Positions 1-64,000 of a DNA stretch of 64,000 bases are shown one piece after another. The stretch's first letter is position 1; each line of letters begins with the position of its first letter. The stretch spans positions 23,808,001 to 23,872,000 of the forward strand of contig OZ365109.1 in NCBI GenBank assembly GCA_977030845.1, written 5' to 3'. This DNA comes from Fimbriosthenelais zetlandica. Taxonomy: Eukaryota. Under the pieces are notes generated by a model. That model did no database searches and was not told where the DNA came from. It was given only the letters and a program-made list of their open reading frames with translations. The position numbers and the translations under genes were made by a program.

Positions 1-273
1 GGTAGATATGAATGCTGATTCTTTCCATCTGACCAGATCAAAATCTTCACTTGCCCTGAAACTATATTCTCTTTAAAACAATATAATTATGGGGTTTTAA
101 GGCTCTTCTGAAAAAGAAATTTCCTTAACTTTAGATCTCCAAGATTCTTTTGGAGAATGCCCATCACTGGATTGCAGTTGTAGATCAGCGGAAAGATTTT
201 GACATTCATGTCCCATATTAAAATATCCACTGCATGATTTTTAGTTCTTTTATATTTCTTTCTCGATTTTCAG

Positions 274-405
274 GTCTTTTTTGACCTCATGAGACTTATT
301 CGAGCCAAGAAATCCACAAGCCCGCCCACAAGCAACAGCAAGAAACAAGGAAACCATGCACCGGGAGAAAAGAAACGTGGAAAGAAAAAGTGCATTATCT
401 TATAA
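274..405 (+). CDS. RAL: Ral GTPase terminal exon A (VFFDLMRLIRAKKSTSPPTSNSKKQGNHAPGEKKRGKKKCIIL*); upstream exons lie outside the window
   Basis: Polypyrimidine tract + cag acceptor at 271-273; phase-0 frame starts VFFDLMR (the Ral helix-5 motif of RalA/RalB, [10 protein letters not shown]) and ends in a polybasic stretch + CaaX (CIIL) + TAA. Not in the ORF track (no start codon, <60 aa). Confidence 0.8.
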   Translation, partial: VFFDLMRLIRAKKSTSPPTSNSKKQGNHAPGEKKRGKKKCIIL

Positions 406-1125
406 AGTGAACACTGATAGGAGCGCCTGTTTTAATTCAGAGGTCCAGTTTTTGTCTTAAAAACGTCATAATTATGAGAGAGAGAAAGAAAAAAAAAACT
501 CTTCGAGGTCTCCCATACAAAGTGCCGCCATCTGGATAACCTCCCTGGAACGACTGGTCTTCCGTTATGGCCGCACACGTTTTTGGGGGCAGCACTGGGC
601 ACTGTTGATCACATACAGTTTGAAGCCAAATTATTCATCCACAGTTTCGCATTATTTTTATTGGCAAAATAATTTCACAGTTCTTTGTATTAACCTCAGA
701 TGCTTAATTTGAAGAGATCAGTAATCATTTTCATTTATCATCTGTGATATGGTTATCACAAACGGCTGCAATTTGTTTCACTAAATTTAATGTGCAGTGG
801 GTTGAATTGTGCTTCTGACTGTATAAATTATATCTATCCACTTTTATCATTTTCCCTCTGGTCGTCCTCACGACAAGGCTCCTCTTGACCATCTACATTG
901 GGTGGATAGTGAATGCATGCATTGTTTTTGCTTTTTGTTTTAAAATTACTGACTGTAAATGCACCTTCTAGTGAGTTAGAATCGGTAGTCTTTTCTCCCG
1001 CCGAGAACAACTCTAGAAAAGTAGAATAGCACCATTACAGTCCTTTACATGTTGAAGAACCATATGATTTGGTTATTTCTCTTTTTTAAAACAAGAAAGA
1101 AAAAAGAACATTTCGAGTCAAGATA

Positions 1126-1170
1126 AATAAAATAATCCCGAGATGATAAATATTATATTTATTTAATAAA
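1126..1170 (+). terminator. Candidate proximal polyadenylation signals for Ral exon A
   Basis: AATAAA at 1126-1131 and 1165-1170 followed by a T/GT-rich stretch (~1195-1225), upstream of the exon B acceptor. Confidence 0.45.
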
Positions 1171-3342
1171 AGAATTTGATATAATACGAGGATGCAAGTT
1201 TTTGTACTGATTTATTTTATAATTTTAAAATTCTGAATTCTTGAAATTAAACTAAAATGGAAGTTTGAACGGTTTATTAAAAAAAGGGGGGGGGGGAATT
1301 TGGCATGTCGGATTGAAAAAGTATTTTCTGTCCTGATTTCTACATTCTCACTCCAAATATATACCAGATATAGGCCTTATATTTTCAAGTAATTGTATTT
1401 TATTTATTGTAATCAACAATTATTTCTATTAAAAATTTAATTGTTTTTATATCGATATGCTTGACTTGCATCCCTGAACAAGTGTGAGGCAAACTGGTGA
1501 AAATCAACTTATGAAACACATTTTGTCAGAGCTTTAGTAGATTGCGCAGCGGCCAATGTGTGTTACGTTGTAAATATAAGAAATGTGTGCGTTTGCTGTC
1601 CGCAAGAAAAAAAATCGGGAAATTATTCAAAGTAATCGGGGGCATTCATGCAGAAGTGATGTACACATGCTGTTATTTGACAAGTAATAATGCAACGTGC
1701 TATTGACAAAATTAAATTATTTGTGACACCGTTTCTAAACTGGATTGATTAATTTCTCATGGATATAACATGAAGAGGACAATTAATAAATGTTTAGATT
1801 GTGATTTGACAAATTTCAGTTGAAGAGTACTTTAAAGATTATAACAAAGTGTATAGACTGCTCATCGAAATTTGTGTCCAAAGATTAATTCAGGGTATCC
1901 GTGTACAACATAATCTAAACATGCATTGACTGATATCTAAAATGTCCTCTTTTTTATCATAAATTAAATTCCTTATCTTCAGTATTTTTATCTTCTCATT
2001 CAATTCATCCAACCAAGAATTTCCAATCGTAAGGGTACTATGATACAATGTGCAATATATATCAAAAGAATCCTGAATTTGTGTAATTAAATACTGAGTC
2101 TAATTTCTTGGTCGTTAAAATTTCCATAGTTAAAATTTAAATTAATTTCAATCTGTTTAACTCAGATCCTTCTTTTGTTTTCCTAAAACTATACCGGTGT
2201 AATTAAGTTCAGGCTTTTAGAGCTGATTTTAAAATGTCTGTTTTAAAATTCATTATGCATGCAATATCCTTAGATCCCGAGATCGAAAGGCTTAAGACCG
2301 TATAACTAGCAGGCTGCTTTGGACAAAAATATTTCCTGTCCCCTTAAGATCCCCATATGATATCTTAAATACATCTCTGGACTTCTTTTGACCGGTCTGA
2401 TGTAGAGCAACCGGGCTGTCTTAAGTCTTTAAGATCTCAGTGGGTCGTCCACCTCCCATCACAAATTTATGCTTATCTACAAAATGTCAAATTAAACTAG
2501 TCTAGAAACAAAATTTCCTAAAGGTCCAATGAACATTTACACAGGATCCGTGTAAGTGGCCTGGCCTGTCAATGGCCCTTTATGTACAAAATAAATAATA
2601 TAGACATTCATGGATAAGCCATACTTCCTCCACTCCCAATTCCTTGCATTGAACTTGCATGACTCTCAGTACCATGCTTTTGCAAAGGACCGCCAGCGCC
2701 ACATAAAGGATAATGATTACAATACGTTCAATATTGATATAGGTTGATCGTTGGCAAAATCCTGTTTTTGAATGACTTAGTTTTCAGCCGCGAGATGTCT
2801 GTGTACATATATACTGAAATAAAAAAAAGTGCAGTATGATACCACTATATAACTCTCCCTTTCTTCTAATGTACCAGCACATTTTAGTGTGGCATATTTT
2901 AGTCTTATCTGTAGGTCTAATAGAGCTCAGAATTTTGAATTAAAATAATAAATATTCTTGTGAAACAACTGAAGAAATTTTGCAGGAAAAGAGTATTACA
3001 TTAGATCTTGGAAAAGGAGCCCTATACTAAGACGGGTACCCAGTATAGGTTTAAATTTTGTTTAAAAAAGATTTTGAGGAAAATGTGGTGTGGTGTAAAG
3101 CTAGTCTGATACTGGGGTCTAGAGCCAATTTTAACGTAAACGCGTTTGAGTCAACTGAATGCATATAAAATGGTGTACGCATTTGAAACGCACGCACGCC
3201 TCAGTGTGTTCCCACCGGAGAGACTAATCTGTGAATGGAATAATTTCGATTGAAATATAATTTAGCTCCGTTAACTGTGATAATTTCGCTTGTAAATAAT
3301 AGAACTGATATAATATTATGTTGTTCTCTTTACTTTTTCCAG

Positions 3343-3456
3343 GTATTCTTCGACCTCATGAGAGACATCCGATCGAGGAAAGTGGAAGCTAGCAAACAGA
3401 CAAACGGCAAGGGGAAAAAGAAAAAGGATAAGAAGAAGAAATGCATTATTTTGTAA
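3343..3456 (+). CDS. RAL: Ral GTPase terminal exon B (VFFDLMRDIRSRKVEASKQTNGKGKKKKDKKKKCIIL*)
   Basis: ctctttactttttccag acceptor ending at 3342; phase 0; resembles the RalA C-terminus ([23 protein letters not shown]...CCIL); lysine-rich HVR + CIIL + TAA. Confidence 0.9.
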   Translation, partial: VFFDLMRDIRSRKVEASKQTNGKGKKKKDKKKKCIIL

Positions 3457-3959
3457 ATTGTGTGAACAAGTGTTAATAGCATTAGTTTAGGTCTTTTTTC
3501 TTTTTAGAGTATGGTATGATAAGGCATATGGAAGAACATCTGTATATTCATCTCTTGGCTTGTTAAGATTGTACTGGTTCTTTTGGAGAAGTGCTTTTTG
3601 TTCGTACTGACATCTATGAAGGGTTTAAAATCATCTGTTGCCAGAAACTGCCAATTGTCGCAAAACTTGGAATAATTAATTGTCTAGAGTTAGGATATAT
3701 CTTAATGCTGTTGTACCCTGGAATTGGAAAAAATATTGCAGATCAATATGGAGAATGCCTCATGGATAGAATCTCTCAGTGGAAATACTATAACGATGCA
3801 TATAATACAACAGACCCCTCTTGATGTCATTGGTAATGTAGTATAGCCCACATTTGTTCTTATATGACTGGGTCTACACCAAGAGGACTGGGTCTTGTAC
3901 GTTTTGTATAGATTCCAGACCATTATAGAGAATGTAGAAAGTCTCCTGGATGGAGGGTT

Positions 3960-4370
3960 ATGTCTCTTGCACAATAGGTGGAGCTGCTGTCTATCTTCCT
4001 GTCAGTTTGGGTCATAGATTGGGTCAAGTCTCTTGCGGATGGCATCCATACTCCAACAGATCAAGACAAGTGCTTGCTTACAGTACTGGGCGGACTGGAC
4101 TGTCTCCTGGACTTTGGGCTTGTGTCTTGTAAACTAGGTCCAGTCTTCTGTGGTTGGATAATACGGTATCTCACAGACTTCAGTCTTTGCCAGCTCTGAG
4201 CAGATCTAGGCCACGTCTTGGGCTGTTTGGCTCTGGTCTCCTGCAGATTGGGTTCAGTCTCCTGCAGTTAGTCCAGTAACTAGCAAATTGGGCTCAGTTT
4301 CATGAAGTTTGTCGAGTATCTTGCAGATTGGATTGAGTCTCCTGCAGTTAGATTCCAAAAGGATCCATTC
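3960..4370. repeat. Degenerate short-period repeat (gtctcctgcag / gtctcttgc / gtcttctg units)
   Basis: Recurrent ctcagtctcctgcag-like units; the minus strand reads as broken QET/PNLQET repeats with stops in all frames. Confidence 0.4.
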
Positions 4371-7300
4371 AGACACAGACACAAAACATGGTGGACAAAC
4401 TCGATCCAACCTTTTGAGACCCAGTCCCCTTGTTGTTGACACCCTAATAGACCTAATACCATACATGTGTGATACCAGAACTCTTTCAGTCTCTGGTCAT
4501 GAGGAAGTGATACGTTACTGGTAGATTCTGTGTTTCTAGGAAATCTATAGTGAAGAGTTTTGGTGGAAAACTGCATGGATTGTCTCAGCATCCATCGTGT
4601 ATTATAATCTACCTACGACTAGGAAACAATAGTTTTGTTAATGGTGGGATATTGCATGCTCATACTCAGCATTTTTTTATAACCAAGTGTGAAGTTAGAA
4701 AGTGGCATATTGTCATGAGGTGTAGGTACTGGTGCAGGTGCGATGAAAATTTTAGCTTCACGGACTTCATTATCATAGTTGCTTTCTTGTGACCGACAAC
4801 CATGTAATTTAGATTTACATGTATTGAAAGGAATATGTGTTACTTTTGCGATTAATGCATGGATGGTAATCATTATGTAGGTTTGTAATTATTTTCTTTT
4901 TTTGCCGTGGAAAATATTGATCGATGTTTGGGATAAAAAAAAAACCCAAATTTACTTTGATTTGTAGGGACTTACTGATGAAATCACTCTGTACATGATT
5001 GTATTTAAATTAACTGGAATTCGTCAGAAGTTTTCAGATTCAACTTGTTTGAAATTTAATGATAATTTCTCGTTAATTCCGTGGGTTGTGGCTCTAACTG
5101 TTAGGCTATGAGTAATATGAATTGTAAACACTAGAAATCCTGTCAAATTCACCTAGAATTTATCTGGTCAAGTAAATAATAATTATAAATTTTGTTCGGC
5201 CATAAATTGGATGGTTTAAAAATGAATCATATTAAAATGGATTGATATGCCATTTTACATTTCTTCCATTTGTATAAGTGAGCACATAAAGCAGAATGAA
5301 TGCATTCAACTCGATGGATACTATTTAGTATTCCTCATAAATTCACATTAGCCATCTATGCACAGAAAATGTAGGCCTATTATAATTATATCATGCCACA
5401 GCTTAACAAATTAGGACTTTCACGCCACTGAGCTTGAACACGAGGTTCATTATTAACTTAATATTATTAATGTTTAATCTTTTTGTGTGAGAACGATCCT
5501 GTAATTCTAAGACTGGCACTACCTGACTGTAATTGCTAAAACTTTTTGGTGCCATGGCGGCACGCTGGAAGAGACTGCTATACATCCCCACAGGGCCCTA
5601 TTTCATAATAAATAACCCAGGAGTAGGGCCTAGATTATGAAACGGACTTCTGAATGTGTACAAATCCGCAATATTTAACCCTTATATAATGATAAGTATT
5701 GTCAAAGCTTGTTTGAATCGGTATGATGAAGAGCTTCGAGTGCGATTGTATAAAATGATTTTAAAATATTGTTTGGAAACGTGAGGATGTAAATTAAATT
5801 GTAAAGATATACATAATATATAGGACTGTAGTACATCCATTATCATCATTATAGATGTTGTGTTCTCGTCCACATCAGTGCTTTATGCGGCTGTAACAAA
5901 TCGCAATCATGTATAATTGAACCTGCAGTATGATAACCAATAGCTGTTACACATATGATTGGTATTTTATCGAGATATTTTCATTATTTTTTTTCATTTT
6001 TCGTTCAATAATATTGATATATAACGCAACGTCCCCAAAGTTATGATTTGATTTTATAAATTAGAGGTAGTGGTGATAGTGGTAATATTACTATGTTATC
6101 CCAATAATCAACGTGTGCTTTCATAATCAATCGAAAAGTTTATAATTGATCGTGTGGTAATTAGGGTATCATCAATTTATTCATGAATAGGTATTCTTAA
6201 TTATGTGACTGTTTCTCATAGCATATCACTCTGAACCTCCACTCTAGGGAAGCCGATAGGGATACATTATATATAGATCCATTTAGATTTTCATAAAATT
6301 TAATTTAATTTTTATACTGCCATGGTTTGACAATTTGGGCTCTGGTCAACACTTGGGAACTACATGTGGTAGCTACATGTGGTAGCTTCATTGTCATGAT
6401 TGACTTTAACATAAACGATTTCGTCATTGCTTTTTAAAAACTGTTTAATAATGAAATAATTATATTTCTAGCTTTTAATGACTAATCTGAATGTGGAATT
6501 ATGAAAAGTAGGATGTTTGGCATTCTGCCTATTTATTGGACAATTTTGAGGTTTTTTCCAGTGTTGTCAGAAGATGTAGTCATCTTAATTTTCATAAGGT
6601 TAAGTTCCTAGGGGAGGGCTGTTTCAGAAAGAATACCATTTATATATGCGCAACATTTGTCCATAGATTTAATATTGGATAATGTATGGGCGTTGTCGTC
6701 TGTAGTGCTTAGTTGTTATGGTACAGAACCCAGATGAAACTTGCATTATGTCAGAATTTATGTCCACTATAAAGCTACGATACAGCGTAAACTATAACAA
6801 AGAAACTGGAGTAATACTAAATAAGAAGCCTAAATTTGTGTATTTTTGTCATCACAGTATACTTCCATACCAAGACCGAGTGATAGAAAACTACATCCCG
6901 TTTTTAAATAAAATGTTATTTCACTCAGTATTGAAAAATGGCTAACTCAAATGATGAACTGGCAAACATTTTCTTCAATGTAATCCCAGTGACTTTATGT
7001 ACGGTATGCATATATTATTATATAATCGTTTAGTGAATGGGTATAATAAGTTCACTTCAATCTCGGATACCAGGACTGGTATGTGTAATTTTGACAAAAA
7101 ATGGATCAGAAGGCAGGTCACTTAATTGGATGTATATGGCCTTTTTTTGCCTTTTGTCTTGCCCTGACCATGCCATCATGGGAAATATTAAAATGGAGTG
7201 TTCATACCAAGCAACCTGAGCGGGAGAATCAGTCTTTTAACAGACTGGATCCCAATGAAAATGTATGGGATTAAGATTACAGTCTCGTGCACTCTCTTAG

Positions 7301-7984
7301 GTGTGAACATTGTATTAGAATATTCCATTGTTATCCTCGCTTATCAATGACGTCCGAAACCTTTAATTATTTCTTATTGTATAAGTGTGGGGGTGAATGG
7401 AAAGTTAGTTATTTCCCGTTCAATTATAACCATTTAGTAAAAAGGGCTTAGTTACGGTATGTGCCAATTTCCGTTTCATAATATTTTATTAAGAGATTTG
7501 TGAAAAAATACATTGCGTTTCAAAGAGTGTTGAAGTAGGGTTCGGTTGATTTTTCTCTACAAATTCAGCACCGAAAAAAAAAACGGTTTATGTTATCTAC
7601 CCAGTTGTGCTACTACTAAATGGAAGTCTTTCATTTGAAGCGTGGTTCTTCTTGTATACACGAAGATAAAGTTGTAAAGTGAGTATATGCTTGTGTGCTA
7701 GTGTAAAACTACCACCCGTTTTGACTGGACTATTTTCTTCTTACTTATTGCATGCTTCTTAATAAGAAGGATGTTCCCGAGATACTTTTTAAAGGTTAAA
7801 CGGGAGCTCACAATATTTAATTTGATGTCAGAAGAAGAAACCCATTTTAGCTGTTCATTTGGAACTCGCAATGTTTGCAAATAAAATCACAATTGCATTT
7901 CGTAAACATTGTCTGATGTCTCATTGTAGCCTATTAAATTTTCAGGAACTCCAAGCGTAGGCCTACTTAAAGTAAATCGCTACA

Positions 7985-8220
7985 TATTTTCTACGACATA
8001 GCAGTGTCGATTTGGGCTTGGTTTTCTTTCTGTTTGAATTACCGAGGTGAATGGGGTGTTCTGAATATTTTTGACTCAAAGGAAAACAAAGCTATCATCA
8101 TTGCGAAGCCGGAAATTTGTAGCGACCCATGGCGCAGAAAAATGATTTGCAAGATGGGGAACGAACCCCGGTCTCTCGCATACCAGGCCAGTGTCCTACC
8201 TCTAGACTACCTGGCTACGC
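7985..8220 (-). mobile_element. tRNA-derived SINE
   Basis: Minus strand begins GCGTAGCCAGGTAGTCTAGAGGTAGGACACTGGCCTGGTATGCGAGAGACCGGGGTTCGTTCCCC: Pol III A box (TAGTCTAGAGG) and B box (GGTTCGTTCC); no complete cloverleaf, followed by a non-tRNA body. 3' end is approximate. Confidence 0.65.
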
Positions 8221-8235
8221 CCCCTTATATTTAGC

Positions 8236-9398
8236 CTGAACCACCCAGGACAAGGCTGAAACACAAGTGTTCATAATTTGTTTCCACCCCGGACCCCACT
8301 CTGGCCTCCAACGACCACCCACAGCCCCATGTCTCCCTCTAGCACCCCCACCAAATTCCTTCAAAAACACCAGCCCGATTTGAAACTGCCAACCTATCAA
8401 AATCCCTTTGCATAGTCCACTGTGTAGGTACTGCCCATAGGCTCCAATGTTAAAATTTATTTAGCCCCCCGAACCCCTCCCCGGGCCGCAACATCCACCC
8501 CCCACCCACATATCTACCCCCCGACACACATCCCAACACCCCCCTAAAAATTCAGCCCGATCCTATGCTTTTAACCCATCTAAATCCCTTGAATACATCA
8601 AAAGTGTACCGCCCATAGGCTCAATGTTAAAAGTCACTCACGATTACAGGAATGTGTGCTACAGAGCCGGTTTCCCATTCTGCTACAATCGACCCTTTCT
8701 CTACTTAATATGTATTATTTTCACTCGAAACCACGGTTATATATGATTCATGACCTCTAAGTACTAATAAATATCAAAAGAGCAGAGACGTAAAACGAGG
8801 ATAGCATCGATTTCTGCGATATTGACAAATCGGCCGAATGTATACAGGCCTATAATTTGGCCTTTTAAAAACCTTAACAGCGCCCTCTCACTAAAAGTCG
8901 AAAAAGTTGAATAACTTTGTCAATAATGGGTCTAAAATTACAATTCAAACGGATTATTCTTAGTTGACAGCACCTCCAGGTATCTATGTGATTTTTGTGC
9001 GACTAAAATCAATTTAAAAAAATGATTTTTGAAAATGTGGTCAATTTGAGGTCTTTAGTATTGTTCTCTATGGAAGGAGCAAGCCAGCGCGACAGTAGGG
9101 ACCCGAGATTTGTAGCGGCCAAAAGGTGAACTAGCCTACTGTGATCAACCCACCAATACCAACGCTCCGTGTCGGGATTAGGTGAATGGGGTGTGGGTCA
9201 GAATGGTGGCGTGATTCAGGGGGATTGGGGCGGGGCGAGGCGGGAGCTAAATAACATTGAACAAAATTAACATTTAAGCATACATGTGGGCCAAAGGGGC
9301 TTATAAAAAAGTAGCGCCTACAAGTTCTGACTGGCAAATCGCCTCTCTCCATCACCCGTTTGACTTTTTTCTCTCTCTCCCTCCCTCCCTCCCTCCCT

Positions 9399-9432
<34 letters not shown>

Positions 9433-10308
9433 CTCTCTATCTCCGGTGAGGCGAGGAGGCAAGGCTTGTCGTACAGGCTACAAGCTAGCTAGATCATAGT
9501 ACCATAGTTCACCTTTTGACCGCTTCAAATCTCGGGTCGCCACAGCCGCGCTGGCTTGGTCCGTCCATAGAGTCCAATGCTGAAGCCTCAAATTGACCAC
9601 ATTTTCAAAAATCGAAATTTTAAATTCATTTCAATTGCACAAAAATCACATAGATACCTGGAGTTGCTTCCAACTAAGAATAATCCGTTTGAATTGTAAT
9701 TTTAGACCCATTATTGACAAAGTTATTCAACTTTTTCGACTTTTAGTGAGAGGGCGCTGTTAAGGTTTTTAAAAGGCCAAATTATAGGCCTGTATACGTT
9801 CGACCGATTTGTCAATATCGCAGAAATCGGTGTTATCCTCGTTTTACGTCTATGCTCTTTTGATATTTATTAGTAGAGGTCATGAATCATATATAACCGT
9901 GGTTTCGAGTGAAATTAATACATATCAAGTAGAGAAAGGGTCGATTGTAGCAGAATGGGAAACCGGCTCTGTAGCACACATCCATGTAATCGTGAGTGAT
10001 TTTTAACATTGGGCCTATGGACGGGACACTTTTACGGAATCCAAAGGATTTAGACAGGTTAGAAGCATAGAATCGGGCTGAATTTTTTGGAGGGAGTTGG
10101 TGTGGATGCCGGGGGTGGACATGGGGGTCGGGGTGGAGGTTGGGGGCCGGGGGGCTAAATAATTTTTAACATTAATTGGAGCCTATGGAAAGTACCTACA
10201 CCGTGGGCTATTCCAATGGATATTGAGAGGTTAGCCGTTTCAAATTGGGCTTTTTTTAAGGGGGGCACAATAATTCTAAACATTATGATTTAGACTTGTT
10301 CTGGTTGG
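8236..10308. mobile_element. Foldback/MITE-like element with long inverted arms (~8236-9146 and ~9492-10308) around a ~345 bp spacer
   Basis: The right arm reverse-complements the left arm over hundreds of bases (e.g. 8640-9050 vs 9590-10000, nearly identical); identity decays at both ends; no transposase ORF; no TSD identified. Confidence 0.85.
9371..9442. repeat. Compound microsatellite (CT)n(CCCT)n(CT)n(CTAT)n in the foldback spacer
   Basis: Directly visible. Confidence 0.9.
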
Positions 10309-11616
10309 TTCATAAACTGAGATATAGGCTACTAAGAAAATGTTTTAGCCTGATTTCTCCTTCTTGCTTGGTGATGCCCGTGCCGCGTAGGCCCATAGAA
10401 CGGACATCAGGTGTGGTCACAGTGGGTAAATGTCATCTGTGCATAAAGATTTCCACGCCAAAGTTCATCGGAGCGCCATAGGCATGGATTCAATACCAGG
10501 GCCTGGGAGGATCTGAGTTTGGAAATCTTTCCATAAGCCTATAGCCTATAACTATTATATCGAAATGTCCGTCAATTCAAACAACCTCTGTACTCAAAAG
10601 CAGTAGGCTAGTCATAAATGATCTCAACTGCGGATTATTCTTGATTTTTTTTATTCTTAAAATAAATAAGAGAATAATATCTGTACATTGCATCATCAAT
10701 ATACAAAAAGCCTGTCCAGGAACCAGTTCCAAAGCTATTAGCAATGCTCACGACTAATCTTTGTTCTGAAACGGTTTCCAACGGTAGCAACAGACTGGGG
10801 TAACGGCATAACATCCATCCATACAACCAAAAGCAGTAACATTGCGTCCACTTCAATCCCTTTGCCCGCGAACAATTTTCTTCAATTTACTCCGGGAAAA
10901 AGAATACTTTTTAGACTACAATCCTCAGATAAAAATACCAATATTCTCACAGGAATGAAGTAAAATATGGTTAATAAAATTAAGCATTCATGTAGCAGAT
11001 TGGATCAGTTTTGATCCCAATTGAAACAAAATATATTATTGATCATGTACCCAATTAAATGAAATATTTCCAACACTCGGATCACACAAGGTTTACGTAA
11101 GTAGGGGGTGGGGAAAATTATGAAAATGAATAACACTACCAGTTTTCTTCAAACCACTGCAATCGAAACAAATAAAATCCTGCAGAATTACCATATGGAA
11201 AACATATGGTTAAATGATGCAAATCTTTTCCAATTTTTGAGTATTTAACATAAGGAAAATAATTTATTACAGAAGTATGAAATTGGTTGCAGCTGCTTGT
11301 AAAATACCTCAAATTTATCATTTCTTTTCTATAAACCTATGTTTATTCAGGATAACATATACTTTGAATGCTGAAAATCATGTAGAATATCAGCAATTTC
11401 AAGACTCAGCAGCACTCTCTTTTTTCAATAGAATTTGATATATAGCAGAATACTGACATTTGGACATATAATATTATAAGTAATATACATGAAAACTGGG
11501 AAAACTGTTATAGAAGAACCACAGTTGGCGGATATGATGGAAGGTTTCACGTTGGGAATGGAGTCAAAACTTTTTTTCATGCCCTTCTTCTTCTTCCTCC
11601 TACTCGGGTAAAGGGA

Positions 11617-13952
11617 CTAGTCACTATCACTACTCGATTCACTAAGTCTTAAATCTTCACCTGAAATACAATAAACAAAACAAATTTAAGAAAGAATTTA
11701 ACAAATGCAACCTAATATCGCGACGTGGGGGAAACACGCTGTCGGCTCTCCATGGTCAAATTATTTGTATCATTCCTTTGATTCGAACCAAGTGGAGGCC
11801 ATTTTATTGGAAACCCCATTGGAAAAGAGCAAAATATACCATATAGTCAAGACTTCGTGATTCACTTTTCCATGTTAAACATACCAATGTACCATTATTT
11901 ACAATAATTTACATGTACTTCCGGGGTTTCACCAATGAACTGGAAAACAAAATCTGTGAAAAAAAATTACCACAAAAATGTTTGAGTTATGGGATTGTAT
12001 TGTTTTTGTTAGTTTAAGCTCTGCAAATGTCATAAATGTTTCTGTTTTGAGTAGATTTAATTTTCCGGTTGATCTGAGTTTGGTTTAGTCGATAGCATGG
12101 CATGCAAACAGTGTACTGAAGTGCAAGGCGGACCATGTCATTTCCAGGATTCCGGGAAGAGTTAAATTTCACTTCCAGAGAACCCTTCTCCAGGTGTTCT
12201 CCTAGCAACTCCAGTGAGTCGTTACAGACTTTTGCACTCAACAACGGATAAAATTGGACTAGGGTTCTTTGCAATCATTTCCAAAGTAGTTTCCCTTGCT
12301 TTTTATAAAATTCAATTTCAATGTGTTTTCAGTATAATTGGAGAAAATTTGGCTATAGGGAGGAAGCCCAATCGAACAGGAAAATGGCGTTTCTAGAAGT
12401 TATCTGAGGTGTTTTTTTAAAGTGTATATCTTAGTCTAGCCCAGGAGCCTCTTACTGGAAACTTAGCTTATCTAATGGAAAGAGTAAAGGGCCATCTCCA
12501 CATTCCCGATTTTAAGTCTGATTTTGGTCATATCGAGATCGGTCATTCCCCCCACTCCACCGCCCCCCCCCCCCCCCTCCCCCCCCCCCCCCCCCACCAG
12601 CAGATTATAAATTCGCCGATTATTTAAGGTAGGCCTAAACATTAATCTTCTTTTTTTCAAATGAGCCAAGGATCCAGTTCCATCTGCACGGTTCGGATAA
12701 TCTATTGGTTTTCCTCGAGATAAACTGTTGGGAGAGATTAAGTATTTGGTTTGACATGCAGGATAAACGCAGTGAGGTATCAGACTGGACGAATTCCTAG
12801 CATTCATTCTTCGGGGGCGAGACAGACATTTTTCCCTCATCTGATAAAAGTACACCTCTGCCAAGTGATTGGAGTGATTTTTATGACGTGAAATTGGTAC
12901 AAACGCCAGTCAACGGATTTTCCATTTTCCAAGGGGGATCAGTTTTGAAAGTGCCAGGGTCGTGGCCATGTCTTACAAGCCTTGAAGGCATAGCCTAACG
13001 GAAATAATTAAGAAACATTAGTTTTTTGCTGTAATTACGGTAAAACCTTCGTTATGTCTTGAAAAGAACAGACAAGAGCGTTTTTGCGGAGGCGCTCATG
13101 ATACAGGTGACTTTTTTATGATACAGGTGACTGTTTACCGACGCACCCGCCCTGGTATCTCTCTTTCTGCACTGCTAGCCGAGAGAGTGTGCCTAAATCA
13201 AGCGTTCGCATAGCGTACGATTGGAAAATCTAATCGGCGAGATCGATTGCTGGCGTTTTTTTCAGAGAAAAACCTAAGCAACCGGAGGCGTTCACAGTCT
13301 GTTCCAGCCATGAACATTCTCTCACGTTCCTCATGTATTCTATAATAGCCTTTATGATCTCACTGTTAACTTATATTAATGAGGAATATCAGCAGATTTA
13401 CATCTCAGAAACCTGGTAGACATACCGGAAAGATGGAATGAAGAATGTAGGTCTGAGTGGTATGGAGGTATGGGGGTACAGGGTACTGCATGAGAGGTTA
13501 GGGGTTCATACAAGTGATAGGTATAGAGAGAGCAGGTATCTCCTCTTTGTCCAGTTTGTGAGAGCAGCTCTCAGTGGCTCACTCCATTCACCTCAGGCAG
13601 AGAGATTGGTATTTACTCACCATGCAGTCAGTGGCTGGGAGTAATTTATCACTCTACGGTGAGGTATGGGTGAGAGGAGTGGGTGAACGAGTATGGTCCC
13701 CCTTCCATCCACCAGCTGGGTACACACTCACAGAGAAAAACACAGCGAGAAAAAACACATACACACAGGCCCGGGCAACCGCACACCCATACATAATTCA
13801 GAGACAACCCAAAACTCAGATAGAAAGGCGGGGAAAAAACATATATATTCCGAGGAAAAGTATACGTACAGACACTTGTCTGTAAGTTAAAACAAATCAT
13901 TCATAAGCACACAAAACATACACTGAAAAGCAGATAACACGTCCATCGTTAT

Positions 13953-14034
<82 letters not shown>

Positions 14035-17000
14035 GAGAGAGAATCTGAGAGAGAGGGAAGGAGAGAGATGAAGGGATGCGGAGGGAAGGAGGATGAGGAT
14101 ATATATAGAGCAATGAGACTCAGAGAGAAAGCGAGGGAGGAAAAGACTTTGATTCGTAAATGAACAATACAAAATTGATTTAATAATGAATAATAAGGGA
14201 CAAAGTTATTTAATCTGATAAGGAGATAATTTTGTAGACATCATAATTATGTCCATGACAAAAGATGAAATAACAAAGATAGGGGGAAAGAAGATAGGTT
14301 GGGACAGTGAATTGGGAAGAGGGGGGAAGTGAGAAAAGAGGGTACAACGGGGAGGGAGAAGGGAAGGGGAGAGAACTCATTTGAGAGAGAGGGGGGAAAG
14401 GAGAGAGATTAAGGGCAGGGGAGAGAAACTCAGAAATAGGTGTGAAAGAGTACGACTCAGAGTGAGAGCAGCAACAGCCCCGCCTCCTCCTTCTCCCTCT
14501 CCTTCTCCTCGCCCTCCTCCCTATCCTCATTTCTCTCCCAGACCAGTGGAGTTGACGCGAGCTGGCAGGTCGCACGTCCCTACATAACTTCTACCTCCGC
14601 CACCCGCCTATCCTTCACTTCCTACCTGGCAACTCAACACTCCATTACCAATCAATTGAATCTGAGGAATTTCACAAGACACTAAAATTGTGAAATCTAT
14701 CATTCCTAAAGCAAGAAAGCGAATTTCTTAAAAAAAAACCTGAACAGAATACCAGTGGACATTTTATCCCTCAGGGAATTAACCAGTGGCAAGTTTCCCT
14801 CCTGTGGATGATGGGATTTGTAAGACACGGCATAGCTAACCGATTTCTCGGCTAGTACATCTTGGCATGTGTAACATTTCACCTTTGGGAGGTATTTGAG
14901 GACCCAACAACTTCTGAGTAAGAATGAAGAGGAACACGTTTTTGGGTGATTAATCTTGCTGCAGAAGGTGGCAGAGCTGATATGAATGAACTGAGATGGA
15001 ATTGAACTATAGTGAGTGAAAGACTGGGACTGTAGCATTATAGCAAAATCAAAGGGCATTCCATCCATACTGCAAATACGATTAGTATCCATTGCTTAGG
15101 AAATTTTCATTCCTAGGCTTCATCAAATACTGTGTTAACACTACACTAATAGACCAAGCGTGTTGATAGAGTCGAGACGTGAAAGGAGTTATAGGGAGAC
15201 CTGGAAAGACATAATTCATAACAGAAACTGGCCGAGGAAAAAAGCTCTCAGTGATTAAACATCTCAAAGGTCGAAGAGGTGCGGTCCTAGCAAGAACAGT
15301 GGAATTTATCTTGTGCATCCGAAGGACGGTTAATGAAAAGGCATTTATCAGAGGAAGGAAAACAATTGAAGAACTAAATGAACAGGGGATGTGGCAGTGA
15401 ACGTGCCAACAAGGATGGAGGTGTTGCGATTACGTAGCAAAAGCTCAATGATCCTTTTTGAGCAGCTGTAGTAAGGATAAGTACTTCATTTTTGTTTAAT
15501 TCTTAATTGGACCGAAAGATAGGGCCGACAAACAAGATATTGTGAATATATTTTAACAAGGATCAGAATAGGTCCTCAAAACTGGCACTTTGGTTTCAAA
15601 AAGCCAAGGCAAGCAAGTGTCCAAAAAGTGTCAAGATACAACGTTATCAATACAAGGAGTTGGAACTTTTGTGGGATCTTGACAAATGTTCTCAAGAATG
15701 ACTCAGCGTCCTTTTGACCTACTACTACCAACGTCATGTCGTACGTCACGAACCCCTCCAATACTGATACGGTGATAGCGTCGTTAAGAAGGAAATAGCA
15801 AGGTTGTCATGGAAACATTCAGTGCAAATGAACCCCCATGGACAGGAACAGGGAGAGGAGACAGAAAGGAGAACGCTACTACTGTCCCTGATGCACCATC
15901 CATTATTATAGTCCTCGAAGCAGCTCTGATGGTTTTGATTCTCGTGGAAAATGGCTTGATTATATTTTGCTTCCTCAAGAACCAGAAGCTAAGACGGAAC
16001 ATCACTAATTATTATCTAATCCAGCTGACCCTTTCAGACTTTTTCACTGGGTTGTTCACGGGTTTTCACATAGCTGTGCAGGTTAACCCAACTCTGCTGA
16101 CACTGGAATATGCCTGCCTGGCTCGCTACTGTAGTATGATGCTCGTTTGTTCCATATCTCTGTTCTCCATCCTTTTAATAACTTATGACCGTTTCGTCGC
16201 TATTTTCAGGCCTTTCTTTTACAGAAGCCATGTAAGCAAGAAACGAGTGATTACTAAGTGTCTTATAATTTATGTCTTTCCCATAATCGTGTGTCTCATT
16301 GTACCTCTGGTTTGGAGAAAGAACCTGAATGACAAACAATGCCTCATGATCTTTGTGTTTCCATTTGAATACCTAGCCTATATGATCACCCCTATGTATT
16401 TAGCAACTGTTATATTTAAGTTTTCAATGTACATTGTCATCTTCAACGAAATGGCCAAGCGTTATGACAGGGCCAAGAAGATGGTGCAGAACAGATCGAG
16501 GCAGTCCATAGAACAATTAGAGAGAATCTCGAGGAGTACAATTGCCCTGACAAAAACGGGAGCCATGGTTCTTGTCAGTTTCACTTTGTGCTGGACGCCT
16601 TTCTTTGTTCATTTAATAATCCAACTGGTTGGAGTAAAATTTAGTGTCACCTTAGCCAACACCATAAGCTTGGCCACTTTCATGATGATCCTTTTAAATT
16701 CAGCTCTTAACCCTGTTATTTATGTCTTGAGACTTCCCTACTTCTGGAACGAGCTGAAGAGGGTTATTTGTAAAAACTCAGCCGTGGATGAGCCTGAGAG
16801 GGGAGGGAGTCTATGGGATAACCACCCTGGGGGGACTCCTCGCTACAGAGGGTCCCTAGATCGATGTGGGATATACTTTCTGCATTCCAGGAGTGTCCTC
16901 CACAGAGGGAGGATGGCTAACAGACTGAGGGACAAAAGGAGACAGTCAGGCGAAACCTTGCTCTCGTATAGAAAGAGATCAGACGAGAGTGTAGAGTCTT

Positions 17001-19099
17001 ACCAGTTTCTATGGCAACAACAAACTTTGGCTTTAGTTCGCGAGGGCCAGTGTCGAGATATGATGCAGAGGTCCCTCAGCTGTCCTCCGCCGGTTATGGA
17101 ATATGATCTTAACATGTACAAGTTGGAAAGAGACAAGAGAGAGTCCACTAAAAGTGGTAGACAATCCCCAGGAGAAATCTTTCTCTCAGTGCTTTGAGTA
17201 ACTGTATTAGCCTATACCATCTCAGCAATGCTTTGGTGAATGAAATTCAGGCGAAAAGTTAACATTTGTCCTAATTAAGGGTTAGGTGGGTTGTTTCTCA
17301 AGTTATATGAATATGAACAATGAACAGTGTGTGTGCTCTCGGTTACAAGTTTGTACACCTTGATCTTAATTCCGGAGCGAGATACGAAATGTGAGTGCTA
17401 ACACCTGTAACTGGAAGTAACTGCTTCAGCTCTTGATTTGAAATGAGCAGGAGCAATTCAGCAGTATATTCTTAGAAGAAAGGGGGACAGAATATTAGTG
17501 TAAATATTATTTTATACAATAGTGTGATATGAATATTATTTGAATACAGTTATTTGTATATTTATGTGGTGTACAAGGAATATTTACTTTCCCTTTTCTT
17601 TCAGACTTGTTATTACATAAACCAAATTTGAACGAATATACTTAATATTCCCTGAAGGAAATTGAGTTAAAATGATGTGGTATAAAATGAGTCAGTGATG
17701 ATTATTCTGTGATATTGGTAGGCCGAATCAGTTTAACTGAAAATGTTGACAATGTCAGACGAATAAATTAAGAATTCAAATTTTATCCTCTTTGGTTTCC
17801 AAGTCTTTATGCATCCCAGAAGTATTTATATATAGGGATGTTAAATTATCATTTTCCTTGTTTTAATATTTATGTGATTCAAGAAACAGGGAATTGTATT
17901 AATAGGGGGCAAGAGATATCATTCTAATAACCAAAAATAGGCCAAGTGCATAACAACTTCCTCTATGGCTGTTTGACAGCCAACAAATCAAGTATTGCTA
18001 AATAATTTGGGCCATAGTTTTTCGACAGGCTTATAATTTTGGATTAAAAAAAAATTGAAACGAATTTGGATTGTAACAAAATAAATTGTAAATATACCAG
18101 CCGTACTTACTTAACATACTAACAAAGCGGTTTCGACCATGGGGCTGAGTCCTTTGCTGGGGAATATTCTGAGTTTCTTGCATAGGTTCTGGGAAACCAG
18201 TTGGCATACTAAGGACTTCTTTCGCAGGACCTGTAAGTGATAAAAATCAGTCCTCAAGCTGGAAATTTGGGATCAAGGGCTCCAATGAATTATGAGCTTT
18301 ACTATTGTTTTAGTATTTTCAAAAACTTTTAATAATAATTCAAAATCAGGAATTATACCCGAGTAGAAATTTAAGTATGCTCACTAGACTTGGTAGCTTC
18401 CTCATCATCGCTGGAATCTGAGCTGGATGCTTCCCCACTCTCTGAGCCCGAGGTGCTCATCATCCTCACAGGCGAGCCTGAAATCAATTTTATTAAATTT
18501 AAATTATTCTAGATAGTTTTCCTACAAAATATCAGGTTTAAAAAGCTGCAGCAAATATTTAGTAATATTGTCCCAGACTAAAAACATTAGCAATACTAAC
18601 ATTCTGAGACTTTTCCCATGATTTGTAGGCTTGAACTTGAACCAAACAAATTACACATGGAACTGGAAAAAGTTTTCTATAATCTATCTTGGAACATTTT
18701 ATTTCATCTCGAGTTTATTACCACCATAATCACCTCTCAGCCTTGACTAATAATAGGTTTATCCATTTTAGTACAATACTCCGACTTCATTGCAGCGAAT
18801 TATGGTCGCAATAATTCACCGCGATTTCAAGCAATAATTTACAGAGACCACCAAATCAGTGTACTAATCAATTATAACCAGTGGGGGGGGACCAAAAACA
18901 TTTTCTTTCTACATCTGAAAAACCTGTTCCACACGAATATTGAGATCGCATTTTACCTGAGTCCTGAGGTTGTGTCTTTACAGGCGAGTTAGAGACAGCT
19001 TTCTTTGGTTGGGACTGGTGACCAGAAGAAGGAGTGCTCTGAGATGACTGAGGTGTGCTTTGGCTTGAGTGAGAAGAAGACTGAGACTGCTGCTGCTGC

Positions 19100-19136
<37 letters not shown>

Positions 19137-22100
19137 GCTGTTGCTGTTGTTGTTGTTTCTTTGACTTTTTGTTGGGCGAACTTTTCATCTGCTTTAATTG
19201 TTCTGAGGGTGTGAGTGGACGTGCGGCCTGTTGGCTGGCTTTACTACTACCTTCAATTCTGGTACATAGAACGAATGAGAAACAATATATAAATATAAGC
19301 TATTTATATCTTTGCAAGAAAATCATATCACAAAATCATCTGAGATGTGATTTTGAAAAGTAAAATTACAGTAGGTTTCATAATAAGTAGATCTACTTTA
19401 TAGATTACAATGACTTGAGAACTTTTCTGGAATATTCAAAAATGGGAGTTTTTTCCACTAAGTTAATACACTAGTGGGAATTTAAGGGCATACAATTGGG
19501 GGAATTTGAGGAGTATCATACGTAATGTGGGCACCCCGAAATGCCTAAACATCAAAAAACTTCCATCCCCGAATATTTAACATATTCCATGCTACTATTG
19601 ATAGCACAGCACAGACAACAACTACTAAACACTATCTAACAAAAATTCAATTTGTTAAATGTCAATTTTGTAGTTTATGGCTGATACCCCAATAAAGCAC
19701 CTGTTGCTCTTCCATCATAAGTTAGACTTGGCTTTCTCTGAGTGACAAACTTATAAAACCTGCAGTAATGTTTACCAGGAACTGTAGAAATTTTGGAATT
19801 CATTCTGGCTGCCCTAATACAACACCTGTTGCTTTTCCCATACCCTATCAGGCCACAACAGTACAATGGTCCCCTAAATCTGCCCAGGAAGTAGGTTCAG
19901 GAGTAGTACGGTGAGTAGGCAATAAATAAAGCTGGAAAGCAATAAGCCTGGACGGTAGTATTCATGGCCATAGATGGTCATACCTAGGAGGAGACATGGG
20001 TTGATTTATAGACACCCAACTCCCAAGAAGCTCCCAAGGTCTGTTTCTTAAATATCTGTAACGGATCATGTGGTAGAAGGTGGGCAAGGCTGGGGGTGGA
20101 TCAGGTGGGGGGGCTAGATGGACTGTACAGACGTTCTTGATTTCTCAATGGAAAAGTTGGCGGTTAGAGATTTATCAGAATTTGTTTTATTGATTGGGGT
20201 TCCAGAGAGGTTTTTGAGTAGAGTAGGAGGCTGGTTCTTGGTAAGGCATGGCTAGTTTCTTGATTTGGAGTGAGCAATCTTTCGTCAGGAAATAATGGAA
20301 TTTCCTGTTTCTGGGAATCTCAAAAGGATTTGGGATGATTTACCTAATGCAGTAGAAATGGGGAGGGAAATATCCTAAGCTACATCCCTCTTCCCAAGAA
20401 CATTTTATGCACCTTGGCAACAAGTCATATTATGTTGTAATTACAACGCTAACTATTATACATGTATAATGTATCTAGATAGACATTGGTTCAAGGAATT
20501 CATTCGAAAATTATTACTGTAGATGAAAATAGCAATGGATATGTACAATCAAGTGACAGACATTCCATGTAAAAATGAATACTTTTATTGGTTCTCACGG
20601 AAAGCGTTTTTTGAAGTTCAAATTTGGAGTTATAGTGTCCGCTTATAATCGTGAGAATATGGACCATTCATCTTTGTTCAAATAAATCATTTTCCTCAAA
20701 GTGAGGTGTAACTCTTCAAAGGACCTTGATGTTAATTAATCACAATTATTATCGGGAAGCTCCAAATTGTTATATTTTCATTTTCTCAAATATTTTTTTA
20801 TCAGATCTTTTCTATTCCTCATAATTTCCCGAAATTCGTTAGTTCACAATTGTTTGCACAGTTTTTGCTTGTTTTCACATTTCTTTTCGCATTTTGAATT
20901 CTCTAATTTTCCTTACAGTTCATGAGTAATAATAAAGACATCACACACGAATGCTTCGCAGGAAAACAAGATCTACTGTTTCAATATCACAGACTGTCAT
21001 GTAAAAGTTAAATATTTAACACAGATACAAATTTTCAGACATAAATACATGGCTAGATTTCTAGAACAGACACATGCACAGTTGTAGCGCAGCAACCTTC
21101 AAGTACCAGATTTATCACAGACGAAAGTCAATCAACTTTGTAGTTCTAGAGTGTTACGACCAATTTTCAAGGGCTACATGTATATATGCTAGGAGGGAAA
21201 GGCCCTCTCGTATTTTACTGACAAATTGGTCACATGACAGAAACATTGAAAGGTGAAAATTCGGAAACTGCCTGAAATTATACAACTACTGCGGTAAGCA
21301 GGGCTAAATATTTTAGAGTTCATTTTTGTCATTCTAAATAATTGACAAAAGTTTGTATAATTATGATATTTTACTCCTTCAGACAAAGAAATCAGTAAAA
21401 AAAAATCTCAAAAGATATGTGAATTCTAGGAGACAGAGCAGGCGACATAAAATGACCTGTGTGTATTATGTAGTGAGTATTTTCTGTTCACTATGCTATA
21501 GGTCATGTGCTCCGCTTCTGGTGTAACTCATATTTTTCGATGATGAAATCACTTAAATCTTCCAGTCTTTGCAAACGTCCATACATTTCACCGGTACCTG
21601 TTAGAAATTCTGAATATTTTCCACACAAATAGGGCAAGAGTTCATCCATCGCACTATCAGGTAAGTTTATCCTCGTCTTGGCTTTATTATACAGTTCTGG
21701 ATGTTTCTCTTTGAATTCTTCCAGTCCAGATATTGAGCTTACATATGGCCTTCTATTACGTTCTAACGTATGATCATTGAGGAATTGTAAGATTTCACTA
21801 TGAATACCTTCACAATAGGTAACTAAGTGCACGCCCTTATATTCTTGGTCTGTTCTGGATTTCTTCTTTCTTTTCTTAGACACAATGAGCTTTGTATCTT
21901 TTGACGTATCTCTCTTCTTAGAATTTTGTGTCTTCACAACCGGCTGGGAGCTGGGGTCAATTTTGTTTTCCAAAACTTTTTGGAGTGAATAACTCAGGGA
22001 ATTCTCTTCCCAGTTTAGCGATCTGTATCCCCCAAGATCCGGTAAAGTTTCCGGTGACAGGGAACAATTTTCAAATTCTGTCTTCAACATATCTTCGTTC

Positions 22101-24068
22101 TTTTGCTCAGATGGGGATTTTTCCTTTCTTTTCTTTCTATCGTTGTGGTTCGAATCTTTTGGCTTGGGGTTCTGTCCCTTCACCAACTCATGGGAACTAA
22201 GATCAGTTATGTCTTCCTCAACGGTTTGGCTTGTATTTTTCCCAGAATTGTATTTTAAGTTTATTGTCTTTACATCTCCAATATCTGGCAAAGTGTCGGG
22301 TGAGAGAGAACAATTTGTATTTTTTTCAAAGATATCTTTATTCGGGTCCTCCCTTTTGCTTTCCATATCAAAATTTCCTAAAGGATTCAGGTCTGATTCA
22401 CACTTCCCATCTGTGCTGCTAGAAGAAATTCCATTTTCAAGAGATCCCGATTTCGATTTTTCGGCAGGGGCAAATTTCTGACGAACCTCGGGCCAAATTT
22501 CAGGTAGCACTTCCGATGAATTAGTTTGGATGTTTTTTATTTCGTGTGTTTTTGAATTGGATTTCCTTCCAATTCTGATGGGAAGAGCGGCCAAGTTTCT
22601 GGAAACAGATTGTAACCAGAGCTAATCTTTGGCCCTTTGTAAGTTAGTGATATATTAATTTCTTTGCAGATGTTTTTACCTCTTGATGTAAACGCTATGA
22701 GACACACTTCTTGGGCTTTATCAAATGTGAACATTGGGACAAATATTAAGATGGATGAATGAAGAGTGATCATGTCACACTTCCAGAACTAATGTTTAAT
22801 CCAAAACATTGGACTCCAGGTAGGTGCCAAAATTTTCAAAATCTTGGCAAAGCTGTGGAATCAGCCAACTAAATAATGCACGGGCAGAAGTCAGTGTAAA
22901 ACAAAATTTGAAACTTATTGATCAAAATAAAATGGAATAATTTTCAAAGATTATAACTTTCCTTGACATAGTATTAGGCCAACAGGTTAAGAAATGAATA
23001 CGGTACCCGGAATGATACGGTATTCGATTTTAAGAAGTTTTAAACCTAAACATTAAGATAATGTTGCTCACCTTGTCTTTTTAAGTTGGATGGTACTTGA
23101 TAATTTTTCTAGGGATATTTCTCCGGTTTGGTTGTCTATTATAAGGACACACTCTTTTTGGATGGGTCGCTTGTTGCCTTTATATACTGTGTGGGTCGTA
23201 CCTGAACCCTATAAAGATGTGGAAAAAAGTTGAAGGATAAAAAATGGCTAAAAGAATGAGCAAAAATCAATTTGAAATATCGCGGTAGGCCAAATTATGG
23301 CATGGTCTAAACTTTTAAAAATATTAATGTACCTTACGGTATTCAACAAAATAATAAGCCCACCATCTATACATGTATAATTATTGACCCTACTTTGACA
23401 GTACAATGTGATTTGTCGATTAAGTGGGTTTCCTGTGAAATTATATTATTTTTTACTTAATCTAATGATTATTTTTAAATAGAGGCTTTTATACTTACTT
23501 CTATATGTGGAACAGTTACCGAAACCGAATTACTTTCTTCTATGTTCAAAGAGGCCATTTTGGATGGGTCGACAGAGGCAGGCTTAAAGTCATCTAGAAA
23601 GATAAAATAACCTGTATTAATTAGCCGAATTATTTTATAAGCCAATATTAGGATACCAGTAGGCCCCTGGAACAGGTCTACATTTTCATTATTTTTAAAG
23701 TTCATTTTTCAGAAGCTCATTGGCTATACTGTACTGATATATTTTCAGAGTATTTTATTTTCATTAGGCTGATTAGCTTACAATAATCGAATAAAGTGAG
23801 TTTTTGTGTATTGAGTTATTATTATTTATGTCTTTAGATATATTGAGATAGGCTAGGCTCCATTAGATTGTGAACACTTTGTCTGATGAATTTTAACTGT
23901 ATAATAGCTTACACCCATAGCCATGTCATTTTGATCTCTAGGTAATACATGTCATTGGATAGACTACAAACGATACTCACAGCGGATTGAGTGGAAGCTG
24001 CTTCCATGATTAAAACTGCTGCCTAATTTCAACTCTCTTTCCCCATCACCAAACAGATGGTGATCCAT
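11617..24068 (-). CDS. EAF: ELL-associated factor (EAF1/2 family), 7 coding exons
   Basis: Exons 24068-23981, 23593-23499, 23208-23072, 19258-18957, 18477-18385, 18230-18111, 11660-11617; all GT-AG with matching phases. Translation [19 protein letters not shown]...[14 protein letters not shown]...[46 protein letters not shown]...Q23...[10 protein letters not shown]...[13 protein letters not shown] matches the EAF hallmarks (YDFKPAS, KGNKRP, LEKL, C-terminal DLxLSESxSDSD). Confidence 0.95.
13956..14055. repeat. (GA)n microsatellite followed by purine-rich low-complexity DNA to ~14540
   Basis: Directly visible; explains spurious SL/RE-rich ORFs. Confidence 0.95.
15809..17197 (+). CDS. Intronless class A (rhodopsin-like) GPCR, orphan, nested antisense in EAF intron 6
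   Basis: 462-aa ORF with 7 hydrophobic segments, TM1 EN(G), TM2 LxxSD, TM3 C...YDRF, TM6 CWTP, TM7 NPVIY, N-terminal N-glycosylation sequon (NATT) and a long C-tail. Ligand family not assignable. Confidence 0.93.
   Translation: METFSANEPPWTGTGRGDRKENATTVPDAPSIIIVLEAALMVLILVENGLIIFCFLKNQKLRRNITNYYLIQLTLSDFFTGLFTGFHIAVQVNPTLLTLEYACLARYCSMMLVCSISLFSILLITYDRFVAIFRPFFYRSHVSKKRVITKCLIIYVFPIIVCLIVPLVWRKNLNDKQCLMIFVFPFEYLAYMITPMYLATVIFKFSMYIVIFNEMAKRYDRAKKMVQNRSRQSIEQLERISRSTIALTKTGAMVLVSFTLCWTPFFVHLIIQLVGVKFSVTLANTISLATFMMILLNSALNPVIYVLRLPYFWNELKRVICKNSAVDEPERGGSLWDNHPGGTPRYRGSLDRCGIYFLHSRSVLHRGRMANRLRDKRRQSGETLLSYRKRSDESVESYQFLWQQQTLALVREGQCRDMMQRSLSCPPPVMEYDLNMYKLERDKRESTKSGRQSPGEIFLSVL
21503..22598 (-). 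CDS. Large orphan coding exon inside EAF intron 3 (candidate alternative terminal exon of EAF)
   Basis: Stop-free frame of ~365 codons in AT-rich DNA; the track start is TTG, not ATG; acceptor atctgtttccAG ends at 22599 and the first base completes a phase-2 codon; contains basic NLS-like runs and a duplicated NCSLSP[D/E]TLPD[I/L]G motif. Confidence 0.7.
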
Positions 24069-24484
24069 TGTCAATGATGATGTATACAGGGAGTAAACTT
24101 CTAGTTAGAAAAATCTTGAATATGAGTTCTAAAATGACACGTTTCCCTCATAACATATGGCCGGGCTTCCACTTTTTCCAGATCTTCGAGTTCTTTCCCT
24201 TCACACCGGAAATAGCTGACAACCAGTTACAACGCAGATATAATTTCTTTGATGATGGACATGGTATTTGCCTCTTTAAATAAGTTGATACCACAAAAAG
24301 CATTCAAATCATCTCACTTGAAAACTATGTGTAGTAAACTTCAGAATTTGTTAACCCAAGGTAAAAATCATGACTAAAATATGCCAGAGGTCTCTACCGG
24401 AAATAAAATCTGTGCTGACTGATGGATGTTTTGCCATTTTCGGTAGACAACTCTCGAGAGAGAGACCTTTCGCACCCGGAATTG

Positions 24485-25300
24485 GCATGCATCTGGAGTT
24501 CAACATGCATCTGGAGTTGACCCCAGAATGCATCTGGAGTTCGTATGTAGGTCAAAGTATGGTGGCCCAAAAGTATATAAAGCCCAGCATCAACTCCAGT
24601 TGCATGCTGCCGAACTCCAGTTGTATGTTCAGATGGGAATAAAGTCAGCATACATCTGGAGTTCTGCCCAGCTGTGCACGGACTCCAGTTGCATGCTGCT
24701 GATCTGGATATATAGGATATTTGTAAATGGGAATTAAAGTCAACTCCAGTTGCATGCTGCTGAACTCCATGTGTATGTTTGGATGGGAATAAAGTCAGCA
24801 TGCATCTGGAGTTCTGACCAGTTCTGCATGAACTCCAGTTGCATGCTGATGCTGCTGAACTCCAGTTGTATGTGTGGATGAGCTTCCATGGCCTATAGGA
24901 AGAAAGTCAGCATGCATCTGGAGTTCTGCATGACCTCCAGTTGCATGCTGCTGAACTGGACATATATAGGCCTATAAGTCAGCATGCATCTGGAGTTCTG
25001 CCCAGTTCTGCATGGACTCCAGTTGCATGCTGCTGAAGTGGTATGACATTTACATAGGAAAACCGCAGCAGCATGCAACTGGAGTTCACCATGAAAGAGC
25101 ATGTTGAACTCCAGATGCATGTTGAACTCCAGTTGCATGCTGCTGCAGCATGCAACTGGAGTTCAACATGCATCTGGAGTTGACCCCAGAATGCTGCAGC
25201 ATGCAACTGGAGTTCAACATGCATCTGGAGTTGACCCCAGAATGCATCTGGAGTTGGGCCATCAACTCCAGATGAATGCTGAACTCCAGATGTATGCTGA
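24485..25300. repeat. Palindrome-rich minisatellite array built from ATGCATCTGGAGTT / AACTCCAGTTGCATGCTGC units in both orientations
   Basis: Dozens of TGGAGTT / AACTCCA and GCATGC copies; a larger unit (aaagtcagcatgcatctggagttctg...actccagttgcatgctg) recurs near 24640, 24790, 24903 and 24976. Confidence 0.9.
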
Positions 25301-25844
25301 GTTTTTATGAATTAAATGTTTGCTTTTCTTTTGGGCCACCGTACTTCGTCGAATCTGGGTCAACTCCCATCGCATGCAGGGATAATGCGCGAAGGGACTC
25401 TGTCTCGAGAAAGTCCGCCGTAAGTATTAAGTGATTTTCTTTCTTATTTGTTCTGGAATTTCCACCTGAAAAGAGTATAATGTATAGTACTTTTCTACTT
25501 TTATCATCTGGCAAGATATAGTTACTTGAAACTGTGTCTAACTGTGAAAATTCAGCAAATATGTCCTCATACCCCCTATTATCGCTCACGTAACGTGTCT
25601 ATTATGCTGGGAGTGCCAATCATATAGAACTGTCTGTAGAACAACATTTCCAGGCCTAGTCTAGAGACTATAGAAGGCTTGTTGTATTATGATTACAGTA
25701 TATTGTTATTGTTGATGACCTAGGTCCTTCTTTTCGGACCAGGCTAGGGCTATTAGCCTCGGGCTAATTAATTTTCAATTAAATTACGGTACCCGGTAAT
25801 TAAAAAAAATAAATTAACAATACACTTTTTCTTTTTGTAGGAAA

Positions 25845-27598
25845 ATGGCTCAAGCTGATGATCAGACCAAGAAGCTGTATGACGAACCCGATCTATTTCA
25901 ATGTGTTGAAAATCAGACGAGAGAATTAACTTTAGAAGAAAAGAACAAATTGGCTGCGGACACTCAGCTCGTCAGCGATTTCAAACGCCAGAAATTTGAA
26001 AAGGAGGCACAGAAAAATTGGGATTTGTTTTACAAAAGAAATACAACAAAATTCTTTAAAGACAGACACTGGACAACTCGAGAATTTACAGAACTCTGTG
26101 ATGGCAAGGTATGCCAGTCCATTTACGGTATAGACTATAGGGCCTAGCCCTACCACTAAATTACCAGTACCGTAATTATTTTAACTACCGTACCGGTATA
26201 ATTTCACAGGAATCTTTCCTGATAATAAAATATGATTGAATCGTTTGTAAATTTTGTTTTACTGTTTTAAGGATGTTGAAACGGAACGTAAACTACTCGA
26301 AGTAGGATGTGGAGTAGGAAACTTTTTATTCCCGTTATTGGAAGACCTCCCACACTTATTCATCTATGCTTGCGACTTTTCTCCCAGGGCAGTTCAGTTT
26401 GTGCAGGTAATTTTCCCCACTAATCTTAAGATATAGTACCGTGTATTAACTATTTATTGACATTTATCCATCAATCATGTTGTCTATTTTGTTATATTAT
26501 TGTCAATATACTAATGCCTTCTTTAAAAAAAACTTTTTCGTTGTGTTTCAGCAAAACCCTTTGTATAAAGAGGACCGTTGCCAAGCTTTTCAATGTGACC
26601 TAGTGAAGGATAATTTAACTGATCACATAGCAGCGAATTCACTGGATATTGTCACTATGGTATTTGTACTATCGGCAGTCGGTCCAGAAAATATGACATT
26701 AGCATTATCCAATGTGTACCAGGTAGGTTAGGCCTAATTATTTAACATCTGAATGATTCCTTAAAGTGGAATTAGAATCACTTAGTGTGCTAGTTCTTTT
26801 ACAGACACTCACCAAGATTCAAGTGTATTTTCCTTTTTTGAAAATTAATAGACATCAGATACCGGTATACATGTATACATAGTTAAGATTTGAATTTTAT
26901 ATTTTATTTTTAAATTTGTATTTCACCATTTCAGGTGTTAAAACCTGGCGGATTTGTGCTCTTCCGGGACTATGGCTTGTATGATTACGCTCAGCTACGT
27001 TTCGCTAAAGGTCATAAATTAGAGGAAAACTTTTATGTGAGGCAGGATGGCACCAGGGCCTACTACTTTTCTAAAGGTAAGGTATAGTGAGTCCTATAGT
27101 ATGATGTTAATCGATTTATGTCACATTTAAATACCTTTCATAAAATGGTATTTTTCACATGTTTAATTTCGAGATTTCCCCCTTTTTAATAACAAAAAAG
27201 ACAAATGTTATATTAACGTGTTAATCATGCCGATATTATGCAGTAGCCTTATGGGATAAATAAAAGGTTACATCTACAAATAACATGCACTGTATTTTCT
27301 TAACCTTTTCTATCTTCCAGAAAAACTCGATATATTATTCACAGAAGTTGGCTTCACCACAGAGAAAAATGAATATATTCTGAGACAAACTGTAAATAAG
27401 AAAGAAAATCTCTGCGTTCCTCGAGTGTTCGTACAAGCCAAGTTCTGCAAATGTGAGGAGGAAGTAGAAAAGAGGCAAATATCGGTACCTGGCCAAGGAT
27501 ATGATAACGAATCCACCATAGATGCTGAAAATGAATTTCACTCTCCACCTTCAACATTAGCTAATTCTAAAGATAGGGAATCCGACGATCACGATTGA
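25845..27598 (+). CDS. METTL6: tRNA m3C methyltransferase METTL6, 5 coding exons
   Basis: Exons 25845-26108, 26272-26406, 26552-26722, 26935-27076, 27321-27598 (GT-AG, phases consistent). Motifs [35 protein letters not shown] (SAM motif), [42 protein letters not shown] match METTL6. An acceptor just before the ATG implies a non-coding first exon. Confidence 0.96.
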
Positions 27599-29013
27599 TA
27601 TATTATGGTTATTAGATTTTTACTTTTACTAAATAAATGTCTTACTTTTATCGGATAAGTTTGGTCTAATTCATTTTTCTGTGGCATAATATAGTTACTT
27701 ATCGCCAATATAAATACCCTACAGAGTTGACAATGTCCTCAAGTTAACAATGATATAGAGGAGAAATATGCTGCTGGGCAGGATGTATTTGTCTTGAATC
27801 TGCCCTTGAGGTGGAAAAATCCCACTTTTTTGCAGGTTTATCTAATATTGTTTGGGAATTAATATATTTAATGAGTTAAATGTTGGTAGCGATAAATATG
27901 ACATGTATGTCAAATTTTCAGATTATATTTTAGCTAATACAGTATTAGTTGATCAGTGATGATCCTGTTTGTATATTCCTGTTTGTACATGAGACTAGAA
28001 GCGCCACCAAGTGAGACATTCGTACTTGTACTATGGTTGAGTAAGTTTGTGGGGCATTCTGCCCCAGTTACATGTAGACATTGCCCTAAAATAGCCTACA
28101 CAATGAAAATGTATTTTGGCATTGACAGTTGTGAGGTGAATTTAAATCTGGATTTAAAGGTACGGTATTACTGTAAATATTAATATAAAGCGAGGATACT
28201 CTTCAGGTCTTGGGGGTTTGATAGATCATTATGGTGAAGACTAAATTATTGTTACTGTGTAGGTGCCCTTTTTTCTGCTTCACTTATGGTCAGTGTTATG
28301 AGATATAAATATAGGCTGCATGGATGCATTCGAAAGCTTTCCTTTTAGCCTACAAATTAGTATAATTTATTCCTAGGCGAAGTTCAACCACTGCTGACAC
28401 AAAGTCAAAGCCAAAAGCTAATTTAACATTTTCCATAATGTGGATAATCCTGACATTTCTCAACCAAACTTTTAACAATATTCATTCCTACTTTGGTATG
28501 GTAATAAGATGGCCAAGCAAATTTTTACTATTTCCCCCTCGGACCCATATTAACTTAAGATAAGTTTTTTTAAAGATAGTTTTGTAGGCCACCTGACAAT
28601 GGGCGAATTAAGCAATAATTGTTATTTCATAATATTAGCTTAAACGTCAATAAAATGTCCCAATATATATCATTCCCTTTAATGCTATATATTATTATTT
28701 CTTATCTACCTGGCCATGTGACTTTTATCTTTCAAAAGTAGGCTTATAGATTTCATGATTATGGTTCTAACTTGTCCGGAATTCATATACAAGTAAATCT
28801 AAAATCGTCCAAGTGTAATATCCTCTTGTTATATTCCTGGAGTTCACTTTTGATATTTTGTGGATGAACCTCACATTTCAATCTTTCAGATTGGCGAATG
28901 ATGAACCATTCTGGTGGTCCGTTATCTACGAGGAATAGGAGACCTACACTGCAAAGTCGGATATTAACTTAATCCGAGAGGTCCTTCAATCCATAGATCT
29001 CATAAAAATAGAA

Positions 29014-31438
29014 ATGGCTGGTCTTTTCTTTAGGATCTTCCATTGCTATATCATGATTGCCATAGCGTCCTGCCTTGAGAACGGTTTAGCCAGAACGCCC
29101 CCGATGGGGTGGTTGTCATGGGAACGGTTTGAATGCAACACCGATTGTGAAACTGATCCCGACAACTGCATTGGGTAAGGATTTTGAAGTATGGAAGGAA
29201 ATAATCTCCATACAAAAGGGACCAGTGTGTCCTGCCCCCTGTACCTAAATCCCATCTGGATCCGCCCATGCAACTAATATCTAAATTCAGCTCTTAATTC
29301 GACCACAGCAGAATTAATGTACATATGTGAAGGAGAATGAAAGGCAGTCTACAATATAATACATTTGTACATGCTTTATATGTAGGTAATGGTAGGTATG
29401 GCTCGGTCGTTGAGTAGCCTGAAAGCTAGGTTCGCAATCCTTACTGGCTGTATTTGGGGGAAAAGATCCTTCAATTGGCCTCAATTATACCGGATGTCAT
29501 GTTTTACCCAAAATAAATTTTATTTCAATCTTTTTTAGGGAGCGCTTAGTAATGCAGATGGCTGATGTCATGTCATCCAAGGGTTATAGAGAGGCTGGGT
29601 ATGAATACATTACGTTAGATGATTGCTGGCCAGCCAATCAGAGAGATGAAAACGGTCACCTGATCCCAGACCCAAAACGCTTTCCATCGGGCATGAAAGT
29701 TTTGGCTGATTATGTGAGTTTCCTTCATAGTCGGAGAGCCAAACCTCAAAAGGGCCTTATTAATTTATCAATTTCAGCTATCAACCACCATGCCCTTTAT
29801 TTATAGAGAATCCGTAGATATTCCCTAATTGAACTTTTAGGCCTACGTCAAATTTTACCTCCTTATAGCAATGTTGGCCTAATGCCATTATCAAGCATTA
29901 TTGTATCCTATTATATGAAAAATTGCAAATTTAAAAGGATTTCCTCTTTGCTCTACATGAAGGTGCATGGTCGTGGTCTGAAGCTAGGTCTCTATGAAGA
30001 TGTAGGGCGCCATACCTGTGCCGGATTTCCTGGCTCACAGGGTCATATCCAGCAGGATGCCCAGACATTCGCTGCTTGGGGTATAGACATGATCAAGTTC
30101 GACGGTTGTAATGCAGATGAGTCCTACTATCATTATGGTAAATTTGTGTATTATCTTCAGCATCGTTGGAAAATTCATAAATTCATTCATTTCTATTCCA
30201 TAATATTTATAATTCATCTTCAGGGTACCCGGCAATGGCAGCAGCCCTGAATGCCACTGGTCGTCATATACTATACTCTTGTGAATGGCCACTTTATGAG
30301 AGGGCTAAAGGTGTGAAGGTACATAATAATAGTTTAACTTCAACCATTTTTAACTTTTAACACAGCACGTAGTCTTTAGGTTATTTACTTTCCCAAATTC
30401 TGCACAAGCGCTCCATGAAACCTTTCTCTATTGAATATATTAGAATTGAAAATAAATAATCTTTTCTTCCTATGCTTTTTGTAGCCAAACTACACACAGG
30501 TGGCTGAGACTTGTAACACTTGGAGAGTGTACGGGGATATATATGACAGCTGGCAGAGTCTAACTTCTATCATAAACTGGTACGGAGATGACCCGGGTAA
30601 CTTCTCTTCTGTGTCAGGACCTGGGGCATGGAATGATGCTGACATGGTAAGAACGGCCGTCCTAATTTTCAAACCATTTTCAATGGATAGATGGATAGTT
30701 GGATGAATTAAATAGATGGATGGATGTGTGGCTGGGTGGAAAGCAACTAAGAGGGGGTTTGAAAAGTCTGTTTGAAATAATTATTTTTAAGTATGCGATA
30801 TTTGTTTCAGGTGGTAGTGGGTAACTATGGTTTGAGTGAGGATCAGGAGCGAGTACAGTTTGGTTTGTGGAGTATGTTCGCCTCTCCTCTCCTCATGTCT
30901 GTCGACCTTAGAACGATTCGCCCGTCATCTCACAATCTTCTCCTCAACAAGCGAGTTATAGCTATTAATCAAGACCGGCTGGGCATACAAGCCAAGAGAG
31001 TAATCAATGTGAGCTCATCAATTAATTCACGGTCTCTTTTATTAAACGGGTGGGACTGGGAGTCGGGTCTACCCAACTGGATAATAATGAAATAATTCAA
31101 ATTGGAATACCAGTACATTATATAAACTTTGTATGATTCCCAATGAAAAAAAAAATATATTCCATTTTTAGCTAGAAAATGGTCTGACCATGGTCTTCAC
31201 CCGCCCCCTTCTCCCGCGAGGCAGTGTAGGCATTGCAATGGTAAATATGAGAGAGGAAGGATACCCTCAACTCTTTTCCTTCCCCATCGTCCGCCTCGGA
31301 CTGCTGGACAAAGGTGGTTACCATCTCGTAGAAGTTTTCCATGGGAAGGATTATGGCAATGTGCAACCAGGTCAGAATATTACTTTTAGGGTGAATCCTA
31401 CAGGTATAGTACTTCTCAAAGCCTTACCATTATCATAG
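29014..31438 (+). CDS. GLA/NAGA: GH27 lysosomal alpha-galactosidase / alpha-N-acetylgalactosaminidase family enzyme, 7 coding exons
   Basis: Exons 29014-29174, 29539-29713, 29963-30137, 30224-30318, 30485-30646, 30811-31008, 31172-31438. Signal-peptide-like N-terminus then [29 protein letters not shown] (nucleophile Asp), WRVYGDI (acid/base Asp), WNDADM, INQD. Confidence 0.95.
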
Positions 31439-32212
31439 TATCCGATCACCGGTATATGAATTCATTCTAGTCCCATATTCCACTGGGATAGTCATTAGTG
31501 TGACTTAATTATTTTGTAGGACGCTGACAAAAAGTTTATTTTAAGTCAATAAATTACATTCGCCGCAGACCTATATGGAGGCTTTAACACATCATTATGA
31601 ATTTAGCTAGGCGTATATTATGTCAATGAGGAAATGCTTAAATGTAAAATGAAATTGTAAAAATGGTATTTTTGTCCTCTGCTATACTCTATTGTACAGG
31701 ATTATTTTCATCATGAATTAAACAGAAGACACAAAGGAAGTTCTCCTTTTATTCTATACATTCTAAAAGACTCCCATTACATTATTGGCTTTTGTCAATG
31801 CAAGAAAGGAGTTAAATGAAATATTAAAAATGCTAAAAACAATTCAATGGATCAGCAACTGAACTATGTGAAAATTAACAGTAAACAATACCGCTCAATT
31901 CTAACAAAGTTAGTCCAAGTTAAAAAATAGAATACAATGAAAGACAAGTACGAGGCGTGTATTATGTTCACAATTTCACAAACGAGATTTCAAATTATAG
32001 CGCATCCTGTGCAATACATGATTCTTTTCATAACAAATCAAGAAGTGGTTATCGACCACAAGATTAACAAAGGATCTGCACTTCACAATTTATGCTTGTC
32101 TTTTTATAAAAAAAATATCACCAATTTATTATTTTATATAAGTATTCCCCTAACGAATCTCTAGTCACAGTCAGTCTCCTATCATATTATATACAGAGTA
32201 AAAAAATACTTT

Positions 32213-35200
32213 TCACTGACACTGACTTTGGCTACTTTGAGACGTTGTCGGGGAGAGAGGGCATTGGTTACTTTGGGCTACGATCACATTCGTCATCATA
32301 GTGTTCAAGTGCATGTGCATGTGTACAAGATAACTGGAAGGCATTTCTTCCAATGTCTCGGGAGTCAGTCTTTGGGCCATTGCTTCGATATCTTTGAGCA
32401 ATTTCCTCGAGGAGTTTTTAGTCTCGTTGCCACCCTTGGAAGTGCTTGAACTTTCAGCTGTCAATTTCAGGTCTAGTTGTGTTTTAAACTCCTCTGTTAC
32501 GTGTAGATCTTCCACCTGTGGCTCTGATGGATTCTCGGTCGTTGGCATGCTGCCGAATGGGTCTCGGAATTCAAAATCGTGAGCATCGGACTCTTCTGTG
32601 TCCTCGATGTCGCTAACTTTGCCCACAATTTGGCCAGCGGCCACGTTGGAGGACTTGGCTGGGGTGGGTTCATCCGCTAGTGTGAGGTGAACATCCTCGG
32701 TGGCCATACTTTCCATGCTTGTATCGATTTCTGTGGATCGATTAAAAATGTTAGAAAATAATATTAATTTAAATGTTAGAAAATAATATTAACTGCACGT
32801 AGTTTAAAATTAGGACTGCAAGCAATATTAATTTAGAAGACCAAATCAGTTCTTTACCTTTGATGGGAGACATGGCTAAGGCATCTTCAACGCTCGGCAA
32901 TGGTTTCTTTGGAGAAAGGGGCGATTCTTGACTCAACTTTATCTCATTCTCCAGCTCTTCACTTGAACCTGAAAAGGAATTAAATTATTTTACTTGAAAC
33001 CTGAACTATAAAAAATAGTTTACATGAACTTAGCTTGTATCTAGACATCTGGCGACGATTAAAAGCTTCGTCAATCCATAATTAAAAGCGGCACTATCAC
33101 AGAATAGTGATGATTCGCCGGTCAATCAATGTTTCTCTGACCTAGATTTAAGCTGTTTGACCCAAATGATATTAGATCGTACTTTCGCACCTTAATAAAA
33201 CGCTGCTCAAAACAAGATCAGTAGAGAAGAAAAGAACTAAATATCTCACTCAAGATCCGCGATAGAGCCGCTTTAATTAATAGAAAGCCAGTTAAAGTCA
33301 CACTAAATGCATCTTGATAGAATTGGAATATTATGTTCCATATTAAACATTCCCTGGAATTCAATTTTATGAACTTACCTTCCTGGTGATCTGCTTCTGG
33401 CATAGCAGGAGCTTGGGATGTTGAAGGGCTTCGCTGTTTCCTCAGATTCCACTGAGTGGCATGAGCTTGTAGGACTTGTCGTACAGTGGCCACCTTTGGT
33501 GTACGAATGGGTAAGTTATGGACGTCGTACTCTGTAAGGCGACAGAGATCACCCACCGTCCTGATGTTCTTTGATCTGATTAATTGGCCGAGTCCACGTA
33601 CCCTGCATTGAAAATAATTGAAATGATTAGGAATTTGATTAAAATGGCTGTAGGCTCCCTAATGATCTGCCCCTGCAGGTATTTAGCAATCTGTTGCCGT
33701 AACGATTGTAAGCGTTACCACCAAAATCACAATAGTTACGATCAAATCGCCAATGACAAGGGTCATTATGTAAAACCCTGCTCTAAATAATCTTTGTGAT
33801 ATAGGAGAATAGGCTTCAAGCTAATGCTTTACCTTTCTGGAAATGCACTGACGATAAATAAGTTTGAAATGAGGAGCCACAAAACAACAAAAATATTGAT
33901 ATAAATTTATGCAGTAGAACTTTTTATTACTCACCATGTTGATGATGTTAGCTGAGGCAGGATCTGATCTATTGAGTCAGTACAGCTTAGTAGCTCAGGG
34001 TACACCGGGTGTTCACAATTTAGCTGCGACTCCTGTGTGCTCCTCATCGAATTCTGCGATGGTTCTTCCTTCTTTTTCTGCAGAAAGACATGTCATTGTA
34101 TTATAAGAAAATGATCGCAGAACAAGTGAGCAGAGAATCATTACGTTTAATATAAGATACTATATATTGGCGTGTCACTTCACATTGCCTGTTCCTTTTA
34201 TTTAATCTTCTTGGAGATAATACAGAATAATAGGATCATGCCCCAGACAATTTAAATTGTGCAATTTTAAAAACAGAGGATTATACTTACAGAGAAGGGC
34301 AAAGGTGCAACAAAGCCAGCGCTATCCTTCTCTGTCTCAGATTTGGAGGTGACGAACTGCAGCAACAATAATGCAAAGATTTATTTTAATATTAAAATTT
34401 TCAAAAAACATGATATAAAGACCGCATAAGCAAGAAATTAAAGGGAAACTCCATTAATATTGAAGTGTCAATAATTATCACCATAGGACAATCAGTGTAG
34501 TGGTTAGAATGTTTACCCTGGGTGTGGAAGGTCACCGTTTCGAACTGTGACCAGGTCAAACCGAAGACATACAAGTTTACTAATACGGAAGGCTCACCTT
34601 GGTTAGGGTTGTTGTGACTTTGGAGGTTGTGGCAACCAAAGGTGACGTCATCCTACCAAGTTTGGCTGGCATGTCAAGGCATCGGTTGACAGGTCGCGAG
34701 GGACTTTCTCTACTTGACAGAGTACATACATCAACAGCCTCGCTGAATGATACTCGCCTCTGCTACAAATAGATCAAAAGAACCTCATATAGGTTTGGAA
34801 TAATAGGATCTGTAATTCAACTATTAGACACTGAAATTTTTTTGTATAGATTCAAGATAGGTGTAAAGTCAAGATAGATCTTCCACTAGAGTGTTACATC
34901 CATCAATGAATTGGATAGAATTTTTAATATTTGTTAAGGTCTTTCTGGAGTAAAATCTATTGCAAATCATGGAAAACTTCAACATGAAAAGTTGGGGTAG
35001 GGGATGTGGTGTCCAATTGGATATTTATAGGACATTAATTTTATTGGCAACTTGCAAGTGCAAATCAAATCGATATGGTCAGAGACAATATTCAATACCA
35101 AAAAGTTGATATTTAAACAAGTGCTTTGACATTGAAAATGATCTTGCGAGGTCTTGGTAGACCACGATAATTAATTTATTTTTTACTTTTACATTGGCAT

Positions 35201-38200
35201 TTGAAAGAGTTTAATACACATTTAGACATACCTTATTTGGAGGAGATGGGGAATCCATTGGCACTTCTCCACTCAGTTTCCTTTTCTTGAGGATCCCAGC
35301 ACTGGGCGACGCTGATGGGGAGTACATCCGAGGCAGCTGTATGGGACGGAACGTGGGACTGTTGGCCGTGAGTAGCGGCTTACAAGAAGGAGGTGATCCA
35401 CTCTCTGCTGGAACACCACCCTGCTCTTCATTCTCAGATGTTCCTGGTTTCAATATGGACTTAGTCGGGGAGTCGGATGACTGGCCTTGGGGCTTGAGTG
35501 TGGTGAACTTCTTCCGGGCGTGGAGGGGTCCTGAGGGAAGGGACGATCTGGGTGCAAAAAGCCGGGACCTCTCCAGGATGAGTCGAGCCCTCGACTGATG
35601 TTTTGTAGCTGATGTGGGCGTCTCTGGTTGTTCCAGTGAGAGTGACTTCCTAGTCGGAGACAGGCTTTTCTTTTGAGGTGATTCTTCTATCTCGTACAGT
35701 TTCCTTGGAGACCTTCGGGGCGATGGCATCTCCTGGGCAACCTCCTCAGTGGGTTCGGGATCATTTTTGTTCGGGGATTTCCTAGGTGATTGTCTCACTG
35801 GTTTTTCTGGAGATTTCACTGGGGATGATTTCTTAGGGGATGCCCTCGTATTTTTAGCAGGGGATTCTGGTTTTATTTCCACCGGTTTTATTTCTTCTGG
35901 TTTTGTTACTTTGGTTTGGTCCTCGATTGGAGTTTCTTCAACATGTATTTCAGACACTTCAGGTGTAGACTCCTCTATTTTCACTTCATTGCTTATCATT
36001 TCTTCAACTTTCTCTTGTGATGGAGTTACTGCCTTTGTTTTGCGCAGTCTTTTCAGTGGAGATACAGATTTAGTTCGCTGGCGCCTATGACCAGGGGAGC
36101 CAGGACGTCTTCTTTGAAGAGAACTCAAAGACCGATTCAATTTTAACGAGACTTTAGACCGTAACCTCTTATTGACAGGCGACGTTTTCATGTCTATTGA
36201 CAAATTGGATAGCATCTTCTTCTTTTGGGCAATTTTCTTTTCTTCAAAAGTAATGGTTTTGTTAGGTGTGGAGGTCGTTTCGTTACCGGTAAATATGCCC
36301 TCGACATATAATCCGTCGCTGTCTTCTTCAATAGGTTTCTGTCCATCAGTATCAGATTGCGAGGTGGGAATATCCTTTAGATCCTCATTTTCAGAGGCAA
36401 TGTTTTCTTTCTCTAAATTCCTTTGATTGTCGGTCGATTTATTATTCAGCCCCTTCTTTAGATCTGTTAGGGGTATATCGTCATCATCTGAGTTGGTCTG
36501 GGCTTCTTTTTGCCTTTCAGCAAGAATCTTGATTGGAATATCGTCTTCTGGGTCGGTCTCCTCTGCCTTGGACTTAGGCTTTTGACTCTCGGTTTTTTCT
36601 TCAGAGTTTTCAGCACTGGTTTTCTCGACGTCTTCAATTCTTTTTCTCTTCCCTGTCGATTTCCTTCTACCGAGTTTCGGCACAGGTGACAGTACTGCTT
36701 GAGAATCTTGCGAGGAATCGTAGGCACGACTGACAAGTGTCTCGTTAGGACGAAGGTTAACTTCGACTTGTGGTTCTTTTTTCTTTTTAGTTTTTTCTGG
36801 AGTTGATGATGCATGTTTGTTATCAGTGTCAATATATTTCCTCGGAACAGACCGTCTGCGGTGTGATCTTTTCACATCATTTGACATATCTAATGAGGAC
36901 CTGGAATCCTGAGTCTCGGATGATTCAATGGGACTTGAATCGTCATCAGGGACCTTCTTCACAGCTTTTAGCGCCTTCGGCGGTCGGCCACGTCTAGGCT
37001 TTGAAATAAGAGTGGCATTCGAATCTTCAGAAGATACTGTGTTAGTTATATCAATGGGTGAAATATCAGGGTTCTCGGGTGGATTTGATTCCTCCGACTG
37101 CTTTTGTACACTATCTGGTTTGACTGCTTCATGAGTTTCAGTTTCGATATTCTCTGATTCAGTTGCCACTTCCATATTTGCTTCTTCTATGGTCATCATT
37201 TCATCCAACAAATCTGCTTCGCCCTTGCTAACTTCCTTCTGCTCTGGAACGTCTTTTTTTACCTCGGCTTTCCATTTTTCCAAGCCAAAACCGTCTTGAG
37301 AACTTGGTATAATATCTTCCATATCGAGGGGGGATATGGGAGCTGGTTTTTCCTGACTGACTTTACTCAATCTGAAGCTGCTCCGTCGTTTCAACTTCTT
37401 GACACTCGTCTCAGACGGTGTGGTGATCTTGGCTACAATATCGTCGGAGCTTTCAACAGATGGAACGGAGAGAGACTGAGAAGTGAAGCTCGATTTTGAT
37501 GTTTTCACTATATCCTCAGGTAACCTCGACAGCTGAACGACCGGATTGTAATCGACAGAATCCATTGGTGTTTTTCCTGGGGGTTTTTCAATCACATCCA
37601 GCGAGTCAGGAACAACTTCAGATTCATCCAAATTGAACAAACGTTTAGAGCATGCATCGTTCTCTCCTACATCAGGTACTTCCACTTCCATTTTATCTGG
37701 CGTCTCTTGAACCATCATACTTTCATGAACCGGTGATGATTTGTCTTGTACTTTAGAAGCAGTTGGGGAAAAGTCTTGCGTTTCCTCAACCAAAATAACA
37801 GGGGGGTCAGTAAGGCGTTTTTTGGGAGATACAGAGAACCAATTTTCCAATTTTTTCATTCCTTCGGATTTGGGTGAGCGTGATCGCCTTTCTGGAGACT
37901 TATGTCCCTTGTTGGAACTTGCCGCGGCCCTGGTTGTTCGATCCCTTGGTTTATGTTTCAAGATTGTCTCTGATGCTTGCGACTCGTTGTCTGCCGAGTC
38001 ATTGTCAGAATGAGATTTGTTGTCCTTGGTTCCTTCATCACTTGAGGAGTTCAAGACAATGGGGCTTTCCCCGTTGGATATCACAGACCTAGTTTGCCTG
38101 TCGGTGGTAGGTTTTTCATTATCTACAATGGACTGACCAAGGAGTTTTGTTGGTAATTTCTTTTTGGGACTTTGGCTGGTTTCGTCTGCAGGAGATGAAA

Positions 38201-41200
38201 TTTTCGCCATTTTGTCGTTATCATCATCAGAAATATCTTTTTCAGACTCCATGGGATTCAAGGCAAAGGTAACCGATTTTCTCCTGAGAGGATTTGCCCG
38301 CCTGACTCTCAAGACTTCAATCTCGGAATTGACTTCCGTTTTCTGTGCAATTGGCTGCTTTTCCTGGAAGATATGAACATTAATGTTTACATGACAAGTA
38401 ACTGCTAAAATTCACATGTCTAAAGTCGAAGATTACAGCAGTACTCTCTCAAATCGATCTATGTCAGTTTTATCATACATGAAGTTTGAACTAGAAATTA
38501 CTTGGGCTTGCAAGGTTCATAGGGTATTTTCTATTAGGGTATACTGATAGAAACATATATTTTATTTTATGGCCGAAATTTCACCAACCTCTTTCTCTAT
38601 GGAATCTTGTTTTTTATGTGGAATAGTGAAGCTGAATGGGTCTTGGGAAGCTTCTGCCGAGGTTGTGCTGAAAAGAAACGTAGAACATAAGTTTCTGTAA
38701 TTTCTGTATTTTCAGTGGTTGATATTCATCATTTAGATTAATGAGTATTACTGGTAAACAAAAATTAACCTTTTCAAATATTTCTAAATAAATATTTTGA
38801 TCTTTTAAAGAGAAAATAGGGAAAAACTTACTCCATGGTGTTATTGAACTGAGACATTAGACTCCGATCCTGGGAGGCATCCAATGCGCTGTACATGGCC
38901 GGCAGAACACTGCAATTATCAAAGAATTATGACATGATCATTTGTACCAAATATTTTTACATTTTCTAGTCCATCAAAACTACCGTAAATTAAAAAAAAA
39001 TTAGTTTAGAGATTTACATAGTTGTATTAGCCCCTTACATCAGTGAATCTACTCCGAACTAAATTTTGACAAAATTTGAATATATTTAAATTCGAAATAA
39101 ATAATCACCTTTTCGCTTTGAGGACTTCGCGTTGATGTTCAGTCAAGACGCGTTTTTTCGGTGCAGTAGAGGGAGTGATCACCACAAAATCTGATTCCTT
39201 CAGATCGTCCAGGCCCAGCTTCTTCCGGGCCCCACCGACGGCCGGAGACTTGGCCCGTTTGAGAGGAGACTTTTTGACATCTGGTGATGCGACCTTTTCC
39301 ATGAAGCTGCCCACTTTTTTGTGAGGTGAAGGCAGGCCTACTATATTAGGCAGGGATACCTCAGTGTCACCACCCTGCAAAAAAAATAACCCTATATAAG
39401 AACAGTTCAGCAAATAGCAGCTTTATTTCACCACTAAATGGCTGTATTTTGATTGGCGTCATTTTAAAAGCATTCCCTTTGATTATGAAACACTTCCATT
39501 ATAAACTTTATCTCAAATTTCAGGGTTTAACTTACAGCCTAAAGGTAATATATGACATAACCCATAATGATCTCTTGATTCAACACAATAGTGGGCTAAA
39601 ATAATATGGATTTTTACCTGACTGAGTTGACTTGCTGGAACTGCTCCTTGCAGGATCACTTCAGAAACGTCCCATCCTGGCAACTTCACTGGTGCCTTCT
39701 CTCGTACCTTAGCTAATACAACTCTGAAAATGCAATATTACGAAATTATAATTAAAATACAAAACAAGCCTCCATTAATACCATTTTTCCCCTTCTTCTT
39801 CACATCCATTCTCTGGTACAGTTTGCATAAAATTAGAAATTTTATTGATGAATGAAACATAGTTTTTATACAGCAACTTTCCACAATCTTGTCTTTCACA
39901 ATGTTAGAAGATAAGCGTAAACTCACTTCAAATCCTCGGGATATTCCAATGGTGCAGAATTGGCGAATGTAGCATTCCACAGGACCATGCTTTGGTTCTT
40001 GATGGACCTCCTGGGGTGGAGGAAGGTGGTGCCCAATACAGGCGAGATGTGAGCCAGAAACTCCGAGTCAAACGGCCCTTTATGCCGACCAGTGATACAC
40101 GTCACAAAGTCTGTGAAGAGTTTCTCCAACTGAAATAATTTGATTAATATCTTTGAACCGAATATTCAACAAAACTTCTTACTTAAATAATGCTCAAAAA
40201 ACAAAAACTGCAATTATCTCAGATCAAGCTAACCTAGCCAACAAATTTTTATTAGGAAACAACAGGCGTGACAATAGAAACGGAAATTTACCTTTTGGAG
40301 CACTTGAGCTGAATACATTCGGCGTGCTGGCTTTTTTGCTGCCCCTTCAAAGAACTGAGCCAAGCAGGGAGCTAGTTTCTCTGTGGCCACAGCGATGACA
40401 GTAGTGGAGGGGAGGTGTGTGAAGATCATACTAAGACCTTCTATAATGCTAAGAGCTGCTATCTGAAGTCCTGCCGCAGACAACTGCTTCTGGAATTCAA
40501 ATAGAAACATAAGTGATACGATGCCGGTAGAAATCTATTTTACCCGAGTTGTGATCATGGAAAGTTTGAAGAATATGTTGATCCATTGTTTGGGGTTTAA
40601 TTAAAGTTGCTCTATCACCAGTGATTCCTTATCACCAATGATTCCAGAGGGTTAGATTTTAGTTCATCAACTGCGCTTATTTACTTATGCCTGCACCTTA
40701 TGGTACGACTGACATTTGCGACTAACCAATAAATTAAAGAAACAAAGTCTAATATATTATACACAAGATTTGTACACGTGTCCTTTAATAATGGACATGA
40801 AAGAAGCGATTAGGGATAGGACTTAGACTAACCTTGGTACTTGGCAAAGGGTCTTCGTTGGAATTCTCATGTAACGCATTGGACACAAGGACAATGAGCG
40901 AGACGAGCGAGTGTAGGTTGGCTAGAGGCCGCTGCTTCTTTTTGTTCATGAATTTTCCAGGGCTGAGTATTCCTGGGATAGAAAAAGAAATGTTTATTTT
41001 TTGTTGAAAAGTAAGATAAAAAATAAATAACGAGATTACAGATGCTTATAAAAGAATTAAGATAATTAGTTTTATGACAATAAATAATATCTAAGATCAA
41101 AATGTAACTTAGTTGTCAGTGTCTTATAATCCTTCTAATTTTACATTATTCAGATGTAAACATTTTTATTTCTATCCTCAAGTCAATAATCTTCAGACTA

Positions 41201-44200
41201 TTTAGATTAGTAATACTGTAGCGCCTACCTGAAGGATTCACATAGAATACCCCACCAGAACTCACGCCTGAGAATTCGACATGTTTGATAACAGTTTGGA
41301 TAACCTGCGAGAGTGTCTCCACACAACGGAAATCCTATTGAAAGAAAGGAATTTGGTCAACATATTTATCCCGTATTTTTATTATGAATTCCACTTCAGT
41401 ACAAAGCTTTGGGCCAACAATAAAAAAAAGTTAATTTATTTTCACTAAGCTTACTAAAGTAAAGTTAAATAATCTCATAAATTGCAAGACGCAGGTTACA
41501 TACCTTCAGTGCATCTCTGTTATTTTCCAAGAGACTCAAGATTCTTGAACACAGCTCCTCACAACAGATGTTAGATTCGGTGTTTGTGACCATGGCTGCG
41601 AGTCGGGAGAAGGTACTGTACAACTCTGTCCATGTTTTCATCATCGCTTTGTATGATGTCTGTAATTGGAAGACANNNNNNNNNNNNNNNNNNNNNNNNN
41701 NNNNNNNNNNNNNNNNNNNNNNNNNNNNNNNNNNNNNNNNNNNNNNNNNNNNNNNNNNNNNNNNNNNNNNNNNNNNNNNNNNNNNNNNNNNNNNNNNNNN
41801 NNNCATGCCAGCAGCTAGATTTGTTTAAAAAGTAGTTTGAGGAAAATAAATAGTATATATTTACCGCAGGGAAATCCGAGCGGAGGAGGTGAGCTAATGG
41901 TAGTAACAAAGCAGCGTAGAGACAGGTGAAGTCGTGCTCAAGGGCATCCCCAGCATTTACTTCATTTGTCTGAAAAGTAAATTAAAACACATTTAATTTT
42001 TTTAAAGGGCGATAAACCACAAGCCGTACATATTCACAAAAATAACAGTTCATCGGTCGACACTTGTCAACAAACTTAGTAGCCAGAATATTTGGGCTCG
42101 CAAAATTTTTTAAAAAAACGGTTGCATTTGGCAACATCCAAAAAGTTTCAGTAGCCAATCTAAAAGTATCAATTTCATGCAGATTAGTGAATAATCACCA
42201 GCTCTAGGTCAATTTAGTGGGCTTGGGCGACTTTGCGACTTTGCGAACTAGTTATAATTTCCATGGTTATTTCCATGGTCGAGTGGTCGCAATTGTAAGA
42301 TTCCCTTATATATTTTTTCGTTGTCCTTTCCAACACTTGAAATATTTTTTTTCTGTGATAGGTACATTATCACTGACACATTCTAAATAAAAATACATGT
42401 ATATGATTAACAAATTGGAGATGTACCTTTGATATATGTTCATGGAGTGGGTTAACCACGACACTCCACATCCTCCATAGCGTTTCCTTGTTCTCCACCC
42501 TGCTAGCAGACTGATCCAGGATTTGTAAAACAGCCTTACAGAAGGCTAGAGCACCATTCTGATTCGTCAATCCACTTTCAATCAATTTCTCAAGGAGAAC
42601 AAAAAACCTGAGGAAAGAATTTAAAATTGTAGATTTTTAATGAGAGTATTTTTAAAAAAATCCATTGACTAGAGTAGAAAAGAAGACAATTTCCAAATAT
42701 AAAAATGGTTATTTTTAATTTACCTTTCCTGAGCGGAGCATGTTTCCAACAGCCGGTGATTGAAGAGCAAGTCCAGCAGGAAGAGTACGGGAGTGCCTTG
42801 CATCATCCCTGTCTTTGAAGTCCCTATGGCAAACGATGAAGAGGCCAGTGCCTTTGCCGGTAGGACCAGAACCGCTTGGATTAACTTAAGCGACTTTTCA
42901 GGCTTCAAACATTGAGTTGTTACGATATGCTGGAGACATAGCAACAAGTGTGACAATACTTCAGAGGCATCACTCTTATTGCCAGTATCCACTACATTCT
43001 TCACATGAGCCACAAGGGCATACCATATATGATAGAGGAGACCGTCATCAAGGTCCTCTTGCAAAGAACAAATACTCTCTCTCACAGCAGAAATAAGCAG
43101 CTGGGCATTCTTCACAAAGAAAACCGGTCCTGATATGAAGTTGTGTTCAAGTTCCCCCAGAGTGAACTTGGGTCTGGGAAGGTTTGGGTCCTCCGAAGGT
43201 AGACCGAGGAGCCGACCGATTATTTGCGCCCCGATGTTTTGTAAGGCACGGAAATGTGGCATGGGACTTCCTGGAATGTTTGGAGTAGCGGGACTAGCTA
43301 TCATACCCAAACGACTTGTAGGCGTTCTCAAACCAGCAGCACTTTTATTAGCCAAACCTCCGATGGAGAAATTAAGCAGTGGTGCTACAACCATCTCAAA
43401 GTAAGTTGTGGCGGTTTGTTTGAGGTTCTGAACGAAAATCCACCAAACTGTTGCCTTGGCCACAGCCACTGATTCCACTTTGGCATTGCTCAGCTTGAAA
43501 ACCTGCATTATCAGTTTGACACGTTTACCGTCCGAGATGATATCATGGTTCAGAGCGAAGTTCTCGATCAGTGTCTTCCAGGAGGTGTAGGCGGCGCATT
43601 TGATCTCCGTCGCGGGGTTCTTAAATGCCAATTCAACAAAGGGTAATAATCGATTGATAAGCTGACCATGATGAAGGAACTTCCCAAGTATGGTGACATA
43701 GTACTGCCAAACTCTCATGGCAAATATCTCCTGCTTGGACGACATAAGGTTGCTTATTTGGTCTACGAGAATGGAGGGACTCTTATCGTTGCTTTTCAAG
43801 TCAGCCATCATTAATTTGCCGATCTCAGTCTGTTGTTTCAGTATGGCAGGCATGCCTAATTCCATCGCAAGCACTGCCCTTTCTCTCACTTTCACCGCAC
43901 TATGTACTAGTAATGGGTACACCAGTTTAGCCCATTTGGGAGCATGAATGGTCATTTCATCAGGGACTTGATTTAGCAGCCTGAAGAAAATAGAAAATGT
44001 AAAATTATTTTGAAGAGGAAAACTCTCAGTAAAGTCCAATATTTTTCTGCCTGGATTACGAAATTAACTATCTAGAGGAGACTCTGTGTCAATTCATTGA
44101 AAATTTCAGCTCAATGCAAAGTAATTTATTACCAACCAATTACTTGACTGTCAGTCATATTACATAATAGATTATGTTCCTTGATCAAGGACTTTCAATC

Positions 44201-45598
44201 GGTTACACTTTGGAACATTCAATATAGATATAAAACAACTACACGAATACCTTAAGCATTCGAAATGGGAAGAAATGTTATACCTTTCTATGTACTGTAT
44301 TGTATACCTATATAAACAATCCATAATCTATACCTGATATATGCATTCAATCCTTCATGTTCAACAGTCATGGACTTGAAGTTCTTCTCACAGACAGCCT
44401 CTTCAATCACATCAAGGATCATTGGGACCTGAAAATAAGCAGCGGCGATTTTTGATGTCATTATTTGTCTATCAGCCTCATTTCAACTGAGGTCAATTTT
44501 TTACTTATTCAATATCAAACAACACCAGAAACTAGTTTACAAAAAGCCTACAAGAGGGTTTTTGGAAAGAGTTATTGGTACGGTATTTGATTTAAATACC
44601 TTCTCAGAAACAGTTTCAGCTTCCAGTTTCTGCGTAGCAATGCACCATAAGGCTCTCGTGCACATTGTCTTCTCTGTCGTTTCCTGCACTACTTTACAGA
44701 TAGTATCTAGCAATAGGTGTGCATCTGGCTTCTTGAAAGACCTGAAAAGGAAAATTCAAATTTAGTTTCTACCTCAGTCAATCACGGAAATAAAGGCATT
44801 TTTTAACATTTTAAAACTGAAAACTTTTGCTTAAGCCTTTATAATTTAATAAGGTGTTCCTTAAGCTGGTAGGCTACAACTAAATAAGTTGGAACTGAAA
44901 AGAAAGTTCCTTTAATTGGAGATGTTTAATAATGGAGGTTTCACTGCAGTTAAGGATGTCAATAGTTTGTCGATATGGTACATACTTGGCTATTTCTTCA
45001 TGATGGAGACAAAAGCCGAGTCCCTGAAGGGCCTGCATTGCAAATGCAGGACTGCTATTTTCCAAATGTTCGCATATCTTTGCTGCTGCTTCTGACGACT
45101 GATGTTCCAACTCCTCTCCCAAATTTGCTATTGCTTCTTCATTGTTCAGTTTGCTGGAAAAAGATGACATTATAAATATGTGTAACGTACACCAATACCT
45201 TTAAGTATGTATTCTATTGCAAAAAAATACAGAACTCAAATAACAACTGAATTTAGAATTTTAAGAGAGGTATAAATAAATTACATAAACGGTGTACTTC
45301 TATATTAAGAACTGACTGACTCAGATTACTATGCACAAGCTTATAAATTTACCCGTGACAGAAGAATTTAACACAGACACCCATCAATTCGACGGATCTT
45401 TAATAAATAGGGACGCGGATCTCTTCCAAAATAATATGGGGGAAAACAATGAAAAAGAAATAAAACAGTAGATCGATGGTAGGCCTAAGCCCTATATAAA
45501 ACTTACTCAGACAAATCCATATAGAAATCGGAGATGGTGGTTTTACACCCAGATAGAAGGGGAGCAAGTAAGCTCTCTTCTGCTACAGTCACCATCAT
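32213..45598 (-). CDS. RIF1: Telomere-associated / replication-timing regulator RIF1, 23 coding exons
   Basis: Exons 45598-45507, 45153-44986, 44741-44600, 44428-44334, 43980-42724, 42607-42427, 41969-41865, 41659-41504, 41334-41229, 40972-40833, 40489-40292, 40129-39927, 39723-39618, 39374-39109, 38909-38832, 38667-38589, 38363-35232, 34762-34598, 34356-34291, 34077-33935, 33602-33379, 32968-32858, 32730-32213. HEAT-region motifs (ALQGLGFCL, WAKLVYPLLVHSA, WKTLIENFALN, EVNAGDALEHDF, WNATFA), a 1044-codon disordered exon, SILK/GILK/RRVSF PP1 motifs, and C-terminal VYPELLSC...LPQLTSSTWVRGLGQLIRSKNIRTVGDL...LPIRTPKV. Confidence 0.96.
34490..34575 (+). mobile_element. Truncated tRNA-derived SINE head in a RIF1 intron
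   Basis: cagtgtagtggttagaatg (A-box-like) ... gtttcgaactg (B-box-like) ... caggtcaaaccgaagac; short and degenerate. Confidence 0.4.
41676..41803. other. Assembly gap (128 N) within RIF1 intron 7
   Basis: Run of N; the flanking exons join in phase 0, so no coding loss is needed. Confidence 0.95.
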
Positions 45599-46276
45599 TG
45601 TCCTGTCAAGAAGTAAACAAAAACATGATCATTTATCTGGATAAATATCAAAAAACTTACAAAGTGACGTCTGTCAAAACTTAGTCTTAGCCCTAGATAT
45701 TATAGTATTATTATAGGCCGAAGTCAATACACTGTGCATGTGTATTGTCTATTGACAGTGGGGCTAGCAAAATGCCAGTACTGTATGTATGGCTAGTCTA
45801 GGCCTAGCCCTAGGCCAGCTTGGGCCTAGTGTTACTAGTGTTGTTAGTGTTACACTAAGTGTAGAGAGAATGGACGGAAGGTGGCAGATGCCACCATCAA
45901 AGGTATTATGGCATAGATTATTGTTTTGTTACTGATATAGGGTAGGACTAGGAAAGATGAGGGAAATTACACCCCAAGGCCCAATCCAATACGGTACACA
46001 ATCACTCATTCAGTCCATAGATAATAGTAGAACTATTATTAATCTATGTTCAGTCCCACTCGGCACTCCCAGTCAGTGATCATGCATTCATGGCCATGGG
46101 TGGTGCAACTACCCGCCAAACAAAACAAAAATTAAAATGGCGATCAACAGTACAGTCTCTATTCCACGACAAATAAAATTTTTACCTGTGTTAATGGGAT
46201 TGGCTCCTCCAAACGTAATATTTATCCTTGGAACATACTTGTTGCCGTCCACAATACACATAGATGCACTCACAGA

Positions 46277-46287
46277 TTCGCGGGAAA
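46277..46287 (-). promoter_or_regulatory. E2F-type site (TTTCCCGCGAA) in the RIF1 5' region, near ETS-like CCGGAA motifs (~46336-46347)
   Basis: Consensus match upstream of a candidate non-coding RIF1 exon donor (CAG|gtaaaa near 46186); function inferred only. Confidence 0.4.
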
Positions 46288-47695
46288 TGTCTCTCAAACT
46301 CAAAACATGATTGGTCCATTCCACTGTCATGTGACCGGAACCGGAAATAGTAGACTCCAAACCCGTTACAACGTGAAAATACCGTAAAACCTTTAATTTT
46401 CATGATTAATATTATCCATTTTGGGATGGTTTTACATGTTTATAACACTTCATGTTCTGAAAAGTGAGGCCCAAATACATAATACGTTCATGAATTACTA
46501 CCATATGGTATTTCGTAGTCTGTGGGTTAAATCATCTTGGAAATAAAACTCACGTGGAAAGTTCTACATGATTTTGATAGATGGCAGCACTGGTGCTTGC
46601 CACAGGAACTTGTCAACAAGACATGCAAGATGACAAGGAGCAGTGTTCAATGTGTTTTTTTCGTGATTTTCATCTTGCTGTGCAGGTATTTAAGACTGTT
46701 TAAGATCAGTTGACATTCTTAGTGGTTTTCTAGTTTAGATGATAAAATGATCACGTCAATATACAAATGATCACGTCCTCAGCTCGGCCCTCGGACTCGA
46801 AGTCAGATGAGTCGATGACGGTGTACAGCCTGCACTGCCACTGGCACTGGTCATGCGGTTAGGAGTATAGTATAGTCCAGTATAGGGCCTACAATTTTGG
46901 GTAGTCAGAACTTAGGCATGCATGCCCTTCTGTCCTGAGACTGGGTCTGACGTGATCATAAACGGGCAGGGCAGTGATGATCTTTTTGGAAATGGGATGA
47001 AAAGATGGGCTTTCACTCAAAGGGATTTTTTGGTGTAAAATGTCTGTAATTTGGTTGGGGTGGGGGGGGGGGGGGGGGGGGGGGGATATTCAACCTACGG
47101 GCATAGATCTCGCCAGTTTTAGGCATAGCTTCAATTGTAGGAGGGCTCTAACATTATGTCAATATTAATAGCTAGCCTTTAGTTTAGGTTACCAGGAATA
47201 ATAGCCTAATTACATAACAATTAGGCCTAGGGCCTATAGACTTGTAGAGTTGTACATCATTACAATTTACATGTATACAAACAACAATTTTGGGAGTATT
47301 TTGTGTTTTGGTTTTCTATTGTTTAATGATTTATGTATTGTGATGGCGGGGTCATGTCATAGATTCATGCCGATATTAAAACGCCTTTGTTAATTGTGCC
47401 ACCAACCAAATCATTAATTAGGCTACATTGTCTGAGAAGATCTTATGTCAGACAATAATAATTATTATATCTACAGAGAAAATAATAATTATTATATCTA
47501 CAGACATAATTTAAAGTGTACAATAACATTATACGGCTATTACACTTTAGGGTACTGTATTGAGAAATATAAATTATAATTGATCCATTATTTTCCTGAC
47601 TGAGTAATGACTGAATTCATTGTTATATTTGTATATTCCAGGTATGCACAAATGTAAATGTCCTGTCGCCAGTCGATCGCCAGGAGGCCTGAAGT

Positions 47696-49039
47696 ATGGG
47701 GAACCTGCAAAGCCATGCAGAAAAAGACATAGTTCATCGAGACTACCTGATTGAAGACAATGAGACAAGGATCCTTCATATGACCGATTATGAAACCTGG
47801 AAGAATGGCAGGGCTGAATCTTTGGGCTTCACTCCGCCCTGCCTCGAGTATCATACCAACGAGTCCCTGCCCTACAGCTCTCAGCAATGTTACACCATCG
47901 AGGTGACAGGTACCAGGAGAAGGACTGTAGAGTTCAGGAAGGATCTGTCTTGCTACTCGGCCGACTTGGAGACCACAAGTACAGCCCGGCATATTCTTCA
48001 CATCAGACAACATATAACTGGGGATAATTCCATGATTCCTTTACAACAATCCTCAGCCCCTGAACTTGATTACATGGTCGATCCAATATTAACAGTCCTC
48101 GCCTACCACTGTGATATAGTCGTCTTCTCTGTCAAAGACAAAACGAAAAACATCCCCAAAGTCATTCTTTTCTGTGATGTGGGAAAGAAAGCTTTGTTTG
48201 GAGTTTTTTCAATCCCAGTTCAATACAGTAATCTGAGTGGGGTTTCAGTGTCCTGCTGCTCCAGCACTGATGGCTCCAATTTCGTCATCTATGTTATGGA
48301 GGACCATTATGACGAGTTCAGCTTGCACATGTATGCAATGAAGTTTGATAATAGAAAACCAGTGATAAGGAATTCACTCCGCTCAGGGCATTCCTCCTGG
48401 TATGAACCCAACCTCCAGACATCTTATCTGGGATCCTCCAATGACGTGATAGTCACTTTTGGCGATTATCCATTGGGTTTGGCTTATTCCGACCCTTCCA
48501 GGTACCTTCTGATTTTCGACATTGCCAATGATAAAGTTGCTCAATGTCTAGCCTTAACAGACAACCTGTATCCAGTCAGCCTCACCTGCAGTGCTGATGC
48601 CACTTGGATCGGGACATTATCCCGGGATCCCACCGCCTGGGAAGGCGACGCTGAGGGTTATGTAGTGAGGTTATATACTGCTGAATCTCTGGCACTTATC
48701 ATGGAATTTAAAGTCCCACTTGCCATTGATAACTTCAACTCTGTCTCACACTGCAGCAAGATCATGTTCTCCCAAAATAACAGCCTTCTAGCCGTGACTT
48801 CCAGTGATACCAGGGAGGATTTCGGACCTGATTTCTATGGGTACTGCGGGGGTCTGAGCAAAAAAGGAACCAGGGGAGTCCAAGTGACTGTCTATAGACT
48901 GCCCGTGGTGAAAATCAATTTGAAAGCTCTCTGCAGGGACACCATCTTAGGTTCTTGCAAACATCAGGATGTGGTTTCACTTCCCTTGCCAAAGGCACTG
49001 AAGTGTTATCTTTCCTATCTTGGAAAACAGGGTAGTTGA
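47696..49039 (+). CDS. Uncharacterised SOCS-box protein with a beta-propeller-like core and an N-myristoylation-type start; single coding exon
   Basis: 447-aa ORF; C-terminal INLKALCRDTIL (BC box) ... LPLPKALKCYL (Cul5 box); beta-strand-rich middle with WD-like motifs; MGNLQS start. An acceptor (attccag, ending 47641) indicates a 5' UTR intron. Confidence 0.85.
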   Translation: MGNLQSHAEKDIVHRDYLIEDNETRILHMTDYETWKNGRAESLGFTPPCLEYHTNESLPYSSQQCYTIEVTGTRRRTVEFRKDLSCYSADLETTSTARHILHIRQHITGDNSMIPLQQSSAPELDYMVDPILTVLAYHCDIVVFSVKDKTKNIPKVILFCDVGKKALFGVFSIPVQYSNLSGVSVSCCSSTDGSNFVIYVMEDHYDEFSLHMYAMKFDNRKPVIRNSLRSGHSSWYEPNLQTSYLGSSNDVIVTFGDYPLGLAYSDPSRYLLIFDIANDKVAQCLALTDNLYPVSLTCSADATWIGTLSRDPTAWEGDAEGYVVRLYTAESLALIMEFKVPLAIDNFNSVSHCSKIMFSQNNSLLAVTSSDTREDFGPDFYGYCGGLSKKGTRGVQVTVYRLPVVKINLKALCRDTILGSCKHQDVVSLPLPKALKCYLSYLGKQGS

Positions 49040-50237
49040 TGTATGTTTCCACTAGATATAATGTGATAGTTTTCTAAACTCTTTGCCGGTGTTCAATTTT
49101 TGGTAATTTGTATGAAAGTTGGTGTGACATGTGTTATAATTACCAAATAACAAAGTTACGAAAACTATCAATATGGGTGATATACCTATTAATCGCTGCA
49201 TAGTACATTTACGTTTGATTTATTTTAAATGACTCGCTGATCTGGGACGCATAGACCATTTATTTCTACCCTCTATGTATTATATGATCTGAAATTATCT
49301 AGAAGAAATCTCTCGAGCTTTCATTTGTTATCTAATCTATTCTCAGTCGAATCAAAAGAAGCTTTAGTGTACAATCTAGTCTTTTCCCAGCATACCGGTA
49401 TTGTATATCTTCTACATTTTCTCAATATAATTTAGATCCTTTCGCCAGTTCTTATCCTTGTCGAGTAGAACAATTGAAAGATTAATTGCATATTTCCAGA
49501 CTAAAAGAAACACATGATCTAACCGTTAAGTGCCTCCATTGGATCTGATGTTACTCGCTGTTTTATTATTGTCCATAAATAAAGATATACAAAAACACGT
49601 TGAACTTGTTGTTTCGAAATTGATTACGGCACCACGGTACTCTAAATTACTCACCTTCCAGACATTGTGGGACTGAGAAAACACAAGAAAAAATCATAAT
49701 TTAATTTTCCATGACCTCTTTAGAAATTCCATATGCTTCCAGGCCTGGAAAATCTAAAGAAAAGATTTCCTGATTATTATGAGAGGAAACCCTGTTTGAG
49801 GTTACAAATGCAAGTGAAAGGTTGATAGACAATAAAAGAATTATGTTTGTTTATGCATGTTTATTCTTTCCTTGAAACGGACATCGTTCATCCACAAAGT
49901 CCTTCCAGCATTTGATGCCCTTTTTCACATATTTAATCGGAAGATTCGAGTGATTTCCGATACCCCCTCCCCAGAATGGATATCCAATGCATTCACACAC
50001 AGACAGTAATGTTGCCTAAAGAGGCTAAAATGGACGATGGTATCTTCAGAAACTTTGCTCAAAACCGAAATTCATTTGGCTTTAACATGGTATAAAATGA
50101 ATACTGGAACATCGTTCGATGAAGCACAACGGAAGAAATATATACATTATTTTATCAATATGACCGGGGTGAAAAATATTTCAGGATTCAACCATAGAAT
50201 GCTACTGCTGCGGTTTTGGTGAGTGGAGAGCCAATCT

Positions 50238-50289
50238 GGGGCCCGTTTCACAAAAATTAAAAGCTGTTACTTCTTATGAAATGGGCCCC
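50238..50289. mobile_element. Internally deleted mini-MITE / hairpin (GGGGCCCGTTTCACAA ... TATGAAATGGGCCCC)
   Basis: Imperfect ~15 bp terminal inverted repeats; a similar end (gggccctatttcataa) occurs near 5594. Confidence 0.45.
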
Positions 50290-51776
50290 TAGTGTGGGAA
50301 CTATTGCACTCCCACAAGACTAAAATTACCTCCAAAGGTTTTGCTCTCTGATTAAATTAACAACTTCCAGATTTACATAACAAAATTGGTTGCATGTTCA
50401 TATATACGCGACGGACAGACACACCCCAAAACCAAACTTGGGATAATGCAACAACTCCATGACTCACTGAATGCAACAAGCATGATATTTCGTTATAGTT
50501 TGAACTCTGGGATGCAAGTCAGGAAATGTCCCCGGAAAAATGTCTGAAATTTTCACAAAGACTATCTCCAAATTATAAAAAAAGAAGGGGGGTTTCAATT
50601 AAATATATTGAATTTTTGAAAAGTACGAGAAAACGCTCGTCAGGCAGATAACAACTTGTGAAAATCCCAAAATGATCGGACATAAATATATATTAAAAAG
50701 AAAAGAAAAGTCTAACAGAAGCGAAAGCCTCAAAACGTGCATTCCCGTTTTTTTAGTATATCGAATGGCATGACCGAAGTTTCTTTTTTCTCCCTCTTCA
50801 ACCAACATATGTAACAATGTACTTCTGTTAAGAATTGCAATCGGAACTTATCATAATTATCCCATGTCTTCTTCAATAGCTAATTTAATCTCGGCATGAT
50901 CTCTCCCAATACAACGAAATATGGGTTTCTAACAGATATGAAGGCTCAATGTTTTTTATACTAAGGGTCTAGATCCACTGCGTTCTCAAGAAGAAGAGAC
51001 AGTCCTGTATAATCTAAGATTTGGTCTTTAGAAGAGTGATACATTTGAATGGAACTACAAGGTTTCTTTGAAACCCTGGACATCTTCAGGACAGCCTTAT
51101 ATTCAGAAGACCGCAGTGGATCCATACCCTTAATCAGGAGAAACGTCTTTTCAGTTACTCCAGGCAGATTCCTGTAATAAATGGCCCCTTTAATCAGTTC
51201 TCGTCCTCGATTGATGAGCAAAAGTCCAGAATGACAAGCTTTTTTTTCTAAGCCAGTCATTTTAAACTAAGAAGACAAATGGTGGTTTCCACGAGTGATA
51301 GGAATGGGTGAGTTATATTTTTTTGGTCGGCTCATTCAGTTAAACCAGGTAGAACTGGAAGTAAAATATTTCAACCTCGATTCCACATTAGATATATATG
51401 GACACAATATATTTTGCAGTTGTGCTAAACCAAACGTTAGAACTATAATTTAAATACTTCAAAATATTCATCCATTCAAATTATGCTTCTGTTGTATGGT
51501 TAATGGAAACAGCTGCAAATCTATATTATTTTGGCAGATAATATAATGTGAATTAGGGGTTGAGTACGTTGGCTTCCAACAGTCTATTTAATACATAGGC
51601 CTACACTCTGGTTTTTGTTCCAGGTAAAAAAAATTAAATCGTTTTAGGTTTAACAGCCACTGGCCCTTCTTGGCAATGTTAAGACTGTGACTAAACCTGA
51701 ATATAATTATCTTCTGTTTCTTGAGACCATGGCCGTATCCAGTTTTTTTTTTACATTGTCGTGGTAACTTATTTAC

Positions 51777-54700
51777 TTAGGAGGATGGAGTGGCGGGTGA
51801 TTGACTTCCTCGTTCCCGTTCCTTCTCACGTTCTATATCCTTGTGGTACTTGTCCACCTGAAAATGGAAAATCATATTATTTAAATTTAATCAAGAAAAG
51901 AGAGACGTCCAAATGGTAAGACCACTGTGATTTGACAATGCATTTCTTTTATTAGCATATTATTTTTTGTTTTACAATCCTCTTGATATAGGTACTGTGG
52001 CATGGATATGGCCAACATCTGAGAAATTTCTCATTTTGCCAATAAGCTTAACAGGTGTTCAATAATTTTAGTTTACAACTGTACCGTTCAATAAATGTCA
52101 TTTAGATACTTGTCACATTTAATATGTAGAAGAATGTTTAACTAAAATGTAGCATTAAATTTACTTTCGATTTTGAACACAAGTAGCTTCTTAATTTATA
52201 TTTTGTTAAAATGTGTTTATCTCGGTAATCATAGCGAACATATAAAATATAGAAATTAGGTCAAAATACAGAGGAAGATTGTATTTACAAAATGTACTAT
52301 TTTTTTCAAATCTAACTTATTTCTTACAATGCATGTCCGATGCCTACTATGAACAAAAATAAACCTGGTCGTGATTACTTACTATTTTCTTTACGTGCTG
52401 TAAGGCATTGCTTCCTTCTTTGCCACGGCAGTTGTCAACACCATACGGAGGTACGATGGTGACCTGCTCCATTACTATAATATTATCCTTGTCCCATCGT
52501 ACCTCGTTTATTCTAAAAGTAGGAAACAAAGATTATAGGTTAGAATGATACACAAAATTCGGACCTCTTAGTGTCAGTGCCAATACATTGCCATATAAAG
52601 CAAAAGACAATACAATAGGTAATACATGTATCTAGACTTGCACTGATTTATAAGTAGGTCTACTCACTGTAACAAAACAATTTTTATTTAGTTAGAATTT
52701 TTATAGAGTTATTGGTGAAGCCAGCTCACTCTTGGTGATTCAAGCTTTACGTATGGTTTTCAGCTGGGGGCTCATGTACGTGCAGATCTACATTGCCTCC
52801 TGCGCAATGGGTATTTCTAGGTGCAGGTGCTCTATAACGTATGTAAAACACATCAACACCTTGAGGAGGGAGTCATTGGAAATGCCTTGGACAGCTCGGG
52901 GGATTGAACCGCCGACCCTTCGATCATTGGTCTATCAGCTTGTATGAGTTTTGGCTCTAACCAACTGAGCTAACTCCCCTCCCAATTTGTGTCAATCTTT
53001 AAATAGATGGTAAAGTTCTGGTCTTCAGAAAAGGACCATTGAACAAAAAAAGTTTTAAAAAAAGAAGAAAATTGTTTACAATACACCATTAAAATCAATG
53101 ATACTCACGTCTTGGTTATGGCCGAAACTAAATTCTGGGCGATCGCTGAGACTCCTACACCAATATAATTTACTTGGCGCATCTTCTCTTCGGAATTGGC
53201 CCGAACTCGACTGGCAATCTGAGTGAGAGAGATTTGAATATTAAATAGTTTTGAAGCATTCAAAAGGCACTACCATCTACAGGCACCCTACAAGAATATA
53301 AAGTGCTTTTTAAAATCATCTTTAAATAAAATGCGTGCATTTTTTAACCTTGCCTATTTAATGTACAATAATATCTAGTAAAATAAAGTGTACCGGTAAC
53401 ACTTTTATGTCAAATATAGGGTAACACCATAACCAAAATTAATTTAATAAAAGCTGTACATTTTAAAACATTTATTTCAATCATAGAAATAAAACAAAAC
53501 AACTTTCACGGTTGGGTGGTTGGGCTACTATGACCTTTTCTTACCTTTCTAGATTTAAAATAAATGTGTCCAAGTTCACCAGTTTGTTTGGTAATAATAC
53601 ATGTACCGGGGTACCGGTATGTAAAAAATAAATTTGTGCATATATTGTTGGCGATAGTGTATCTACCAGCATACATACCTTGCCCATGTGGAGATTGGTC
53701 AGTGTGGGGGGAGGGTCAGTGGCCTCTTGAATAATTTGTACCTCACTGACTAGTGCTAAGTTGACTAACCTCACGTCATGAGTGTTAGGCTTGCCGCTAG
53801 ATGATGGACATTCTAGAGCTGGGTTAAGGAGAACTCATAATAAAACTTAGTATTTAGGGTATTTAAACAATTTTGTCTCTAGTTTAGACTGATATAGGGA
53901 CTTGTTTAAAGTATATCTATAGGTACCAGGCAGTGGTAAATACCGGTATATTATACGTCGAGTGTTCTATTAAATAATATTTATAGGCACATAACCAAAT
54001 GGAAACTAGTCATAATGTTACCAGTAATCATTAATAATCCCATTTCCCCTGCCAGACTAACCTTTAAAAATCCACTAAGCCATTATAATATCATCATGGT
54101 ACACCCGGAAAAGTTTTACAAGACAGTCTCACAACTCAATGATTAACCTCGTTAAATCAGGCAGCGTTTATCTTTAGAGATCAAGTATTCAATTGCATTA
54201 CCAAGAATTCTGATGATTCATATAGAATATAACTATAGAATTAATTTATAGGAATAGACTGAAGGCAATTATCTACCTCCTGTCCAGGTCGCCAATTACA
54301 ATCAGCCTAAAACCTGTGTACATAACAAATACCCTCTGTGAGAGAAAGATGTGTATTGAGAGGCAGACTAAAAATCATAGATGAGTACCAAAAAACACAC
54401 TTCAAACCTTAATATTTACTTAAAAACTTAATATATAAATCTATCTAATGCCTGTTACTCTGTTAAAATATACTTTGAAATTTAAATATTTCAAAAATCC
54501 ACTTTTTGACATAATTCCTCATGCTAGGACTAAGTGCTTTCCAAACATAGAAAAAGTAAAATCTTTTGTTCTAGGCCCACATAAAGCAACTCCACACCTA
54601 AATCCATCTATTTGTAATTCCTATTCCACTATGTGTAAAGTGAACATTTTCAAACTTCTGTCTAGACTCTTGTCTCTAAGCAAAGTACTGGTACTTAACT

Positions 54701-56159
54701 GCTGTAACAACACAGCCTCCAAGCCCTCTGTTCTAATCCTCCACTCTTGCACCCACCCACCCACCATTCTGACCTGTTGCCATGGCAACGAGAGAGTTTC
54801 CTCCTAGACTTGACCACAACTTCTTGGTCATACCTCTAAGCACACAAGTCAGGGTCTCCCCCTAGACTTGACCACAAACCCCTTGGCTGTATATAATTCT
54901 TTTGGATAATCACTTATTGTGTCAAAGTAATCAATTTCAGGCTAATGTTTTTAAATATGAGAGAACAGAAACTAAACTCTGGATAGGTATTACAAATTGT
55001 AGATTCAGATATTCTCTATCTTATACTTAACTTAATTCTCTCAGTGCCAGGAGAGGCATATAAGTTTCACTGTTACATGTGGACTCAAATGCTTCAATTA
55101 CCAGAGATGTTTCATGGCTTTCATTCAAAAGAAGCTGAACATTTCATTTTGCAATCAATCTTCTCATTAAATAGAGGCCATTGTTATGATTGACCAGCAG
55201 AGTTATTCACTGAACAGTTCAAATAAAAAATAGGATTAATGAAAGAAAGACTTCGGCAAGTCTCTCTCCAATAATCCTGACCCCACTCCAAGAGGCCAGT
55301 GGAGGGCGGGGGGCTGCTGCAGGTGCTACCTTGATCCCCTAGCTCCAAGTGACCTTTGTCTTAAATTTTGTGTATTGAAATGTATATATAGAAAAAATTA
55401 CTGGACTGCATAATGCAATACATGTATGCAAAGGTCTATTTTTGTGCTTTTTTTGTCTAGTACATACTAAGCTCTATCTTTAAAAATAAACTTGCCAGAG
55501 TGAAAAAAACATGAAAATATTGACCAAAATGGAAAATATTAAAAAATTCATAACAAATCAACCTATGAGTGGAATGCATAATGCGATATAGGTATCAACA
55601 GGTCTTTTTATGTACTTTAATTCATCTAATTCATTTTAAGCTTTATCTTTAAAAATAAACTTGCTGAATTAAATAAACTGAAAATATTAGGTTAATTAGT
55701 TTTTACATCACTGTGACGTCATCTTACGTCGTTTCAACCAACTACAAAATATATTTCTCATATATGCCTCACCCACTGACTGCTCATGAACCAAGTGTAA
55801 TCACTCTTGAATATTTTTAATCTGGCCGAAATAGCATTTAAGTGATTTCATACCCCTGACCTAATTCCATGTAACTAATTAGGTCAAAGGTCAAATATGT
55901 AGGTCAACTTCTAGTCCATCATGTATCTTTACACTACATACCATTCATCTTATTCTAGATCCGCATGGGTCCAAAAAAAATACAATCAAATTTTACCAAT
56001 TTGGCTGGTTTGGTGACGTCATATGACGTCATGTGATGACGTATGACATCCATTCATCACATGTGACCACTTCTTACTATGGTCTACAATATGTGTGAAA
56101 ACCAGATTCCTACCTCTAATATAAACCCGTTTTTCATCAAAAGTCTAACTACAACATTA

Positions 56160-56191
<32 letters not shown>

Positions 56192-57095
56192 AAAAAAAAA
56201 AATAATAGTGTAGAACAACGAGCACAAAATCTAAAACCCCATTTTCCCCATAAAGGGGAAATGGGATTAATAAGAAGCCTAGGCTAGAACAGGTCCCAGG
56301 GTTAAACTTCAAGTTCAACTTAAAGGGTCGATCTGGACAAGACGTTCTGGGCAAATTCTGAGACAATTTGGACAAATTCTGATACTATCAGAACAATTAT
56401 TTATAAATACCGGTACTCGCAATGTCATGGTTATAATAATGGCATTATTTATTAGCACTATATTAGCCGTGTCCAATTTCAAGTTACCAATTTTGCTGTC
56501 ATTTTCTTGGGAAATAGCTCCTATGAACAGGCACCAATACACAAACGGTAATGATCATTGATGGTGTGACTGCAGCCTCCCGAGTGACGAGTCGGTCTGA
56601 CACGGCCTCAGGCTCAGAGTCTGTGAGGGAGTGGAGCCAAGACATTAAAGCCATAAGGCATAAAGCATGGGAGTGGGACAGACTCGGGCAAGTCTCCCCA
56701 GTTTACAAACATTGTTTACATATTTCTCCAACCAATTCACACTTGTATCACACATTTTCAATTGAATTTCGGGACTGTTTACCTACAAAAGAATGTATAA
56801 AGGTTTTAGAGTGCATACGTTCATTGCAAGGCGTTAATTGTTTGATGATCGGGAGCTTGTTTCGGCAAGAGTGAACGAGGCCGACTGGTCAGCCAGCCTT
56901 TTCCTACCTCAAGTTTACCTCAAATTGATCCATGGTTATTGAACAGAAGCGCGTGTATTGACAGTAAAAAAGGATACTCAAGGCCAGCATTCTTGTCGTA
57001 TAATCGAACGCCATAACTTCTCCTTTGAATTTCTGGTTATGGCATGTTGTGCAGCTCACAATCATGCCGATATTGAAGCAGTCCCCTTCCGCCAT
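51777..57095 (-). CDS. LSM12: LSM12 homolog, 5 coding exons
   Basis: Exons 57095-56978, 53812-53679, 53218-53109, 52512-52383, 51857-51777. MAEGDCFNIGMIVSCTTC...[34 protein letters not shown]...[41 protein letters not shown] matches LSM12. Confidence 0.96.
52705..52983 (-). mobile_element. tRNA-derived SINE in LSM12 intron 3
   Basis: Minus strand GGGAGGGGAGTTAGCTCAGTTGGTTAGAGC...GGCGGTTCAATCCCC: clear A and B boxes, expanded loop region, unrelated body. 3' end is approximate. Confidence 0.7.
54776..54789. promoter_or_regulatory. Perfect palindromic RFX X-box (GTTGCCATGGCAAC)
   Basis: Exact 14-bp consensus; function not shown. Confidence 0.5.
55250..56150. repeat. Probable interspersed repeat (non-autonomous element) in the LSM12 U12 intron
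   Basis: Internal direct duplication (taagc..tatctttaaaaataaacttgc at ~55468 and ~55638) and clustered TGACGTCA / AGGTCAAAGGTCA motifs; ends undefined. Confidence 0.35.
56159..56202 (+). repeat. Poly(A) tract (~44 nt)
   Basis: Directly visible; possible retroposon tail, no TSD found. Confidence 0.85.
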
Positions 57096-57369
57096 GTTGA
57101 TCTTCATTTTGCGAGCCAACCGGCATATCCCGCAGTAAATTTAACCAAAAATATTAAATTGTGTTCATGCATTATGTGTCGAGTTAGAACCATTTTAAAA
57201 ATATATCTAAAATGGTATGATTATATATTACATGTTTTAAAAATTGATAGTCACCGATAATAATGATTCGGGGGTAAAATATTCACTGCGGGCTTCTCTT
57301 GGTCACTTCCGCTAAATTCAAAACAAGCTGTCGATCTCTTGTGTAAATGGGATTCTGATTCTGAAGAAA

Positions 57370-59425
57370 ATGGCAGCACGAGCGAAGCAGCGTTTTCCTG
57401 ATCTGGATAAAAAGACCAACAGTGAGCTTTTGGTACGAAAAATAACGTTTGTATATAAACAATATTGCTTATTGTTCCTGTGCCTCTGGCCCAGCCGGGA
57501 GCCCGGCCTTGAATTTTAATTTGAAAGGTCAGAAGCCGGGGCAAGGGCTAGGCTCCTCGGTAGGCTACTGGCCCAGTTTAGCCGGTCTGTTTATGGGGGT
57601 ATGCCTAGGCCTACATTTTAGCAACTGGCCTATGCCCTAGCCCTAGCCATTTTTAGGCTAAAAATGGATAAGGCTAGGCCAGTGGCTATCTAAGTTCTGG
57701 GAATCTGGCCAATTTCATTTATTACAAATTAGAGATGTAAAATTTTATTTATTTTAGGCAAGAATAAACTTGGCAAGATGGGTCCAAAATATTTATTTCC
57801 TAGTCTGCTGGGTATTTTATGTATTCCACCCTCCTATGAGGATAAAATATTTATTGATAATTCCCACCGTCATTTATGTCAATCTATTTATTTCATACGG
57901 TAGCCTACCGTACATATTCGGCACACAATTATTTATTTTATCCATACATATTCGTCACAAAATTATTTATTTTATAGATTACCTGTACGATCCCCACCCA
58001 TTACTAATGTAATGGTAGGCCCTAGGCCTAGCTAATGAGTAATGTTATGATCCCCTTCATATCTAGGAAATAATTGCCGGTTTGAGGTCTGAATGTGAAG
58101 AAAAAGAGAAAGCATGTAAGAAGGTTCAAGATGAAGTGCAGGCTATCCAACAAGAAATATCAGAAACGTAAGTAGAAGACTCGGTAGGCCCCTACCGGTA
58201 CCGTATTCAGACAATCTTTTAATTTTCATGCCAATGACTGAGGTCTATAAATTAGTACGGTAGGCCCTAGGCCTTCGGTAGGCCTATATTATAATAGCCT
58301 AGGCCTAATGTAGCCCACCGGATAATTTCAGGGCATAAAATTGTTCGACAGATGAGAAACTATCTTCTTTATGGTTTATCGTTTTATATCCGCTGTTAAA
58401 TAAAAATGTACTTTTTAATTATTTGTTTCCTAATTAAATGACCCCCCAAAGTTATTAATTAGGAATTTTGTATTTTATTGTAGGAATGAGGACAGGGCTT
58501 CAAAAAGGTCAGAATATGCCCAGGTCCAGTCAGTGTATCCTTTGGCAGAAAATGTCATCTCCTCCATCAAACAGAAAGACTCCCTTGAGAGGAAACTCAA
58601 GTAGGCATTTTACATTTGCATCTCCGAATTTACAAGGAGCAATTTATAATTTAGGGTTCCCACCAACTCTGGAAGTCAGGGAAAACCCGAAACATGACTT
58701 TCACAATTTCCAGAGGGGAAACTGAGGGAATTGACGAAAACAGCAAAAAAAAACTTTGTGAGATTTTAACGTTTACATAATGCTAGTGGATGAAATGTAG
58801 TGTAATCTTATCTGTTTCAGGGAAATTCACGAAACCAAAGAGGGACGAGAGAAGAAACGTACCCTTATGAAGGAAGAAATACAGTCCCTTGAGGCAGAAC
58901 ATAAAAGGATTTATGCCAATCATTCAGCCTTGTTAGAAAACTTAACGAACGGTAGGTACATGTTTAATTTCCAGAAAAGTATAATTTCTCCTTAAAATAT
59001 TTGTATCGATATATCCGGTAATTAGTAAATAGGGTACTATATTTCTGGGAAGAAGAAACCCCGAGTTGGATAATTATTAAACAAATTATTCCACTTTTTC
59101 TCAGCTTTACAATTATGATTTCTTAAGTAGATAATGTGCAGGACGCCATGGGAACATTTAATTTTTAAAAAGAAGTTAAGAGAGGTTGGAATAATATCAG
59201 TGTAAAATGTGGGATATTAATTCTGGAATTGGTTCTATAACCTAAAATTTAGTTGATATTTTTCGCTCTTCAGTAAAAAGCCAGGTTGATCTTGCCGCTA
59301 AAAAGACACCTCAGCTATCGCGGCCCTTGTCACGAAGAGAAGCTGATGAACACTTGGACGACCTCGTCCGACAGTACCTCCCGGGACGACTCTTCAAAAA
59401 CAGGCGTCGACGCGATGATCAATAA
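57370..59425 (+). CDS. 187-aa coiled-coil protein (SYCE1-like candidate), 5 coding exons
   Basis: Exons 57370-57432, 58067-58167, 58484-58600, 58821-58951, 59274-59425 join in phase (0,2,2,1) into a stop-free protein MAARAKQRFPDLDKKTNSELLEIIAGLRSEC...EEIQSLEAEHKRIYANHSALLENL...FKNRRRRDDQ*. Missed by the ORF track. The gene model is well supported; the SYCE1 identity is tentative. Confidence 0.8.
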
Positions 59426-60327
59426 TAGTCCGTTTAGTAATTAGTTATGTAAAATGACAATTTTGGCGACAGATTAGTATCTACATTTTGTAACTTATAA
59501 CCATAGTCGTTTTAATAGCATGAAAATGTCATGTTGTTTTAATAATTTGTCAAATAATTTTCCGAGGATTTTTTTTTATTAAAATTCCTCACTGCCTCAA
59601 GTTCAGAAGCTAATCTTCAGAATTCTCGCAAATACTTATTCTCTGAGTGCAGCTGTCTAGCATGCTTTTATCCCATGCACAATTTGAGTAGGGGTAGTTG
59701 GTCCCATTTTACTCTTTACCTTTTAGGTAGGTTATTTACCCATTTTCCAATCCCTAAGAGCACCAAGTAAAATTTATTATGACTGAGTATTATTGAAATA
59801 ATTTTACATAATTGTACATAATTCTTCCCATTCATGCAAGAAGACTTTTGTCTCTTTTCTCACAAACCTACTGGTATAATTCTATATTCAATATTAATTA
59901 CATATGTATTATATGTTAAATAGGAATTTTATAATTTTGCTTCAAGTTAGAAGGCGCAAATAATCATGTTTTAATGAAACAATTAACATTTTAAACAATT
60001 ATATAAGTATAACGGGTAATTAATATCTTTATTATCGTGTACATTTCCACTTTCTTCACCAATAAATTATAATCGAGTATAAAATATAATGTACCTATTT
60101 TTATAAAGTCTTCTATCTTCTTTAGATATAGTTGCACGAGTACAATTACAATATCTTCATTTATGAAGCAATTAATTTACATTACACTTTTATGTCTGCA
60201 CTAAGCATGAGGCTAATTACCGAAATGTCAAATATGATTGACCTCTTAATACTGAAAGAACATCTTTCCACAGATATGTCATGTAGTAGATAAATATGAA
60301 GTGTTCAGTTCCAATCGAAGTTTTACC

Positions 60328-63300
60328 CTACTCACTGCATCCCGGTGCTCTTTCCATATGATACATCGAGGGATGTCTGTGGAGCTGGTTGCAGTCATGA
60401 GACTTTTCATAAGTAAAACAGTCTCCCGAGTCAAGATTAAACGTCACAGCTTGACAGGTACTTTGCTTTTGACAGGATGAAATGCACTCTCCACTAGACC
60501 CAGCTTTGTGTTTTTTGTGGTCGTACGCCGTATGGGGAAAGTAAACTCCCATATGAACCAACCACCCCTCAGAAAGTTCTGTAAACAAATTATTAGTTCA
60601 CACATTTTACTTGGTCGTTGATCGCTGTCATATTCTCGTTATTTAGGATGTTGAATTGTACAGAAAACGATGTTTAAAATGTGTTTGTCTGGCTTACCTT
60701 TTGGTGGAAGATATCTGTGGTGCAGGAAATAGTGAGAGCTCGATTTGTTGGTCTCTGGCTCCAGACCCATATTATCTGTAATTGTACATACAACATGAAA
60801 GAATATTCTTAAAATTCTAAGGTAGAAATTGGTCACCAATTCATAAAATTAACTGCCCGATTCATGAATTGGGAAAATCAAATGCCCAGTTTATGAAATG
60901 TGCAAATTTTTTGCCCAATTCATGAAATGAGCAAGTGGTCTGTCCAATTCATGAATTGGGCCGTTTGACAAAGTGAAACGGGATGTAACAGTTAATAACA
61001 TGTGCATAATGCATATGTGAACATGTTACATAATGCATACTATAATTGTGCATTTCGTTCTCCCTTCTTCCCCATACCTCTTTCGTGGGAACTCTTTCTC
61101 TCTCACCTTCTCACTTTCTCTTCTCTCGTTCTATCACTCACCTATCTTACCTTCCTTCGAGTTCTACCCTTTCCATCCCCAGTCTCAATTTTCTCGTTGT
61201 ACTTACTACACTCTTTCCTGTAGTGATAGGTGAACTTCTCAGGTTTGATGACTGGACAGATGAGCATGTCATCCCTCACAATGTTACACACTTCCTTAGC
61301 TTGTACGTAATCAGCAGAAATGCATTCTGAATCAACTTCACATTCTTGGATGCATTGATGAAGGCTGAGGCCTTTTAGGTGCACCTGGCTTGCAATGCTG
61401 CTACATTGATAAAAGGCCTCGATGATTGAACTTTTGGAATCTAAGAGGAAAAGAAGTTTGATTAGATTCCATGTTTGTTGAAAATCTGTCAGCCAATATT
61501 CTTCCGGGCTATACTGTTATGATTTGTCATAATATAACTGTTGGTGGACAAAAAAATTACAAAAAGTTATAATGTAATAGAACTGAGAAGTGCAGGACTC
61601 ACCTTGGTTACAGGGTATTCTCTTGTAATGGCTTGAGTCTGGTGAAACCTCCAGCTTTGAACAAGCTGATTTGTGGTTGTGGAAAATACAGGTGCCTGAG
61701 GAGGCCAGGAAGTCGACGGATAAACAGTTAGTTTCCATGAGGCAAAGGTCGAGACATTGGTTCAAAGCTATAGCTGAGTACATGAATTCACCTCCATCAA
61801 CTTGTCTCCCATTAATAACCTCTACGTATCCTATAGTGTGAAAATTTGAAATGAAAAAGACTATGGGTTATCACAGTTCATTGATACATGTAGATGTGAA
61901 AAAAGTTCGTATTACAGGTTGAAATTTTGATTACGAAATCATTTTTGCATACCTGGCATCGGCCATAATGTCTTCGCCTTTACCATATGATCTGGAGTTG
62001 TAACTACCCCCTTTGAATGTTCTGTTGGTTGTTTTGCATCCCTATTCGTATCAAACTTAATTGTATCTCTTTGTGGATGATGCCTTGGAGCATATTGATT
62101 AAATTTTGGTGCCTCGGTTGCTTTAGGACCGTCCATTTTGTCTTGACCATAAGGTGATGTGAGTTTGGGAGTCTTTGGCTCAGGGGTGGTCTCACTCTGT
62201 CTGGTATATTGATTTTGGGGGACAGTTTTAGTTTCATCCTTCTTAGTGTAAGTCTGTCTCAAAGGCCCCAAAGTCGTGACAACCCTCCTAAACCCATAAT
62301 TTTGTTTTCGAAGAAGTTCTCTGTAGCGCAGTTCAAGCGAAACCAATATTTCTTTGTCCCTTTTTGTATGAGTAGGCATGGATTCTAAGGAGGAATGCTC
62401 CCGTAATTTACTGAGGATTTCCTTCCTCATTTGGAGCATGGTCAAAATGTTCCAGACCCGGAGACTGTGAGGATAATCCAGGCTGGCATCACTGAAGTCG
62501 ATGGCTTTCTCTCCATTCAATCTTGTGGCGTTCTTTTCTGTCGTGCTAGATGTACCAGAGGAACTGCCTCTACCATACAGTATTTTGACTTTTCTCGGGC
62601 GGGGCCCCCTTTGATACGTGTACCGAATACTTTTGTGCGATTTATCATTGTATTTCATGAAAGATTCTGTTGTGTGTGGTGGCATCATAGTTGACGATTC
62701 TTGGGAGTCGTGTTCCTTTCCTGCAAAAGCGAGATTATTTTTGGGCTTTTCATTAGAATTATTTTCTAAACGGTTATTCTAAACGGTTTAAAATCAGAAG
62801 GATCAGATTGATTACCTGTATTATTGCGTCCTTTCTGATTGACAAAGTTCAACAGGAGGTGTTCTGAAAGAAAAAAAATCAATTTGATGCAAGGTGTCTT
62901 GGAATATCTGTTTGGACAGTCGTGTCTTAGTCCATTATGGGTTTAATTTCACTACTCTTAAACCATTATAACTTAAAATATAATTTGAAACTAATATAGG
63001 GCCAAAATATTATCTTAATTAACATATACATGTATCCTAAAAATACCTATGCGATAGAGACTCCTGTGCAGAGCGTCATTGTCTGTAATAAAAACAAGGA
63101 CGTGTATTTAGAATAAAAATAGAGAACATAGTTATTCCGAGGATGGGGAAAATGATATCCTAGCTTAATCTTAGTTTAGTAGGTTTGAGGATGACGACTG
63201 AGCGGGGGTGTTTTGAATGTCCGTGAAGTTTGGGTTAATATCTACTATGGAAAGTATCCTTTTTAAAATATGAATGTTCCCTCACATCCCGACTAAAGAT

Positions 63301-63531
63301 TACCTGGCAAGGAAAGGTCTTGTTGGATCTTAATGAGAATGGTTTGGATATGGCTGACGTTTTCTTTGCTATCATATTGTTGCCCGTCTGTTTTGTTCGA
63401 CATGGTATCATTCGAACTTGCTTCATTCCTTTGGTGCGGCTTGTTATATTCGTTTTTGGTGCTGCGGTGATCTACTTCATCTTTTGATGAAATGAAATGC
63501 ACCACAAATACACAAATGTCATCTACATTTT
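60328..63531 (-). CDS. Protein with three C-terminal PAN/apple domains and a low-complexity N-terminal region; 5' end unresolved
   Basis: Phase-1 exons ~63531-63304 (acceptor uncertain), 63082-63047, 62863-62816, 62720-61953, 61830-61603, 61440-61207, 60775-60698, 60578-60328. Three C-x3-C-x5-C-x11-C PAN cores (QCLDLCLMETNCLSVDF, QCIQECEVDSECISADY, ECISSCQKQSTCQAVTF), one per exon. Confidence 0.8.
60855..60962. repeat. 29-bp x4 minisatellite with a palindromic core (gcccaattcatgaa(a/t)tgggc)
   Basis: Units start at 60855, 60884, 60913 and 60942. Confidence 0.8.
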
Positions 63532-64000
63532 CTTGAAAGCCCGAAGCTTATGTGTGTATCAGATTGTGGTTGAACTTCAATGACACCATTACATCATTTT
63601 CCTGCCGTCTTTTTGTAGAATATTGACAGTCGATTTTCTTCATTGGGAATTGTGTTGACAAGCGTATTTAACATAAGCGGACATTTGGACCTATCTTGTT
63701 AATGTTAGCTGTTTAGTTGGAAGATTGTTTTCTAAATTTGCTTGGAGAGGCTATCACTTTCAGGAAAATTGTGCTTTATTGTAACAGTTGATCTGAATGA
63801 TCAAATTGTTCAATTCACCAAGAACATATCGAAATGGCTTAATTTAATTTGACTTTAACTTGGCCATAATGGTTCGTAGGCTACACCGGGCAACACACTC
63901 TCTGATACACACGTCTCTGCCAACATAGTTACTATTTCCACATTTTACAATAAAACATTGAGTAATTGCTATAATTCTGAACATCATAAGAGGTGGCATA

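Follow-up and report, generated by a model that had tools for sequence, protein, structure and literature searches.

The segment at positions 22598-21503 on the minus strand probably serves as an alternative last exon of the only EAF gene of this genome, as judged from the DNA of this and related genomes. The donor of EAF exon 3 would join either canonical exon 4 or an acceptor 473 nt away, and in the latter case the transcript would then end. The predicted product of EAF exons 1-3 plus the alternative exon has 471 aa. It would begin with the complete EAF domain (residues 1-106), followed by a junction Arg. Next would come a disordered, basic linker of ~250 aa that carries two LPD[IL] motifs and two NLS-like runs of the KKRK type, and the C-terminus would be a helical domain of ~110 aa that appears to belong to an undescribed family.

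The EAF gene and its shared donor

The EAF exons were located on the minus strand of the window, i.e. the whole stretch of 64,000 nt that was analysed. The coding part of exon 1 (24068-23981, 88 nt) begins with an ATG at 24068, ends at codon position 1 and is followed by the donor gtgagt. Exon 2 (23593-23499, 95 nt) finishes with a complete codon and corresponds to positions 25-55 of the Pfam EAF profile (E 0.0035). Exon 3 (23208-23072, 137 nt), which encodes the end of the EAF domain, matched positions 60-102 of the 105 positions of PF09816 with 39.5 bits, placing the N-terminal domain above the curated family cut-off of 26. When the 447-Mb genome was searched with PF09816, a single EAF locus was recovered, with exon 3 as its sole match (40.6 bits).

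Because the coding lengths of exons 1-3 total 320 nt, exon 3 stops two bases inside a codon, at the donor AAG ACA AG/GTGAGC (slashes mark exon borders). The canonical gene was mapped as far as exon 6. Exon 4 (19258-18957; polyQ and Ser-rich) has the acceptor ...taccAG/A ATT GAA with 19258 as first base, 3.8 kb away from the exon 3 donor, for which it is the rival acceptor. Exons 5 (18477-18385) and 6 (18230-18111) encode a Ser/Asp/Glu-rich tail. Altogether the tail encoded by exons 4-6 is polyQ, Ser-rich and acidic, with 23% Q and 27% S+T.

The intron that separates exon 3 from the alternative exon (23071-22599, minus strand, 473 nt) ends with a pyrimidine tract and an acceptor AG at 22600-22599. 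The acceptor reads atctgtttccAG/A AAC TTG GCC, so that 22598 is the first exon base. The exon (1096 nt) is made up of one base, 364 codons and the stop TGA at 21505-21503, and the junction codon is AGA irrespective of whether exon 4 or the alternative exon is joined to exon 3. In both of these points the original prediction held: it had described an exon 3 ending in phase 2, a one-base in-frame acceptor as at exon 4, and 365 codons running to a TGA at 21503. From this arrangement we infer a splice from 23072 to 22598, with the exon 3 donor common to the canonical and the alternative event.

A cassette or 3' exon that is joined also to EAF exon 1, to exon 2 or to exons of a neighbouring gene, and not to exon 3, is very improbable. 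Given the codon positions at which exons 1 and 2 end, both would shift the frame at the acceptor. Furthermore, the stop follows directly after the conserved domain in every family member of alignment A2.

Coding quality of the alternative exon

The alternative exon is protein-coding and under selection. Its codon-usage score was +0.20 bits per codon in frame and -0.16 and -0.43 out of frame, while scores of 0.11-0.29 were obtained for real exons of the window, and random windows had a 95th percentile of 0.09. Protein and profile searches found the exon in single copy in the 447-Mb genome. A transposon or repeat origin of the ORF was rejected on the basis of this single copy and of the Pfam search, which detected no transposase, reverse transcriptase (RT) or integrase domain; derivation from a transposon had been named beforehand as a possible refutation. 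The KKRKEK and KKRKKK runs are encoded as predicted, and the earlier remark that the ORF has no nearby ATG of its own is borne out by a first in-frame ATG at codon 77.

The nearest canonical poly(A) signal candidate, a minus-strand AATAAA at 20589-20584, lies 914 nt past the stop, exactly where it had been placed before. A search near the alternative stop revealed no poly(A) signal conserved among the compared loci, and because its position varies among loci, the AATAAA at 20589-20584 weighs neither for nor against an alternative 3' end.

Besides the alternative exon, the window holds four ORFs longer than 300 aa: one each with 7tm_1, Rif1_N and SOCS box matches and one without a Pfam match. 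The frame lacking a Pfam match is 1033 aa long and adjoins the Rif1_N frame.

Conservation of the exon next to EAF exon 3

At eight of the nine readable foreign loci (L002/L003, L004, L005, L006, L008, L009, L010 and L011), EAF exon 3 is followed after a gap of 189-1287 nt by a homologous exon of the same orientation. EAF exons 2 and 3 precede the exon at these loci; exon 2 was present at all eight according to tblastn, and pieces homologous to exon 1 were detected in L006, L008 and L011. P0003, P0007 and P0041 were left out of the synteny count either way. The exception was L007, which has kept the exon and its acceptor, with only remnants of the EAF exons upstream. Together with the window, the syntenic loci form a set of nine lineages, in which the length of the alternative exon ranges from 601 to 1624 nt. 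In L002, L006 and L011, canonical exon 4 was seen further downstream, so that the alternative exon is intronic there as well. In L006 the neighbouring genes for a methyltransferase and a 7tm_1 receptor are retained, too.

The donor ...AC(N) AG/GT lies two bases into a codon in all nine lineages, and the acceptor consists in each of them of a pyrimidine tract and an AG that opens an in-frame codon. The shared donor and compatible acceptor phase expected for an alternative last exon were thus present in the window and at the eight foreign loci, with phases identical to those of the window and the third codon base coming from the acceptor side, as a search for the same intronic exon elsewhere had been meant to reveal. 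Across nine lineages, the exon is tied to EAF exon 3 both in physical position and in phase. The arrangement is old, because it is common to lineages in which the domains are only 25-54% identical; the earlier wording of a 'lineage-specific' subunit was too narrow in this respect and stands in a softened form only. On the other hand, a match in phase with exon 3 would arise by chance one time in three, and its conservation among lineages could be inherited whichever upstream exon is the true one.

The long ORF resembles nested same-strand intronic genes in that it lies in a host intron on the strand of the host. We also considered that it is such a gene, placed in EAF intron 3 with its own intronic start and encoding a protein of 290-370 aa without an EAF domain. 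The gene would be read either unspliced, with translation from an ATG close to the exon or within it, or from a transcript to which a small, unrecognised first exon is spliced, and its constant position would reflect ancient nesting alone. This explanation is unlikely, although several observations are in line with it. Roughly six of the nine lineages have an in-frame ATG in the short open stretch before the acceptor, which would make an unspliced intronic start possible, and in the window the ATG at codon 77 could serve as start. No spliced EAF fusion was present among the 32 database relatives, all of which are single-exon ORF calls on genomic contigs, and in L007 the exon is present although the EAF exons are not intact.

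In the window and in L009, however, the open stretch from the upstream stop to the acceptor contains no ATG. All lineages have a pyrimidine tract with an AG at the same in-frame position, which would be needless in an unspliced gene, and nested genes in general require neither a phase match nor an acceptor at the edge of the ORF, whereas here both were observed in nine lineages. At every locus the open frame upstream closes a few to ~30 codons before the acceptor, which fits an exon edge. In a DNA comparison of the window with its closest relative, L002, conservation was limited to exons, domain and 20-nt acceptor: the final 20 nt of the intron showed 85% identity, and the remaining intron could not be aligned. 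The acceptor was the sole conserved piece of the intron, and neither a hidden mini-exon nor a first exon was found between exon 3 and the acceptor in this comparison; a 5' exon of its own was among the findings that would have spoken against the original prediction. The gap between donor and acceptor shrinks to 189 nt in L011 and 230 nt in L009, which leaves scant space to fit in another promoter together with a first exon. Finally, the nesting has stayed within 0.2-1.3 kb of one particular exon in lineages whose domains share only 25-54% identity, and this would be difficult to account for if splicing did not link the two.

The C-terminal helical domain

The exon ends with a conserved, predicted all-helical domain of ~110 aa (21850-21518, minus strand; consensus ...RRPxVS...HPxLY...YLC...VQRLEDxxDFI..Y). 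Phmmer returned 32 matches to the domain, 28 of which were kept as relatives; with the window sequence they make up alignment A2 (29 sequences). Conservation of the ORF had been set beforehand as a test of the prediction, and these 28 relatives of the C-terminal domain provide it. P0029, a bacterial DUF4309 protein, proved to be a false family member and was removed from A2. A profile search with alignment A1 was discarded, as it returned bacteria only and was swamped by low-complexity words and P0029. Against its own genome, the domain profile gave a sole match at this locus (E 4.9e-41).

AlphaFold2 modelling with the A2 alignment reached a pLDDT of 86.1 and a pTM of 0.78, in support of the folded C-terminus of ~110 aa that had been anticipated; from the single sequence the model was poor (pLDDT 53). 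The anticipation that the domain would go unrecognised was likewise correct. The domain matched no Pfam family, none was consistent across the 29 members, and a profile search against the sequences of solved structures gave no match. The same was true for the predicted model in a Foldseek search of PDB and in searches of AFDB clusters and Swiss-Prot models and for the domain in ESM Atlas, both by shape and by features. Searches for homologous proteins with the whole ORF and then with the domain region alone returned nothing. In VIA-align wide, the best hit was activator-binding domain 2 of yeast Med15 (PDB 6aly) with Z 5.3, where helical proteins with Z below about 8-13 are within chance according to the guidance for this tool. 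Like the domain model, 6aly is a small helical domain, in this case of the transcription machinery, superimposed with an rmsd of 3.4 over 63 residues of the C-terminal half of the model; however, the match spans only half of the domain at 6% identity. In view of the chance-level Z and the half coverage, Med15 was treated as no match. All 29 family clusters examined come from raw assemblies; none includes a UniRef member and none is informatively named, the only name among them being 'hypothetical protein'. By these sequence and model comparisons, the helical domain is an undescribed family.

A family without a named member would be in line with a segment that is a functionless relic, i.e. a disused exon or inserted coding sequence, or the outcome of splicing noise. 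Such an origin is highly improbable. The frame is open over 199-540 codons in nine lineages while the flanking introns cannot be aligned, the 29 sequences of A2 show conserved hydrophobic and charged positions, and the alignment-based fold is predicted with confidence. In addition, codon usage resembles that of real genes, and the single copy bears no transposon hallmarks.

Relation to known systems and possible function

In alternative last exons with intronic polyadenylation, one donor is served by two competing acceptors, and use of the proximal exon swaps the C-terminus. The exon described here would be similar: it is proximal, it contains a stop, and its transcript would presumably have a separate 3' end. 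It differs in being large (see the lengths above), in encoding a conserved domain, in being shared by many lineages and in being apparently unannotated. Long intronic exons without an ATG of their own seem to evade gene annotation.

In the EAF family, ELL is bound by the N-terminal domain, whereas transactivation depends on the tail rich in Ser, Asp and Glu. Compared with canonical EAF1/EAF2 (PF09816), the alternative product would share the first 106 residues, with exons 1-3 of the one single-copy gene serving both products, whereas the polyQ/Ser-rich/acidic tail would be replaced by the basic linker and the helical domain. Since the whole EAF domain is retained, the alternative isoform may be expected to keep ELL binding. 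If the family roles hold, the activating tail would be swapped for a different nuclear docking module, and the isoform would then retarget ELL-containing elongation complexes or compete with canonical EAF in them.

A broader reading, to which we give slightly less than an even chance, is that EAF is an ancient two-product gene in some invertebrate lineages. Its second product would link the ELL-binding domain to a helical fold not seen before and to an LPD[IL] docking motif of acidic character. It would define a new, unannotated subunit, by which ELL complexes would be directed to another partner or another set of genes. If this is true, ELL/EAF complexes would occur in two forms in these lineages. 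To our knowledge, EAF has been studied almost only as a small protein of one architecture, and our literature search found no paper describing such an EAF isoform.

The linker of the alternative product is basic (pI 9.0, 18% K+R) and lacks the Ser/Asp/Glu-rich C-terminal transactivation region typical of the family. It contains two tandem modules of 82 aa each (22330-22085 and 22084-21839, minus strand), both starting with NCSLSP(D/E)TLPD(I/L)G. The modules are 46% identical (E 6e-15), and the basic KKRK run is found at residue 64 of module one and residue 69 of module two. The acidic-flanked LPD[IL] motif also occurs in the linkers of eight relatives and, together with the ~110-aa domain, would offer a handle on EAF tail function.

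Structure of the EAF gene and the open frame in its third intron

The EAF gene lies on the minus strand, with the coding part of exon 1 at 24068-23981 (88 nt), exon 2 at 23593-23499 (95 nt), exon 3 at 23208-23072 (137 nt) and the canonical exons 4, 5 and 6 at 19258-18957 (302 nt), 18477-18385 (93 nt) and 18230-18111 (120 nt), respectively. In Pfam searches exon 2 matched EAF positions 25-55 and exon 3 positions 60-102 of the 105 positions of PF09816 (39.5 bits, cut-off 26); thus, the whole EAF domain is encoded by exons 1-3. Canonical exon 4 contains an uninterrupted glutamine run of about 26 CAA/CAG codons (19085-19160, minus strand).

Exons 1-3 sum to 320 nt, so that the donor AAG ACA AG|GTGAGC falls after the second base of a codon. 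The acceptor of the proposed alternative exon (21503-22598, minus strand), atctgtttccAG|A AAC TTG, is located 473 nt past this donor and opens a frame of one base plus 364 codons that ends at the TGA at 21505-21503. The junction codon, AGA, is identical for the alternative exon and canonical exon 4, and joining exon 3 to the alternative exon would give a product of 471 aa, which by its N-terminal part belongs to the EAF family. The original prediction had described donor, acceptor and frame correctly in every detail checked, and the KKRKEK and KKRKKK runs, the AATAAA at 20589-20584 and the absence of an ATG close by (none occurs in frame before codon 77) were likewise found as it had reported them.

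Coding potential and relatives of the proposed alternative exon

Codon usage was compared with that of the four other ORFs longer than 300 aa in the window, taken as coding exons; three of them carry Pfam domains (7tm_1, Rif1_N, SOCS box) and the fourth is a 1033-aa frame without Pfam match that adjoins the Rif1_N frame. In frame, the alternative exon scored +0.20 bits per codon, against -0.16 and -0.43 when read in the other two frames; the four reference ORFs scored 0.11-0.29, and random windows had a 95th percentile of 0.09. Whether the 447-Mb assembly was searched with the protein or with a profile, this place was the only match, and a Pfam search found no transposon domain in the exon; a transposon origin, which the original prediction had set against its own reading, was therefore not borne out. 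Genome-wide, one EAF locus and one copy of the C-terminal domain were detected, both at the same locus.

Among 1.84 billion cluster representatives, searched exhaustively with phmmer, there were 32 matches, 22 of them below 1e-10. One match, P0029, was a bacterial low-complexity false positive and was rejected. The remaining relatives have in common a domain of about 110 aa that is always C-terminal, so the ORF is conserved beyond this species, a point which had been named as a test. The cleaned alignment of this domain (29 sequences, 22-54% identity to the window) displays the pattern ...RRPxVS...HPxLY...YLC...VQRLEDxxDFI..Y. With this alignment AlphaFold2 produced an all-helical model (pLDDT 86.1, pTM 0.78), in line with the folded C-terminus predicted earlier; in single-sequence mode pLDDT was only 52.9. 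Judged by length, codon usage, copy number and relatives, we regard the open frame as real coding sequence, and that it is a dead relic appears very improbable.

The C-terminal domain matched nothing described in the sequence, structure or fold searches run. Pfam gave no match to it for the window, 10 full-length relatives and all 29 domain sequences, and a profile search of the sequences of solved structures gave nothing below E 0.03. Foldseek, which had been suggested for the C-terminus, returned no match below E 1 against PDB, AFDB clusters or Swiss-Prot models, and the ESM Atlas held no match by shape or by features. Med15 ABD2 had the best VIA-align score among 48,161 chains (Z 5.3), a partial likeness that is within noise for helical proteins. 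That these fold searches came back empty is no proof that the fold is new.

All relatives were called as ORFs, in the manner used for prokaryotes, on raw eukaryotic contigs taken from ENA, Logan, JGI and one NCBI assembly. No relative bears an informative name, one being labelled 'hypothetical protein', and no spliced EAF fusion is among them. In collections dominated by raw-assembly ORF calls the lack of a named relative is suggestive, short of proof for all annotation pipelines. A description of such a product was not found in the literature on EAF isoforms either, and the proposed second EAF product is apparently conserved and unannotated.

Position of the homologous exon in other genomes

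Many of the relative ORF calls start with FCR, CCR, FYR or SVSR, peptides that arise when translation reads through a pyrimidine tract and AG; this points to a splice acceptor at the ORF edge. When the DNA of nine relative loci was examined for EAF exons by tblastn, the intronic position proposed originally was recovered in eight (L002/L003, L004, L005, L006, L008, L009, L010 and L011): EAF exons 2 and 3 are found directly upstream of the homologous exon on the same strand. In all eight, exon 3 ends two bases into a codon (...AA(A/G) AC(N) AG|GT), and the acceptor is a pyrimidine tract plus AG, in which the AG makes up the first two positions of a codon in frame. The intervening intron measures 189-1287 nt, the homologous exon comprises 199-540 codons with the stop just past the domain, and 5' of the acceptor the frame stays open for no more than a few to about 30 codons, which fits random intron sequence. 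In L009 the called upstream ORF has a precomputed Pfam EAF match. Canonical exon 4 follows further downstream in L002, L006 and L011, the contigs long enough to show it, and thus the exon is intronic there too.

When the window was compared at the DNA level with L002, its closest relative, similarity was confined to the EAF exons, canonical exons 4-5, the domain and a 20-nt stretch at the acceptor (85% identity). Since the rest of the intron does not align, no conserved hidden first exon is visible between exon 3 and the acceptor in this comparison. The acceptor is hence the only conserved piece of the intron, which we count in favor of splicing from exon 3; the distance to exon 3 is also small, down to 189 nt, in lineages with domains 25-54% identical. 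Neither exon 1 nor exon 2 ends in a phase that would allow an in-frame join to the alternative acceptor, and some other splice partner seems highly unlikely. The simplest reading is an alternative last exon that EAF transcripts would reach by splicing from the donor of exon 3. This had been the core of the original prediction, and the strong comparative sequence evidence makes it probable.

The chief competing explanation is a nested transcript that a purely nested gene would produce independently. An in-frame ATG occurs in the short open stretch 5' of the acceptor in about six of nine lineages, somewhat above chance expectation, and could permit an unspliced product from an intronic start; no ATG of this kind is present in the window or in L009. 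We consider this rather unlikely as the explanation, and it is not exclusive of an alternative last exon.

The exceptional locus is L007 (NCBI GCA_022702875.1, JAKGBN010014342.1; positions 300-960), which retains an intact exon with the same acceptor (FCCR|GV). Upstream, only EAF remnants were detected: a GHGSSFHHFK|GT piece resembling the end of exon 1 and, about 30 nt after it, an IQLKRTR piece resembling the end of exon 3, without GT donor. Decay of a paralogue, rearrangement of the gene or a fault in the assembly could each explain this locus.

Predicted product and its possible role

The 471-aa product would consist of the EAF domain (residues 1-106), a disordered linker (residues 107 to about 355, pI 9.0) and the helical domain (residues about 356 to 471). 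The linker holds a tandem duplication of an 82-aa module (21839-22330, minus strand; 46% identity, E 6e-15), each copy opening with NCSLSP(D/E)TLPD(I/L)G followed by a KKRK run. This duplication is lineage-specific; L002 has one copy, to which both window copies align. In at least eight relatives the linker likewise contains an LPD[IL] motif following acidic or Ser residues; the motif thus looks like a conserved short linear motif, for which no match to a known motif class was found.

ELL binding is a function of the N-terminal EAF domain, and transactivation resides in the Ser/Asp/Glu-rich tail. From these roles, the isoform would be expected to keep ELL binding and nuclear import, while the activating tail would be swapped for a different docking module. 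Such an isoform might direct ELL complexes to other targets or act as a competitor of canonical EAF.

Neighboring genes and other features

A methyltransferase-like first exon (25845-26147, plus strand) is arranged head-to-head with EAF, and a single-exon 7tm_1 receptor (15809-17197, plus strand) is located downstream of EAF on the other strand. L006 keeps both neighbors, the methyltransferase upstream and the 7tm_1 receptor downstream, each on the other strand, which points to conserved microsynteny; human METTL6 and EAF1 are presumably neighboring genes as well. The interval that separates the EAF start (24068) from the divergent methyltransferase-like gene (25845 onward) contains a block of about 0.8 kb (24485-25304) built from the 18-nt unit AACTCCAG(A/T)TGCATG(C/T)TG in both orientations, with many direct and inverted copies and a perfect 37-nt palindrome at 25107-25181. 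The ORFs at 24394-25224 are spurious products of this block. Finally, the minus strand at 35211-44039 carries two open frames of great length, 1033 aa and 439 aa; because the 439-aa frame contains Rif1_N, they probably belong to a Rif1 gene with giant exons.
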